Both the position numbers and the translations under genes were made by a program. 64,000 nucleotides of DNA from an uncultured Gemmatimonadales bacterium (lineage in GTDB: Bacteria; Gemmatimonadota; Gemmatimonadetes; Gemmatimonadales; GWC2-71-9), in the NCBI GenBank assembly GCA_963828735.1, contig CAWHFW010000005.1, forward strand, positions 1,056,001 to 1,120,000, read 5' to 3'. The first letter of the stretch is position 1. Each line of letters begins with the position of its first letter. The notes under the pieces were generated by a model, which saw only the letters and a list, made by a program, of their open reading frames with translations, searched no databases and was not told where the DNA came from. This document shows, piece after piece, positions 1 to 64,000 of the stretch.

Positions 1-543
1 ATCTAAGGTGAACTCACCCTGGCCAGCACCCGTAATCGGATTGATCTGCGCCGTGCCCGCCAAGTCTGCCGTGCCGCTCGCCTGCGTGAAGCGGCCGCTG
101 CCGCCTGAGAAGGCCTGCGTGCCCGCGAACGTGACCGTCGCGGTCGTCGGGCTGGTGAACGTGATCTGGGCGGTGCCGGTGAACGTCGAATGCAGCTCAT
201 CGCCGTTCGCCGCCACGTAGACGCCGCTATTGGTGAGCGCCCCGGTGGTCACGTCGACCGTTTGCGTGACCACCGCATGAGTCAGCCCGAGATGGGAGAC
301 CCGGCAGGTGTACTCGATCCGCTGGACCTCGATCGGGGGCGGCGGGCTCAGTCGGGTCACCACCGTGGTGCAGCGGCCGGACAGGGGGCGAGTTACGAGG
401 GAGGGCTCAGCGCGTGCCGCCGCCGACAGCGTGGTCCGATCGGTAGCGTTCGACGACGTCGGGGCGGTGGCGTAATCGGGCGCGTCGCAAGCACCCACGG
501 CCATCGCGAGGGCTGCAGCAGGATGCAAGCGTATGAGACGCAT
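1..543 (-). CDS. Putative secreted lipoprotein, beta-rich (runs off the window edge; absent from the ORF track)
   Basis: Manual translation MRLIRLHPAAALAMAVGAC-DAPD...SGGSGRFTQASGTADLAG; lipobox-like VGAC; GGAGG RBS upstream of ATG at 543; frame open to position 1. Confidence 0.8.
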   Translation of the reverse strand, partial: MRLIRLHPAAALAMAVGACDAPDYATAPTSSNATDRTTLSAAARAEPSLVTRPLSGRCTTVVTRLSPPPPIEVQRIEYTCRVSHLGLTHAVVTQTVDVTTGALTNSGVYVAANGDELHSTFTGTAQITFTSPTTATVTFAGTQAFSGGSGRFTQASGTADLAGTAQINPITGAGQGEFTLD

Positions 544-588
544 ACAGACCTCCGAGGCGAGACGTGGGCGTGCAAACAGCGCGCAGCG

Positions 589-703
589 CTCGGCAGCTCG
601 GCGGTCGTGGGGTCCTTCGTGGCGTCGACGGAGGGCGTCGCGGAGGAGGGAGAGGACCCGTGGCTTTGCGGCCCCGGCTTTCGCCGGGTGTGCTCTTGTC
701 GAG
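589..703 (-). ncRNA. GEMM-I (c-di-GMP-I family) riboswitch, A20 variant
   Basis: Minus strand CUCGACAAGAGCACACCCGGC-GAAA-GCCGGGGCCGCAAAGCCACGGGUCC...GGACC...GCCGAGCUGCCGAG: P1 CUCG/CGAG, GAAA-capped P2, GCAAAGC junction; lies in the 5' UTR of 1..543. Confidence 0.88.
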
Positions 704-712
704 GTGTTCGCT

Positions 713-741
713 ACGGTACGAAGCGGTACATCAGGCGTCAA
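713..741 (-). promoter_or_regulatory. sigma70-type promoter for the riboswitch transcript
   Basis: TTGACG-17 bp-TACCGT ending about 10 nt before riboswitch P1. Confidence 0.65.
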
Positions 742-959
742 GACCGATTGGCCTGTCTTGGCGACATGGGAGCTACGATTGGTGCGCTAGCGTACACAGG
801 CCTGGTCGTGCGTGCCCCGATTCACGGACGATGAAAGAGGTCTCACCGCTTCTGACTGGAACTGAGCTGAAGAGCAAGATCTCTGATCTCTACGTGGCGC
901 TCGCGTGCGATATGGAAAACCGGTTGCGGCGCTAAACCGGCTCTAGAGGGTCTCCCTCA

Positions 960-1391
960 CTACCAGGTGACCGCGTCGACCAGCCAGTGCGAACCCAGTT
1001 GGCCGGTGCGGTCGGGATCGAACGTGATCTGCACCAGATGGACGAGGCCAGCGCCCCTATACCAAAGCGACTGGGAACGACCGCTCGCCGTGGCGATCCT
1101 GTCTGTCTGGCTCGGGAGTCCTAGTGCGAGGAGCACTTCGCAGGCATCGTCCCCGACCGTAGGCACCGCGACCCCATGCCCACTCGTGAAGTTCTCGCTG
1201 GCCCGGCCAACGGCTTCCGCGGTCACCGGTGGCCGACAGTCGTACTCCATGAGTCGCGGGGCAGCCTCCTCCGCCATGCCGCCGCGATGGGTCGCACCGG
1301 CACAGGCGAGCATCACCAGGACCGGCGGTAGGGACGCAATAACGCGGAGCAGTGGTATCACCTGGGCCTCAAGCGCAACACCATCCCCCAT
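960..1391 (-). CDS. Hypothetical protein, possible lipoprotein
   Basis: Hydrophobic segment ending VMLAC; start uncertain. Confidence 0.5.
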   Translation of the reverse strand: MGDGVALEAQVIPLLRVIASLPPVLVMLACAGATHRGGMAEEAAPRLMEYDCRPPVTAEAVGRASENFTSGHGVAVPTVGDDACEVLLALGLPSQTDRIATASGRSQSLWYRGAGLVHLVQITFDPDRTGQLGSHWLVDAVTW

Positions 1392-1519
1392 GGTATGAAG
1401 TCCTGCGAACTTCGGTGTACATCACCAGGAATGCCGGCCTTCGGGTCTGCGTCAGGACGTGGCCGGATTCGTCGTGGCATCGGTCCTTACTCCCCAGACT
1501 TGGCGGCTGCATTTGCGGG

Positions 1520-2050
1520 TTAGACTGCGGTGGCGTCGGGAACCCGATACCGCAAGCTGAGTAACCCGCTTGCGTACCTCTCCACCTGCTCGAGCGCGAG
1601 CCGGGTCAGCTGTGCTCCCGTCTCCAAGAGAGGGATGCCGCCCCCGAGCAGAACCGGCACGACCAGTACCTCCACGACGTCCACCTGCTTGGCCCCAAGC
1701 AGACTCCGAAAGAGACTCCCACCGCCGAAGAGCCAAATATCCCGCCCGGGCGCAGCGCGGAGTGCAGCGACGCGGGGACCCGCGTCGACCCTCACGACCG
1801 TGACGCTTGGGTCTTCGTCCGGTGGCAGTGTTCGTGAGAAGACATAGACCTGCCAACCCTGCGGCCAGGGGGGCGCGCCCGGTTGCCGAGTGAGTTGATA
1901 AGTGCGCCGTCCCAGGAGCACTGTGTCGACGGCCTCGTAAACCTTCGCGAAGTCCACCGCGGGGTCGTGCACGATCCAATCCACTTCACCGCGAGGCCCG
2001 GCGATGTACCCGTCTAAGCTCGTCGCAACGCGGTAGAAAACTCGACGCAT
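1520..2050 (-). CDS. Dihydrofolate reductase / RibD C-terminal family protein
   Basis: ATSLDGYIA, LLGRRTY, IWLFGGGSLF, PVLLGGGIPL motifs. Confidence 0.9.
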   Translation of the reverse strand: MRRVFYRVATSLDGYIAGPRGEVDWIVHDPAVDFAKVYEAVDTVLLGRRTYQLTRQPGAPPWPQGWQVYVFSRTLPPDEDPSVTVVRVDAGPRVAALRAAPGRDIWLFGGGSLFRSLLGAKQVDVVEVLVVPVLLGGGIPLLETGAQLTRLALEQVERYASGLLSLRYRVPDATAV

Positions 2051-2127
2051 CTTATTCCAGTCCCGGATCTAGCCGCTGTCTAACCCATATTCGACTTCAT
2101 TCCCTTGGCACCTGAAACCACCGCGGA

Positions 2128-5009
2128 TCAGGGGGCGATCGCCTGAAGCCCCTCGCGAGCCTCGACGACGTATGGTTGAAGCTCCGGATCGGCGCTGCGC
2201 CAGCCGTCCACGACCCAGCGGTACCCACGAATGGCTCGCGCGCGCTGACCCACCCGCGCGGCCGCCCGGGCCTGTACGAGGTTGGCCAGGACCTCGCTCG
2301 CGAGCGGGAGGTCGGTCCGGCGCCACATGGTCTCGGCCGCTTTCCCATTTTCCCCGTGCGCCGACCGCAGCAGAAGCAGGGCGAGCGGTTCGAGATAGCA
2401 TTCCGAGCACAGCGAATCGGGCAGGGCAGCGAAGCGGGTGAGTGCCGCCGCCGTATCTCGCCTGGCTAGGGCCAGGTACGCCTTGGCCGCCGCAGCGGTG
2501 TACGTGCCGAGCTCTCGACGCATCGGGTTGGGACTCGATCGGCCCAGCGAGTCACCTAGGGAACCCAACCGGACGATCGAGCCGGTGTCGCCCCGCGCCG
2601 CCCAGGTGGGCAGGCCACTCATCGCCGCCTCGAGATTGCCGGAAGTGAGCCATGCGCGGAAATGGACCTGCGCCTCGGCCGGAGGGACCCGGTTGAAGAG
2701 GGACAGCTCGGCCAGGAAGCGCGAGTTATAGATCATGCCAGGTCGTACGGCCGCCGCGGCCTCATGCAGATGCCCGCGGTGCAGGAGCGAGAAGACGAGC
2801 ATGCCGCTGCGAAACCCCGCGCTGAGCCACGGAGCGGAGGTATCCGGAGACGCGGCCAAGGCCCTGGCCACCCTGACGGCGACTTCGCTCGAGTCGACCG
2901 CCCCGTAGAATGGGAGCCAGGCGTGGAACAGGACGTTGGCCGGGACCCGGGCCAACCTGTCGATCTCCGTTGGATCATGTCCAGGGGTGGTGCGTGACAG
3001 GTCCAGCGCCAGCTGGATACCCGCTGCCGTCACGTCCCCCGGGGCTCGTCGGATGTACTCGCGCGCGTGGTCCCGCGCAGCCTGGAATCCCCGCACCCTC
3101 GCGGCCAGCTCGATGGCGTGGATGTAGGCGGGGGCGTAGGCCGAGTCGAGTGCGATGGCGCGCTCAAAATCGGCGAGCGTTTCTTCCATGGTGACGCCAC
3201 GGTAGATGCCCAGATGAACTCGCACTTCTCCGCGCGTGAGCCACACATCGCTGTCGTCGGGATAACGACGCACGGCCTCGTTGGCGAGCTTCGACAGACG
3301 CTGGTATTCCGCCCAGGTCGAGGGCACGTCGCTTTCCCGCAACGAATCGATGGCCACCAGGAGACTGTCCCGGGGCGCCAGGCCGCGGTTGAGCGCGCCC
3401 GCCCGGAGGGACAGAGCGACGGCCAGGGAGTCGCCCCCCGCGCGCTTCCAGGCCAGCACCCGTCCGAGTCGCCACAGCGCAAGGGTAAAACTGCTGTCGA
3501 GCGCGACGGCCCTCTCATACGACGCCAGCGCCGAGTCCCAGGCAGTCCGCCGGAACCACTGCTCACCCTCCAGGAACGCCTTCATCGCGGGCATCGAGCT
3601 GGACCCAAGGGATGCGACGCGCGTGAGCTCTACCCGCCGGATCCGCCCGAGCTCGGCCAGCAGCCGCACGGTCAGCGAATCGCTCAGGCGATCGAGTCGG
3701 GCGCTGGCACCCCGCAGCTCCAGATCGGCCAGCGGCTTCACCGTCGCGGCCTCGAACAGCCTGGCCTGGAGGCGAACCGAATCGCCGCCCGACGGCACGA
3801 GGCTTCCCACGAGCGTGAGCCCCGCGCCCGTCCGTCGCCCGAGCTCGGCCGCCGAGGGTTGGTCTGCCCGGCCGGTCCAGCGCCGGATGACGTTGGTCGG
3901 GGCGACGGTTCGCAGCCTGCCCGCGCCGTCGAGGTTGCGCGCCAGCAAATCCACGAGGCCCTCGCGCCAGAGCTGAAGCTTCGGGTCCAGCACGTCGAAG
4001 GGCGCGACTGCAAGCAGGTCGGCATCGAGTCTCGAGGCAGGGCCGCGAGTGCGCAGGAACAGCAGGGACGCGCCCGATGCCAGGACCAGGACGGCGGCCA
4101 CGGCCACGCGGCGCAGACGACGGCTTCGCCCGAGGGGGGCGGCACCGCGGTGACGGCCACCGTCGCCTCGGGCGGAGCGGGCCGGTCCTCGGCGACCGCT
4201 CGTGCAAACTCACCGGCGGTGCCGAACCTCGCCTCCGGCTCCAAGGCCAGGGCCTGGTCGAGCGCCGCGCCGAGAGCGGCGGGGACATCCGGGCGCATCG
4301 TGTTGATCGAGGGCGGGGGTCCGACGAATCGCTTGGTGATGACCGCCTGCGGGGTCGGGCCGGTGAAGGGGGGCTCGCCCGCCAGCATCTCGTACAGGAC
4401 GCAGCCGAGTCCGTAGATGTCCGAGCGGGCGTCCACGGGGGACCCACTGGCCTGTTCCGGACTCATGTAGGCGGGCGTTCCCAGTGCCAGCCCGGTTGCC
4501 GTGAGCGTTTCGCCGCCTGCTGCCACGAGCGCATGTGCGATGCCGAAGTCGGCGACCCGCGCGTGTCCGTCGGCCAGCAGAATGTTCTCGGGCTTGATGT
4601 CGCGGTGGACCACATGGTGGCGGTGGGCGTAGTCCAACGCGTCGGCGATCTCCCCGGTGATCCTCACGGCATCCTGCACCGCGAGTCGCCTCTCTCGCTT
4701 GAGCCTGTCCCGAAGACTCTCTCCCTGTACGTATGGCATGGTGTACCACAACGCGCCGGAGGCGTGCCCCGAGTCGAGCACGGCCAGAATGTGCGGGTGG
4801 TCCAGGCGAGCCGTTACGCGGATCTCACGCAGAAAGCGCTCGATCCCTATCCCGACGGCGAGGTCGGGATGGAGCATTTTGAGCGCGACGGATCGATCGT
4901 GCTTGATGTCGTGGGCAAGGTAGACCGTGGCCATGCCTCCACGCCCGAGCTCGTGCCCGATGCGGTAGGACTCGGCCAGATCTGCCTCGAGTCGTCGCGG
5001 TCCTTCCAC
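2128..5009 (-). CDS. Membrane Ser/Thr protein kinase with TolB-N-like/TPR C-terminal region (frameshift near 4105)
   Basis: ELGRGGMATVY, HRDIKPEN, DFG, GTPAYMSPEQ in ORF 3738..5192; TM and TPR portion continues in ORF 2128..4107. Confidence 0.85.
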
Positions 5010-5429
5010 GGGTGATCCGATGCTGAAGGGGATGGTCTCCAACGCTACAGGCTGGCGCAGCCGGAGACCAGACCTGCATGGGAGCGGCGGGAGATGACAA
5101 CCGGGCCCCGTAGCCGCGATCCGGAGGGGCATGGTCGCCGACGCACGCCTGATCCCGTCCGACCCGGCGTGCACATTCGCCACTCCCAACAACTCGCGGT
5201 GGCCGACAAACGCTGGGAGAATTGGCGGAAGGGAATTCCGGGGAACACCAGAAGGTGACGGATGAGCGCGCGCGCTCTCGCGCCCGGGTGGACGACGGGA
5301 ACGGCGGCTTCGGCGTCATCGAGATCACCGCCTCCCGTTCGACCTGCTCGAGCAGCTCGCGGCGATCTCGGGAGTGGCGGTGATCCGGCAGGAAGCGCGG
5401 CCGCCGCGCGAACGGCGGCGATCCAGGCT

Positions 5430-6377
5430 TCACGAGCCGTCGAACGCCAGCTCCTTCCGCGCCCGCCGCTCGAGCGGCACGAGACTGCGATACAGGAAAT
5501 CGTGCGCGGGCGTCTCGATCCCCTTCTCCCGTCCGAGCCGCACCACCGCTCCACTCTGCGCCTCGAGCTCGGACATCCGGCCGGCGACGATGTCCCGCTG
5601 CATCGAGGTCGTGCCCTCCGCCGGCAGCGAGTCGGTGAACGCGAGCGTCTCGGCGACGACGGTGGCGGGGAGTGCGACGCCGTGGGCCGCGGCTACCCGG
5701 CGCACCTCGTCCATGGCGCGGGCGAGCAGCTCGCGGGTCTCGGGCAGGGTGCGGAGCACGCCGATGGGCGCCCGGGTCACGGCGCCGAGCCCGCTCAGGG
5801 ACGAGATGAAGAGGAACTTGCGCCACATCTCGGCGCGGACGTCGGTGAGGGCTTCGGCGGTGAGGCCGCGCGCGCCGCCGAACGCGGCCTGGAGGCGGCG
5901 GACCCGGTCGCTCATGCCGCCGGCCAGCTCGCCGAAGCCGATGTAGGGCTCGGCGCCCTCGTGCCGGATCTCGCCGGGGGCGGACACCCAGGCGATGATG
6001 CGGCAGAGGCCGCCGATCACGCGGTCGGGACCGAGCGCGGCGCCAAGCTGGGCCGGCGCCTCGACCCCGTTCTGCAGCGGGACGACGAAGGTATCGGCAC
6101 CGAGGAGCGGGCCCATGGCGCGGGCGGCGTCGGGGACCTGCCAGGCTTTGACGCCGAGGAGAATGACGTCGGCGGGGCCGAGATCGGCGGGGGTGTCGGA
6201 GACGCGGGCGGGGTGGATGGCGAAGTCGCCTTCGGGGCTCGTGACGCGGAGGCCGCGCTCGCGGATCGCGCGGAGGGTGTCGCCGCGGGCCAGAAAGGAG
6301 ACATGCTCGCCGGCCTCGGCGAGGCGGCCCCCGAAGTAGGCGCCGACGGCGCCGGTGCCGAACACCAGGAAGCGCAT
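5430..6377 (-). CDS. panE: 2-dehydropantoate 2-reductase (ketopantoate reductase)
   Basis: FGTGAVG, LGVKAWQ, PLQNGVE, WRKF, TSMQRD..GRMSELE motifs. Confidence 0.9.
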   Translation of the reverse strand: MRFLVFGTGAVGAYFGGRLAEAGEHVSFLARGDTLRAIRERGLRVTSPEGDFAIHPARVSDTPADLGPADVILLGVKAWQVPDAARAMGPLLGADTFVVPLQNGVEAPAQLGAALGPDRVIGGLCRIIAWVSAPGEIRHEGAEPYIGFGELAGGMSDRVRRLQAAFGGARGLTAEALTDVRAEMWRKFLFISSLSGLGAVTRAPIGVLRTLPETRELLARAMDEVRRVAAAHGVALPATVVAETLAFTDSLPAEGTTSMQRDIVAGRMSELEAQSGAVVRLGREKGIETPAHDFLYRSLVPLERRARKELAFDGS

Positions 6378-6479
6378 GTCACTCAATGAGTGCTACCATT
6401 GGTCCATTCGTTGGCCCCACGGCTCATGAAGGTGTTCAAGAGGCTTCAACCATCCCTCAGAATAATGGGGGGTTAAGAG
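6368..6479 (+). repeat. ~110-bp direct repeat, copy 1 (panE start and leader plus site S1)
   Basis: Highly similar to 18269..18379. Confidence 0.9.
6449..6476 (+). repeat. Putative recombination core site S1 (attL-like)
   Basis: ACCATCCCTCA-GAATAA-TGGGGGGTTAA followed by GAGAGAGATAGAG...GTTCACC. Confidence 0.75.
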
Positions 6480-6774
6480 AGAGATAGAGCTCAGCTGTTC
6501 ACCTTCCCTTGGTTCAGAGCTGACCATGGAACCGACGACAGGCCGTGGCAGGAGTCGACCGCTGCGGTATATAGGTGCATCTTGAGCAACGCCCACCTGC
6601 TTCATTCGCAGCGTCATTACGGCAGCTATCAATCGGGTTTGAGCGCAGAAGTGCCCTCGGCACGTAGGGTTAGAGCGCACGGGACAGGATGATTGATCTG
6701 ACACTGCGTGATTTACACTGCGGACACCGCAGTCTAATTCTAGTTAGGCCTCACTCGACCCTCCGGAGGGCGGC

Positions 6775-7539
6775 ATGGCGGATCTTCAGGCCTTTAGCCT
6801 CGAGGGCCAGGTTGCCGTTGTCACCGGCGGCAATGGCGGTATCGGCCGTGCTATCGCGCTCGGATTGGCGGGCGCGGGGGCAAGAGTTGCCATTTGGGGG
6901 CGAAATAGCGAGAAGAACGCGGAGGCCCTCGCAGCGTTGCGGACAGTGGGTCCTCCGACGCTGGCCTTGGCAGTCGACGTGGCGGACCGGAGCCAGCTGC
7001 AACCAGCGCTGGCCGCCGTCGAGAGGGACCTCGGGCCAGTGTCCATTCTCGTCAACAACGCGGCGGTCGCAGCCTTCGGTGGGGTCTTAGACCTTTCGCC
7101 GGAGGACTGGGATCGGGTCATCGAGACCGACTTGACGGCGTGCTTCCTCCTTGCCAAGTACGCCGCGCAATCGATGGTCAGGCGGCAAGCGGGCAAGATC
7201 ATCAACCTGGCAAGCACCTACTCGCTCTTTGGCTCCGCCTTCGCGCCGTCCTACAGCGCGGCCAAAGGAGCGATCATGCAACTGACAAAGTCCCTCGCGA
7301 TTGAGCTTGCACCCCACAACATTCAGGTGAACGCCATTCTCCCGGGCTGGATCGATACCGATCTTACGGGGCCGATAAAGGACATGCCGCTGTACCAGGA
7401 GATCCTGACGCGAACGCCGGCGGGCCGTTTTGGGACGCCCGCTGAATGCGCTGGGGCCGCGGTGTTTCTCGCGTCACCGGCGGCCCGGTTCGTCACAGGC
7501 ACGGCGCTCGTGGTGGATGGGGGGTACGCGATTCGATGA
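6775..7539 (+). CDS. SDR family oxidoreductase (KduD / gluconate 5-dehydrogenase-like)
   Basis: TGGNGGIG, NNAA, YSAAK, VDGG; GGAGG RBS. Confidence 0.92.
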   Translation: MADLQAFSLEGQVAVVTGGNGGIGRAIALGLAGAGARVAIWGRNSEKNAEALAALRTVGPPTLALAVDVADRSQLQPALAAVERDLGPVSILVNNAAVAAFGGVLDLSPEDWDRVIETDLTACFLLAKYAAQSMVRRQAGKIINLASTYSLFGSAFAPSYSAAKGAIMQLTKSLAIELAPHNIQVNAILPGWIDTDLTGPIKDMPLYQEILTRTPAGRFGTPAECAGAAVFLASPAARFVTGTALVVDGGYAIR

Positions 7540-7706
7540 CGCCGGCGCCGTTCAGTTGCAGGAGGCACACTCCGCTGGCTGTTCAGGGGAACGTTAGTTA
7601 GCGCATGAGCGAGCGGGTCGGTTGCAGCTGATGCGCAGGTCGTTAGGCAACCCCGATCCCCGCTGCCCCTTGGAACTGACCGCAGATCGCTGTGAGCACC
7701 GAGCGC

Positions 7707-10688
7707 TCATCGCGTTCGGCGCGACAGCCGGGCAAGGCCCGCCTGGGCTTCCGCCGCATATTTCGCCAGTTCCGGGTCGGCGTGGCGCCAGGAGTCGGCG
7801 ACGTGCCGATAGGCGCGCCGTGCGGTGGGCAGGTCGCCAAGCCGCTCGGCGACCTTCGCCCGAATGAGCAGCCCGTAGACGGCCAGACCACCATTCATCT
7901 GCGGAACCCATTGGTCGAGAATCGCCGCGGCTGCTCGATCCTCGCCGCGCGCGGCCAGCAAGACCGCCGCCGTGACTTTCTCCCACTGGCAGTTCACGAG
8001 CGCACAATAGACGCTGTCCGGAAGGGCCGCGAAGCGACGCATGGCATTCGCGGTGTCGGCACGGGCCAGGGCGAGATACCCCCCGGCGGCACCATAGAAA
8101 TACTGTGCCGGCCGCACGTTCGCGGCAGGGCCGCCGCGCCCGGCCGCTTCCCGCATCCGACGCTGGAAGAGCGCCAGTGAGGTAGTGTCACGACGCCCCG
8201 CCCACCACGGCAGCCCGCCCCACCGCCGCTCATAGGCATCGGTGACGATGACGCCCGGCTCGAGGCTCGGGGCGTAGGCGCGCGCCGCGTCACCTGCCGG
8301 GATGGCGCCGAGGAACACAAGAGTGGGAAGCGGGTCCATCCAGGCACGCCACCAAACGCTCGGCCGCTCCGCGGCCAGGTCGGCATGATCGAGGCTCAGC
8401 GCCTCGCGCAGGTGGCCCCGACGAATCAGCGCGCCCGCGACGTAGCGGGTGCGCATGGGCGGGTCGACCACCCACTCCACTGCCTCGCCCGGGCGGACCT
8501 GGCGCCGGGCGAGCCGGCGGAGCAGCTGGACCGCGGTCTCATGCGCGTCGGGCACCCACAGGAACATCATGCCCGCATCGAAGAGCACTTCCGCCGGCAC
8601 CGAATCCAGCTCCGCGGCAAGCGCCTCGGGCCGCCGGGCCTCGGGGAGCAGCAGCAGCCGGCCCTCCAGCCGCACCGAGGCGCTATACGCCGCCACGGTG
8701 CGGAGCTCCGCCGCCGCCCGCGCATGGTACGCCGCACGGTCTTCCCTGCCGGTCCGCAGGGCGACCTCGAGGACGTGTTCGTAGGCCGGGCCGAAGCCGG
8801 GATCGAGCTCGATCGCGCGCTCGAACGCGTCGAGCGCCTCGGGCAGACTCTGGCCCAGGCCGATCGGTGCGTGATATCGCGATTCTCCGAGGGCCATCCA
8901 GGCCTCGGGGTCGGCAGGGAACCGACGCGCGGCCTCCTGCCGCCGCGCGAGTGCCGAAACCCAGTTCTCCGGGTGCCCGTGGTCCGCGGTCCAGGCCAGA
9001 GATTCCGCCGAGATCAGCAGGCTGTCCCTGGCGGACAGCCCGTGGTTGTGATCGAAGGCCTGTCGCGCGTAGTAGTCGACCGGCTGATACGACGCAGAGG
9101 TGGGGGGATGCCAGCCGAGGATCTGCGCCATACGATACTGAGCGAGCGTGAAGCTGCTGTCTCCGGTGAGCGCCTCCTGGTAGGCGACCAGCGCCGAATC
9201 GTAGCTGCCTCGGCGGTAGGCCTGTTCGCCGGCGAGAAATGCCTTGAGCGCGCCGAGGGGCGCCGAGCCGATCGCCGCCTGTCGCACCGCCGCGACCGGC
9301 CGGGTCCGCGAGAGGGTCCGCAGGATTCCGAGGCCGAGCGAATCGGCCAGTACGCCCAGCGCCGAGGCGGAGCCTTCGACTTCGACCTCGCCAAGCAGCT
9401 CGTCGTCCCGCACGTCGAGCAGCGTGGCCCGAAGCCGGACTCGCCCGCCCTCCAGCTGGCTCACGCCGCCGGTGGCAACGATGCCGGCACCGGTCTGCCG
9501 GCCGAGGGTGAGCGCCGACGCGCGGTCCGAGCGTCCGGCCCATCCATGGAGCACCACGGAGGGCGACACGGTCCGGAGGCTGCCCGCGCCGTCGAGCGTC
9601 CGCGCGAGCAGGTCCACCACGCCTTCGCGCCACACCTCGAGGCCCGGCCCGGTCACGTCGAACGGAGCCACGGCGAGAAGGCTGGGGTCGAGCCCGGGCG
9701 CCCCGCGGTCGCGGAATCGGACGAGCCAGATGCCCGCCGCCAGGAGCACGACCGCCAGCGCTCCCGCCGGCGCGAAGCGCCAGGGTGAACGGCGACGCGG
9801 CAGCGCAGGGGGCGGCGTGCTGACCACCTGCCCGCCGAGCGCCGCCGCGAACTCCCGCCCGGTGGCGAAGCGGTCGACCGGCGCCTTTGCCAACACCCGC
9901 GCGAGCGCGGCCTCGACCGCGGCCGGCACCGTCTCGCGAAGCATGCGTACCGGCGGAATCGGCTGGGTCAGCCGCTTCGCGGCGATGGCCTGCGGGGAGG
10001 CGCCCATATGCGGGGGCTCGCCGGCCAGCATCTCGTACAGCACGCAGCCGAGGGCGAAGAGGTCGCTCCGGCCATCGATCGCCCCGTCACTCAGGAACTG
10101 CTCGGGACTCATGTAGAGCGGCGTCCCCAGGGCCAGGCCGGTCCCCGTCAGGCGCTCGCCGGCCGCGGCGCCCACAGCCAACGCAATCCCGAAGTCGGCC
10201 ACCACCGCCTCGCCATCGTGCAGCAGGATGTTCTCGGGCTTGATGTCGCGGTGGATGATGCCATGGCGGTGCGCGTGATCGAGCGCGCCTGCCACCTGGC
10301 TCGCTACGTCCAGCGCTTCGTCGACCGGCAGCTGCCGCTCCCGGGTCAAGCGGGCGCGCAGCGTCTCACCCGCGACGTAGGGCATGACGTAATAGGGAAG
10401 GTCGATCGCCGGGTCGCCGTTGGCGGCGGGAAGCCGGGCGAGGCCGGAGTCGAACAGAGCAAGGATGCGGGGATGCTGCAGGCCGGCCATCGTCCTGACC
10501 TCGGCCAGGAAGCGATCCACGCCGAGCATCGCGGCCAGCTCGGGGCGCAGGAGCTTGAGCGCAACCCGGCGGCCGTGCTTCAGGTCCTCCGCGAGGTATA
10601 CCCGCGCCATCCCTCCCTGCCCAAGTTCGCGCTCGAGGCGGTACTCGCCGGCCAAGGCGGCGGAAAGCCTCTCGAAGGCGTCGACCAT
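7707..10688 (-). CDS. Membrane Ser/Thr protein kinase with TPR C-terminal region
   Basis: ELGQGGMARVY, HRDIKPEN, DFG, TM segment; paralogue of 2128..5009 (LLAVAPFDV, WRxADPEL). Confidence 0.9.
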   Translation of the reverse strand: MVDAFERLSAALAGEYRLERELGQGGMARVYLAEDLKHGRRVALKLLRPELAAMLGVDRFLAEVRTMAGLQHPRILALFDSGLARLPAANGDPAIDLPYYVMPYVAGETLRARLTRERQLPVDEALDVASQVAGALDHAHRHGIIHRDIKPENILLHDGEAVVADFGIALAVGAAAGERLTGTGLALGTPLYMSPEQFLSDGAIDGRSDLFALGCVLYEMLAGEPPHMGASPQAIAAKRLTQPIPPVRMLRETVPAAVEAALARVLAKAPVDRFATGREFAAALGGQVVSTPPPALPRRRSPWRFAPAGALAVVLLAAGIWLVRFRDRGAPGLDPSLLAVAPFDVTGPGLEVWREGVVDLLARTLDGAGSLRTVSPSVVLHGWAGRSDRASALTLGRQTGAGIVATGGVSQLEGGRVRLRATLLDVRDDELLGEVEVEGSASALGVLADSLGLGILRTLSRTRPVAAVRQAAIGSAPLGALKAFLAGEQAYRRGSYDSALVAYQEALTGDSSFTLAQYRMAQILGWHPPTSASYQPVDYYARQAFDHNHGLSARDSLLISAESLAWTADHGHPENWVSALARRQEAARRFPADPEAWMALGESRYHAPIGLGQSLPEALDAFERAIELDPGFGPAYEHVLEVALRTGREDRAAYHARAAAELRTVAAYSASVRLEGRLLLLPEARRPEALAAELDSVPAEVLFDAGMMFLWVPDAHETAVQLLRRLARRQVRPGEAVEWVVDPPMRTRYVAGALIRRGHLREALSLDHADLAAERPSVWWRAWMDPLPTLVFLGAIPAGDAARAYAPSLEPGVIVTDAYERRWGGLPWWAGRRDTTSLALFQRRMREAAGRGGPAANVRPAQYFYGAAGGYLALARADTANAMRRFAALPDSVYCALVNCQWEKVTAAVLLAARGEDRAAAAILDQWVPQMNGGLAVYGLLIRAKVAERLGDLPTARRAYRHVADSWRHADPELAKYAAEAQAGLARLSRRTR

Positions 10689-10865
10689 CGCGGCTCGATG
10701 CATGGGGGAGTCGAACGGGACTGCTTCAACCCCATTGTACACGCGATGCAACCCGTCAGCCAGACACGGTAGTGTCCGGTTTTCAATCAGACACTACCGC
10801 CAGCCGCCCACGGGCGAGCAAACGCTGCGGCCTGGTTACCCGTCCGCGTAACTCCCGTGCCCCTG

Positions 10866-11452
10866 GGAGCTCTCAGTGGGCATCGAGCGGCTGATGAAGC
10901 TGGTCATAATTCTCGACTACATGGCTGACGTGCTCGAGGTCCGGCACGGGGGACTCAAGAGATACGTCCACGATCTGCTGTCGCGTTAGTGACTTCGGCA
11001 AGGGGACTCGTTATTACAACTTGGATGCGTTGTCCAAAGGTCAGAATCTTCCTGACCCGCTAGAGGCGTGGAGTGAGCTACTCGAAAGAATAGTCAGAGA
11101 AGATCTCGATCCTGGCCGGCTCGCAGCTCTTGTTGACCAAGCTGCTGACCTAGCAGCGCGCTTAGAGTCTCATACTTATGTAGTTGCTCATGATTTGCGC
11201 AAACGCCCGCTCTCGCTGCATGACGCCTTGACTATTCCACGGCTACATGAATTTGCAGCACCACGAGCTTGTTGGGTCCTATACGAGATCTTGGTACCAC
11301 TCCGTGAGCTCGTGTTTACTGCATGGGAGCGAGCCTATTCGACGAATAGCCGGGTCTCACCAGGCGTCGCAGGAATACCGTACATGCCCGAGTTCCTTAC
11401 CTTCTTGAACTATGATCGGCGCGCCGTCCTCAAGAAGCGTCGCTGGCCTTAG
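10866..11452 (+). pseudogene. Degraded gene, possibly HEPN-like
   Basis: Fragments LSVGIERLMKLVIILDYM, YVHDLL and SDFGKGTRYYNLDAL lead into ORF 11021..11452; no intact start. Confidence 0.45.
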
Positions 11453-11874
11453 CAGCTTCAGTTCAAGCGCGGTACTCGCCGAGACCGAGCATTTACGCTC
11501 CCAGGAGCCCCTTGAGAGTGTGACGCTACCAGGATTCAGAGCATCGAGCGGGCATTCCGGTGTACGCCGGGACTGTTCCCGAGCGTGGGCTGACACTAAT
11601 AACATCATCCTGGGTCACGGTGCCCGGCGTGCAATAGTGCACTCCGGGGCAACGGTTCATGCCACGAGTGACCCGTGGCCATCTCACCGAAAAGTGGCGA
11701 AAGAAGTTCGACGAAATTGTGGCCAAGGCTCCCGTGCTCAAACAGAGACCAGATCGCCTGTAGGATCGCGAAGAGATTTCAACCCATAGCGGCTTTACTC
11801 GTCCCCGCTCGAAGTAGCACCGCTCTGCCACGTCTCGCCACAGGAGTGGCAACTAACCATCGGCACGCTACTCC

Positions 11875-12651
11875 CTACGATGCAGGGTTGGGTTCAGGTG
11901 CTGGGCTGCCTCTGCACGTGCCACAATACCGTCGGTCGACGGAGCCTCTGTAGCGGTCTTTGTTGTACCAGTATGTTTCACCCGACGCAATTACCCGCTG
12001 ACATAACGCACAGCTCCAACTCTTGCGAGCACGCGCGGAGTTGATAGCACTGCGGGCTCTGGCGAGGTCAAGCTCTCTCTGTATTGCTAGGTTAGCTGCC
12101 CGTGTCGCCATCCTCTGGGGCTCAGTAACCCTCATGTAAGTAGCCCCTACGAGCACGGGGAAGCCTAAAGCCCACAAGAGAAAGATTGCCTTCTCAGGCT
12201 CATTGTACTTGCTGTACCATCCATGAATGCAGTTCCCGTGTGTACACCCATCTGCAACCGCTTGATTCAGGACAGAGCAGCCAGCAAAGTAGATGAGTGC
12301 CACAAGCGCTGCGCCTACACGGAGGATACCCACCTTGTGCCGGCGCCAAAGGACAACAACCAGGCAGTAAAGCACAAGGAGCGCACAGAGAGCGAGGGTG
12401 ATCAAAAGCAGCATGTCTAAGGCGCGTTGTGGTAGGTGTGGGACGAACTGCAGCTTAGGGTAAGGAAGAGGCAGCAAGTGTTCGCCGTAATCATCCGTGG
12501 CAGTGTTCAAATAATAGATAAGCAGGGCCCCGAGAAGTATTCGGGTTGTCCACAGAGTTGGCGGCTGCCACCGATCCTTGACGATGACTCGGCTACCTTT
12601 CCGAGGCGCCTCAGCAGGCCCCAGTTGCAGATGAAACATCTTGCATTTCAC
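11875..12651 (-). CDS. Membrane protein with C-terminal CxxC...CxxC zinc ribbon
   Basis: About 4 hydrophobic segments; CALC...CGTC; lower GC; start uncertain. Confidence 0.55.
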   Translation of the reverse strand: MKCKMFHLQLGPAEAPRKGSRVIVKDRWQPPTLWTTRILLGALLIYYLNTATDDYGEHLLPLPYPKLQFVPHLPQRALDMLLLITLALCALLVLYCLVVVLWRRHKVGILRVGAALVALIYFAGCSVLNQAVADGCTHGNCIHGWYSKYNEPEKAIFLLWALGFPVLVGATYMRVTEPQRMATRAANLAIQRELDLARARSAINSARARKSWSCALCQRVIASGETYWYNKDRYRGSVDRRYCGTCRGSPAPEPNPAS

Positions 12652-12977
12652 AACCCATCATCTCAGCAGTGTTCAGCTTCTACCGCTGAATCTAGATGTC
12701 CGCAACTGACCCGCTTGCAGAGCTGTGAGCGAGAAAGGGGTCTGAGCAACCGTGGTCCCACCAAGGATGCCCTCACCCACAGTCAGAAGAATGCGAATAA
12801 CCTTTATCTTGGCAGCACTGATCGTGGCGCCCGAATCGCGTCGATGAGACATCCCTAGACCGAGAGCTGTATATGCGACAAGGCCTTAGCGGCGGCGCGG
12901 GTTTGTGCCAGGCCGTCATGTAGTTGCCCTGACCTGTGCTGCACTACTTCAGCGTAGTACAACACCAGCAGCTGGCT

Positions 12978-13060
12978 GGGTGAACTGAGCGCTATCTCTA
13001 TCTCTTAACCCCTCAGAATAATGGGGGGTGAAGAGATAGACGGGCCCGCTCGGTTCACCC
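12978..13060 (+). repeat. Site S2 inside an 83-bp imperfect palindrome (attP-like junction)
   Basis: GGGTGAAC...TCTATCTC-TTAACCCCTCA-GAATAA-TGGGGGGTGAA-GAGATAGA...GTTCACCC; core 13005..13032. Confidence 0.8.
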
Positions 13061-13208
13061 TCTCGGCCGTCCCTCCGATTGACCGGTGAGGAGCAGAGGG
13101 AGTCGGCCCAGTTCACCTCAATGGCTGACGTCGGCTCTCGGCACAAAGACTTGCTAGCAATCCGCCGCAGCCGGGGCCACATTCCAGGCGTCTCCACCCG
13201 GCAGTCCC

Positions 13209-15878
13209 GTGACCGCAGCCGACTCGCCGTTCGCCGAGGCCCTCAAGGACCGCTACATCATCGAGCGCGAGCTCGGGCGCGGCGGCATGGCGACCGTGTA
13301 CCTGGCGCGCGATCTCCGGCATCGCCGGCCCGTGGCACTCAAGGTTCTCCACCCTGAGCTCGCTCATGCGCTCGGGCCGGAGCGCTTCGAGCGCGAGATC
13401 GAGACCGCCGCCCGGCTCCAGCACCCCCACATCCTCACCGTACTCGACTCAGGCGAGGCCGCAGCGCGGCTCTGGTTCACGATGCCTTACGTCGAGGGCG
13501 AGAGCCTGCGCGACCGGCTTCGCCGGGAGAAGCAGCTCCCGGTGGACGAGGCCGTGCGGATCACGCGCGAGGCGGCCCAGGCGCTCGACTACGCCCACCG
13601 CCACGGCGTCATCCACCGCGACGTGAAGCCAGAGAACCTGCTGCTCACCGAGGACGGGAACACCCTGGTGGCCGACTTCGGGGTCGCCCGCGCGCTCGCG
13701 GGAGGGGAGGAGGCGCTCACCCAGACAGGGCTCGCCGTGGGCACCCCCGCCTACATGAGCCCCGAGCAGGCCAGCGGCGCCCGCGACCTCGATGCGCGGA
13801 CTGACGTGTACGCCCTGGCGACCGTCCTTTATGAGATGCTCGCCGGTGAGCCGCCGTTCGCCGGGCCCACCCCGCAGGCCGCCGTCGCCCGCCGCTTCAC
13901 CGAGGCCCCTCGGCCGCTACGCCAGGTGCGCGAGACGGTGCCCGAGGCGGTCGAGCATGCTGTCCTGAAGGCGCTGGCCAAGGCGCCGGCCGACCGGTTC
14001 CCAAGCGCGGCCGAGTTCGCCCGCGCCCTCAACACGCCCGCAGTGCCGGCGCCGTTAGGTGCGTCGGCGGCAGTCACGGCGCAGGCACCGGGTGCGGCCA
14101 CCCCTCGGCCTGCGCCACGCCGTCGCGTGCCCCCGGCGGCTGTGACGCTCGGACTCGGGATCCTGATCGGGCTCGGGGTGCTGTTCGGCTGGCTGCGCAG
14201 CCACGGTTCGGGGAACGTAGACAGGGGCGGCCCCGGCGTGAAGAGCCTCGCCGTCTTGCCCTTCGAGAACCTCGGCCCCGCGCAAGACGAGTATTTCGCC
14301 GACGGCGTCGCCGACGCGATCCGGGGCAAGCTGGCCGCGCTGCCGGCCCTCCAGATCACGGCCTCCAGCAGCTCGGGCGAGTACAAGGGGACGACGAAGC
14401 GCCCGGAGCAGATCGGGCGGGAACTCGGCGTCGACTACCTCCTCGTGGGCAAGGTGCGCTGGCAGAAGGGGAGCCAGGGCGGGCAGAACCGGGTCGAAGT
14501 GAGGCCCGAGCTGGTCCAGGTGCGCACCGCCTCGACCAAGTGGCAGGAGCCCTTCGACGCCGCGCTCACCGACGTCTTCCAGGTGCAGGCCGACGTGGCC
14601 GCGCGCGTCGCCCAGGCGCTTGGCGTGGCGCTCGGTGCGGGCGAGCGACGGCAGCTAGACGAGAAGCCGACGGCGAACCTGGCCGCCTACGACGCCTTTC
14701 TCCGGGGCGAGGAGGCCGCGGACCGGGTGGCCACGGGCAACCCCCTCCGGCTCCGCCGGGCGGTGGCGTTCTACGAGCAGGCGGTAGCCCTCGATTCGGC
14801 CTTCGCCCTGGCCTGGGCCCAACTCTCGCGCGCGCAGTCGCTCCTCTACGCCAACAGCTCCCCCAGTCCCGCCACCGGTGCCGCGGCCCGTCTGGCGGCC
14901 GAGCGGGCGCTCGCGTTGGCGCCTGGCCGGCCGGAGAGCTATCACGCCCTCTGCGACTATTACGGCTCCGTGGTGCAGGACTTCACGCGGTCGCTTGCCG
15001 AGTGTGCGCGGGGGCAGCGCCTGGAACCCCGCAATGCAGAGCTGCTCAGCGGCTTGGCCGTGACGGAGTCCTCCCTCGGGAGATGGGACGACGCGCTCGG
15101 GCACCTGCGCGAGGCGGTCGCCCTGGATCCGCGTGGGAACAACCCCATGCGGCGGCTCGCCCGCACCTTGCTCTGGCTCCGCCGGTACCCCGAGGCGCTC
15201 GAAACCGCCCGCCGGTCTATCGCGCTCTCGCCGACCGACCCCGGACGGTATCAGACGGAAGCCATGGTGCACCTAGCCCGTGGCGACCTGCCAAGGGCCC
15301 GGGCCGTGCTCCGCGGCGTGCCCGAGGAGGTCGAGCCGACCAACTTGGTGGCCGGCCTGGCCGACTTCTGGGACCTCTACTGGGTGCTCGACGAGGGGCA
15401 GCAACAGTTGCTTCTACGCCTCACGCCGACCGCTTTCGACGACAACCGGGGCGCCTGGGGCTTGGCGCTTGCCGAGACCTACGCGCTGCGGGGTGACTCC
15501 GCCCGGGCCCACGTCTACGCGGACTCGGCCCGGCTCGCCTATGCAGAACAGTTGCGTGCCACCCCCCAGGACGCCCAGCTCCACGCGCTCCATGGCGTCG
15601 CGCTCGCTTACCTGGGCCGCACGGCCGAGGCGATCCAAGAGGGTGAGCGTGGCCTAGCGCTCCTGCCGATCACGAAGGACGCGTACAGCGGTGCCTACAA
15701 CCAGCACCTGCTCGCCCGCATTTACCTGCTCGTGGGCGAGCCCGAGCAGGCACTCGACCGACTCGAGCCGCTCCTGAAGATCCCCTACTACTTGTCGCCC
15801 GGCTGGCTCCGGATTGATCCCACCTTCGCCCCGCTCCAACGCAACCCGCGCTTCGAGCGGCTAGCAGCGGGGAAGTAG
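13209..15878 (+). CDS. Membrane Ser/Thr protein kinase with TolB-N-like and TPR domains
   Basis: ELGRGGMATVY, HRDVKPEN, DFG, TM, SLAVLPFENL, TPR repeats, LRIDPTFAPL. Confidence 0.93.
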   Translation: MTAADSPFAEALKDRYIIERELGRGGMATVYLARDLRHRRPVALKVLHPELAHALGPERFEREIETAARLQHPHILTVLDSGEAAARLWFTMPYVEGESLRDRLRREKQLPVDEAVRITREAAQALDYAHRHGVIHRDVKPENLLLTEDGNTLVADFGVARALAGGEEALTQTGLAVGTPAYMSPEQASGARDLDARTDVYALATVLYEMLAGEPPFAGPTPQAAVARRFTEAPRPLRQVRETVPEAVEHAVLKALAKAPADRFPSAAEFARALNTPAVPAPLGASAAVTAQAPGAATPRPAPRRRVPPAAVTLGLGILIGLGVLFGWLRSHGSGNVDRGGPGVKSLAVLPFENLGPAQDEYFADGVADAIRGKLAALPALQITASSSSGEYKGTTKRPEQIGRELGVDYLLVGKVRWQKGSQGGQNRVEVRPELVQVRTASTKWQEPFDAALTDVFQVQADVAARVAQALGVALGAGERRQLDEKPTANLAAYDAFLRGEEAADRVATGNPLRLRRAVAFYEQAVALDSAFALAWAQLSRAQSLLYANSSPSPATGAAARLAAERALALAPGRPESYHALCDYYGSVVQDFTRSLAECARGQRLEPRNAELLSGLAVTESSLGRWDDALGHLREAVALDPRGNNPMRRLARTLLWLRRYPEALETARRSIALSPTDPGRYQTEAMVHLARGDLPRARAVLRGVPEEVEPTNLVAGLADFWDLYWVLDEGQQQLLLRLTPTAFDDNRGAWGLALAETYALRGDSARAHVYADSARLAYAEQLRATPQDAQLHALHGVALAYLGRTAEAIQEGERGLALLPITKDAYSGAYNQHLLARIYLLVGEPEQALDRLEPLLKIPYYLSPGWLRIDPTFAPLQRNPRFERLAAGK

Positions 15879-16029
15879 CGGGGCCGCCGTGCGATGCGTA
15901 AAGCGTCGTGAGTCCGTCTGGCGTCCTCGGCGAGTCCCAGACCCCGCTCGGCAGCCTTCTCACCCGCCGGATCCATCCCACTGTTCACATGGCAGTCAAC
16001 CACTCTGAAGGCAGATCTAAGCCCGAGGA

Positions 16030-16086
16030 AAGGTGAACAGCCCGGCTCTATCTCTCTCTTAACCCCTCAGAATAATGGGGGGTTAA
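16030..16086 (+). repeat. Site S3 (attR-like)
   Basis: AAGGTGAAC...CTCTATCTCTCTC-TTAACCCCTCA-GAATAA-TGGGGGGTTAA-GAGCAAGGGC; core 16059..16086. Confidence 0.78.
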
Positions 16087-16159
16087 GAGCAAGGGCGAGG
16101 CTTCGGATAGGCGACCTGCGGCCGCTTTCTTCGATGCCCTTGCAGCTCAACTCTATCCG

Positions 16160-17020
16160 TTAGGCAGCGCCGCCGGCCGCAACGTACGACGCGCCACTCC
16201 TCGCAACCTCTTCACGGAATGCACCGAGGCGCTGGTTGAACTGTGCGGCATCGTCCCAGAACGCGGCATGACCTGCGTCGGGCATGACGTCAACCTGCGC
16301 GTGCGGCAGCCCCGCGCGGTGTTGCGCGACGACCTCCTGTCTGACGACCGCGTCGAGCGCGCCATGCGTGATCAATACGGGCTTCATGATGGTCGGCAGG
16401 AGGTCGTCGTTGTCGACGACGCGCGTCAGCAGCGCCTGACGGACGAACGGCGGCACGGACACGTTGAAGCCCAGCATCGTGTACAGATCCGACGCCTCCG
16501 GCTCGCGGGCGAAGCACAGGTGCAGCAGCGCCTCGAGGCCGCGCACGCTCTCGCCCACCTCACCCGAGAAGAGCCCGGGCAGGAGGGCAAGGAACTCCGC
16601 CGAGAGCACCGCCGCGGCCGCTTCGCTGCCGAGCTTCGTGACCGCGCCCACCAGGTGAATCCCGCCGATCCGCTCCTCGCCGTAGTGCCGGATGTAGTCG
16701 AGGATGACGAGCGGCCCGTACGACCAGCCGCAGAGAATCGGTCGGTCGAGCTCCAGCTCCCTGATGGCGGTGTCGACGTCGGCCGCCCAAAGCCTCGAGT
16801 CATCGTAGCCGTCGTGCGGCCGCTCCGACGAGCCGTGGCCACGCAGGTCCATGGCGACAAGGCGGTACCGGTGCGCGAGCTCGGAGCGCATTTGCCGGTC
16901 CCAGGTGAGCCAGCTCTGTGAGCAGCCGTGGAGAAACAGGATCGATGGACCGCGTGGCTCTCCCGCTTCGACGAGGTGGAGCCGAGTGCCTCCTCCGCCG
17001 ATGCACGTGTGGTGCTTCAT
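16160..17020 (-). CDS. Alpha/beta hydrolase (non-heme haloperoxidase-like)
   Basis: LFLHG, DLRGHGSS, GWSYG nucleophile elbow, HGALD, AGHAAFWD. Confidence 0.9.
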   Translation of the reverse strand: MKHHTCIGGGGTRLHLVEAGEPRGPSILFLHGCSQSWLTWDRQMRSELAHRYRLVAMDLRGHGSSERPHDGYDDSRLWAADVDTAIRELELDRPILCGWSYGPLVILDYIRHYGEERIGGIHLVGAVTKLGSEAAAAVLSAEFLALLPGLFSGEVGESVRGLEALLHLCFAREPEASDLYTMLGFNVSVPPFVRQALLTRVVDNDDLLPTIMKPVLITHGALDAVVRQEVVAQHRAGLPHAQVDVMPDAGHAAFWDDAAQFNQRLGAFREEVARSGASYVAAGGAA

Positions 17021-17169
17021 CAGTCTCCTCCGCTTCGGATTGCCGTTCTGATCACCGCACTGGGTTACCGCGACCGATGCCCGCGGCGTGGCGCATCGGC
17101 ATTGAGATAATGACCGGCCCGCGATACGTTGGGATCGGACGAACCGTCCTATACGCGGAGGGCCCCGCC

Positions 17170-17976
17170 ATGGGCCTGGCGATGCGACAAGTGGATCTCG
17201 AGCGGCTCGATCGTGCGCTGACCACCATCCTGTCGCCGCTCGCGCACCAGCACTGCGACGACTGGTGTCTCGCCGTCGAGTCGTCAGTCGCGGAGCTGCT
17301 CGACGGCGATCACGTCGTGTTCGGGTTGCCCCGCGCCGGCGTGCCGATGCACGTCCATTCCATGAACGTGGCGGCGAAGCCGCAGCGCGCGATCCAGACG
17401 CTCTTCGGCAGGCTGCCGGACCTGCCGCCGGATCCTTGGCTTCAGAGTGCTGAGCGCGAGCGGCTGCGCTCTGGCGCTGAGGTGTGGAGTCGGGTCCGTG
17501 CATTCCGGCGGGCGGCCGCTGGGCAGCCGGCGGCACTACGGCGCTCGGCCTTCCTCGGCGAGGTCCTCACGCCCGGCCGGATATACGACAGCGAGAACAT
17601 CGACTGGCCTGTCGCCGACGGACACACCGCGCTGTGCATCTCGTACAGCAACGTCGAGACGTCTGTTCGTTCGCGCCGGGCGAGCCCAAGACATGCAGCG
17701 GGAGCGCTGCTCCGACTACTGCTCCCCACGCTCAAGGTGGGAGTCACCATGCGTCTCGCGCGTGACCGCGAGGTCGCGTCGGAGCTGACACTCGGACGGT
17801 TCGGGCTGACCAGGCGTGAGGCGCAGATCGCGCGTCTGCTCGCGCGCCGAGCGACGAACAGGGAGATCGCCGATCAGCTCGACGTGAGCCCGCACACCGT
17901 GCGGCATCATGTCGAGAATATTTTCGCGAAGCTCGGCATCCATTCGCGCCGCTCCATCGCCTCGCAGTTCGCGTGA
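17170..17976 (+). CDS. LuxR-family HTH transcriptional regulator, divergent from the hydrolase
   Basis: GLTRREAQIARLL...TNREIADQLDVSPHTVRHHVENIFAKLG. Confidence 0.85.
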   Translation: MGLAMRQVDLERLDRALTTILSPLAHQHCDDWCLAVESSVAELLDGDHVVFGLPRAGVPMHVHSMNVAAKPQRAIQTLFGRLPDLPPDPWLQSAERERLRSGAEVWSRVRAFRRAAAGQPAALRRSAFLGEVLTPGRIYDSENIDWPVADGHTALCISYSNVETSVRSRRASPRHAAGALLRLLLPTLKVGVTMRLARDREVASELTLGRFGLTRREAQIARLLARRATNREIADQLDVSPHTVRHHVENIFAKLGIHSRRSIASQFA

Positions 17977-18268
17977 CCGAGCGACGCGAGCTCCCGACAT
18001 GCTCCGGCTGCAGGGCTTGTCTGTAGTGGACGGATACCTGATGGTATCCGCGAAATATTTGGGGGTGACATACGGCGATGTGGACGCGAGCCTGCGAGCT
18101 CGGATGGCACGGGTACGTGGTCCTTCTATACGTCACCTAGGCTAGTCCGCAGTTGGAACTCAAGTTAGCAAAGCTGCTTCAGGCTAATCACACCATCTAC
18201 TCGGCCAGTCATGCGGAGCAGCTACTTGCAAGCCGCACGCCCCCACCTAGCGTACCCATGCTAGAGGC

Positions 18269-18379
18269 GGAAACGCATGTCACTCAATGAGTGCTATCAC
18301 CGTCCATTCGTTGGCCCAACGGGCTCATGAAGGCGTACAAGAGCCTTCGACCATCCCTCAGAATAATGGGGGTTAAGAG
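18269..18379 (+). repeat. ~110-bp direct repeat, copy 2, containing site S4 (attB-like, core 18350..18376)
   Basis: Matches 6368..6479; ACCATCCCTCA-GAATAA-TGGGGGTTAA-GAGCAGAGGGC. Confidence 0.88.
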
Positions 18380-18407
18380 CAGAGGGCACCGGCGATTCGC
18401 CCCTTCA

Positions 18408-18435
18408 ACCATCCTTCATTCCTTTGGAGGCTCCG
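18408..18435 (+). repeat. Site S5 (spacer variant TTCCTT)
   Basis: ACCATCCTTCA-TTCCTT-TGGAGGCTCCG; CCTTCATTCCTTTGGAGG identical to S6. Confidence 0.65.
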
Positions 18436-18698
18436 GCATTCTCTGGATTCTTGTCTGGGTTCGGACTCGGGTTCTGCCCCGGATTCTGGTGCGGATTCTC
18501 CGCCGCGGATTTCTTTGCCGGAGCAACCCCCTCGATCCCGGTCGCCCGTGGAAAGCTTCGCTGATGGAGCGCTAATTCGCCTGCCACTTCGTCCGCTGAA
18601 TCACTGGGCGCGTCGGTCGGCTTCCAGCCGGGTTCTAGGCAGGACATCTCGTGTAATCCTGCCATCCAGCTGTAGAATCCGGCGAAGTTAGGAGCTCG

Positions 18699-19535
18699 TT
18701 AGCTGCCTTCGAGGGCACCGATCCGCTCCGCAATGGCCTGGTTCCACTCCTTCCCATCAGCGCCATGATGGACCCGCCGATGGCAGGTGGGACAGAGCGC
18801 AGCCACCCATCGTGGATGGTCCGGTCCTCCGTCCGCGAGGCGGCGGATATGGTGTGGCTCCAGGTAGGGTTGCTTGGCGGGGTCAAGAAAGGAGCTGCTT
18901 CACCGCAGCCCTCGCACATGCCGCTGGCGCGCTTCCGAACATAGATCCGCACGGCCTCACTGCGCCGTCGCACAATGGTCCGTCGTTCTTTCGCTGTGGC
19001 ACTTCCTGAGGCTCCAGCGAGGGCGGCCACCCGGAGCTCGGCTAAGATCGCGGCCGCGGAGGTCCGGGCTTGGCCGCTCCGCATCCACTCGAAGATCGGG
19101 AACGACCGCTTCCGGCTCGCGATCGTTTAGCGCCAGCTCAAAGACTAGGGCACGACGAAGCGTTCCATTGCGATCCGGCGCCGTGGCGTCGTGAACGCCC
19201 AGGTAGGCCGCCTCACCGAGGTAGCGGACCCAGCCAGTGCGTATGGACTCAAAGAGATGAAGTGTTTTGCCCTCGGCTTCGTGGTCCCGAATCGCCCGGT
19301 TGCCTCGGACCATCTCCATATCGCCGACCTGACCCTCACCCGTATACCAGAACGTCCCGTCCTCCTGGAATCCATCGCTGTACCCGTACTGTTCGCCGGA
19401 TTCACCGGTGAAGAGCAGGAGGATCGGAAAGCGTTGGGGCGTGCTGATACCGCCCTGGCGCTGGCCCCCGTACTTGGCGTGGAGGTCGCGCCGACGATAC
19501 TCCGCCCCGATCGTGAACTGACGCGCGTCAGGCAT
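18699..19535 (-). CDS. SRA-like/HNH endonuclease, McrA-type (two frameshifts, near 19060 and 18880)
   Basis: GGQRQGGIS...YGYSDG...YTGEGQVGDM N-domain; CEGC...PYLEPHHIRRLADGGPDHP...ALCPTCHRRVH across frames. Confidence 0.75.
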
Positions 19536-19926
19536 GCCGATTCAGCAGGTGCATGGCGAAGGCTCGATCAGTTGGGGCCAGTTCGTACTCTAGCAATTCG
19601 GAGCGCGGAACCCAGGCTACCGCGTCGTGCTCGAGCGCCTGCGGCTCGCCCACGGCGGCTACCTCCGCGAACTGGATCAGGAACTCGGATCCGGGGTCCT
19701 GCCGCTCGAAGAGGATCGCTCCTATGCTCTCCACTTGAAGCCCGAGCTCCTCTGCAAGTTCACGCTTGGCGGCTGCTAAATGATCCTCGTCATAGGCTAA
19801 CTTACCGCCTGGAAATTCCCAGAGTCCACCGTGGCGTTTACTTCTGGGCCGTTTCGCGAGCAGCACACAACTGTCTCGCGCGACGACGGCAGCAAGAACT
19901 CGGACAACAGGCGATTGCTGTCTCAC
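19528..19926 (-). CDS. NUDIX hydrolase (MutT/NudG-like)
   Basis: WEFPGGK...AAAKRELAEELG Nudix box; overlaps the HNH start. Confidence 0.85.
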   Translation of the reverse strand: MRQQSPVVRVLAAVVARDSCVLLAKRPRSKRHGGLWEFPGGKLAYDEDHLAAAKRELAEELGLQVESIGAILFERQDPGSEFLIQFAEVAAVGEPQALEHDAVAWVPRSELLEYELAPTDRAFAMHLLNRHA

Positions 19927-20165
19927 GGAGCGTGCTTCCTTCAATATGGAATGCCAACTCGTGGCTACGACTGGGGGCATGAACTTGGCGCAGGTCAACG
20001 TCGGGGAAGCCCCCCAGAATCTATCCGATCCCAAGCCAGATGAGCTCAGGTTGGCTCTGTGGACAGGGAAGTGGGCAGCGGCCGAAATCACGAGCTTGGC
20101 GTTCGAGCCATCCTACCCTCCCGCTTCTACCGCTCGAATGTTTCGGCCAAGATTGGCTACGCCAC

Positions 20166-22808
20166 TCACGATCCGTTCGCTAGCCGTTCGAACTTGGGAT
20201 CGCCGCGCAGGGGTGCGAAGCTAGGGTCAAGCCTCAGCCAGCCGGGCGAGAAGAAGGATGGGACACTCAGCATCGCCTCAAGCGTATCGAGCGCCTTCTC
20301 CCGCTCCCCGACAAGCAGGTAGATGCGCACTAGCTGGCGCTCGTTGTAGGGTTTGCCGATGGAACCCTTGATAAGCGCGACACCGCGCTCGCCCTCGCGA
20401 ATGGCCTCGAGCCGCCGGCCCAAGTATGCGAGTGCCACCCCCAGCGCGCTGTGAGCGCCGGCGTCATCCGGCGCTTTCCGCAAGACATTCTCTAGGCCTA
20501 TGCGTGCCGAGTCGGCGTAGAAACGCACCCGAGCTTGATCACCTCGGAGGGCATAGATCTCGGCAAGCGCGAGCCCCCAATTGCCGCGATTACCATCAAA
20601 GTCATCCGGCACTAAGTGGAGGAGCCGCACTTGCTGAGCACTATCGAGCAGCCAGTACACCGGCGTATAGAGATCGGAAACGTATGGCAATAGGGTCGTG
20701 GCTTTCACAGCTCGGGCCGCCGCCCGCAAGGCGTTCTGGGCACCTGCCAGGTCGCCTTCTCCGACGTAAGTCTCAACCCTCATCTCCAGCACCTCTACCT
20801 TGTCGGGAACCAGGGCAAGCACATGGTCCGCCTCTTGGCGCGCCTCACGCCAGCGTCGAAGCGAGTTGAGGAGAGTAGTCAACCTGGATGACGGCAGGAT
20901 CGAGCGCGGGTCGAGAGCCTGCGCCTGCTTGAGATGTCCAATAGCAGCCTCCCACCGACCCAAGAAGTACTCCGCTGTCCCGGCCTGTGTAAGCAGCTCC
21001 ACGTTGGTCGGAGTGACCTGGAGCCCAGTCTTGTAGGCTTCAAGCGCCCCCGCGAAATCCTCGCGAACGAGAAACAGGTACGCCCCCCAGGCAAACTGCG
21101 ACTCGGGCCGGCCAGGCCCGAGCGCCCGAGCGCGCTCCGCGGCCACGCGCGCAGCTTCAGCGGTGGATGGGCTTGATATACCTACCGCGTATAGGTGCGC
21201 ATGCGCGCGGGCAAGCTGGGCCCAGGCCGCCACGAAGTTCGAGTCCAGCGTCACCGCCCGTTCATAGAAGCCAATGGCCCGGTGCAGGGTGGGGATGTCC
21301 CACGCATCACCTGATGAGACAGCCTCGCCCTTGAGGAAAGCATCGTACGCCGCGGCGTTGGCCGTCGGCGGCTGGGCGAGGAGCCGGCGCTGGTCCTCGC
21401 CCAGGACAACGTCCAAAGCCTCAACCACACGGCTTGCGATGTCTGCTTGCACCTGGAAGACACTGGTGAGAGAGGCATCGAACGGCTGCTGCCACTTCAT
21501 CGCCCCGGTACTGGCATCCACCAGCTCGGCGCTGACGCGCACACGCCTCTCGCTCGAGGCGTGCTTCTCCCACTGCACTCGTCCGAGGAGCAGATACCGA
21601 ACGGCTAGCTCGTGCGCGATCTTTCGAGGGGACTCGGTGGTATTTCGATACTGATTCGAGCTAGTGGAGGCAATCACCGTGAGGGCTGGCAGGTTGGCCA
21701 GCTTGCCCCGAATCTCACTTGCGATACCCTCCGCAAGATATGCCTCACTGGTGTCGCCCAGATTGTCAAACGGGAGAACGGCCAACCGCGTAGGCTGTGC
21801 AGTTCCAGCGGCCGCTGGAACTGCCTCCCGGTGACGTCCGCGTGAGGCGAGTACGGCAGTGCCGACCACCGCGATCACCACGAGCAGCACGCCTGCCTTC
21901 GTTCGTACGGACCTCCAAGGATCCAGTACCTGCGGCGACGCTCTGACCCATGAATTAGAGGCCGACGACATCGCCGCAGGATTCGCGAGCGCTGCAGCGA
22001 ACTGGCCGGCGGATCTAAATCGGTCGGCCGGGACTCTTGCCAGCGCCTTGAATACGACGGCTTCAATGCCTGTCGAGACGGTGTCTCGAACGGTGCGCAG
22101 CGGACGCGGGTTCTCGGTCAAGCGGCGCGTGATGATGGCCTGGGTCGTGGGGCCGGTGAACGGCGGCTCGCCAGCGAGCATTTCGTAGAGTACCGCGCCC
22201 AGCGAGTAGAGGTCGGTGCGCAGGTCTACTTCCCTGTCCCCGCTCGCTTGTTCGGGGCTCATGTAGACGGGCGTTCCCACGGCCAAACCGGTATTGGTCA
22301 GATGCTCCTGGTCGGCTCCCACCGCTCGGGCCACGCCGAAGTCCGCCACAAGAGCGTCCCCGCTAGCCGTCAGCAGAATGTTTTCGGGTTTGATGTCACG
22401 GTGAATTACGCCTTGGGCGTGAGCGCATTCCAGGGCACGCGCAACCTCGCCGGCAATGCGGATGGCGTCATCTGTCGGTAATTGACGTTCGCGCCGCAAG
22501 CGGTCGCGCAACGATTCTCCGTCGACAAATGGCATCGTGTACCACAGATGCCCGGCTATTTCCCCGGAATCGTGCACCGGGAGAATATGGGGATGCTGCA
22601 GCCCAGCGGCGAGTCGGATCTCTCGCTGGAACCGTTCCGGCCCGAGGCTCGCCGCCAACTCGGGGCGGAGCACCTTGAGCGCGACCTTCCGGTCATGCTT
22701 TAGGTCGTTCGCGAGGTAGACCGTAGCCATGCCGCCCCGGCCGAGCTCGCGCTCGATGAGGTAGCGGTCGCGGAGAGCGTCCCCAAGTTGGATGGTGATG
22801 TCGGCCAC
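20166..22808 (-). CDS. Membrane Ser/Thr protein kinase with TolB-N-like and TPR domains
   Basis: Intact kinase motifs; RLAVLPFDNL; C-terminal SPGWLRLDPSFAPL; paralogue of 13209..15878. Confidence 0.93.
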   Translation of the reverse strand: MADITIQLGDALRDRYLIERELGRGGMATVYLANDLKHDRKVALKVLRPELAASLGPERFQREIRLAAGLQHPHILPVHDSGEIAGHLWYTMPFVDGESLRDRLRRERQLPTDDAIRIAGEVARALECAHAQGVIHRDIKPENILLTASGDALVADFGVARAVGADQEHLTNTGLAVGTPVYMSPEQASGDREVDLRTDLYSLGAVLYEMLAGEPPFTGPTTQAIITRRLTENPRPLRTVRDTVSTGIEAVVFKALARVPADRFRSAGQFAAALANPAAMSSASNSWVRASPQVLDPWRSVRTKAGVLLVVIAVVGTAVLASRGRHREAVPAAAGTAQPTRLAVLPFDNLGDTSEAYLAEGIASEIRGKLANLPALTVIASTSSNQYRNTTESPRKIAHELAVRYLLLGRVQWEKHASSERRVRVSAELVDASTGAMKWQQPFDASLTSVFQVQADIASRVVEALDVVLGEDQRRLLAQPPTANAAAYDAFLKGEAVSSGDAWDIPTLHRAIGFYERAVTLDSNFVAAWAQLARAHAHLYAVGISSPSTAEAARVAAERARALGPGRPESQFAWGAYLFLVREDFAGALEAYKTGLQVTPTNVELLTQAGTAEYFLGRWEAAIGHLKQAQALDPRSILPSSRLTTLLNSLRRWREARQEADHVLALVPDKVEVLEMRVETYVGEGDLAGAQNALRAAARAVKATTLLPYVSDLYTPVYWLLDSAQQVRLLHLVPDDFDGNRGNWGLALAEIYALRGDQARVRFYADSARIGLENVLRKAPDDAGAHSALGVALAYLGRRLEAIREGERGVALIKGSIGKPYNERQLVRIYLLVGEREKALDTLEAMLSVPSFFSPGWLRLDPSFAPLRGDPKFERLANGS

Positions 22809-22977
22809 GGCTGGCCTAGAGTGGAGGATCTTGGAATCTGTACTGTCTCACTGCGACTTGCTAGCACGAGGGACGTCTGCTAGCGCCTCGCATCCCTGCT
22901 TGTACTCGGTACAGCGGCAAATTCTTCGAAGAATCGAGGGAGCGTGGAACGTTACTGACATTTTTGAGAGTTGTCTT

Positions 22978-23033
22978 TATACCCTTCATTCCTTTGGAGG
23001 GTTAAGAGATAGGTTGGGGTGATCAGTTCACCC
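22978..23033 (+). repeat. Site S6 (spacer TTCCTT) with P-type right flank
   Basis: TATACCCTTCA-TTCCTT-TGGAGGGTTAA-GAGATAG...TCAGTTCACCC; core 22978..23005. Confidence 0.7.
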
Positions 23034-23133
23034 GACTACATTCTTACTGGCAGAATCAGCAGGTGCACGCCAGACGTCCAAATCGGTTGATTAGCCCCCT
23101 GACCTGGCTCGGTTCAGGAACTGAGAGCTACCC

Positions 23134-24858
23134 GTGCTCCCGAGGCAGACCTTGAAGCTCGTCTCCTTCGCGATCCGCAACTTCCGCAGCATCAGCAATA
23201 CTTCCAAGCTCCCCATTCGTGATTCAGTCACTGCTCTCATTGGACCAAACAATGAGGGCAAATCGAACCTGCTACGAGCCCTGGTGACTGCGATGGAAGT
23301 AGTAAGCAAGCTCGAGGCCTACACCCTTACTCGGCACGGCCGGATCAGGGGCTACTTAATGATGGACAGGGCCTACAATTGGCCGCAGGATTACCCGATT
23401 CATCTGCAGGACAAGAACCCAGAAGGGGAGTCGCAGTTTGACCTGGAGTTCGAGCTAACTGATGCGGAAGTGTTGGCCTTCAAGCAAGAGGTGGGCAGCT
23501 CACTCAATGGGACGCTTCCCATTCGCATAACGATCGGCAAGAATGAGCCGAAGTTCAGCGTACGCAAACAAGGCCCTGGTGCGAAGACGCTTTCTGCGAA
23601 GGCAGACAAGATCGCAGCCTTCATCGGGAAACGGCTCGACTTTCAGTACGTACCGGCTGTCCGGCCCGCGAGTGCCGCGACCAACGTAGTAGAAGAGATT
23701 GTCGCTCGCGAGTTGCAGACGTTGGCGCAAGACGAAGAGTATCGTGCGGCGGTCCAGAGAATTGAGGAACTCCAGGAGCCCATCCTGCACACTATCTCAG
23801 AGAATATTCGAGACACCTTGCAGGCATTTCTCCCAAACGTTAAGGGTGTCAGAGTTGCGGTGCCCCAGGATGCCCGCTATCGAGCTCTCTCACGTTCCTG
23901 CGAAGTGATAGTAGATGATGGCACGCCCACAAACTTGTCGCGCAAAGGCGATGGAGTGCAAAGCCTTGCCGCACTAAGTCTGATGAGGCACGCCTCTCAA
24001 AGAACTGCGAAAGGTCGCCAGTTGATTTTGGCAATTGAGGAACCAGAGTCGCACTTGCACCCGAAGGCGATTCACCAACTTCGCACGGTCTTGACTGAGA
24101 TCGCGGGTCAACATCAAGTCATTATCACTACTCATTGTCCGGTGTTTGTCGACCGCGCCGATCCCAGTGCTCACATTCTTGTCACTGAGAGCGAAGCGGC
24201 GCCTGCAGAGTCTGTCCAGGAGATCCGTGACATCCTCGGAGTAAAGGTATCCGACAATCTGACCACTGCCGAGGTGGTTCTCCTTGTGGAGGGAGAACAC
24301 GACAGGACAGCTATTAGGGAGTTGCTAGTACACTCCTCGCCAGTTCTGGCTAAGGGGCTTTCGCAAGGTGCGCTTGCGATTGACAGCCTCTTGGGAGGAG
24401 GGAATCTGGCATACAAAGCCTCGCAGGTGCGTGATGCTATGTGTGTCGTTCACGCGTTAATTGACCACGATCAGAGCGGGAAAACCTCCGTTCAGCGGGC
24501 GGTAACGGAAGGCCTGTTGACGATAGCCGATGTGACTTATACCAGTTGTTTGGGAATGACAGAGTCCGAGATCGAGGATTGGTATAATCCGGCGCTCTAT
24601 GTACCCGTGTTAGCAGCGGACTATTCCCTGAACGCGACTAGTCCACACTTTACCTCAACAAAGAAGAAGTGGACCATACGCATGAAGGAGCTCTTCATGT
24701 CGAGCGGCAAGGGCTGGGATGAGAAGGTCGAGGGAACAATCAAGCGGCGGGTTGCCGATACTGTTGCTGCGAATGCAGCGGGAGCCATTCACCCTGCGCG
24801 TTCCGACGGCATGGCCTCGCTCGTTGGCGCCCTTGAAGCAAAACTTGGCAAAGTGTAA
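23134..24858 (+). CDS. OLD-family ATP-dependent nuclease (ABC ATPase plus TOPRIM)
   Basis: IRNFRSI, GPNNEGKS, IEEPESHLHP, TTH, VEGEHD, DHD. Confidence 0.85.
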   Translation: MLPRQTLKLVSFAIRNFRSISNTSKLPIRDSVTALIGPNNEGKSNLLRALVTAMEVVSKLEAYTLTRHGRIRGYLMMDRAYNWPQDYPIHLQDKNPEGESQFDLEFELTDAEVLAFKQEVGSSLNGTLPIRITIGKNEPKFSVRKQGPGAKTLSAKADKIAAFIGKRLDFQYVPAVRPASAATNVVEEIVARELQTLAQDEEYRAAVQRIEELQEPILHTISENIRDTLQAFLPNVKGVRVAVPQDARYRALSRSCEVIVDDGTPTNLSRKGDGVQSLAALSLMRHASQRTAKGRQLILAIEEPESHLHPKAIHQLRTVLTEIAGQHQVIITTHCPVFVDRADPSAHILVTESEAAPAESVQEIRDILGVKVSDNLTTAEVVLLVEGEHDRTAIRELLVHSSPVLAKGLSQGALAIDSLLGGGNLAYKASQVRDAMCVVHALIDHDQSGKTSVQRAVTEGLLTIADVTYTSCLGMTESEIEDWYNPALYVPVLAADYSLNATSPHFTSTKKKWTIRMKELFMSSGKGWDEKVEGTIKRRVADTVAANAAGAIHPARSDGMASLVGALEAKLGKV

Positions 24859-24960
24859 TGCGGCTGACCTAGGGCCGATCTGTAAGGTCAGACCGACGAG
24901 CGGCTCGCAATATTCTGTTGCCCGGAACAAGTACCTGCAGAACCTCGCCCTTCCGGCGGA

Positions 24961-26355
24961 CTAGGCACCTCGAATCTTCCACAGGCTTTGGCCTGGCCAG
25001 CTGACCCGCCGTGACCTTGAAACTCGATCCTGCTCAAACGCCTCGGGGTTTGCTCCTGCAATCAACCGCCGAACAGCGACAGAGCTTATCGTGACATCAA
25101 CCAATTCTGGATCAAATTGAGTTCCCTTGCACTTTTGAAGTTCAGCCACGACTATGTCCAAGCTGAGGCGCTTTCGGTAGGGCCTGTCGGTCGTCATCGC
25201 ATCGATGGTATCCGAGATCAGGATGATACGTGCTGCCAGGGGAATGCTCTTGCCCGACAAGCCCATGGGGTACCCTTGACCATCCCAACGCTCGTGGTGG
25301 TGCCGTACCGAATCCTGAATGAAGCCACGGAACGTGGAGATGATCCCGACGAGTTCTGCGCTCCTCATCGAGTGGGTCTGCATCAACGCGGTCTCTTCTT
25401 CCGTTAGCCGCCCTTCCTTCCGAAGAAGTGGGGCAAATTCCTCGTGAATCTTTCCAACATCGTGTAGCAGCGCCGCCGTTTCGACTTGTTCAATCTCCTT
25501 TGCAGGAAGCCCCATTTCGACTGCAATCGCCCGCGACAGTTGGCTCACCCGGACGGAGTGACCTGAGGTATAAGGATCTCGGGCTTCTATGGCTTTCACC
25601 ATCAACTGGAGCAACTCCTGTCCACTGTCCTGGAGTTGGTGGTACAAGCCGTACACATGCCGAACAGCCACGATCGGAAGTATTACGCCGACAAGTCCGA
25701 TGGGCCCGAAGCCGAGCCACCGCTGCACTGACGTGTAGAGCCACGCTACGAGCAGCGAGATCAAGCTTGCGCCAATGTCGTAGCCTAGCACGCCCCGTGT
25801 ATTGAGACTCCATACCTCACGGAATGAACGCTCAGAGCTTATGGCAACTACGAGGCTTACTAATACGGAGTTGACTAGAAAGTAGGTCGCGGCAAACAGG
25901 AAGAAGAGGCCGAGGTCTCTCTGGAACAAGTCCGAGGAAAGAGTAGCTCCAGGGTTGAGATAGGACGGTGGAAGCTGACCCCCAAGACTTGAATAGACGA
26001 GCGCTGCAGCTACAACGGATACGATTCGCTGAGAGACATTGAACACAATCTTGATCGGCTGGCTTCCTCGCGCGAGATCCCCGAAGCAGGTCGACACACC
26101 TGCGACGAGGCCACTCCAGAAGCCTCCAAAAAGCAGTCCAGCTGCGATATGCATGATGAAGGACGTAGAGCCCTTCGCTTGCACGCGCAGCTGAGTATTG
26201 AGGGTCTCAAGCACGAACGCGATAACAACGAAGCTTCCGAACGCCCACCAACCGGGGAATGGAAGAGCCGTGGCTTTCGCCAAGACTGCCAGCCCGAAGG
26301 CCGTAGCCGTGACTGTCGCGACTACGAGGTGTGTGCGCTGTTCGCGTGACATCAT
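24961..26355 (-). CDS. Membrane-sensor HD-GYP cyclic-dinucleotide phosphodiesterase
   Basis: Multi-TM N-terminus; EARDPYTSGHS, HDVGKI, HHHERWDGQGYP, DTIDAMTTDRPYR. Confidence 0.92.
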   Translation of the reverse strand: MMSREQRTHLVVATVTATAFGLAVLAKATALPFPGWWAFGSFVVIAFVLETLNTQLRVQAKGSTSFIMHIAAGLLFGGFWSGLVAGVSTCFGDLARGSQPIKIVFNVSQRIVSVVAAALVYSSLGGQLPPSYLNPGATLSSDLFQRDLGLFFLFAATYFLVNSVLVSLVVAISSERSFREVWSLNTRGVLGYDIGASLISLLVAWLYTSVQRWLGFGPIGLVGVILPIVAVRHVYGLYHQLQDSGQELLQLMVKAIEARDPYTSGHSVRVSQLSRAIAVEMGLPAKEIEQVETAALLHDVGKIHEEFAPLLRKEGRLTEEETALMQTHSMRSAELVGIISTFRGFIQDSVRHHHERWDGQGYPMGLSGKSIPLAARIILISDTIDAMTTDRPYRKRLSLDIVVAELQKCKGTQFDPELVDVTISSVAVRRLIAGANPEAFEQDRVSRSRRVSWPGQSLWKIRGA

Positions 26356-26395
26356 TAGGTAGACAAAGGACGGGGATCCAGGTCCTAACAAGTTC

Positions 26396-26479
26396 TTACG
26401 ACCAAACCTGGCCTTCACTCTTGCCGAACATACCAGCAAGGAAGTAGGCAACCGATGCGAGCAGGTTCACTTTCAACAT
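26396..26479 (-). CDS. 27-aa small peptide MLKVNLLASVAYFLAGMFGKSEGQVWS
   Basis: Strong SD GAAGGGGGTGA before ATG; basic/hydrophobic/polar-Trp layout; 40 bp upstream of the HD-GYP gene. Confidence 0.65.
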   Translation of the reverse strand: MLKVNLLASVAYFLAGMFGKSEGQVWS

Positions 26480-26700
26480 GAGCGTCACCCCCTTCGAGGG
26501 AAAAAACGTACTGCGTGAAGGAAGTGGTAAGCCTCGCTATGGCATACCAGACGCTCCGCTCCATCAATTGTCCGCTAGTCTCCGCTGCACTGCACTCACT
26601 AACGAAGACCGGGATCCCCTTTACCCCTGTGTTCCTTTCCCGAGTAGGGTTGGCCTGCACCGTCGTACAGCCCGTGCCCCTGCCCTGACATTCCTCCTGA

Positions 26701-26716
26701 TGCAACGGGCGCACCT
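26701..26716 (-). promoter_or_regulatory. Possible sigma54 -24/-12 promoter
   Basis: AGGTGCGCCCGTTGCA (GG-N10-GC with TTGCA) upstream of the peptide/HD-GYP unit. Confidence 0.35.
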
Positions 26717-26827
26717 CTGGGGTGCGCCCACCAGCATTCGCGTCTATTCCCGGCACACGGGGCAACGGCCACGAACCGGCCCCGTACGAACGATTCCCTG
26801 TGATGCCCTACCTTCCCTGCCCGACCC

Positions 26828-27574
26828 TCAGTTCGGCCGGCGCGCTTCCGTCCAGCGGTTCGTCGCATCCAGCACGGCGAACACCGCCGCCCGCTCCGCG
26901 CTCTCCTTGATCTCGCTGGTGCCGGTCATCAGAGTCGTCTCCCGGCCCCCCAGTCCCTGCACCGCCACGAACGCGAACTCGCGATCGAAGCCCTCCACGA
27001 TCTTGGCGCCCTCGAGCGCGATGCTGCTGTCCGTGAGCAGCCGGTCCAGCACCGACACCGCCGCCTTGGCGGCCCCCTCCACCCGGCTCCGCGGCGTGTC
27101 GCTCGCCTCCTCCTCCGCCGTCTCGGTCTGCGACCGGTAGGAGAGCGTCACCGTGATGGCGATGCGGTGCGGCCGCTTGCCCGGCGCGACGGTCATGTTC
27201 TCGAACAGGACCGTCCGCTGCAGGACCCGCTCGCGCACCGAGTCGCGCTCGAGCGCCTCGATCGGCTTCACGTCCGCCGTCTGCGCGATGCTGATCTTGC
27301 GGTGGTCCACCTTGAGGCCGAGCTGCGCCAGGAGCGCGCTCTCGATGTTCCGCACCAGCTGCTTCGCCTGCAAACCCGACTGCGCGAGGATGTGGATCTC
27401 GCTCACTTCCCCCAGGGGCGTCGTCACCACCCGCGCGCTCAAGATGCCTTCGAGGCTCGTCAATAAGTTCTCCGCCCGGCGCACGCCCCACGGATCCGGC
27501 GCGGCGTCGGTCGCAGTAGCGCGGCCCGGCGTCGCCGTAGACGGCGGCTGCTGGCGGGGACTGAATCCGGTCAC
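26828..27574 (-). CDS. Conserved hypothetical protein
   Basis: KQLVRNIESAL...VDHRKISIAQ...AVLDATNR; host-like codon usage; AAGGA RBS. Confidence 0.8.
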   Translation of the reverse strand: MTGFSPRQQPPSTATPGRATATDAAPDPWGVRRAENLLTSLEGILSARVVTTPLGEVSEIHILAQSGLQAKQLVRNIESALLAQLGLKVDHRKISIAQTADVKPIEALERDSVRERVLQRTVLFENMTVAPGKRPHRIAITVTLSYRSQTETAEEEASDTPRSRVEGAAKAAVSVLDRLLTDSSIALEGAKIVEGFDREFAFVAVQGLGGRETTLMTGTSEIKESAERAAVFAVLDATNRWTEARRPN

Positions 27575-27616
27575 GTTCGTATTTCCTTGTTGTCCTGCGA
27601 TGTGTGGCTTCACGCG

Positions 27617-29338
27617 CTACGCAACGGCGTTTCTGCCCGCGGCCTTGGCCCGGTAGAGCGCGCGGTCCGCGCTCACCAGCAGGTCGCCCTCCGACGGCAC
27701 CCGCGGATCGAACTCGGCGAGGCCGACGCTCACGGTGATGAGCCCCGGCGGATAGCCCAGCCGACGCCCGATCCCCTCGATACCCGCCCGGAGCGCTTCC
27801 GCCACCCGGGCCCCGCCCTGAAGATCGGTGCGGGTCAAGATCACCACGAATTCGTCACCGCCGTAGCGCGCGGCCACGTCCGACGCGCGTACCGCGTTCC
27901 GGATCTCACCCGCCACGGCGCGGAGGACCTCGTTCCCCGCCTCGTGGCCGTACTGGTCGTTCACGTCCTTGAACTTGTCGAGGTCGAGAAACAGGACCGC
28001 GAACCCTTCGTTGCTGCGCTTGCTGCGCTCCACCTCGAACGCCAGCCGGTCGCGCAGCAGCCGGTAGGTCGTGAGCCCCGTCAGCGTGTCCACCGCCGCG
28101 GCCCGCTGCGCCTCCGCCACCCGGCGCTCCTGGTACGGCGTGCACTGCCGCATGCTGGCCCGGCCGAGCACCGCCGCCTCGGCGAACCGCCGGCAGGTGT
28201 CGAACCCGCAGGCCCGGCAGTCCCATGCCTTCCCGTTGGGACCCAGCCCGATCTGCTCCAGCACGCCGCGCACCGCCACGGGGTCCGGCGGGATCCGGCG
28301 CGGCTTGAACGCGAAGGTCGCGCCCACGCTGGCGACCACCCCCGCGTCCACCACCGGCTGCCGGCTCCGCGGAGCCTCCACGCTCGCCAGCAGCTCGCGG
28401 CGCCAGAACAGCCGCTCCTGCGGGCCGGACAGCGGGTGGTCCAGGATCCCCTCGGACGAGAGGATGTCCACGAAGCCCAGGTCCAGCCGGTCCACCGCCA
28501 CCGCCCGCGCCACCGCCGGGAGGGCGTCGAGCCCGCGGATCTTCCGGAACCGCCGGCTCGACTGCCGCGCCTCCTCGAGCAGCGCCAGGGGAAGTCCCCC
28601 GGCCGCGCTCAGGTGCCGTCGGCGCTCCTCCGGCACCCGGTGGAACCAGGTCGGCTGCGACAGCACGTCCACCCCGCGAATGCGGAAGAGCTGGTCGAGA
28701 TCGCCGAACGTGATGGCCGCATCGAGATCAGGGCTGCTGACCGGCGGGCACACCCCCGCGTACGCGATCCTGAGCCCATCCCCGTGCTGAGCCCGCAGAT
28801 ATCGGGCCTCGGCGACCGCCGGGACCGTCACCGGCGCCAGGTAGGGCAGAAGCTCCGGGTACTGCGCCCGCACCGTCTCGACCACGACCGGGTCGGTGGA
28901 CCGGATGAGGGTGCCCCAGGGCTCCTCTTCCCACAGCTTAAGGTATTCAGCCGCAACGAGTTCGTCGCCGATCACCCCTCGGGTGACCGTACGGAACCCC
29001 GCTTCATAGCAGGCGTTGATCAGCTGTTCTGGACTGGCTGGGTAGAAATACGCCACCGATTCGGGGCTCAGGATGAGCACCCCGTCGCCCTGCGAGGCGA
29101 TGGCAAGAGCCCGCCCGATCTCGCCGTTTACCTTGACCGCCCCGTGGGGGCAGGCCGGAAGGCAACGGCCACACCGGATACAGGCCTCGTCCACCACCTG
29201 CAACAGCAACGGATCGTCGCCCGCCACCGCGACCGCATCGGTGGGGCACACTCGCACACACGCGAGGCACGCGACACATAACTCGGCGTCGATGACGAAA
29301 TTCAAGAGACCCGACCGGTCGGGGGCAGGGGGAGCCAT
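27617..29338 (-). CDS. GGDEF protein with 2x[4Fe-4S], [FeFe]-hydrogenase-like and FeS sensor domains
   Basis: CVACLACVRVCP, CIRCGRCLPACP, DCRACGFDTC...C, DLDKFKDVND, RYGGDEF. Confidence 0.9.
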   Translation of the reverse strand: MAPPAPDRSGLLNFVIDAELCVACLACVRVCPTDAVAVAGDDPLLLQVVDEACIRCGRCLPACPHGAVKVNGEIGRALAIASQGDGVLILSPESVAYFYPASPEQLINACYEAGFRTVTRGVIGDELVAAEYLKLWEEEPWGTLIRSTDPVVVETVRAQYPELLPYLAPVTVPAVAEARYLRAQHGDGLRIAYAGVCPPVSSPDLDAAITFGDLDQLFRIRGVDVLSQPTWFHRVPEERRRHLSAAGGLPLALLEEARQSSRRFRKIRGLDALPAVARAVAVDRLDLGFVDILSSEGILDHPLSGPQERLFWRRELLASVEAPRSRQPVVDAGVVASVGATFAFKPRRIPPDPVAVRGVLEQIGLGPNGKAWDCRACGFDTCRRFAEAAVLGRASMRQCTPYQERRVAEAQRAAAVDTLTGLTTYRLLRDRLAFEVERSKRSNEGFAVLFLDLDKFKDVNDQYGHEAGNEVLRAVAGEIRNAVRASDVAARYGGDEFVVILTRTDLQGGARVAEALRAGIEGIGRRLGYPPGLITVSVGLAEFDPRVPSEGDLLVSADRALYRAKAAGRNAVA

Positions 29339-29342
29339 CTAG

Positions 29343-29371
29343 AATGTGACGGGGCACTTGGGACCTGTCAA
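29343..29371 (-). promoter_or_regulatory. sigma70 promoter, probably leaderless transcript
   Basis: TTGACA-17 bp-CACATT, 4 nt before the ATG; IHF-consensus TATCAATGTTTTA at 29386..29398. Confidence 0.55.
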
Positions 29372-29444
29372 GAGGCATGCTGGTGTAAAACATTGATACA
29401 GTGCGACTTAGCCGCCGTGACAATTTCGGCGGCCATGAGCTAAA

Positions 29445-30960
<1,516 letters not shown>

Positions 30961-31072
30961 GGGCAGCAAATTAATGCCGTCGCGGGGCCACCGGCTTGAA
31001 ATCGCCTTGACGCCGGGGCGCTAGACATGGGCGCACGTCCCCGACGTCTCCCCCAGCGCGAGGCAGGCTCCC

Positions 31073-32299
31073 ATGGCCAACGGCAGACGCTCGATCACCT
31101 TCATACTCCTCTTCCTGCTCCTCGCGGGGCTGGCCGGGGCCGGCTGCCGCGAGGACGCCGAAGCCCCGACCGCACCGGATGGAGCGCCCGCGCCGGCCCT
31201 CGCCAACGCCTCCACCCTGCTCACCTTCCGCCAGGTGAGCGCGGGCCTGGACCACGTCTGCGGCGTCACCACCGACGACCGGGCCTTCTGTTGGGGCTCG
31301 AACCAGTGGGGCCAGCTCGGCATCGGCACCACCGAGAGCCCGGACGAGTGCAACACCCACCCCTGCAGCGCCCGGCCGGTGGCTGTGGTGGGCGGGCTCC
31401 ACTTCCGCGCCGTGAGCGTGGGGTGGCAGTTCGCCTGCGGCCGCACGACCGACGACCGCCTCTTCTGCTGGGGACGGGACGAGGTCGGCCAACTCGGCGA
31501 CGGCGGGCCGAGCGCCAACAGCACAGTGCCCGTCGAGGTGGCCGGAGGGCGCCACTGGCTGCAGGTGGCCGCGGGCGGCGGGACCGCGTGCGGGATCACC
31601 CTATCGCGCGGCGCATTCTGCTGGGGTGCCAACGACCGGGGCCAGTTCGGCAACGGCACGACCGCGCCGAGCATGGTGCCGACGGCGGTGGCGCGGGGGC
31701 TCGAGTGGGCCCAGCTCACCGGCGGCTTCGCGCACAACTGCGGCATCACGACCGCGCAGCAGGCGTGGTGCTGGGGCCGGAACGACGACGGGCGGCTCGG
31801 CGACGGCACCAAGACGCAGCGGCTCAAGCCCGCTCGGGTGACCGGCGGGCTGCTCTTCGCGCAGATCGAGGCCGGCGTCTCCCACACGTGCGCGGTCACG
31901 ACCGGAAGCCGGGTCTACTGCTGGGGCGCGGGCGCGATCGGCGACGGCACCACCGTGACCACCCACCTCGTGCCCACTGCGGTGCGCAGCACGCGGAGCT
32001 TCGTAGTCGTGACGGCGGGCAGCGGCCAGAGCTGCGGCGTGACGGTGGCCGGGAGCGGCTTCTGCTGGGGGGCGAACGGCGCCGGCCAGCTCGGAGAGGG
32101 GACCACCACGCTCCGGATCAGGCCGTTCCCGCTCGCGGTGGACCTGCACCTCCGCTCGGTGACGGCGGGCGCGACGTTTTCCTGTGGGGTGACTACGGGC
32201 AATCACGCGTGGTGCTGGGGCGAGAACTTCAACGGCGAAGTCGGCGACGGCACCGACGACATGAGGCTCGTGCCCACGCCGGTGGCGGGCCCGAACTGA
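31073..32299 (+). CDS. RCC1/BLIP-II repeat lipoprotein
   Basis: Signal peptide ending GAGC; seven CWGxN..GQLG-type repeats. Confidence 0.9.
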   Translation: MANGRRSITFILLFLLLAGLAGAGCREDAEAPTAPDGAPAPALANASTLLTFRQVSAGLDHVCGVTTDDRAFCWGSNQWGQLGIGTTESPDECNTHPCSARPVAVVGGLHFRAVSVGWQFACGRTTDDRLFCWGRDEVGQLGDGGPSANSTVPVEVAGGRHWLQVAAGGGTACGITLSRGAFCWGANDRGQFGNGTTAPSMVPTAVARGLEWAQLTGGFAHNCGITTAQQAWCWGRNDDGRLGDGTKTQRLKPARVTGGLLFAQIEAGVSHTCAVTTGSRVYCWGAGAIGDGTTVTTHLVPTAVRSTRSFVVVTAGSGQSCGVTVAGSGFCWGANGAGQLGEGTTTLRIRPFPLAVDLHLRSVTAGATFSCGVTTGNHAWCWGENFNGEVGDGTDDMRLVPTPVAGPN

Positions 32300-32308
32300 G
32301 ACGAGAGC

Positions 32309-34276
32309 CTAGCCCGCGCCGGTCAGCCGGCGCACCCGTTCGGCCAGCGTGTCGGGCGAAAACGGCTTGGGCAGGAAGTGCTGGCCGGGGTCGAGCAGCC
32401 CGCGGCGGACCACCTCGTCGTCGGTGTAGCCCGAGATGAACAGCAGCGGCGCCGGCCGGGGCTGGCGCTCGGCCAGCTGCCGCGCCAGCTCGCGCCCGCC
32501 CATGATCGGCATCGCAAGGTCGGTGATGACGAGGCGGAGATTGCCGTCGAGCCCTCGCTGCTCGAACAGCTCCAGCGCCTCGGCGCCGTTCGCCGCCTCG
32601 ATCACCTCGTAGCCTTCCTCGGCCATCGCCCGCGCCACCATCTGTCGAACCGGCTCCTCATCCTCCACCACGAGGGCGATGCCGCGCGAAGTCCGCCGCG
32701 GCGTCACCGTGGCGGCCGGCGTCGCCACCGAGGCGGCGGCCAGCGGGGCCTCGGCATGCGGCAGATAGATGGTGAACACGGCGCCGGCCCCCGGCGCGCT
32801 CTCGGCCGAGATGTACCCACCGCTCTGTCGGACGATGCCGTAGACCGTCGAGAGGCCCAGGCCGGTGCCGTGTCCGACGGGCTTGGTGGTGAAGAACGGC
32901 TCGAACGCGCGGCGCAGGGTGGGCGGGTCCATGCCGACCCCGGTGTCGCTCACCCGGAGGAAGACGTACGGCCCGGGCTGCGCCTCCGCGCCGTTGTCGG
33001 CTCCGTTGCCCGCGCGGAGATCCGCGGGGCCGGTCTCGATCCGCAGCACGCCTCCGTCCGGCATCGCGTCCCGCGCATTGAAGGCGAGGTTGAGCAGCGA
33101 CTGGATCACCTGGCCCCGGTCCGCCAGCACCCCGGCATGCTCGCCCGCGAGCGCGATCTCGATCTGCACCGCCGCTCCGACGGTCCGCGCGAGGATCGTC
33201 TCCATTTCCCGGACCACCTCGTTCAGGTCGAGCGGCTCGGGGCGCAGCATCTGCCGCCGCCCGAACGCGAGGAGCTGACCGGTGACCGTGGCGCTGCGGC
33301 TCGCGGCCTCACGGATGTGGTCCAGGTCTTCCCTGGCCCATGGCGGCAGATCGCCCCGGCGGAGCAGATAGGAGGCGGCGCCGAGCACGACGGTCATCTG
33401 GTTGTTCACCTCGTGGGCCACGCCACCGGCGAGCTTGCCCACCGCGTCCATCCGCTGCGCCTCCTCGAGCTGCTGCAGGGTACGGCGCTCGTCGGTCATG
33501 TCGCGGAAGAAGACGGCGGCACCGCCCGCGGTGGGATACGCATGGAGCTCCAGCCATCGGCCGTAGGCCTCGTGGAAGTGCCCCACGGTGGCTGGGACGC
33601 GATCGGCCATGACGCCGCGGAGCCGCTCCTCGACCCCGCTACCTGCGGTGTCGGGCCAGAGCTCCCACGCGGTGCGGCCGAGGAGCGCCGTGCGCGGCAT
33701 CCCGCGGGTCTCGAAGAACGCGGCCGCCTGCGCGTTGACGTAATCCACCCGCCAGTCGCGATCGAAACCCACGTAGGCGTCGGTGGTGGACTCGAGCACG
33801 GAGCGGAGAGCCGATTCGGCGGCCTCGCGGCGCGCCATTTCGGCCTCGAGCACCGTCGCCCGAACCGCTTCTCGTCGGGCGCTCCGCTCGGCACGACGGC
33901 GGCTCGCGTGCTGGGCCGTGCCGAGGCCGATCAGCAGGAGGTTGTTGAGGACGTTGATGCCGAGGGCGGTGACGGCCTCACGATCGAGGGGCACCACGCT
34001 GGCGGCGGTCGGGCTGAGCAGGAAGTACCAGATACCGATCGTGCCCCAGATGAGCGTCGCAAGGCCCGGACCGAATCCGCCGTACCACGTGGCGAAGCCC
34101 ACCCCGACGAAGAGGGTGATGAACGGGTATCCGGCCGGCAGGATCGGGACGAGGGCGAAGCGCAGGCCCACGATGAGCGCGGCACAGCCGAGGGCCACGA
34201 GATAGCTGGGCCAGCCGTGGGCGCCGTGGAGCAGGTGATAGGTCGTGCCGCGGGTGTCGGTCGTCTCGTCGGGCAT
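32309..34276 (-). CDS. Hybrid sensor histidine kinase (TM, PAS, HisKA, HATPase, REC)
   Basis: GVAHEVNN, NARDAM, DTGVGM, FFTTK, GTGLGL, VITDLAMP. Confidence 0.93.
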   Translation of the reverse strand: MPDETTDTRGTTYHLLHGAHGWPSYLVALGCAALIVGLRFALVPILPAGYPFITLFVGVGFATWYGGFGPGLATLIWGTIGIWYFLLSPTAASVVPLDREAVTALGINVLNNLLLIGLGTAQHASRRRAERSARREAVRATVLEAEMARREAAESALRSVLESTTDAYVGFDRDWRVDYVNAQAAAFFETRGMPRTALLGRTAWELWPDTAGSGVEERLRGVMADRVPATVGHFHEAYGRWLELHAYPTAGGAAVFFRDMTDERRTLQQLEEAQRMDAVGKLAGGVAHEVNNQMTVVLGAASYLLRRGDLPPWAREDLDHIREAASRSATVTGQLLAFGRRQMLRPEPLDLNEVVREMETILARTVGAAVQIEIALAGEHAGVLADRGQVIQSLLNLAFNARDAMPDGGVLRIETGPADLRAGNGADNGAEAQPGPYVFLRVSDTGVGMDPPTLRRAFEPFFTTKPVGHGTGLGLSTVYGIVRQSGGYISAESAPGAGAVFTIYLPHAEAPLAAASVATPAATVTPRRTSRGIALVVEDEEPVRQMVARAMAEEGYEVIEAANGAEALELFEQRGLDGNLRLVITDLAMPIMGGRELARQLAERQPRPAPLLFISGYTDDEVVRRGLLDPGQHFLPKPFSPDTLAERVRRLTGAG

Positions 34277-34484
34277 GGGCGCGTGGCGACGGTCGAAAAC
34301 AGGAAAGTAGCCGTGTCCGTTCCAGCTTCATACACCGCCGCGCGACCGGGCCGCGGGCGATGTGGAGGCCGCACAGCAGGTTGGGTTCCGCCCCCGCTTA
34401 GGCGAGCGCTCGCCCGGAGCCGACCGAACGCCGCGGCCCCGCGGAGGTGCTAGATTGGGTCGGACCCAGCCATCGAGCCCCCGT

Positions 34485-36314
34485 TTGACCACCGACCTGC
34501 GCGAGCAACTCCAACGTTCACTTGGCGATGCGTACCACCTCGAGCACGAGCTCGGGGGCGGCGGCATGTCGCGGGTGTTCGTGGCGACGGAGGTCGCGCT
34601 GGGGCGGCAGGTCGTGGTGAAGGTGCTGCTGCCCGAGCTCGCGGCGGGCGTGAGCGTGGACCGGTTCCGCCGCGAGATCCAGCTGGCCGCTCAGCTTCAG
34701 CACCCGCACATCGTCCCGCTGCTCACCGCCGGCGAGTCGTCGGGCCTCCCATACTTCACGATGCCGTTCGTGGACGGCGAATCGCTCCGGGCCCGCCTGC
34801 ACCGTGACCGCGAGCTGCCGGTCGCCCAGGCGATCCGGCTGCTACGCGACGTCGCCTCCGCGCTCGACTACGCGCACGGCCGCGGCGTGGTGCACCGCGA
34901 CATCAAGCCGGACAACGTGCTGCTGACCCACGGCGTGGCGGTGGTGACCGACTTCGGCGTGGCCAAGGCGCTCACCGCGTCCGCCGGCGCAAGCCCCGAG
35001 AAGTCGCCCGGGCTCACGTCCATGGGCGTGACGCTCGGCACGCCGACGTACATGGCGCCCGAGCAGGCCTCGGCCGACCCCGCCATGGACCACCGGGTGG
35101 ACGTCTACGCGTTCGGCATCATGGCGTACGAGATGCTGACGGGCCAGCCGCCGTTCGCCGGGCGGTCGCCCCAGGCGATCCTGGGCGCCCATCTCGCCGC
35201 GCTGCCCGAGCCGGTGACGGCCCATAGGCCAGGCCTCCCGCCCGGCCTCGCGAGCATGATCATGCGGTGCCTGGAGAAGCACGCGGCGGACCGGCCGCAG
35301 ACGGCCGGGGACCTGATCGCGGTGCTCGACAACCTGACGACGCCGAGCGGCGGGACCGTGCCGGTGTACGCCGCCACGGTCCCGGTGCGCAAATCCGGCG
35401 TGTCAAAGACGCAGCCGCGCGGGCGCCGGGCCACGATCCTCCTGGCGACCGCGGCCGCGGTAGGGTTCGCCGCGTGGATCTGGAGCGCGCGCCCGCGAAC
35501 GAAACCGGCCGCGGACGCGCCGGCGGCGACCGCGTCGATCCCGGCGCCCGTGACACCCACCCCGCCGACTGACTCGGCGCGGTCCGAGACCGGGTCCACG
35601 GCCACACCGGCGAGCGAGCCCGAGCCGGCGCCCGCCACCCGGCTGCCCGCGGCGGCGCAGACGGCGCCGAAGAAGAGCGCGAGCGCGGACGCGGCCCTGC
35701 TTGCCCGCCTGCGCGGCGAGGCGCGGACCGCCCGCCAGCGCGCGGCCAGCCAGGGCGCGGCGGGCGACGTGCTCGCGCGGGGCGACAGCGCCGTCGCCCG
35801 CGCGGACTCGCTCGAGAAGGCCCACCGACCCACCGAGGCGGGCGCCGAGCTCTCGGTGGCGATCGCCATCTGGCGCAACGCGCCCGCGGCTCCCGCCATC
35901 GCGCCGCCCGCTCCCGAGCCGGCCGTCGCGGCGCCCGTTCCGCCCAGCGCGCCGCCGGTGTCGCCCGCGCCGCCCGTGCCGCCACCCGATCCCGCACCGA
36001 AGATCCGGGCGCTGTTCGACGCCTACGCCGCCGCGGTCGAGACCCGGAGCATCGACGCGATTCGCGCGGCGTATCCCGGGATCACCGACAAGCAGGTGAA
36101 CGACTGGCGGCAGTTCTTCAAGGCGGTGAACGACATCCGGGTGGGGCTGCAGGTGACGAAGCTCGACGTCCGGGGCGACGTGGGCGACGTCGAGCTGGCC
36201 GGCGTCTACGTCTTCAGCGATCCGGGCACCCGCCGCACTCGCGAGGACAGCGTGAGCTTCCACTCGACGGTGCGGCGCGACGCCCGGGGCTGGCGGATCG
36301 AATCCCTCCACTGA
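34485..36314 (+). CDS. Ser/Thr protein kinase with TM, Pro-rich linker and NTF2/SnoaL-like C-terminus
   Basis: ELGGGGMSRVF, HRDIKPDN, DFG, GTPTYMAPEQ. Confidence 0.9.
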   Translation: MTTDLREQLQRSLGDAYHLEHELGGGGMSRVFVATEVALGRQVVVKVLLPELAAGVSVDRFRREIQLAAQLQHPHIVPLLTAGESSGLPYFTMPFVDGESLRARLHRDRELPVAQAIRLLRDVASALDYAHGRGVVHRDIKPDNVLLTHGVAVVTDFGVAKALTASAGASPEKSPGLTSMGVTLGTPTYMAPEQASADPAMDHRVDVYAFGIMAYEMLTGQPPFAGRSPQAILGAHLAALPEPVTAHRPGLPPGLASMIMRCLEKHAADRPQTAGDLIAVLDNLTTPSGGTVPVYAATVPVRKSGVSKTQPRGRRATILLATAAAVGFAAWIWSARPRTKPAADAPAATASIPAPVTPTPPTDSARSETGSTATPASEPEPAPATRLPAAAQTAPKKSASADAALLARLRGEARTARQRAASQGAAGDVLARGDSAVARADSLEKAHRPTEAGAELSVAIAIWRNAPAAPAIAPPAPEPAVAAPVPPSAPPVSPAPPVPPPDPAPKIRALFDAYAAAVETRSIDAIRAAYPGITDKQVNDWRQFFKAVNDIRVGLQVTKLDVRGDVGDVELAGVYVFSDPGTRRTREDSVSFHSTVRRDARGWRIESLH

Positions 36315-37649
36315 TCAGAAGGCGTACTCGGCCCCGACCGTCCACAGGACGTCGGGGCGCATGCCTCCGCGGTTGAGCGGGAAGATGCCGTTGGTGAGGA
36401 ACGTCACGCCCGCCGGCAGGGTGAACTTCATGCCGAACGACACGTCGAGCAGATCGTCGCGCTCCTCGGGGATGGACGACGCGTCGATCGTGCGCTTGAA
36501 TGGCGCGTCGATCGTGACGTCGCTCGGCACCGCCAGGTGGCTGGTCCCGACCTGGAACTCCGAGATGAAGTCGGCCGCCAGGGTGGCCCACGGCGCGAGG
36601 AGCTGGTCGAAGCCGGCGGTGAGCAGGAACGCGTCGGTCGCGAGCGAATCGCTCCGCCACTGGTAGCCGACATTCACGTGCGGCGAGAAGGACCCGAGCC
36701 GCGCCGACACGATGCCGAGCCCGCGCAGGGACACCGAGCCCGCGCCCAGCAGGTCGGCCTCGCTTCCCGTCGGAAAGCGCCCGTCCGCCAGCACCGCGAT
36801 CGAGACCGGTGTCGCCTCTCGCAGATTCACCTTCACCCGCGCCGACACGTCGCCGAGCCCCGACGACGAGCCCTCCGAGAACCGCGACGCGGTGAAGACG
36901 GGATTGTCCTCCGTGCCCGAGAAGAAGTGCGGAGGCGGCCGGTTCACGCCGAACGGCACGATGGCCGCGTTGCTCGTGCCCCTGAGCGACGTCTGGACGA
37001 ACGGCACCACGACGCCGAAGTCGATCCGATTGGTGACGCCGTAGGTCATGAGCAGCGACGTGACCGCCACCGAGACGTCGAGGCTCAGGTTGAAGTCGAT
37101 GGTCTCGTTCTCGAGCTCGGGCACGCCGTAGATGGAGCAGTCGCCGTTGAAGATCGAGTCGCAGCCGGGGAAGTCCACGTTCGCGTGGGTGAAGGTGAAC
37201 TTCACGTTGTCGAGCGGGACGCCGCGGAGCGTCGTGTAGCTGAGGCCGCTCCGGCCAAGGGCCACGAACAGTCGGCCGCGGCCCATGGTCTGCGCCCGCT
37301 CGGCGTAGATCGGGCCGGCGGAAATCGAGGTACGCACGGGCGCCGCACCCTCGAAGCGGAACGTCTCGCCGCCGCTCGACGCGCTGAACGGGATGTTGGC
37401 GACGTTGGTGCTGATCGAGTTGGTGAGAAACGAGATGATGGTCGCATTCCCGGCGACGGCGGAAGGCACGAAATGCATGCCGTGAACCGAGATGGCCGGG
37501 TTGGCGGCCGCGGCCGAGCCGCCGAGGACGAGGACATCGTCACCGGTACCGAAGATGAACAGGTCGCGGAGGTGATCCTCCAGTGCCTGCGCGCGGAGCG
37601 GCGCGGTCGCCGCACCCGCGAGCAGGAGCGACCCAAGCAGAGTGCGCAC
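36315..37649 (-). CDS. Secreted / outer-membrane beta-barrel protein
   Basis: Signal peptide ending LRAQ; amphipathic strands; C-terminal GAEYAF. Confidence 0.75.
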   Translation of the reverse strand: MRTLLGSLLLAGAATAPLRAQALEDHLRDLFIFGTGDDVLVLGGSAAAANPAISVHGMHFVPSAVAGNATIISFLTNSISTNVANIPFSASSGGETFRFEGAAPVRTSISAGPIYAERAQTMGRGRLFVALGRSGLSYTTLRGVPLDNVKFTFTHANVDFPGCDSIFNGDCSIYGVPELENETIDFNLSLDVSVAVTSLLMTYGVTNRIDFGVVVPFVQTSLRGTSNAAIVPFGVNRPPPHFFSGTEDNPVFTASRFSEGSSSGLGDVSARVKVNLREATPVSIAVLADGRFPTGSEADLLGAGSVSLRGLGIVSARLGSFSPHVNVGYQWRSDSLATDAFLLTAGFDQLLAPWATLAADFISEFQVGTSHLAVPSDVTIDAPFKRTIDASSIPEERDDLLDVSFGMKFTLPAGVTFLTNGIFPLNRGGMRPDVLWTVGAEYAF

Positions 37650-37696
37650 GGGCCCTCCGAATGACCGATGTGATTCCAACGCCGCGTCGCGGGCAA

Positions 37697-38179
37697 TCAC
37701 CCGTGACTGGTGCGCACCCCGCGGACCAGATCCACCGCATGCTCGACGAGGTCGTTCAGCACCGCGAGCCCATCCCGCACACCGCCCGTGCTGCCGGGCA
37801 GGTTCACGATGAGCGTGCGGCCGCGCACGCCCGCGATGCCACGCGAGAGCGCGGCGCGAGGGAACCGGGGATAGACCGTCATCCGGAGCGCCTCGGCGAT
37901 CCCCGGCGCCTCCTTGTCGACGACCGCGCGCGTGGCCTCGGGGGTCACGTCCCGCTCGGTGAGGCCGGTGCCGCCAGTGGTCAGGACGAGGTCCGCCGAA
38001 TCGGCGTCCGCCCAGGCGGCCAGCACCGCCACGATCCGTGCGGTCTCGTCGGGGACGAGCTCGCGCGCGGCCAGGGCATAGCCGTGCTCGGCCGCCCATG
38101 CAGCGATGGCGTCGCCCGAGGTGTCGGCGCGCTCACCGCGATGGCCGGCGTCGCTGATGGTCAGGATGGCAAGACGCAT
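37697..38179 (-). CDS. MogA/MoaB molybdenum cofactor biosynthesis protein
   Basis: LTISD, TTGGTG..RDVTPEA, NLPGS. Confidence 0.92.
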   Translation of the reverse strand: MRLAILTISDAGHRGERADTSGDAIAAWAAEHGYALAARELVPDETARIVAVLAAWADADSADLVLTTGGTGLTERDVTPEATRAVVDKEAPGIAEALRMTVYPRFPRAALSRGIAGVRGRTLIVNLPGSTGGVRDGLAVLNDLVEHAVDLVRGVRTSHG

Positions 38180-38202
38180 GGGCGGCAGTTCCCGACGGCC
38201 CG

Positions 38203-39309
38203 CTACTTCTTCACGCTCCCTTTGGTCCAGAACGGGAGCTTCACGACCTCCGCGGGGATCCGCTCGCCGCGGCACTCCACCTCGAACCTGGTGCCGGGCT
38301 TGGCCACGGCGGCCGGGAGATAGGTCGTACCGATGCCGGCGCCGATCGACGGGCTCAAGGTACCGCTCCGGACGACGTCGACCTCGCGGCCGTCGTAGTG
38401 CACCGGGTACCCGTGTCGCGGGAAGCTGCGGCCTTCGAGCCTGAAGCCGACGAGCCGCCGGGTCACGCCGCGCCGCTTCTGCGCGCTCAGCGCCTCGAGC
38501 CCGAGGAACGGCGCGCCCTTGTCCAGCTTGACGATCCAGCCGAGGTTCGCCTCGAGCGGCGTGACGGTATCGTCGATCTCGTTTCCGTAGAGCGCGTAGC
38601 CCATCTCGAGCCGGAGGGAGTCGCGCGCGCCGAGGCCGATCGGCTGCGCGCCGGCCGCCACGATCGCATCCCACAGCGCCACCGTGTCGCGGTCCCTGCA
38701 GTAGAGCTCGAACCCGTCCTCGCCGGTGTACCCGGTGCGGGAGATGAAGCACTGCGCGCCCGCGATCTTCCCGGTCGCGAAGTGGTAGTACGCGATTTCC
38801 GCGAGCGGCGTGTCGGTAAGCGGCTGCAGGATCTCCTGGGTGCGCGGTCCCTGCACGGCGAGCAGTCCCACCTCGGCGGAGATGTCCTTGAGACGGACGT
38901 TGATGCCGCCCTTCTGCCCGACGATGTGCTCCCACGCCCTGGCCGTGTTCGAGGCGTTCACCACGATCATCAGCTTGTCGTCGAACCGGTAGACCGTGCA
39001 GTCGTCCACGAACGTGCCCTCGGGCGTGAGGAGCGCCGAGTACTGGACCCCGCCGGGCTCGAGGCGGGACACGTCGTTGCTGGTGATCCGGTTGACGAAG
39101 GCGTTCCGGTCGGGGCCGGTGATCTCGAACTCGCCCATGTGCGAGACGTCGAAGATGCCGACGCCGCTCCGCACGGCATGGTGCTCGGCGAGGATGCCGG
39201 AGGGATATTGGACGGGCATCTCCCACCCGGCGAACGGCACCATCTTGGCGAAGAGCGCCTTGTGCCGGCCGTAGAGCGAGGTGCGCTGAAGCGTAGTCGA
39301 AGCGGTCAC
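38203..39309 (-). CDS. gcvT: Glycine cleavage aminomethyltransferase
   Basis: FAGWEMPVQY, FDVSHMGE, SRTGYTGEDGFE, GLGARDSLRLE. Confidence 0.96.
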   Translation of the reverse strand: MTASTTLQRTSLYGRHKALFAKMVPFAGWEMPVQYPSGILAEHHAVRSGVGIFDVSHMGEFEITGPDRNAFVNRITSNDVSRLEPGGVQYSALLTPEGTFVDDCTVYRFDDKLMIVVNASNTARAWEHIVGQKGGINVRLKDISAEVGLLAVQGPRTQEILQPLTDTPLAEIAYYHFATGKIAGAQCFISRTGYTGEDGFELYCRDRDTVALWDAIVAAGAQPIGLGARDSLRLEMGYALYGNEIDDTVTPLEANLGWIVKLDKGAPFLGLEALSAQKRRGVTRRLVGFRLEGRSFPRHGYPVHYDGREVDVVRSGTLSPSIGAGIGTTYLPAAVAKPGTRFEVECRGERIPAEVVKLPFWTKGSVKK

Positions 39310-40217
39310 GTGGTGCCCCCCATCAATGTCGCCATCAGGGCCTTCTGGACGTGCAGCCGGTTCTCGGCCTCGTCCCAGACCCGCGACTGCGGGCCCTCGA
39401 GCACGTCCTCCGATACCTCCTCGCCGCGGTGGGCGGGGAGGCAGTGGAGAAAGATGGCCGAAGGGTCGGCGAGCCGCATGAGGTCGCCGTCCACCAGATA
39501 GCCCTGGAATGCCTTGGCGCGGATTTCCTGCTCCTGCTCCTGGCCCATCGAGGCCCATACGTCGGTGGTGACGACGTGCGCGCCGCGCGCGGCCTCCCTC
39601 GGATCGCGGGTGACCACGATGGTGGCCTTGCCCTCGTTGCGCCTGAGGATCTCGGCGTTGGGCCGGTAGCCGTCGGGGCAGGCGAGCCGCAGCTCGAAGC
39701 CCAGGCTGCCCGCCGCGTTGATCCAGCTGTTGGCCATGTTGTTGCCGTCCCCGATCCAGGCGACCGTCTTCCCTTCCCAGCCGCCCAGGCTCTCGCGCAC
39801 GGTCATGAGGTCGGCGAGCACCTGGCAGGGGTGCAGCAGGTCGGTGAGGCCGTTGATGACCGGGATCGATCCGTACTTCGCCAGCTCCTCGACGTCGGCG
39901 TGGTCGTAGGTCCGGATCATGATGGCGTCGAGGTAACGCGAGAGCACGCGCGCGGTGTCGCGGATCGGCTCACCTCGGCCGAGCTGGATGTCGCGGGACG
40001 ACAGGAAGAGCGCGTGCCCGCCAAGCTGGTAGGCGCCGACCTCGAAGGAGACGCGGGTACGGGTCGAGCTCTTGGCGAAGATCATCCCGAGCGTCTTGCC
40101 GGCGAGAGGCCGCTCGCGGTACTCGCGCCGCTTCATCCTCGCGGCGAGATCGAACAGGGTGAGCAGCTCGGGCCGGGTGAAGTCGGGGATCGCGAGGAAG
40201 TGCCGCGGTCGGGTCAT
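39306..40217 (-). CDS. argF: Ornithine carbamoyltransferase
   Basis: STRT, HPCQ, DVWASMG, HCLP. Confidence 0.96.
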   Translation of the reverse strand: MTRPRHFLAIPDFTRPELLTLFDLAARMKRREYRERPLAGKTLGMIFAKSSTRTRVSFEVGAYQLGGHALFLSSRDIQLGRGEPIRDTARVLSRYLDAIMIRTYDHADVEELAKYGSIPVINGLTDLLHPCQVLADLMTVRESLGGWEGKTVAWIGDGNNMANSWINAAGSLGFELRLACPDGYRPNAEILRRNEGKATIVVTRDPREAARGAHVVTTDVWASMGQEQEQEIRAKAFQGYLVDGDLMRLADPSAIFLHCLPAHRGEEVSEDVLEGPQSRVWDEAENRLHVQKALMATLMGGTT

Positions 40218-40336
40218 AGCGCTGGGGCTGGAGGGCCGGATCTCGAGGTCGGGCGCATTGTAGTCGGGGCCGGGACGGGGCACCAGTCCCGCGCCGCGGA
40301 GGCGGCGCGGGTTGGCGAGCCGAGGAGCTGGCGAGC

Positions 40337-40732
40337 CTACTGTCCGGCGCCTGCCTGATCGGCCAGCCTGTCGAGCCACTCGGTGTAGCCCGTTTTCTGC
40401 ACGTCGGCGAATAGCTCCTTCATCACCTGCTCCGAGCGGCGAGCCATTTCTTCCCACGGAATCGTGTCCGGCTTGGGGTTGATGTAGCGCTCGTGGTCAC
40501 GGACCGTCTTGCAGAACTCGGGGGACGCAAACTGGTAGAACTCCTGGAGAGCGAGGGTGACGTACTTGAGCTTGCGTGACAGGTCGAAGCAGAACGTCGC
40601 GAGCATGTAGAAGCGCTCGTCCGGATCAGTCCCAACGGAGTCCAGCTTCGGGGTGAGTCCCCGCGTGTGGCCATCGGTGCCAATGGCGATCTTGCCGAGT
40701 GCTTGCGCGGTGGCGGTCTGGTCGGGACTCAT
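40337..40732 (-). CDS. Hypothetical protein downstream of kinase
   Basis: 131-aa ORF, GGAG RBS, GC3-rich codons. Confidence 0.7.
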   Translation of the reverse strand: MSPDQTATAQALGKIAIGTDGHTRGLTPKLDSVGTDPDERFYMLATFCFDLSRKLKYVTLALQEFYQFASPEFCKTVRDHERYINPKPDTIPWEEMARRSEQVMKELFADVQKTGYTEWLDRLADQAGAGQ

Positions 40733-43532
40733 GAGGGGCTCCTGGGACGAGAGAGAGGCCGGCGCCGAGCGAGTCGAGCGCCGGGAGATAGAAGAGATCG
40801 GCCACGGACCACGACCGGACGAACGACTGCCGCCACCGCTCAGCGCCCGCGGAGTCGCCTCGCGCGAGCAGCAGCCGGGCGAGCAGGAAGCGCTGGGGGC
40901 CGAACGCGGTCAACGGATGGTTGGCCGTGTGCGGCTCCTGAATGCGGGCCACCGAGCGACGCAGCGCCTCGATGGTGGCGGTCGTGTCGCCCGCGAGCAG
41001 CGCCAGGCGCGCCCGGAGCGACCAGCGGAGCGCATCGGCGGCCGGCTCGGAGGGCGCGGCCGGGGCGGCCCGGTCGATGCGCCCGAGCAGCTCCCGCGTC
41101 TCGGCGGAGTCGCCCTGGACCACCGCGCGATAGACCAGCGCCTCGAACGCCTGACGCAGCTCCTCCCACGGCGGTAGCGAGAAGTCGGGCGTGCGCCCCG
41201 CTCGCATCTGGGCGCGGGCCCAATCGAACATCGCCTCGGCGCGGTCGCGCGCCGGATAGCCGGCGAGCACCGCCTGCACCAGCCAGGGATCGATGGGCGC
41301 CGAGTGCGCCGCCGAATCCCAGGCCGCATACCCTTCGGCCCAGTGCCCGAGCGCGGCGCCGATCGCGAGGCGATACTGGGCGCCGCGCAGCCGCTCCTCG
41401 GGCAGGCGGTCCGACCCCTGGAGGAAGCTCGCCGCCGTATCGGCGAGTCCGAGGGCGAACCCGCCGTGGGCCCACGCGATGACCGCCTCGCTGATCGCCT
41501 GGCGATCGGCCGAGCGCAGGCGCGTGAGCGCGGCCGCCCGCTCCGGCGGCGGGCCGAAGCGCAGCTGCACCTCGGCGACCTTGCTCGGCAGGTAGGGATG
41601 ATCGGGCAGGATGCGGCGAAGGAAAGTGCGCGCGGCCGCGCTGTCGCCCGCGTAGACCGCGAGGTCCACCAGATGGTAGTAGACCGGCGCGAACGTGCTG
41701 TCGAGCGCGATCATCCGCTCGAACGCGGGCCGCGCGTCCTGCGGCGAGGCGCCGGCGAACCCGCCATAGTGGACCAGGGACTCGCCGAGGCCCAGCCAGC
41801 CGTCCACGTCGTCGCGATCGTCGAGCACCGCGCTCTGGTAGGTGGCGATGGCGCTGTCACCGTAGCCCAGGACCAGATAGCGCTGGGCCCGAAGGAGCTG
41901 CGACCAGCGCGGCGCCATCCCGTTCGCGCGGCGGAGGCCGGCCTCCACCGCGTCGAGCGCGGCCGGATAGTCGTGGCGCCAGCCGTGAACTACGCTGAGG
42001 CGCTGGTAGGCGAGCCCGCAATTCGAGTCGGCCTCGATCGCGGTGCGGAGCTCGGCCGCCGCGGCATCGAGATCGCTGGACCAGAACTTCGCCTGTGCCT
42101 GGAGCATGTGCCCCACCGCGGGCAGGACATTGGTCGCGGCGAGCACCGCCGCCGCGGATCCAAGCTCGCGGCGCTCCTGGTGCGCGATGGTGCCGACGGC
42201 GGCGGCGGCGAGCCGCCCGACGGGTCCATCGAGAGCTCTGCCGTCGGCGGTGTCGGCCGAATGGCTCAGGCGCTGGCCGCTGTCCGCCGCGAACAGGTCG
42301 ATCGTGATGCGGGGCCCAGGCTGTCCCGGCATGACGCTGCCGACGAGGAGATAGCGGCTGCCGGCGCGGCGCGTCCGCGCGAGCAGCTCGGCCAGCGGCA
42401 GATCGCGCCACCCCCGGCCGGCGGGCACGATGTCGCCCGGCTCGGTGGCGTGAAAGCCGGGCATCCAGTCGATCAGCTCGGCGAAGAGCTCGTGCGCGCG
42501 GAGCGCGCCCGCGGCGACCGCGAGGGTGTCGCCCTCGAAAGGCAGGACCGCGATCTCGACCGGCGCTCCGACGGGAGCGGTCGCGGTCGGATGGCGGCGC
42601 GCCAGGAACAGCCCCGCGAGCACCGCGGCGACGAGCGCGATCAGCACCGGCGCGGTCCAACGCTTTCGCGCCGGCGGCGCCGGGGCCGGCGCCGGCGTCC
42701 AGCCACTCGGCGCGCGCAGCGACTCGGCGAATTCCGCCGCCGTTGCCTGGCGCTGTCCCGGACGCTTGGCCAGCGCCTTCTCGATCGCCTCCGCCGCGGG
42801 CGCCGGCACCTCGGCGCGGAGCGAGCGAATCGGACGGAGCGGCGACGTCGCGTGCCGCGCCACGACCTCCTGCCGCGACGCGCCCAGAAACGGCGGCGCG
42901 CCGGTCAGCATCTCGTACGCGACGCATCCCAGCGCGTAGATGTCGGTGCGGCCGTCGAGCTCCGCGCCGGCGGCCTGCTCGGGGCTCATGTAGACCGGCG
43001 TCCCCACGACGAGACCGGTGCTCGTCACGCGGTCGTCGGCGGCGGCGCTGATGGCGCGTGCCACGCCGAAGTCGGCCACGACGGCGTGACCGGCCTGGAT
43101 CAGCACGTTCGCCGGCTTGATGTCGCGGTGGATGACGTTGAGCTTGTGCGCGTAGGCGAGCGCGTCCGCGATCTCGCGCGTGATCACGAGCGCTTCGTCC
43201 ACCGGCAGGCGGGGCTCGCGCCGGAGCCGGTCGCGCAGGGATTCGCCCTCGACGTAGGGCATGACGTAGTAGAGGAGGCCGTCGGCCTCGCCGGAATCGT
43301 GCAGGGGAAGGATGTGCGGGTGGGACAGGCGGGAGGCGATCTCGATCTCGCGCACGAAGCGCTCGGGACCGAGCGAGATGGCCACGTCTTGCCGGAGGAT
43401 CTTGACCGCGACGCGGCGAGGCTGCCGGAGGTCCTGCGCCAGATACACCGACGCCATCCCGCCTCGGCCAATCTCGCGCTCGAGCGCATAGCGCCCGCCG
43501 AGGACGGTTCCGGCACCTACGACCAAGACCAT
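40626..43532 (-). CDS. Membrane Ser/Thr protein kinase with TPR region (true stop may be near 40729)
   Basis: EIGRGGMASVY, HRDIKPAN, DFG, TM, IAVLPF. Confidence 0.88.
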   Translation of the reverse strand: MVLVVGAGTVLGGRYALEREIGRGGMASVYLAQDLRQPRRVAVKILRQDVAISLGPERFVREIEIASRLSHPHILPLHDSGEADGLLYYVMPYVEGESLRDRLRREPRLPVDEALVITREIADALAYAHKLNVIHRDIKPANVLIQAGHAVVADFGVARAISAAADDRVTSTGLVVGTPVYMSPEQAAGAELDGRTDIYALGCVAYEMLTGAPPFLGASRQEVVARHATSPLRPIRSLRAEVPAPAAEAIEKALAKRPGQRQATAAEFAESLRAPSGWTPAPAPAPPARKRWTAPVLIALVAAVLAGLFLARRHPTATAPVGAPVEIAVLPFEGDTLAVAAGALRAHELFAELIDWMPGFHATEPGDIVPAGRGWRDLPLAELLARTRRAGSRYLLVGSVMPGQPGPRITIDLFAADSGQRLSHSADTADGRALDGPVGRLAAAAVGTIAHQERRELGSAAAVLAATNVLPAVGHMLQAQAKFWSSDLDAAAAELRTAIEADSNCGLAYQRLSVVHGWRHDYPAALDAVEAGLRRANGMAPRWSQLLRAQRYLVLGYGDSAIATYQSAVLDDRDDVDGWLGLGESLVHYGGFAGASPQDARPAFERMIALDSTFAPVYYHLVDLAVYAGDSAAARTFLRRILPDHPYLPSKVAEVQLRFGPPPERAAALTRLRSADRQAISEAVIAWAHGGFALGLADTAASFLQGSDRLPEERLRGAQYRLAIGAALGHWAEGYAAWDSAAHSAPIDPWLVQAVLAGYPARDRAEAMFDWARAQMRAGRTPDFSLPPWEELRQAFEALVYRAVVQGDSAETRELLGRIDRAAPAAPSEPAADALRWSLRARLALLAGDTTATIEALRRSVARIQEPHTANHPLTAFGPQRFLLARLLLARGDSAGAERWRQSFVRSWSVADLFYLPALDSLGAGLSLVPGAPHESRPDRHRASTRQDRHWHRWPHAGTHPEAGLRWD

Positions 43533-43678
43533 GATCTCCCAGGGAGCGGCAGACCGCTAACAATACGCCAGCGGCGGGGGAATCAGCTAGGGAGTGTCCC
43601 AGGGCTCCGGGAATCTGTCGCTTCCAGGGACAGGCGCTAGGTTGGAAACGGCCTCACACCCTCGCCCGAGTACTCGCG

Positions 43679-44512
43679 ATGCCGGACAGCCTGCAATCGG
43701 TTCGAGATGCGCTCGCAGGACGCTACGCGGTCGTGCAGCCGCTTGGCCACGGGAGCATGGCCTTCGTGTTCCTGGCGGAACCGGTGGGCGGAGGATCACC
43801 GGTGGCCGTCAAGGTGCTCCGCCGCGAGCTGGCCGTCGGGTTGGGGCCGGAGCGGTTCCAGCGCGAAATCGGCATCCTGAGCCGGCTGGCGCACGCGCAC
43901 ATCGTGCCGCTGCTCGACTCGGACGCGATCGGCAGCTTCTTCTACCTGGTGATGCCCTACGTCAACGGCGAGAACCTCCGCGCGCGGCTGCAGCGCGACG
44001 GCCCGCTGCCGGTCAGCTCGGTGCGAACGATCGCGCGGGATGTAGCCGAGGCCATCGACTACGCCCACAGTCAGAACGTGCTGCACCGTGACATCAAGCC
44101 GGAGAACATCCTGCTGGAGGGAGACCGCGCGCTGGTCTGCGACTTCGGGCTGGCCCGCGCGATCGACCGGGCGGCGCTGGAACCCTCGTCGAGCGGGCTG
44201 GTGCTGGGTACGCCCGCCTACATGAGCCCCGAGCAGGCGATGGCGAGGTTGGACATCGGCCGGCCGTCCGACATATACGCCCTCGGCTGTGTGGTGTACG
44301 AGATGCTGACGGGGGAACTGCCGTTCACCGGGCCGACGGCCCAGGCCGTCATCGCGCAGCACCTCGCGGTGCCCCCGCGGTCGATGCGGGCGATTCGGCC
44401 CGAACTGTCCGAGAACCTGGAGCGGGCGGTGTTGAGCGCGCTCGCAAAGCAGCCGGGGGAGCGGCCGGGAAGTGCCTGTGGTTTGGTGAGGTCGCTGTCG
44501 GATGTGAAGTGA
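43679..44512 (+). CDS. Stand-alone Ser/Thr kinase domain protein
   Basis: LGHGSMAFV, VAVK, HRDIKPEN, DFG, GTPAYMSPEQ; no TM. Confidence 0.88.
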   Translation: MPDSLQSVRDALAGRYAVVQPLGHGSMAFVFLAEPVGGGSPVAVKVLRRELAVGLGPERFQREIGILSRLAHAHIVPLLDSDAIGSFFYLVMPYVNGENLRARLQRDGPLPVSSVRTIARDVAEAIDYAHSQNVLHRDIKPENILLEGDRALVCDFGLARAIDRAALEPSSSGLVLGTPAYMSPEQAMARLDIGRPSDIYALGCVVYEMLTGELPFTGPTAQAVIAQHLAVPPRSMRAIRPELSENLERAVLSALAKQPGERPGSACGLVRSLSDVK

Positions 44513-45056
44513 GCCTTCGCGCCGCACGCGTCAGGGCGCCGAGCGTGTCGCGGGCGAAGATGACGACCTCCAGGACGTCGGGCCGGAGGGTATCGGCGGT
44601 GGGCGGGAAGGCACCGGCCGCGGCCGAGTCGAGCGCCTTCATGGCGGCTGCTCCGCCGATCTTCTTGAGCGCAATCGCGGCGCGCTTGCGCGTCACGTCG
44701 ACGAAGTTCTGGCGGAATCGCTCGAGGTAGTCGGTCTGGTCTTCCAGCACCACCGCCGCGCCCGCGTAGTCGGCCAGCTGGCTGTATGCGGCCTGCAGCT
44801 GGCTCTTGACATGGCTCTCCTGCCCGGGGGCGGGCCCGTTCATTAGAGCCGAGATGAAGTGGTCCCGCGTCGACGCCGGCCTGCGCGCGGCGATGGCGAC
44901 CACCGAGTCGAGCTCGCCATCCATGCAGTCCTCGCACACCAGCCAGTCGTCGAGGGTCTCGCGCTCGCGCACGGTCAGGCTGCAGCTGTCGATGATCATC
45001 ACGATGATCGCGACCACCAGCAAGACGGCAAGCGCCTTGAGATCCTTGGCGGTCAT
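44349..45056 (-). CDS. Exported/membrane-anchored protein with CEDC motif and HEAT-like helix (3' end uncertain, perhaps near 44530)
   Basis: N-terminal hydrophobic helix; WLVCEDC; RAAIALKKIG; ATGA overlap with the upstream gene. Confidence 0.65.
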   Translation of the reverse strand: MTAKDLKALAVLLVVAIIVMIIDSCSLTVRERETLDDWLVCEDCMDGELDSVVAIAARRPASTRDHFISALMNGPAPGQESHVKSQLQAAYSQLADYAGAAVVLEDQTDYLERFRQNFVDVTRKRAAIALKKIGGAAAMKALDSAAAGAFPPTADTLRPDVLEVVIFARDTLGALTRAARRLTSHPTATSPNHRHFPAAPPAALRARSTPPAPGSRTVRAESPASTAGAPRGAAR

Positions 45057-46057
45057 GGGGCCGTCGCCTTCCGCTGCAGCTGCGGACAGGGGATGATATC
45101 CGCCACCTTGTCCTGGCACCACACCGTCATCCGGTTCGGAAAGAGGCGGTGGAGAAGCGAGCTCTCGTCCAAGTTCATGCGATATGCCTGTCCGAGAGTG
45201 AAGTGGTCCCGGTTCTCGTCCTCGTCTTCATCCAGACCCGACTGCATGATGTTCCGCTTCGTGAACCGAGGCGTCTTTGTATGCCCCATGACACCCCGGA
45301 GGCCGAAGGCGTGGCCCAACTCGTGGGCCAAGGTGACCTCGGTATGGTCCTGCAGCGAGATGTAGATCACGTTGGGTGCACCCCATTCGAAACAGGTGTA
45401 CCCGCGGACGTCGAACAGACTCCCGGTGTCGATGCGGGGGACGTAGTAGATGTTGATGGCCTCCGGGTCGTACATGGGGGGCTTCGACTTGAGCAGCATG
45501 TACGTGTTCTCGCACCCGATGCCGATGCTGTCGGCGCGCGGATGCGTCCTGGGAATCATCGTGACGACGCCGTTGGTGCCGAACGTGACCCCGATTCTGC
45601 TGAAGGTGAACAGCGCGGATGCCTGAAGGGTGTCGGTCGTGATGAGTCCCAGGTCGCTGCTGTTGTTCGACACCAGCCAGATGTTCAGCTTCGGCGCCAG
45701 CAGGTCCTGCATGGTGGGCGTGACGAGGTCCACGCTGTTGGTCCAGGGATCCCGCTGGGCATATGCCGCGTATGCGAGCGAGAAGACTACCAGCTCCGAT
45801 TTGCAGCGCGCCGATGGCGAGCCCCAGTCGCCGAATGCGGGAAACCCGACCGTGCCCCAGCCACGGTATTCCTCATCCGCGTCGCAGTTGCCGGCACGGC
45901 GGCCGCTGACGAGCACGATGGCCTCGGGGTCGGAATTCGGCGCTGTCAGGTCCACCCTGTCCTCAGCGACCACGCCCGCCGGGGTGCCGCGCCCCTCAAC
46001 GACGAGGAGCGCTCCCCCGAGGAGCGCGAGCCCCGCCGCGAGGAGGACCGGTCTCAT
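45053..46057 (-). CDS. Secreted zinc metalloprotease (metzincin-like)
   Basis: Signal peptide; TLAHELGHAFGL....H; NIM Met-turn. Confidence 0.8.
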   Translation of the reverse strand: MRPVLLAAGLALLGGALLVVEGRGTPAGVVAEDRVDLTAPNSDPEAIVLVSGRRAGNCDADEEYRGWGTVGFPAFGDWGSPSARCKSELVVFSLAYAAYAQRDPWTNSVDLVTPTMQDLLAPKLNIWLVSNNSSDLGLITTDTLQASALFTFSRIGVTFGTNGVVTMIPRTHPRADSIGIGCENTYMLLKSKPPMYDPEAINIYYVPRIDTGSLFDVRGYTCFEWGAPNVIYISLQDHTEVTLAHELGHAFGLRGVMGHTKTPRFTKRNIMQSGLDEDEDENRDHFTLGQAYRMNLDESSLLHRLFPNRMTVWCQDKVADIIPCPQLQRKATAP

Positions 46058-46284
46058 GGCGGCCACGGCTTCGGCTTGGGGGCCGTGCCTTCGTTGGGGC
46101 CGCCTCCCGCGGGGTAGTTCTGTCTGACCTTGTTGAAGTTGATGCCCTTCAGGCGGGTGAGAAGCCTCCTGTACTCCTTGAGCAGCGTATCGAGCTGCTT
46201 CTCTCTCGTGTTGATCTTGCTCATGTTCGACGACACCTGGCTGAAGCTGGTCACCTTGGTTAGGAATTTCTTCTTCTTGGCCAT
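46054..46284 (-). CDS. 76-aa basic small protein with Gly/Pro-rich tail
   Basis: AAGGAGGAG RBS; MAKKKKF...GGGPNEGTAPKPKPWPP; stop overlaps the protease ATG. Confidence 0.75.
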   Translation of the reverse strand: MAKKKKFLTKVTSFSQVSSNMSKINTREKQLDTLLKEYRRLLTRLKGINFNKVRQNYPAGGGPNEGTAPKPKPWPP

Positions 46285-46309
46285 GCGCTCCTCCTTAGGG
46301 TTGGTACGC

Positions 46310-49218
46310 TCACGGCACGGCGCCGGCCAGCTCCTGTCTGCCCAGCGCCAGAAGTCGATCATGGAAGTGGCTTGCGGCACCTGGCATTCCGAGAGCCCGT
46401 GCGGCCTGCATGCGCAGGCGCAGGCTCGCCGGGAGATAGAGCAGATAGGTCACCGGCTGCGGATGATCCAGCGCCGAGGCTACCTCCATTGCCTCCCGCG
46501 CCCGTCCTTGCTTCCACAAGACCTCGGCCTGCAGCATGCGCTCCGCTCCCAACGCCTCCCACTCTCCCCATTGGAGATCGCCGCCTGGCGCATGGGGCCT
46601 GAGGGCGCCCAGCCGCGCCATCGCTCGTGCGGTATCGCCCCGCAATATCGCGAGCCGCGCCTCCATGAGCCCGAGTTGCAGACTATCCGTGGGCGCCGAC
46701 GTCGCGTTGCGCTCCATGGCGCGCACGATCGCCGCGACGGCGGTCGAGTCGCGCGTGTACGCAGCCCAGACGCCGAGATACCAGAGCCGCCGGAGGCTCA
46801 TGCCTCCGTAGTCGCCCGCAAGGCTCGCCGCCACCTCGCGCGCCCGCTGGTCCAGCGGCGCACCGGCGACGGCGTCGACGACGAACATCCCCATCGCCTG
46901 CGGATTGCCGCTGGCGGCCGCCGAGTCGAGTATCCGGGCCGCCCGGTCGGCCTCGCCGCGAGCCACGAGCAGGCTCTGGAGGCCGAGCACGGCTCCCCAC
47001 CGCTCCACGGTCGAGTCCGGCAGCGCAATGACGGCACGGAATCCGCCTCGGCGCACGCGGGATACGCGCCGAGGCCCGAGAGAATCTTGGCCGCGAGCAA
47101 CGTCTCGAGCGGCGAGCGCCGTGCCAGGGAGTGCCAGTCCGTCCTGGATGCCCCGTCGCGCGCGCAGGTCACCATGAGTGAGAGCTGTGTCCCGCGATCG
47201 GCGTCGGGATGCGCCCGGTGGAACGCCGTCGCGAGGCTTTCCGCCGCGGGTAGGTCCCGCCGCCAGAGGGCCAGTTCGGCCAGGTGATAGAGCGCCGGAG
47301 CGAATTCCGGGTCCTCCCGGAGCGCCCTCACGAAGGAGGCGCTGGCCAGCGAATCGCCCCCGAGCCGCTGCGGCAGCAGGTGGAAGTACACTTCGCCCAG
47401 CGACATCCAGCCGAGGCCCCAGGTCGAGTCCAACGCAAGCGCGCGCCGGAACGACCGCTCCGCGGCGTCCGCCTCGCCAGCCATGAAGCTCTTCATCCCC
47501 TCCGCGAGCGCGACGTACTTGGTCGGCAGGATTCCCGACGAGCGAGCGCTGCGTTCACCAGCTTGGCCGCCTCGTCGCCTTTTTCCTCCCAATGGGCGGC
47601 GGCCGCCCCGCGGACGGCGGCAAGGGCCAGCGCAGAATCGGCGTCCACCGCTCGCTCGAAGTGATCGAGCGCGTCCTTGAACCGCGCTTGGCGATAGTCA
47701 CGCTCGCCCTGGAGCCAGTTGGCGATCGCATCCGGCCGCCCCGCCCCCAGCTCAGCGGGCATGCTCCGGCCGGCTGGATGACCGGACTGGACCAGGGCCG
47801 GGAGCAGGCGGATCGAGGCCCGCAACCCTAGCTGGAGCAGCGAGCGCTCGTCCGCTGCCCCAGTCTCGCTGCTGCGCAGAAGCAGGGAGTCGCCCACCGC
47901 GTCGTGGAGCCGCAGCACGACGGTGGCCGAGTCGCCGTCCACCACCATCGAGCCATCCACGAAGTAGCGCGCCTGCTGGCGCAGGCTGAGCGCCCTGGCC
48001 GTCGCGTCATCCACGGAACGCGGGTCATTGCGCTGGGCCTCAGAAAGCCAGGTCCACCCGTCGATCCACTTGAGCGGCTCACTGCGCTCGAACGCGCTAC
48101 CGATCATGATGGCGACAGCCTCCCTCGGCCACGGGTGGCGGACGCGGTCCCGTGCTGGACGAGGGGAAACACCATCACCTTGTTCCGATCGGGGGCAGCG
48201 TTGGGAGAGTGCCGCACCACCAGATCGCCACCACTCCGGCGGCCGCGAGCGCGCCCACCCATAGACGCGCCCCGTGTCGCCTGCGCCCCCTGGCGGCGGC
48301 CAGTCCCTGGGCGTTTCGCCGAGGTGCCGAGGAAGCGACCTCCTCTTCCTCCATCGCCTCGACGAATTCCGCCGCGGTCGCGAACCGGTCGGCGGGCACC
48401 TTCGACAGCGCCCGCTGTACCGTCGCCTCCAGCTCCGAGGACAACGTGGGGCGCACGACACGGAGCGAAGGCGGTGGATCCATCCTGTGGCGGGCCAGGA
48501 CGATCTGCGCGCTCCGCCCGGTGAACGGCGGCTCGCCGGCCAGCATCTCGTACAGCACACAGCCGAGCGCGTACACGTCGGCCCGCGCGTCCACCCCGTG
48601 ATCCCCGCTGCCCTGCTCGGGGCTCATGTACTCCGGCGTACCGATCGCGAGGCCCGTCGCCGTCAGGTCGTCATCGTCCGCCTCCGAGATCGCCTTCGCG
48701 ATCCCGAAGTCGGCAACGAGCGCGTGGCTTCCACCGGCGGCTTCTCCTTCGCGCGACGGGTTCCCGGTCAGCAGGATGTTGGCGGGCTTGATGTCGCGGT
48801 GGACCACCTGCTGCGCGTGCGCGTAGCTCAGCGCTTCGGCGACTTCACCGGTGATCTGCAGCGCGTCCGCCAGGCGAAGCTGCTTCTCCCTTCGGATTCG
48901 CTCCTTGAGGGTCTCGCCGTCGACGTACGGCATGACGTAGTAGAGGAACCCGTCGGCCGTGCCCGAGTCGTAGAGCGGCAGGATGTGGGGATGCTGGAGG
49001 CGGGCCTCGATGCGAATCTCGCGGAGGAAGCGCTCGGCGCCGATGGCCGCGGCCAGCTCCGGCCGGAGCACCTTGATGGCGACGTCGCGATCGTGCTGCC
49101 GATCGTGGGCCAGGTAGACGTGGGCCATGCCCCCGGAGCCGATCTCGCGATCCAGCTCGTAGCGGGGCGCGAGCGCGACCCGCAACCGTTCCACCTGTTC
49201 CATTACGGCGGAACCCAT
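46310..49218 (-). CDS. Membrane Ser/Thr kinase with TPR region (several frameshifts; possible pseudogene)
   Basis: Kinase in 48175..49272; C-terminal pieces in 47493..48560, 46798..47592 and 46310..47056. Confidence 0.75.
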
Positions 49219-49423
49219 GGTGCACCCCTGGCGGCGGGACGCAGGCCCGCCGGTCCGTGGATGGGAGACCAATTCATCCTTGGCTCCCCACCGTGAATTG
49301 TCCGTGAACTGGAACGAAAGGATGAAGCCGCACCCATGAGGGCACCGCCTCTGTCGTCGAGTTGGGATGTGGCCTACTATACAGCGCGGAGGGCAGGGCG
49401 CAAGAAGCCTGGGCTCGACCGGC

Positions 49424-50944
49424 CTACAGGATGTACCTCCGCAAGTCGTCGTCGTTCACGATCTTGGCCAGTCGCTCGCGCACCGACGTGGCGTCGTACA
49501 CGATGCGCTTCTCGGGCCAGTCGGGCAGCTCGAACAGGACCTCTTCCATCAGCGCGGCCATCACGGTGTGGAGCCGCCGCGCGCCGATGTTCTCCATCCG
49601 GTCGTTCGCCATGAAGGCCACGCGCGCCAGCTCGGCGATCCCGTCCGCCGTGAACTCCAGCTCCACTCCCTCGGCGGCCACGAGCGCCTGGTACTGCTTC
49701 GTGAGCGCGTTCTCCGGCTCGGTCATGATCCGGATGAAGTCCTGCTCGGTGAGCGGTTGCAGCTCGACCCGGATCGGGAAGCGGCCCTGAAGCTCGGGGA
49801 TCAGGTCCGACGGCTTGGAGACGTGGAACGCGCCGGCCGCGATGAACAGGATGTGATCGCTCCGGACGTAGCCGTACCGGGTCTGGATGGTGGAGCCCTC
49901 GACGATGGGCAGGAGATCCCGCTGGACGCCCTCCCGGCTCACGTCCGGCCCGCCGCCCTGGCTGCGCTCGCCGGCGATCTTGTCGAGCTCGTCGATGAAG
50001 ATGATGCCATGGTTCTCGACCCGGTCGAGGGATTCGTTCACCACGTCGTCCATGTCCACCAGCTTCTTGAGCTCCTCGTCCACCAGGACCCGACGGGCCT
50101 CGGGCACCTTCACCGTGCGCCGCTTGGTGCGCTTGGGGAGCATCTCCTGCAGCATCTCGGTGAAGTTGATGTCCGGCCCCTCCATGCCCTGGGGCGGCTG
50201 CATCATCTCCATCATAGGAAAGCTCTGGGGGGTGACGTCGATCTCGACTTCACGGTCATCGAGCTCCCCCGCGGCCAGCATGGCGCGCAGCTTCTCGCGG
50301 GAGCGGCTCCGCCGGTCGTCGTCGCCCGTGGATGCGCGCTCGGCCTTCGCCTGGCCGCTCGATCCCACGACGAAGACGGGTCCTCGCTCCGGTTTCTCCG
50401 ACTTGTCCGCCCGGTCGGCCGGCGCGGGCGCGGGTGGCAGCAGCAGATCGAGCAGCCGCTCGTCGGCCCGTTGCTCCGCCTGCGGGAACACCTCGTCCTC
50501 GCGCTCGGTGCGCACCATGTTGATCGCGGCGTCCACCAGATCGCGCACCATACTCTCGGCGTCGCGGCCGACGTATCCCACCTCGGTGAACTTCGACGCC
50601 TCGACCTTGATGAATGGCGCTCCGCTCAACCGGGCGAGGCGCCGCGCCACCTCGGTTTTTCCGACGCCGGTCGGCCCGATCATGATGATGTTGTACGGCG
50701 TGATCTCGTCCCGGATGTCGTCGGGCGCCTGCGCACGGCGCCACCGATTCCGGACGGCGATGGCGACCGCCTTCTTGGCGGCCTCCTGGCCGACGATGTA
50801 GCGGTTGAGCTCGGCGACGATCTGCCGCGGCGGCATCTCCTCGAGCCAGGGGAGCGGTGCCTCGGCCTCGGGTGCGTTGGGAAGGGGAGCGGGGTTGGGC
50901 ATGGGGTGCATGGCGGGAGTCCCGGGCGGCGAGTCGTGGGTCAC
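49424..50944 (-). CDS. hslU: HslUV protease ATPase subunit
   Basis: GPTGVGKTE, EASKFTEVGYVGRD, FIDELDK, NIGARRL. Confidence 0.97.
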   Translation of the reverse strand: MTHDSPPGTPAMHPMPNPAPLPNAPEAEAPLPWLEEMPPRQIVAELNRYIVGQEAAKKAVAIAVRNRWRRAQAPDDIRDEITPYNIIMIGPTGVGKTEVARRLARLSGAPFIKVEASKFTEVGYVGRDAESMVRDLVDAAINMVRTEREDEVFPQAEQRADERLLDLLLPPAPAPADRADKSEKPERGPVFVVGSSGQAKAERASTGDDDRRSRSREKLRAMLAAGELDDREVEIDVTPQSFPMMEMMQPPQGMEGPDINFTEMLQEMLPKRTKRRTVKVPEARRVLVDEELKKLVDMDDVVNESLDRVENHGIIFIDELDKIAGERSQGGGPDVSREGVQRDLLPIVEGSTIQTRYGYVRSDHILFIAAGAFHVSKPSDLIPELQGRFPIRVELQPLTEQDFIRIMTEPENALTKQYQALVAAEGVELEFTADGIAELARVAFMANDRMENIGARRLHTVMAALMEEVLFELPDWPEKRIVYDATSVRERLAKIVNDDDLRRYIL

Positions 50945-50969
50945 GTGCCCACGGCTCGCGGCCGCCAGG

Positions 50970-51509
50970 TCACGCCGGAAGCTCCAGAATGGTGATGTGC
51001 TTGTTGGTGAACACGCAAATGTCCGCGGCGATCTCGAGCGAGCGCTGCACGATCTCGTGGGCGCCGAGGCTGTCCATCGGCAGGAGCGCCCGCGCGGCGG
51101 CCAGCGCGTAGTTGCCGCCCGAGCCCACGGCGACCATGCCGTCGTCCGGCTCGATCAGCTCGCCGGAGCCGCTGAGCAGGAAGCAGTGCTCGACGTCGGC
51201 CACCACAAGCAGCGCCTCGAGCCGACGCAGCACGCGGTCGCTCCGCCAGTCCTTGGCCAGCTCGACCGCCGCGCGCGGCAGGTTGGCCGGGTAGCGGTCG
51301 AGCTTCTCCTCGAACTTCTCGTAGAGCGTGAGCGCGTCGGCCACCGAGCCCGCGAATCCCGCCAGCACCTTGCCGCCCTTGAGCGCGCGCACCTTGGTGG
51401 ACCGCGACTTCATCACGGTCTCCCCGATGCTGACCTGCCCGTCGCCGCCGAGGGCGACCCGGCCGTCCTTGCGGACGGCGAGGATGGTAGTGCCGTGGAA
51501 GTGAGTCAC
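50970..51509 (-). CDS. hslV: HslUV protease peptidase subunit
   Basis: [21 protein letters not shown]. Confidence 0.97.
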
Positions 51510-51541
51510 GCGCTGATCGCTTTCCGTGGAGTGTGCCTGCC

Positions 51542-52453
51542 CTACGCCCGCGGGTGCGCCTGGTTGTACACCTTCTTGAGCCGCTCCACGCTGGTGTGCG
51601 TGTACACCTGCGTCGTGCTCAGCGACGCATGGCCGAGCAGCTCCTGCACGGCGCGGAGATCGGCGCCCGCGTCCAGCATGTGCGTGGCGAAGGTGTGCCG
51701 GAGCGAGTGCACGCGAAGGGTGTCGCCGCCGACGGCGTCGAACATCGCGTGGATGGCCCGCTGCACGCCGCGCGGCCCGAGACGCCGCCCGTGCCGGCTC
51801 ACGAACACCGCGCGCCGATCGCCACCGGGCCGCTCGACGAGCGCTTCCCGGTGGTTAAGATAGCGCCGCAGTGCGTGGACCGCCCGAGCGCCCACGGGCA
51901 CGATCCGCTCCTTCCGGCCCTTCCCTCGCACCTTGGCCTGATCGGACAGGAGGTCGAGGTCCTCGAGGTTCATGCCGCTCAGCTCCGAGAGCCGGATTCC
52001 CGTGGAGTAGAACAGCTCGAGCATCGCCAGATCGCGGGTGGCCGCGAACTCGTCGTCGGCCGCGCGGGCCTCCGCCCACTCGAAGAGCGCCTGCGTCTGG
52101 GCGCGGTCCATGTACGTCGGGAGCCGTTTGTCGAGCTTCGGCATCCGCGCCGCGCGGGCGATGTTGGCGGTGACGCCGTGATGCTCCTGCAGGTAGCGGT
52201 ACAGGCTCCGCACCGCCGAGAGCGCTCGCGCTGCCGACCGCTTCGAGAGCCCGCGCCGCTGCAGCTCGCCGAGGAACCCGCGGACACCGAGTCGGTCCAC
52301 GGTGGTCCAGCTCCACTGGCCCGCGTAATGGCGGTCGCAGAAGTCGGTGAAGGCCTCGAGATCGCGGGTGTAGGCCTTGATCGTGTTCGGCGACTGGCCG
52401 CGCTGCTTGTCGAGATGGGTCAGGAATTCGGTGACCGCCGCCGCGGGGCTCAC
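51542..52453 (-). CDS. xerC: Tyrosine recombinase XerC
   Basis: [33 protein letters not shown]; topA-trmFO-xerC-hslVU synteny. Confidence 0.92.
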
Positions 52454-53748
52454 CGGACCTCCTCCAGGAACTTCCCGAACTCCGACTGCGCCCGCTCGAC
52501 CAGCAGGGCCTTCTTCCGGTCCTTCTTGACCTTGCCCGGCAGCGGATCGAGCAGCCCGAAGTTTGCGTTCATCGGCTGGAAATGCTGCGGATCCGCCTCC
52601 CGCAGGTAGCGGTACAGCCCACCCAGCATCGTGGTCGGCGGGGGCACCGCCGGCGGCCTGCCGGCCAGGCGCCGGGCCAGGTTGATGCCCGCCAGCAGTC
52701 CGGTGCCCAGCGACTCGGTGTAGCCCTCGACGCCGGTGATCTGACCGGCGAAGAACAGCCGGTCGTCGTCGCGCGCGGTGAGCGCCGGCCCCAGGCTGGC
52801 CGGACTGTTGAGGTACGAGTTGCGGTGGATGCTGCCGAACCGGAGATACTCGGCCTGCTCGAGACCGGGGATCATCTGGAACACGCGCTGCTGCTCGGGA
52901 ATCCGGAGCCGCGTCTGGAAACCAACCAGGTTCCACATCTGGCCCGCCCGGTCCTCGCGCCTGAGCTGCACGACCGCGTGCGGCTCGCGGCCGGTGCGCG
53001 GGTCCGGGAGGCCCACAGGCTTCATCGGTCCGAACCGCAGCGTCTCTCGCCCGCGGCGCGCCATCTCCTCGACCGGCAGGCAGCCCTCGAAATAGGGCAC
53101 CTGGTCGAAGTCGTGGCCGTGGTGCTGATCGGCCTCGAGCAGCGCGTCGATGAACTGCTCGTAGCCCTGACCGTCCATCGGCGCGTTCAGATAGTCGTCG
53201 CCTTCGCCCTTGCCGTATCGGGACAGTGCATAGAGTCGCTCGTGATCGAGCGAGTCGGACGAGACGACCGGAGCGATCGCGTCGTAGAACGCGAGCGCCG
53301 CCGACCCGAGCCGCGCGACGATCGCCTCGGTGAGCCTGGGCGAGGTGAGCGGGCCGGTCGCCACGACGCCCGGGGAGGGCAGCTCGCCCGCTTCCTCGCG
53401 CATCACCGTGATGTTCGGATGCGACGTGACCCGGTCGTGCACCGCCTGCGAGAAGAGCTCGCGATCCACGGCCAGCGCCGTTCCGCCGGGTACGCGCGCG
53501 CCATCGGCGCACGGGAGCAACAGGCTGCCGAGCGCCCGCAGCTCCGCCTTGAGCAGCCCGTGCGCGTTGGTGAGGTCGATCGATTTGAAGGAATTGCTGC
53601 AGACGAGCTCGGCGAGACGATCCGTGTGATGCGCCGGCGTCTTCACGGCCGGGCGCATCTCGTACAGCGTCACCTGGACGCCGCGCTCCGCGAGCGCCCA
53701 GGCGGCCTCCGAGCCGGCGAGACCGCCGCCGACGACGGTGGCGTTCAC
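52450..53748 (-). CDS. trmFO: tRNA m5U54 methyltransferase TrmFO
   Basis: GGGLAGSEAAW, ELVCSNS, YFEGCLP, GQITGVEGY, FQPMNANFG. Confidence 0.96.
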   Translation of the reverse strand: MNATVVGGGLAGSEAAWALAERGVQVTLYEMRPAVKTPAHHTDRLAELVCSNSFKSIDLTNAHGLLKAELRALGSLLLPCADGARVPGGTALAVDRELFSQAVHDRVTSHPNITVMREEAGELPSPGVVATGPLTSPRLTEAIVARLGSAALAFYDAIAPVVSSDSLDHERLYALSRYGKGEGDDYLNAPMDGQGYEQFIDALLEADQHHGHDFDQVPYFEGCLPVEEMARRGRETLRFGPMKPVGLPDPRTGREPHAVVQLRREDRAGQMWNLVGFQTRLRIPEQQRVFQMIPGLEQAEYLRFGSIHRNSYLNSPASLGPALTARDDDRLFFAGQITGVEGYTESLGTGLLAGINLARRLAGRPPAVPPPTTMLGGLYRYLREADPQHFQPMNANFGLLDPLPGKVKKDRKKALLVERAQSEFGKFLEEVR

Positions 53749-56135
53749 GCCAGCGCCACCTCCTCTGGCTCGGCGAGCACGATCTTGTGGCCGCACTTGA
53801 GGCAGGTCCGGGTCTCGCCCTCGGCCTTGCTGACCTTCTTCTCCATCCCCACCCACCCGCACTCGGGGCAGGTGTCCGGCACCGGCCGGTTCCAGGTGGA
53901 GAAGTCACAGGCCGGATACCGCACGCAGCCCCAGAACGACTTGCCCCGCTTCGTGCGCCGCTCGGCGAGATCGCCCTCGATGCACTTGGGGCACTTGATC
54001 CCGAGCGGGATGGCGCGGGTGCCCTTGCAGGCGGGGTACGTCGTGCACGCGAGGAACTCGCCGAACCGTCCGGTCTTGATGACCATGGGAGAGCCGCACA
54101 GGTGGCACTTCTCGTCGGTCGGCCGGTCGGGGGCGCGCGCCTTCCGCAGGGACTTCACGTAGTCGCACGTGTCCTTGTACTTCACGCACGCGAGATACGG
54201 CCCGAAGCGTCCGGTCTTGAGCTCGATCGCCGACCCGCACTTGGGGCACCGCTCCTTGGCCAGGTCCTCCGGCTTGAGGCCGTGCGCATCGGCGACCAGG
54301 GCGTTCAGGTCCACCGACTCGAGCGCCTTGCTGAACGGACTGTAGAAGTCCTTGAGCACCCGCTGCCAGGCCAGCTCGCCTTCCTCGACGCGGTCCAGCT
54401 CGGTCTCCATCTCCGAGGTGAACTCGACGTTGAAGATCTCGGGGAACTTGCCCACCATGATCTTTTCGACCGTCTCGCCCAGCTCGGTGGGGAAAAATCG
54501 CCGCTGCTCGACCTTCACGTACTCGCGCGCGCTGAGCGTCGAGATGATGGCGCTGTAGGTGGACGGCCGGCCGATACCGAGCCGCTCGAGCTCCTTCACC
54601 AGGCTGGCTTCCGAGAAGCGCGGCGGCGGCTCGGTGAAGTGCTGCGAGGGCGTGATCTCCCGAACCTCCACCCGGTCGCCCTGCGCCAGCGGCGGGATCG
54701 GCGGGAGGTCGTCCATCGTCTTGCCCTCCTCCTTCTCACGGCCCTCCGTGTAGAGCACGTGGTACCCGTCGAACACGAGCACCGAGCCAGTGGCGCGGAA
54801 GAGGTACTGGCCGAGGTCGAAGTCCACGATGGTCATGTCGTAGACGGCCGGCGTCATCTGCGAGGCGACGAACCGCTGCCAGATGAGCTGGTAGAGCCGG
54901 AATTGGTCGGGCTCGAGGTACGACTGGACCTGCTCGGGCCGGCGGCGCACATCCGTCGGCCGAATGGCCTCGTGGGCGTCCTGCACCCGGGCGTTCTTCC
55001 GGGAGCTGTAGGTATTCGGCGCGGCGGGCAGGTACGGCTTCTTGTAGTTCGATCCGATGAAATCGCGGACCGAGGCGATGGCCGTGTCGGACACCCGCAC
55101 CGAGTCGGTCCGCATGTAGGTGATCAGACCGACGGGGCCGTCCTCGCCGACGTCCATGCCCTCGTAGAGATCCTGCGCCGCGCGCATCGTGCGCCGCGAG
55201 CTGAAGCCGAGCTTCTTGGCGGCCTCCTGCTGCAGCGTGCTGGTGGTGAAGGGCGCGCCGGGATTCTTCCGGCGGTTCCGCTTCTCGACCTTGGTGACCA
55301 CGAACGGCAGCTGTCGCACCGCGTCCACCACGGCCTGCGCGTCCTCGGCGGAGTGGAGCTGCGGCTTGTGGCCCCCGATCTTGGCGAGCGACGCCTCGAA
55401 GGTCTGGCCGTCCTTGGCGCAGAGCGCGTCGATGCTCCAGTACTCCTGGGGCGTGAACGCCCGGATCTCGCGCTCGCGCTCGACGATGAGCCGGAGGGCG
55501 ACGGTCTGGACCCGCCCCGCGGAGAGGCCGGTCTTGATGCTACGCCAGAGGATCGGGCTCGCCTTGTAGCCCACCAGCCGGTCGAGGATCCGCCGCGCCT
55601 GCTGCGCGTTCACCTTGCGGTCGTCGATCTGGCCCGGATTCTCCATCGCTTCGTGGATGGCGTCCTTGGTGATCTCGTGGAACAACACCCGGTGCGTCGG
55701 CGCCTTGGAGGCGAGCTGGTCGGCGACGTGCCACGCGATCGCCTCGCCTTCGCGATCGGGGTCGGTGGCGAGGTAGATGGTGGAGGCCGTCTTCGCGGCC
55801 TTCTTGAGCTCGGAGAGCGTCTTGGTCTTGCCCTTGATGGTGACGTACTTCGGCTCGAAGTCCCGCTCCACATCCACGCCGAGCTCGCGGGTCGGCAGGT
55901 CCCGCAGGTGGCCGACGGTGGCCCTCACGTCGTAGCCGCTACCGAGGTACTTGCCGATCGTCTTGGCCTTGGTGGGCGACTCGACGATCACGAGCGCGGT
56001 CCCCTGGCCGCCGGCCCGCGCCCGGGGCTTGGCCGCCTTGGCGCCGCCCTTCTTGGCGGGCGCCGGGGCCTTTTCCGCCTTCCCGGCCGCGGCGGATTGG
56101 GGGGACTTCACTGATCGCTTGGATCTGGTCGCCAT
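53745..56135 (-). CDS. topA: DNA topoisomerase I
   Basis: IVESPTKA, DPDREGE, SAGRVQ, ITYMRTD, C-terminal Zn ribbons. Confidence 0.98.
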   Translation of the reverse strand: MATRSKRSVKSPQSAAAGKAEKAPAPAKKGGAKAAKPRARAGGQGTALVIVESPTKAKTIGKYLGSGYDVRATVGHLRDLPTRELGVDVERDFEPKYVTIKGKTKTLSELKKAAKTASTIYLATDPDREGEAIAWHVADQLASKAPTHRVLFHEITKDAIHEAMENPGQIDDRKVNAQQARRILDRLVGYKASPILWRSIKTGLSAGRVQTVALRLIVEREREIRAFTPQEYWSIDALCAKDGQTFEASLAKIGGHKPQLHSAEDAQAVVDAVRQLPFVVTKVEKRNRRKNPGAPFTTSTLQQEAAKKLGFSSRRTMRAAQDLYEGMDVGEDGPVGLITYMRTDSVRVSDTAIASVRDFIGSNYKKPYLPAAPNTYSSRKNARVQDAHEAIRPTDVRRRPEQVQSYLEPDQFRLYQLIWQRFVASQMTPAVYDMTIVDFDLGQYLFRATGSVLVFDGYHVLYTEGREKEEGKTMDDLPPIPPLAQGDRVEVREITPSQHFTEPPPRFSEASLVKELERLGIGRPSTYSAIISTLSAREYVKVEQRRFFPTELGETVEKIMVGKFPEIFNVEFTSEMETELDRVEEGELAWQRVLKDFYSPFSKALESVDLNALVADAHGLKPEDLAKERCPKCGSAIELKTGRFGPYLACVKYKDTCDYVKSLRKARAPDRPTDEKCHLCGSPMVIKTGRFGEFLACTTYPACKGTRAIPLGIKCPKCIEGDLAERRTKRGKSFWGCVRYPACDFSTWNRPVPDTCPECGWVGMEKKVSKAEGETRTCLKCGHKIVLAEPEEVALA

Positions 56136-56297
56136 GAGGACAGTATGCCTGCTGAGGTCATCGAATGGTCAACGTCGGTGGCTGCAAGAAATCGACGCCG
56201 CCCGAACGACGCAAGGCGGCGCTTCGTAAGCCATTACGCTACAGCACGTTAATATCTGGACGCAACGACGGAACACGGCGGCGGGGCCTTCGTCGGT

Positions 56298-56819
56298 CTA
56301 CCATCCTCCGTGCACACGCGCCAGGCGAATCACGTCCTCCGCCACGGCCGCGGCGTCCTTCACGTCCGTGGCCACCTCATAATCAGCGAGCTTGTAGTAC
56401 GGTTCCCGGGCCGCCAGCAGGGCGAGGACCCGTTCGACCGGATCTGCCGCGCCCGTGACCAGAGGCCGGACCTCGCCTTGCTCGCTCCGGCGCGCGGCCA
56501 CAGCCGCGGCGCACTTGAGATATATAAGGAGGCTCTCGGAGCGGGACTCGCCCATCTCGCCAGGCTGGGCCGCCCACCCCCCACCGGGAACGATCACGGC
56601 GGGCTCACGCGCCCGGGCCGTCTTGACCGCATCCCGCTCCATGGCCCGGAAGCGGGGCTCGCCTACCATGCCGAAGATCTGGGCGATCGGCATCCCCATC
56701 TGCCGGACCAGGATGAGGTCGATGTCGAGCAGGGGCGCTTCGAGCCCGTCGGCCACGAGCTTGCCGACCGTGCTCTTCCCGACACCGGGGAGGCCCACCA
56801 GCACCACGTGACGTCGCAT
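56298..56819 (-). CDS. aroK: Shikimate kinase
   Basis: GLPGVGKST, GEPRFRAME, PGGG, RPL; next to aroC. Confidence 0.9.
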   Translation of the reverse strand: MRRHVVLVGLPGVGKSTVGKLVADGLEAPLLDIDLILVRQMGMPIAQIFGMVGEPRFRAMERDAVKTARAREPAVIVPGGGWAAQPGEMGESRSESLLIYLKCAAAVAARRSEQGEVRPLVTGAADPVERVLALLAAREPYYKLADYEVATDVKDAAAVAEDVIRLARVHGGW

Positions 56820-56820
56820 G

Positions 56821-58050
56821 TCAGTCTCGCGCCGCTTCCCGGAGCGCCGCCCAGCGGGCACCGAGCGCCGCGAGGTAACCGTCGTAGTTGCGACGCATCT
56901 CGACCAGGGAGTCACCGCCGAATTTTTCCAGCATCGCGTCCGCCAGCACGATGGCGGTGACCGCCTCCGCGATGACGCCCAGCGCCGGCACCGCGGTCAC
57001 GTCCGAGCGCTCGCTCTGCGCGTTGGCGGCCTGACCCGTGGCGAGGTCTACGGTGGGCAGCGGCGACATCAGGGTGCTGATCGGCTTCATGGCGACCCGG
57101 ATCACGAGCGGCTCACCGGTGGTGATGCCGCCCTCCAGACCGCCCGCATTGTTGCTCCGACGGCGGAAGCCGGCACGCGGATCGCCGGCGGACGGGGGTG
57201 GAGCGCTCGAGGCGGCATCGATGGGATCGTGCACCGCGGACCCTGGCCGCCGCGCCGCCTGGACGCCGAGGCCGATCTCGACGGCCTTGACCGCCGGGAT
57301 CGACATCAGCGCGCCCGCCAGGCGTCCATCGAGCTTCCGGTCCCACGCCACGTGGCTGCCGAGACCCACGACCACGCCGCGCGCGATCACCTCGACCTCG
57401 CCGCCCAGCGTGTCGCCGGCCTTCTTCGCCGTGTCGATCCGGCGCACGATTTCGGCCTCGACGGCTGGGTCGAGCACGCGGATCTCGGAGCGATCGGCCG
57501 CGCCGTTGAGGGGCACGGGCAGCTCGCTCGGCGGCGCCGCCATGACTCCACCGAGCGAGACCACGTGGCTCCCGATCTCCACCCCGAATTCATCGAGTAG
57601 CCGCCGGGCGAGCGCGCCAGCCGCCACGCGCGCGGTGGTCTCGCGAGCGCTCGCGCGCTCGAGAATGTCGCGGGCGTCCACCCGATCGTACTTGAGCACG
57701 CCGACCAGGTCCGCGTGGCCGGGCCGCGGGCGCGTGACGCGCCGGCGGCGGAGCTCGCCGGGCTCCGCGGCCTCGGGGGCCATCACGTCCTCCCAGTTGG
57801 CCCAGTCGCGGTTCGGGATCAGCATGGCCACAGGCGAGCCCAGCGTCTCGCCGGCGCGGACCCCGGACAGCCACTCCACCCGGTCGCTCTCGATCTTCAT
57901 GCGCGCGCCGCGGCCGTAGCCCTGCATCCGGCGGAGGAGATCCCGGTCCACCCACTCGGCGCTGACGGGCAATCCGGCGGGCAGCCCCTCGACCAGGGCC
58001 ACCAGGGCCTTGCCGTGTGATTCGCCGGCGGTGGAGAATCGCAGATGCAC
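56821..58050 (-). CDS. aroC: Chorismate synthase
   Basis: TAGESHG, PRPGHAD, ERASARET, NNAGGLEGG, ERSD. Confidence 0.97.
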   Translation of the reverse strand: MHLRFSTAGESHGKALVALVEGLPAGLPVSAEWVDRDLLRRMQGYGRGARMKIESDRVEWLSGVRAGETLGSPVAMLIPNRDWANWEDVMAPEAAEPGELRRRRVTRPRPGHADLVGVLKYDRVDARDILERASARETTARVAAGALARRLLDEFGVEIGSHVVSLGGVMAAPPSELPVPLNGAADRSEIRVLDPAVEAEIVRRIDTAKKAGDTLGGEVEVIARGVVVGLGSHVAWDRKLDGRLAGALMSIPAVKAVEIGLGVQAARRPGSAVHDPIDAASSAPPPSAGDPRAGFRRRSNNAGGLEGGITTGEPLVIRVAMKPISTLMSPLPTVDLATGQAANAQSERSDVTAVPALGVIAEAVTAIVLADAMLEKFGGDSLVEMRRNYDGYLAALGARWAALREAARD

Positions 58051-58147
58051 CTTTCTCCCCTCGCGCCCGGAGGGTGGGAGAACGAACGAGCCCGGCCTGC
58101 GCCGGGCTCGTTCCCGTCGTGGTGCTCGGTCGGTGCCGCGCGGGCGG

Positions 58148-59935
58148 CTACTGGTCCGAGGCGCCGTCGTCGGTAATCCGGGGCGTGACCAAGATAATGA
58201 GGTCGCGCCGATTTTCCTGATCGCTGCTGAAGCTGAACAGCTTGCCCACGATCGGGAGGCCTCCCAGGAGAGGGATGCCCGTCCTGGTCTTGGTGACCTG
58301 GGTAACCGTCAGGCCGCCGATGACCGCGGTCTCGCCGTCCTCGACGAGGAGCTGGTTATCGGCCTTCTGCTTCTGGAAGATGAAGCCAAGGTCCGCCGCG
58401 GCCAGCGGCTGGATCGCCGAGCGCTCCGTGTGGAGCTGCATCAGGACCTGCCGGTTGTTGGTGACGTGCGGGGTGACCGTGAGACGGATACCGGTCTCCT
58501 TGAACTGCACGTTGGCCTTGGCCTGCCCGCCGGCGCCGGACGACGCGTCGATGACGCGGACCGGCGTCTCCTCACCCACGAGGATGTCGGCCTGGCGGTT
58601 GTCGAGCGTCGAGATGACCGGCTCCGCCTGGATGTCGGCGAGGTCGGTGCGCTCGAGCGCGCTCAGGAAGCTCGTCAGGCTGAAGCCGCCGATGGCCGTG
58701 GAGAAGACCAGGTCGAGGGCCGAGCCGGTGATGGTGGCGTCCGCGTTGCCGATCGCCGAGAGCGAATTGCCGCCGAGATCGATGACGTTGACTTCCGGCT
58801 TGAAGGGATCGCCGGTCGCCGGATCGGTGCGCTGGACCAGCTTGTTGAAGAACTGGGTCTTGCTGCCCAGGTCGTACTTGAGCCCGAGCTGCTCGATGTC
58901 GGTCCGGTCCACGAAGATGATCTTGGCCTGGATCGAGAGCTGCGGAGTGCGCACGTCGAGCCCGCGCACGAAGTCGGTGACGTTCTGGATCCGGCTCCGC
59001 GTCTCGGTGAGGATGAGCGCGTTGGAGCCCGTGTCGGCCACGACGCGGCCGCGGTTCTTGGTCAGGATGCTCTCGACCGTCTTGGCGAGCGAGGAGGCCT
59101 GGGCGTAGTTGATCCGGACGATGCTGGTCTCGAGCGGCTCGAGCGAGTCGAGCGCGGCGAGCGCCACCGGCGAGTCCACCCGGATGATCCCGCCCGGCAT
59201 CTCCTGCGCGGAGAGGCCCTGGGTGGCGAGGATGGCCTGGAAGGCCTGCGGCCACGGCTGGTTCTTGATCTCGGCGTTGACTTCGCCCTTGATGTCCTTG
59301 CCGAGGATGATGGTGCGACCGCTGAAGGCGGCGAAGCCGGACACCACGTCGGCGATGCTGGCGCGGTCCCAGGTGACGGTGATCCGAGCCTCGTCGGCGC
59401 GGGTGAGCAGCGCGGCGCTCCGCACGCCCACCTCGGGCTTCCGCGCCGGCGCGAGGACCGGAGCTGGAGCCTCATCGGCCGCATCGGCGACCTGCGCGGC
59501 CCTGGCGGCGGTGGTGGACGACCAGGCCTGGAAGCCCTCGCCCGATTCGAAAGTGACGCGCACGGCGTCGGCCGAGCGGTCCACCTTGTAGGTCTGCGGC
59601 CCGTCGAGATCCACGACGATCCGCACGACGTCCGGGCGGAACTGCGAGTAGCGGAGGTTGAGCACCTTGCCCCGCTTCACGCCGTCGTAGAGGCTCGCGG
59701 TGGTCGAGCGCAGCGTGGCGCCGACCACGTCGAGCACCAGCCGGTCGGGCGAGCTGAGCAGGAAGTCGCGGACGTCCACGGCGCCGCGCACGGCGACGAC
59801 GATCTCGGTTTTGCCGGCGGCCGGCGCCAGGCTCACGGCGGTCACCTCTCCGCTTCCGGGCCCATCGGCCCGCATCGGAGCCGCAGTCCCGAGGACCGCA
59901 GCGGCGACCAGCATCCAGCGATACATACCCGTCAT
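58148..59935 (-). CDS. pilQ: Type IV pilus secretin (AMIN plus secretin)
   Basis: Signal peptide; PDRLVLD; GETAVIGGL, IPLLGGLPIVGKLF, VTPRI. Confidence 0.92.
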   Translation of the reverse strand: MTGMYRWMLVAAAVLGTAAPMRADGPGSGEVTAVSLAPAAGKTEIVVAVRGAVDVRDFLLSSPDRLVLDVVGATLRSTTASLYDGVKRGKVLNLRYSQFRPDVVRIVVDLDGPQTYKVDRSADAVRVTFESGEGFQAWSSTTAARAAQVADAADEAPAPVLAPARKPEVGVRSAALLTRADEARITVTWDRASIADVVSGFAAFSGRTIILGKDIKGEVNAEIKNQPWPQAFQAILATQGLSAQEMPGGIIRVDSPVALAALDSLEPLETSIVRINYAQASSLAKTVESILTKNRGRVVADTGSNALILTETRSRIQNVTDFVRGLDVRTPQLSIQAKIIFVDRTDIEQLGLKYDLGSKTQFFNKLVQRTDPATGDPFKPEVNVIDLGGNSLSAIGNADATITGSALDLVFSTAIGGFSLTSFLSALERTDLADIQAEPVISTLDNRQADILVGEETPVRVIDASSGAGGQAKANVQFKETGIRLTVTPHVTNNRQVLMQLHTERSAIQPLAAADLGFIFQKQKADNQLLVEDGETAVIGGLTVTQVTKTRTGIPLLGGLPIVGKLFSFSSDQENRRDLIILVTPRITDDGASDQ

Positions 59936-60576
59936 GGCGTCTCGACCTCCTGCTTGCGCAGCGAGAGAGTTTCCTGGCGCTCGTACCCGAAGTCTGCGAT
60001 CATGAACACCGCGTCACGGGACCGGATCTGCACCAGCCGCGAGCGGCCCAGCTGGTCTCCCACCCGCATCTTGTGGCGCTTCCCGTCCGTGCCCTTCTCC
60101 CGCAGCACGATGACGTTGTTGGTCGGCGTCCGGAGATCGAGGTAGACGCCCACGAGGTCGAGATCGGAGATCTCGGGCCCGGTCGAGTCCTTGTTGATCA
60201 GCGAGGTGAACGGGTCGCGCGTGCCGCCCGCGTAGGCGAACGTCTCGCGCATGACCTCGATTTCCCGCGAGCGCTGCACCGAATCGGCCAGCGCGGCCTC
60301 GACCTGCGCGAGCGTGTCGGCGCCCGCCGGCTTGGGCGTGACCCCCGCGGTGGCGGCGAGCGACGTCTCGGACGTCGTATCGGCAGCCGGCGCGGCTTCG
60401 GCCGCGGCGGCAATCTGCTGGTCGCGCGCCTTGGCCAGACTATCGGTACGCGCGCGCACCTTGGTGACCTGCGCCTGGGCGGCCGCGGCGGCCTTGGCCT
60501 CGACGGCCTCGCCGCCGCAGGCGGCCACCGTCGTCAGGGCGAGCAGCGCGACCCCGAACCACGCGTTACGTGCCAC
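59932..60576 (-). CDS. PilP-like lipoprotein
   Basis: Lipobox VAAC; RDPF motif; lies between pilO and pilQ. Confidence 0.75.
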   Translation of the reverse strand: MARNAWFGVALLALTTVAACGGEAVEAKAAAAAQAQVTKVRARTDSLAKARDQQIAAAAEAAPAADTTSETSLAATAGVTPKPAGADTLAQVEAALADSVQRSREIEVMRETFAYAGGTRDPFTSLINKDSTGPEISDLDLVGVYLDLRTPTNNVIVLREKGTDGKRHKMRVGDQLGRSRLVQIRSRDAVFMIADFGYERQETLSLRKQEVETP

Positions 60577-61204
60577 TGGCCTCTCCCTCCGCGCTCGCGG
60601 ACTTGACGTACGTACGGATCTGGAACTTGGCCTCGAGCAGCGAGCCGCTCGTGTCGTTCATGGCCTTGGCCGCGTTGCTGTTGGCGGCCGTGACCGACAA
60701 CTCGTAGGGGGCGATGATCCGCTGCAGACTCGCCACGTCGGCCAGGAACTGACCGATCTCGTCGTAGTGCCCGATGACGGACATGTTGTACTTGTAGGTA
60801 TCGAACGGCGCCGGACCCGGCTCGACCGGCAGCGGCACCACCTGGGACAGCGTCACGCCGCGGATCTTGCTCCGGGTCGAGATGTCGTCCAGCAGGTTGG
60901 GCACCTCGTTCCGCTCGGGCACCAGGCGGCGGAGCAGCGCGAGGCTGCCGCGATACGTGTCGAGCCGCTTGCGCAGGTCCTCGACGGTGCCCTTGGCCAG
61001 CTCCTTCTTGGCGCTGTCGGTGGCGGCGTCCAGACGAGCGATCGTGTCGCGCATCGCCACTACCTGCTCCTTGCGCGCCTGGAGTCCCGAGACCCCGAGC
61101 GACTCGACCACGGAGCCGGTGTAGGCCATGTAGCCCACCACCCCGGCGAGCACGGCCACGAGGACCGGCGCGGACTTCTGCGAAGACGAAGACAAGGAGG
61201 CCAT
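60566..61204 (-). CDS. pilO: Type IV pilus assembly protein PilO
   Basis: TM, coiled coil, LVPERNEVPNLL, GHYDEIGQF. Confidence 0.88.
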   Translation of the reverse strand: MASLSSSSQKSAPVLVAVLAGVVGYMAYTGSVVESLGVSGLQARKEQVVAMRDTIARLDAATDSAKKELAKGTVEDLRKRLDTYRGSLALLRRLVPERNEVPNLLDDISTRSKIRGVTLSQVVPLPVEPGPAPFDTYKYNMSVIGHYDEIGQFLADVASLQRIIAPYELSVTAANSNAAKAMNDTSGSLLEAKFQIRTYVKSASAEGEASGT

Positions 61205-61210
61205 GGCTGG

Positions 61211-61948
61211 CTACCTCACCGACTGGCTGAGAGGAACCGTCTTGATGTACGCCGAATCCGCCTGGCGGTACGTGGCGCGAATGGTGAACGCGGTCACCGG
61301 CCGGTCCTTCTCCACCACCGTCTGCGCCGAGACCGGCAGGACGTCGGTGATCCACGGCGAGGCTTCGAGCTGGCGGAGAAACCGGGTGTAGGCCTGGATG
61401 TCCACCGTGCGCCCGTTCACCTCGAACTGCACGGCGATCGGGGCGGCCGGCGCCGCGGAGTCGGGCTTCGCGGCGGGCTTGGCGGCCGCAGCGGCGGCCG
61501 GCGTCGGCGCCGGCGTACCCGGTCGCGAGACGGCACCGGCGGGGCCGAGGTCCACGAGCCAGGTGTAGGCCGGAAGCGCGCGGGTCACCTCGTCGAGCAG
61601 GTGGGGCCAGACGTACCGATCGCCATCCACGCTGCGGATGGTGGTGATCTGGGCGACCAGCGAGTCCCGAACCGATTCCTGATGCCGCTTCTCGCTGAGG
61701 AAGGCCTTGAACCGCTTGTTCTCGGCGCGGCTCTGCTCCAGCTGCGGCGTCACCGCGTTGAGCTCGTGCGCCGTGCCGACGAAGACGAATCCGAGCCAGC
61801 CGAGCACCCCGACCCAGCTCACGACGGCGACGAGCAGGAGGGGATCCTTGATCTTGCTGCCCAGCCCGCGCAGGCCGTCGAGCGACCCGGCGAAGGACTT
61901 CCGGGCGCGCTTGCGCTTGAGGTCGGGGCGGAGATTGACGGTGATCAT
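61211..61948 (-). CDS. pilN: Type IV pilus assembly protein PilN
   Basis: MITVNL, TM, LLDEVTRALP..TWL, QLEASP. Confidence 0.88.
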   Translation of the reverse strand: MITVNLRPDLKRKRARKSFAGSLDGLRGLGSKIKDPLLLVAVVSWVGVLGWLGFVFVGTAHELNAVTPQLEQSRAENKRFKAFLSEKRHQESVRDSLVAQITTIRSVDGDRYVWPHLLDEVTRALPAYTWLVDLGPAGAVSRPGTPAPTPAAAAAAKPAAKPDSAAPAAPIAVQFEVNGRTVDIQAYTRFLRQLEASPWITDVLPVSAQTVVEKDRPVTAFTIRATYRQADSAYIKTVPLSQSVR

Positions 61949-61973
61949 CGGTCGTCGTGTCCCTGGGTCGGGG

Positions 61974-63017
61974 TTACGCGGCGCTGCGCAGCGCGAGTCC
62001 GATCGGGAGCATCAGCAGCGGGGCGACCTCGTCGACCGGATACTGGTCGAAGACGCCGTCGGCCACCTGGAGCTTCTCGATCGGGTTGGCCAGCTGGACC
62101 GGGATGCGCAGCCGGTCCGAGAGCACCTTGTTGAGCCGCGGAATGCGCGCGCCGCCGCCCGTGGTGAAGACCCGCGAGATGCCGCCGGCGGAGCGGCTGG
62201 CGGACTGGAGGAACGCCGCCGCGCGCTCGATGCCCACCGCCAGCTCCTCGCCGCGGGACTCGAGGAGCGGATCGAGCGCCTCGTTCGCGTCGGCGCCCTT
62301 GAGGACCGCGTCCGCCTCGTCGGCGGAGAGCCCACGCTCCCGCTGCAGGTCTTCCTTGAAGCGCCGCGTGCCGACCGGGATGTCCCGGGTGAGCACCGGC
62401 ACGCCGTCGTCCAGGATGTTGATGTTGGTGGTCTCGTGCCCGATGTTGACCAGCCCGACGACACCGCGCATGGCCTCGGGGTAGTTCACCTCGAAGGCGT
62501 TGTGCAGGGCGAAGGCGTCCACGTCCACCACGCTGGCCTCGAGCCCGACGTCGGACAGGAGCGCCACCTTGTGCTCCACCAGCTCGCGCTTGGCGGCCAC
62601 GAGGAGCACCGTCATCTGGAGGCCGTCGGCCTCGGGGTCGAGGATCTGGAAGTCGAGCTCGACGTTGTCCATGTCGAACGGCACGTGCTGCTCCGCTTCC
62701 CAGCGGATGACTTCGCGCGCCTCGGCTTCCTTCATCCGGTCCATCGCGATTTTCTTGATGATGACGTCACGGCCGCCCACGGCCGTGACGATCTTCTTCG
62801 ACTTGATGCCGGCGGAGGCCATCAGTCCCTTGATGGCTTCGGCGACAATAGCAGGGTCCATCACCTCGCCGTCGACGATGGCGTCGTTCACGACCGAGGT
62901 GAACGCGACCTTGGTGAGGACCGGCCCGCCCGAGCCGTGCGTGATCGCGACGAGCTTGATCAGGCCGCTGCCGATGTCCAGGCCGACCGTCGTCGCATTG
63001 CGCCCGAAGAGTCCCAT
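61974..63017 (-). CDS. pilM: Type IV pilus assembly protein PilM
   Basis: VGLDIGSG, VPFD, LLVAAK, NIGHETT, TGGGA, IGLALR. Confidence 0.93.
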   Translation of the reverse strand: MGLFGRNATTVGLDIGSGLIKLVAITHGSGGPVLTKVAFTSVVNDAIVDGEVMDPAIVAEAIKGLMASAGIKSKKIVTAVGGRDVIIKKIAMDRMKEAEAREVIRWEAEQHVPFDMDNVELDFQILDPEADGLQMTVLLVAAKRELVEHKVALLSDVGLEASVVDVDAFALHNAFEVNYPEAMRGVVGLVNIGHETTNINILDDGVPVLTRDIPVGTRRFKEDLQRERGLSADEADAVLKGADANEALDPLLESRGEELAVGIERAAAFLQSASRSAGGISRVFTTGGGARIPRLNKVLSDRLRIPVQLANPIEKLQVADGVFDQYPVDEVAPLLMLPIGLALRSAA

Positions 63018-63110
63018 TACGAGTCCGGTTGTTAAGGGGTGGCTCAGGCCTGCTTCATCGCTCCGGGCCTGCGTCGACGCCGGGGCATGAGGGTAGTCCG
63101 GCCCCGAGAG

Positions 63111-63126
63111 GGCAACCGATGTGCCA
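63111..63126 (-). promoter_or_regulatory. sigma54 promoter of the pilMNOPQ operon
   Basis: TGGCAC-ATCGG-TTGCC, about 95 bp upstream of pilM. Confidence 0.75.
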
Positions 63127-63392
63127 CACAAATTGCACTTGGGGAAGTCGTTGGAAGGAAGCGTTTTACTGCGGAGGTCGGCGGCGTTCCGCAGGGCACG
63201 GAAGGCCCCGCTTCTTCTCTTTCGCAAGCCCATTCTCGGGATGCGGGAGTGCAGTCGTTGAACCTTGCAGTGCAACTACTTGCAGAGTGCGGTGATCCGG
63301 CCGATTCTCGAGGCACCGCCCCGAGGATGAGACGCAAAGGAGCCATGCGCGAGCATGGCTCCTTTGATTCATCGGTATCTACGCCGTCACGC

Positions 63393-63998
63393 TCAGTGCA
63401 GCTGCGCCCAGCTCCGGTACGCCAGCGGCTCGGCGAACGCGGAGCCGTTGATGGCCTTGCTCAGCGAGCACGACGAGTACTGGAGGGTGGTGTTACCGCT
63501 GATGCCGTTCTGGTCGTCAATGTCCACGTTCTGCGCCAGCAGCGCGCCGACCACCTTGTTGCCGTTACCGTTGATCTTGATGCCGCCCTTGGCCACGATC
63601 AGGCCGTAGAACTCGAACCCACCGACGATCTCCAGATCGCCCTCCACCAGGAGGAGTCCCTGCCCGCGTGCGCCGGCCGCCATCTTCACCTGCGCCCCGC
63701 TCGCGTAGATGATCGGGAAGTAGGTGGAGCACGCCTTGATGTAGCCAGCGGTGCGCTCGGGCTCGCCCCAGTTGAACCGGTCGGAGACGTCGCAGCGGAA
63801 CGGCGCCGCCGCGAGCAGGTGCGGGGCGGGCATGATCGGTGTGGTCTCGGGAATGACGATGTCCGCGTTTTTCTTGAGCTCGTCGAACGTCACGTCGCCG
63901 AAGATGTTGAAGAAGTCGGAGGTGACGGTCGGATCGTTGGCCACCTCCTTCGGCGCGCCGAAGAGGTTGTCCTGGTCGGCGCTGGCCGCGCCGGTCGT
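63393..63998 (-). CDS. Partial CDS, PilX-like minor pilin C-terminal region
   Basis: GQGLLLVEGDL...FYGLIV...GALL repeats; upstream of pilM; frame open to the window edge. Confidence 0.6.
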   Translation of the reverse strand, partial: TTGAASADQDNLFGAPKEVANDPTVTSDFFNIFGDVTFDELKKNADIVIPETTPIMPAPHLLAAAPFRCDVSDRFNWGEPERTAGYIKACSTYFPIIYASGAQVKMAAGARGQGLLLVEGDLEIVGGFEFYGLIVAKGGIKINGNGNKVVGALLAQNVDIDDQNGISGNTTLQYSSCSLSKAINGSAFAEPLAYRSWAQLH

Positions 63999-64000
63999 GG

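Follow-up and report, generated by a model that had tools for sequence, protein, structure and literature searches.

A candidate peptide-controlled cyclic di-GMP switch: a conserved tryptophan-tailed peptide gene and a probable RNA gate ahead of MASE9-HD-GYP genes

Introduction

MASE9 is a membrane sensor domain whose ligand is left undefined, and is considered probably to be bound within the membrane, in the main text of its defining paper, in which the word 'peptide' does not occur (bioRxiv 10.1101/2021.11.05.467447). MASE9-HD-GYP proteins (PF20972) such as T. maritima TM1467 and S. venezuelae HdgA have the same domain architecture as the protein considered here; HdgA is described as membrane-bound and as having no developmental phenotype (PMC6205966). 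Unlike the locus in the window, as the whole analysed stretch of 64,000 nucleotides is called throughout, the three Streptomyces-type HdgA loci read here possess no adjacent peptide.

In the staphylococcal agr system (AgrBDCA) a small peptide gene adjoins the gene of a membrane receptor, and a hypervariable region defines allele groups (PMC6834553). The present locus resembles agr in that it also appears to have a variable block, which here extends from the peptide tail through MASE9; it differs by the absence of AgrB (PF04647 was not found in the 97.5% complete genome that contains the window) and of a conserved tail cysteine, by its HD-GYP output and by a receptor of S-component fold. RRNPPA/Phr systems employ short C-terminal peptides from secreted propeptides, sometimes in tandem (PMC11343458), which are perceived by cytoplasmic sensors (PMC4147580). 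Peptides of Bacillota described below, which resemble a bare signal peptide plus 4-7 residues, are reminiscent of this organization, as is the triple tail of one precursor (L331), which recalls tandem-pheromone propeptides. RRNPPA receptors adopt a TPR fold. Here, the flanking genes code for the MASE9-HD-GYP protein and for a protein without Pfam or NCBIfam match, with no TPR receptor adjoining, and the proposed partner, a membrane domain of S-component fold, forms one protein with a phosphodiesterase. The module belongs to neither agr nor RRNPPA; its mode of action may be analogous to agr, to Phr signalling or to that of small-protein regulators.

The 5TMR-LYT receptors BtsS and YpdA display the S-component fold and bind small-molecule ligands near the outer face in an outward pocket (PMC11109136, the main text of which contains neither 'MASE' nor 'HD-GYP'). 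The six-helix ligand-binding fold is common to these receptors, the ECF S-components and MASE9, which has an added seventh helix and, as the charge bias suggests, the opposite orientation. MgrB, a small hydrophobic peptide, controls the sensor PhoQ, and in SecM, MifM and TnaC a short ORF gates the next gene; in contrast, the present module would bring together an RNA gate and an allele-matched tail. In C. difficile, small membrane proteins are encoded behind c-di-GMP riboswitches (PMC13724677), as is a small membrane peptide in the Chloroflexota version of the module. The C. difficile proteins consist of 58 aa and four helices, including a hydrophobic one at the C-terminus, and a linkage to HD-GYP is not described in the available text of that paper. 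The openly accessible literature, with the MASE9 preprint covered by its main text, yielded no description of a peptide or an RNA upstream of MASE9 genes. The module reported here is probably an undescribed cyclic di-GMP switch, controlled by a peptide and provided with an RNA gate; new are its range over five phyla, the evidence for a trans-acting product, the allele cassette and the fold.

The locus

The peptide ORF is located on the minus strand at window:26396-26479:- and translates to 27 aa, MLKVNLLASVAYFLAGMFGKSEGQVWS, followed by a stop, with a hydrophobic to amphipathic N-terminal part and the tail EGQVWS. A strong ribosome-binding site, AAGGGGGTGA, occupies positions 26494-26485 (-), and the distance from the peptide stop to the ATG of the HD-GYP gene at 26355 is exactly 40 nt. 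Translation and coordinates confirm the Trp-tailed ORF with its strong Shine-Dalgarno (SD) sequence to which the preliminary description, made from the sequence alone, had drawn attention. By crude calls, an SD-led hydrophobic Trp-tailed short ORF occurs near 2/3704 gene starts of the genome, one of which is the ORF in the window; the genome possesses a single MASE9 gene and no further copy of the peptide gene.

The 464-aa product of the downstream gene matches MASE9 (PF20972, E 2.7e-10, 41 bits versus a curated cut-off of 24.3) and HD_5 (E 1.7e-33). The MASE9 domain comprises residues 1 to ~232 (25660..26355, -), followed by a linker helix and the HD-GYP domain (24961..25659, -), the motifs of which (EARDPYTSGH, LLHDVGK, HHERWDGQGYP, DTIDAMTTDRPYR) are intact; the earlier recognition of a multi-TM HD-GYP protein with intact metal-binding motifs thereby holds. 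The HD and HHExxDGxGYP motifs with their metal ligands, together with the modelled fold (Z 26.1 to 4mcw), identify an HD-GYP domain, which on these grounds is a predicted cyclic di-GMP phosphodiesterase. In the ESM Atlas the sensor was assigned only to MASE9 clusters, its homologues are labelled Gemmatimonadales, and a search of plasmids for the sensor found none at E 0.01.

Peptide and HD-GYP gene had also been noticed to be more AT-rich than the genes upstream, which GC/GC3 values of 0.50/0.64 and 0.56/0.63, respectively, versus 0.69-0.71/0.89-0.96 for the upstream same-strand genes bear out. The low GC3 recurs in 46/46 Gemmatimonadota loci, with a median of 0.63 as opposed to 0.93 in the upstream gene, and so characterizes the family rather than indicating recent transfer; recent horizontal transfer as the cause of the low GC was rejected in view of the family-wide bias and the conserved synteny.

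Conservation and range of the peptide gene

Searches with the sensor in Gemmatimonadota retrieved matches in 32/61 relatives and 135/301 phylum genomes, the latter tally taking in one genome flagged as unpublished (G196) that enters no other count. We read 120 loci, 60 from the searches and 60 hand-picked for spread, of which 115 were analysed after removal of 3 without upstream DNA and 2 duplicates. A homologous ORF of 14-35 aa, chosen by SD score in 112 cases and by hand in 3, precedes the sensor gene in 115/115 loci, with a gap of 20-59 nt in 109. Trp is the last or next-to-last residue in 106/115 and the third-last in 3, so that a small ORF comparable to that of the window is indeed present upstream of homologues, Trp-tailed in most. 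Over 32 disjoint pairs of peptide genes of equal length, drawn from three phyla, dN/dS is 0.20 and the three codon positions differ 93/67/211 times; these sequence comparisons support a real conserved gene under purifying selection. No peptide matched Pfam or NCBIfam.

Other phyla, named by record titles, were searched with an alignment of diverse MASE9 domains over genome samples, with matches in 128/301 genomes of Bacillota, 50/201 of Actinomycetota, 22/121 of Chloroflexia, 5/81 of Acidobacteria, 32/41 of Chitinivibrionia and 30/31 of Eisenbacteria. Among the loci read, which are the top scorers of each search and not a random draw, a peptide ORF precedes the sensor gene in 30/30 Bacillota, 28/30 Actinomycetota, 15/15 Eisenbacteria and 14/24 Chloroflexota loci (in the last, one pick is doubtful and one was missed by the script and seen by eye), and in 0/13 Acidobacteriota and 0/15 Chitinivibrionia loci. 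Neither peptide nor RNA was found upstream of the sensor in these 15/15 loci of the last-named phylum, that of genome G346, in 3 Streptomyces/Kitasatospora loci of the HdgA type and in L250, L252 and L206. MASE9 is therefore not always accompanied by an adjacent peptide. In L284 and L291 the peptide precedes MASE9 histidine kinases.

The peptides differ in character between phyla. Those of Bacillota resemble a bare signal peptide ending in AGGA plus 4-7 residues with Trp, and combine a basic N-end with a hydrophobic core in 30/30; by the same simple rules a basic N-end is present in 33/115 Gemmatimonadota and 3/15 Eisenbacteria peptides. The Eisenbacteria peptides are acidic amphipathic helices with the ends (K/R)AGW or SGWM, and many of these as well as of the Gemmatimonadota peptides are unlike Sec signal peptides. 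Trp within the last three residues is found in only 16/28 Actinomycetota and 8/14 Chloroflexota peptides.

Several variations of the surroundings may be mentioned. In L146 an SD-led ORF of nine codons, MRTSGVSWG, which is located between an anti-sigma gene and the sensor gene and ~80 nt ahead of the start of the latter, presents a tail without the hydrophobic part. A second MASE9-like gene follows the first in L220, L222, L239, L240, L244-L258 and others, like the HdgA/HdgB pair, and one genus genome, G032, has two near-full-length sensor genes (C131 and C106). The gene upstream of the module in Bacillota/Actinomycetota loci (L122, 206-6979; L123; L250; L252) we take, from how it reads, to be like a ribosome hibernation factor, and a secA-like gene follows the module in L122.

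A structured RNA around the peptide gene

A long-range helix, P1, pairs a segment located 100-150 nt 5' of the peptide start codon (in the window 26607..26619, -) with the spacer after the stop (26372..26384, -), where its 3' arm lies ahead of the HD-GYP start. The structured leader in between (26480..26606, -) carries AGCG(G/A)(A/G) repeats near 26586, 26576 and 26560 and belongs to no Rfam family. Within it, a hairpin at 26548-26526 (-) exposes an AUAGCGA loop, and a helix of 26556-26550 with 26486-26480 (-) closes immediately 5' of the ATG. In the predicted fold the inner helices bury the peptide SD (26485..26494, -), which is paired in helices 2 and 4.

The ungapped helix score of P1 exceeds all 20 shuffles in 78/111 Gemmatimonadota loci; this score replaced a duplex-energy test, which discriminated poorly (41/111 beat all 30 shuffles). 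RNAalifold recovers P1 from a 49-sequence alignment. In a 32-pair structure, drawn from the same 49-sequence alignment on which it was scored, 94% of cells pair, slid controls pair at 44-52%, 0/500 shuffles equal the structure, and both-side changes occur in 16 pairs, including 9 of 12 in P1. AGCG(G/A)(A/G) is present in 2-6 copies within 170 nt before the ATG in 111/111 loci, versus 3% of genome windows with at least 2 copies. Outside Gemmatimonadota, the helix exceeds all shuffles in 36/53 loci with repeats and in 4/30 without. The 3' arm begins at most 15 nt after the peptide stop in 106/111 Gemmatimonadota loci, and the SD of the HD-GYP start is weak (score 3 or less) in 86/115 loci versus 1102/1855 starts in a crude genome control. 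The structured RNA that encloses the ORF, which the preliminary description had overlooked, probably gates translation.

Rfam covariance models gave no match in the stretch of the window at E up to 5, and AGCG-type leaders of 32 loci were unmatched at the gathering score. The leader was also considered as a degenerate c-di-GMP-I riboswitch, for which the Rfam search gave no support. A c-di-GMP-II riboswitch replaces the leader in 7 Chloroflexota loci and, among the examined loci, in that phylum only; it is followed by an ORF of 9-10 aa ending in KG(W/F) and then by the hydrophobic peptide. A search for an AGCG regulon in the genome of the window yielded 45 loose non-coding clusters, none of which resembled the leader by eye, and in 5 genomes of the phylum without the peptide the leader RNA gave 6 matches, fewer than a reversed control and none with a Trp-tailed ORF. 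One contig in one run of a soil metatranscriptome, 193 nt long, is identical to 26373-26565 and ends at the P1 base, with the flanking genes uncovered, and gives no more than a hint; as the runs held 6-11% of words, gaps in cover are uninformative.

Further elements were noted in these intergenic regions. Many genus loci share a conserved GC hairpin (26704-26732 in the window), located after the hypothetical gene and ahead of the leader. In L257, L258, L263, L267, L271, L283 and L295, AGCG(G/A)A motifs overlap the ribosome-binding region of the sensor gene itself, as expected of a site for a translational regulator. Bacillota/Actinomycetota spacers (for example L220, L245 and L249) show a T-rich run after the P1 3' arm, as might be left by termination or processing signals at the helix base.

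Fold and orientation of MASE9

In the protein model (pLDDT 90.4), MASE9 residues 32-213 contain the six-helix core and match many ECF S-components at Z 11-14, with extra first and last helices; the model aligns with 4m5b at Z 14.4 (rmsd 3.5, 190 aligned) and with the folate S-component 5d0y at Z 14.1 (rmsd 2.6, 152 aligned), values to be read against the Z of ~13 that helical bundles can reach by chance and against the fact that the S-component matches are all of one family. The K+R bias is 1.5, 2.8 and 2.7 for loops 1, 3 and 5 versus 0.0, 0.8 and 0.8 for loops 2, 4 and 6. Basic residues thus cluster at the N-end, in loops 1, 3 and 5 and at the C-end, and as the conserved residues S63, F66, F105, N106, Q109, N162 and W182 are found on the same side, the pocket, according to the positive-inside rule, probably faces the cytoplasm. 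This orientation makes a simple model in which an exported peptide binds outside doubtful. In view of it, and of the many Gemmatimonadota and Eisenbacteria peptides unlike Sec signal peptides, the exported, quorum-like action suggested in the preliminary description is one possibility.

Tail and sensor as an exchangeable cassette

Among ten genus loci, identity is 47-84% for the sensor domain, 81-96% for the HD domain and 79-96% for the upstream protein. The tree of the upstream gene unites L001, L002, L007 and L014 (97/97). The sensor data are incompatible with this clade (AU p 2e-43), and an 8-row sensor clade is in turn rejected by the data of the upstream gene (AU p 2e-5; 22 rows, the groups having been named after the trees were seen). 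In partial Mantel tests, which overstate among kin, the tail follows the sensor (16 loci, r 0.67; with the upstream gene 0.03), the N-terminal part of the peptide follows the upstream gene (16 loci, 0.54; with the sensor 0.01) and so does the HD domain (10 loci, 0.39; with the sensor 0.0). The variable block therefore extends from the tail to the end of MASE9, and these sequence relationships support tail plus MASE9 as an exchangeable specificity cassette. Of the peptide/receptor pair with exchangeable alleles that had been proposed, the conserved peptide, its pairing with the sensor and the exchangeability of sensor alleles are supported by the comparative data.

The covariation of tail and sensor that was expected from such a pair is supported in part. 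Of 240 columns, only 167, 170 and 171, which lie on the same face of helix 5, divide 18 genus rows without exception into those with and those without Gln at Trp-2. Among 73 held-out rows, Ser167 accompanies Gln in 18/21 versus 21/52, and the six best columns are 186, 185, 169, 62, 168 and 167. Phylogeny-aware pair tests of Gln/Ser167 were not significant (7 pairs, 4.1 the same way versus 0.3 opposite, median p 0.125; held-out rows, p 0.25), and mutual information, computed phylum-wide for tail versus sensor columns in 91 rows, gave no clear cluster and did not single out columns 167, 170 and 171. As tail and sensor are encoded ~60 nt apart, joint recombination alone could yield the covariation.

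Signs of a trans-acting product

The 69 peptide-bearing loci outside Gemmatimonadota comprise 38 with both AGCG repeats and hypothetical gene, 6 with the gene only, 2 with the repeats only and 23 with neither. Three Actinomycetota loci (L256, L261 and L268) contain two identical peptide genes in tandem, and in these as well as in L260, L262, L264, L269 and L270 a TATAAT-type box is seen by eye between peptide and sensor gene. In some loci the peptide gene is located up to ~250 nt from the sensor gene, and in L331 a single precursor bears the tail GGHAWW three times. Retention without the RNA, tandem gene copies, the triple-tail precursor and the match between tail and sensor allele suggest that the peptide probably acts in trans.

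A subtilase ending in tandem Trp repeats, with S8-type matches below family cut-offs, adjoins a MASE9-like gene in 5/13 Acidobacteriota loci and in L126, L134, L159 and L289; it was not found in the genome of the window.

The upstream hypothetical protein

The conserved hypothetical protein encoded at 26828..27613 (-), the gene of which travels with the sensor gene, is without Pfam or NCBIfam match and falls into unnamed ESM Atlas clusters. In its model (pLDDT 85) the N-terminal alpha/beta domain matches CDF C-terminal, BolA and adenylation subdomains at Z 7-9, and the C-terminal domain resembles the regulatory domain of LeuA/CMS (Foldseek E 7e-6 to LeuA; Z 9.3 to 3f6g, rmsd 3.2, 110 aligned). 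Co-occurrence of the gene with AGCG repeats fits the idea of an RNA binder, and the protein was not found in 4/5 tested genomes with fewer than two repeats before the peptide ORF; the fifth possesses the protein and has its repeats after the peptide. The protein was not found in the repeat-bearing genome G833. Against a role as RNA binder, the N-terminal domain shows no clear RNA-binding family and the protein occurs without the RNA in 15/15 loci of one phylum. In these loci, of the phylum of G346, the gene stands directly before the sensor gene with neither RNA nor peptide, so that the target of the protein may be the enzyme instead of the RNA.

Proposed mechanism and alternatives

The recurrence of the pairing in five phyla and the variation of the tail with the sensor indicate that the peptide is probably the signal of MASE9. 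In the reading we favour, with a probability of roughly 0.6, MASE9 binds the Trp tail as its ligand, the supply of which is gated by the RNA, and the module is a two-layer switch on a cyclic di-GMP phosphodiesterase. The short ORF would give rise to a membrane-associated peptide, of which the C-terminal 5-7 residues around Trp are the candidate ligand of the neighbouring MASE9. With an S-component-type binding fold apparently inverted in the membrane, the tail would enter a pocket in the cytoplasmic membrane half, predicted to be lined by the end of helix 5 (residues ~162-171) and by residues 182-186, and binding would alter HD-GYP activity in one direction or the other. The tail may be tethered by the hydrophobic N-terminal part, or it may be released by cleavage and, in case of export, be taken up again; we give about even odds to a ligand that moves from cell to cell and to one that remains tethered in its producer. 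The RNA layer, consisting of the long-range helix, the buried SD and the AGCG repeats, would set translation of peptide and enzyme, perhaps via the upstream hypothetical protein.

An RNA gate could also act entirely in cis. A ribosome translating the ORF would open P1 and free the HD-GYP start, and the peptide would never meet MASE9; stalling during membrane insertion might have the same effect, for which SecM and MifM are precedents of nascent-chain stalling. The covarying P1, its 3' arm so close to the stop, the weak HD-GYP SD and the secA-like gene after the sensor gene in L122 speak for this unlikely alternative, and stalling geometry fits the Gemmatimonadota loci. It does not fit loci without the RNA or with a duplicated peptide gene, and a peptide retained at up to ~250 nt distance, a tail triplicated in L331 and matched to the sensor allele, and Trp-repeat subtilases that take the place of the peptide beside MASE9 in other loci all argue against an exclusively cis-acting ORF. 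Gate and ligand role are compatible and can coexist. If the ORF were instead a leader that monitors charged tRNA-Trp through its only Trp codon, a small metabolite would be the ligand of MASE9, as known receptors of S-component fold bind small ligands (PMC11109136). An amino acid would be sensed by the hypothetical protein, whose gene is linked to the sensor gene without the peptide in 15/15 loci, through its LeuA-like domain. We consider this improbable, given that there is usually one Trp codon, in place of which several lineages have Phe, Leu or others, that selection acts at the protein level across the whole peptide and that the neighbours of Trp covary with the sensor.

A hydrophobic peptide of 14-35 aa, a buried SD and a long-range helix form a combination that resembles type I toxin mRNAs, silenced by 5'-3' pairing. 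That a toxin-like membrane peptide merely resides beside the sensor gene is nevertheless highly improbable in view of its fixed position before MASE9 genes in five phyla, the lack of a second copy in the genome and the c-di-GMP-II riboswitches which replace the leader in Chloroflexota.

The favoured reading of the tail as ligand would provide MASE9, an orphan sensor without ligand in its defining paper, with a synthesisable candidate, the Trp tail of 5-7 residues, along with predicted pocket residues and natural allele pairs. If true, it would tie peptide signalling directly to cyclic di-GMP turnover in Gemmatimonadota, Bacillota, Actinomycetota, Chloroflexota and Eisenbacteria and extend the S-component fold to peptide ligands; the module in addition presents an RNA element without Rfam family and a conserved protein without assigned function. 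A broader generalization is tentative and we consider it doubtful as a whole: MASE9 might be a widespread inverted-S-component receptor of Trp-ended peptides from three precursor types (hydrophobic micropeptide, multi-tail micropeptide and Trp-repeat subtilase) with HD-GYP, GGDEF/EAL or kinase outputs. Its supply would be gated by AGCG-repeat RNA in at least four phyla, possibly with a binding protein of its own, and by the c-di-GMP-II riboswitch instead in Chloroflexota, and the whole would constitute cell-to-cell signalling with allele groups, wired into cyclic di-GMP.

Neighbouring genes

The gene order upstream on the same strand is as first described, with the hypothetical gene followed by the gene of an FeS/hydrogenase-C-terminal-like GGDEF protein (27617-29338, -) and a sigma-54 activator (29445-30969, -). 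The latter is present in two frames, split near 30390, which reflects a frameshift or an assembly error. Convergent with the HD-GYP gene, a low-GC gene (23134-24858, +) codes for an AAA_15/AAA_21 ATPase with weak matches to anti-phage ATPases; together with an SRA-like (18957-19535) and a NUDIX gene (19528-20091) it suggests a defence island.
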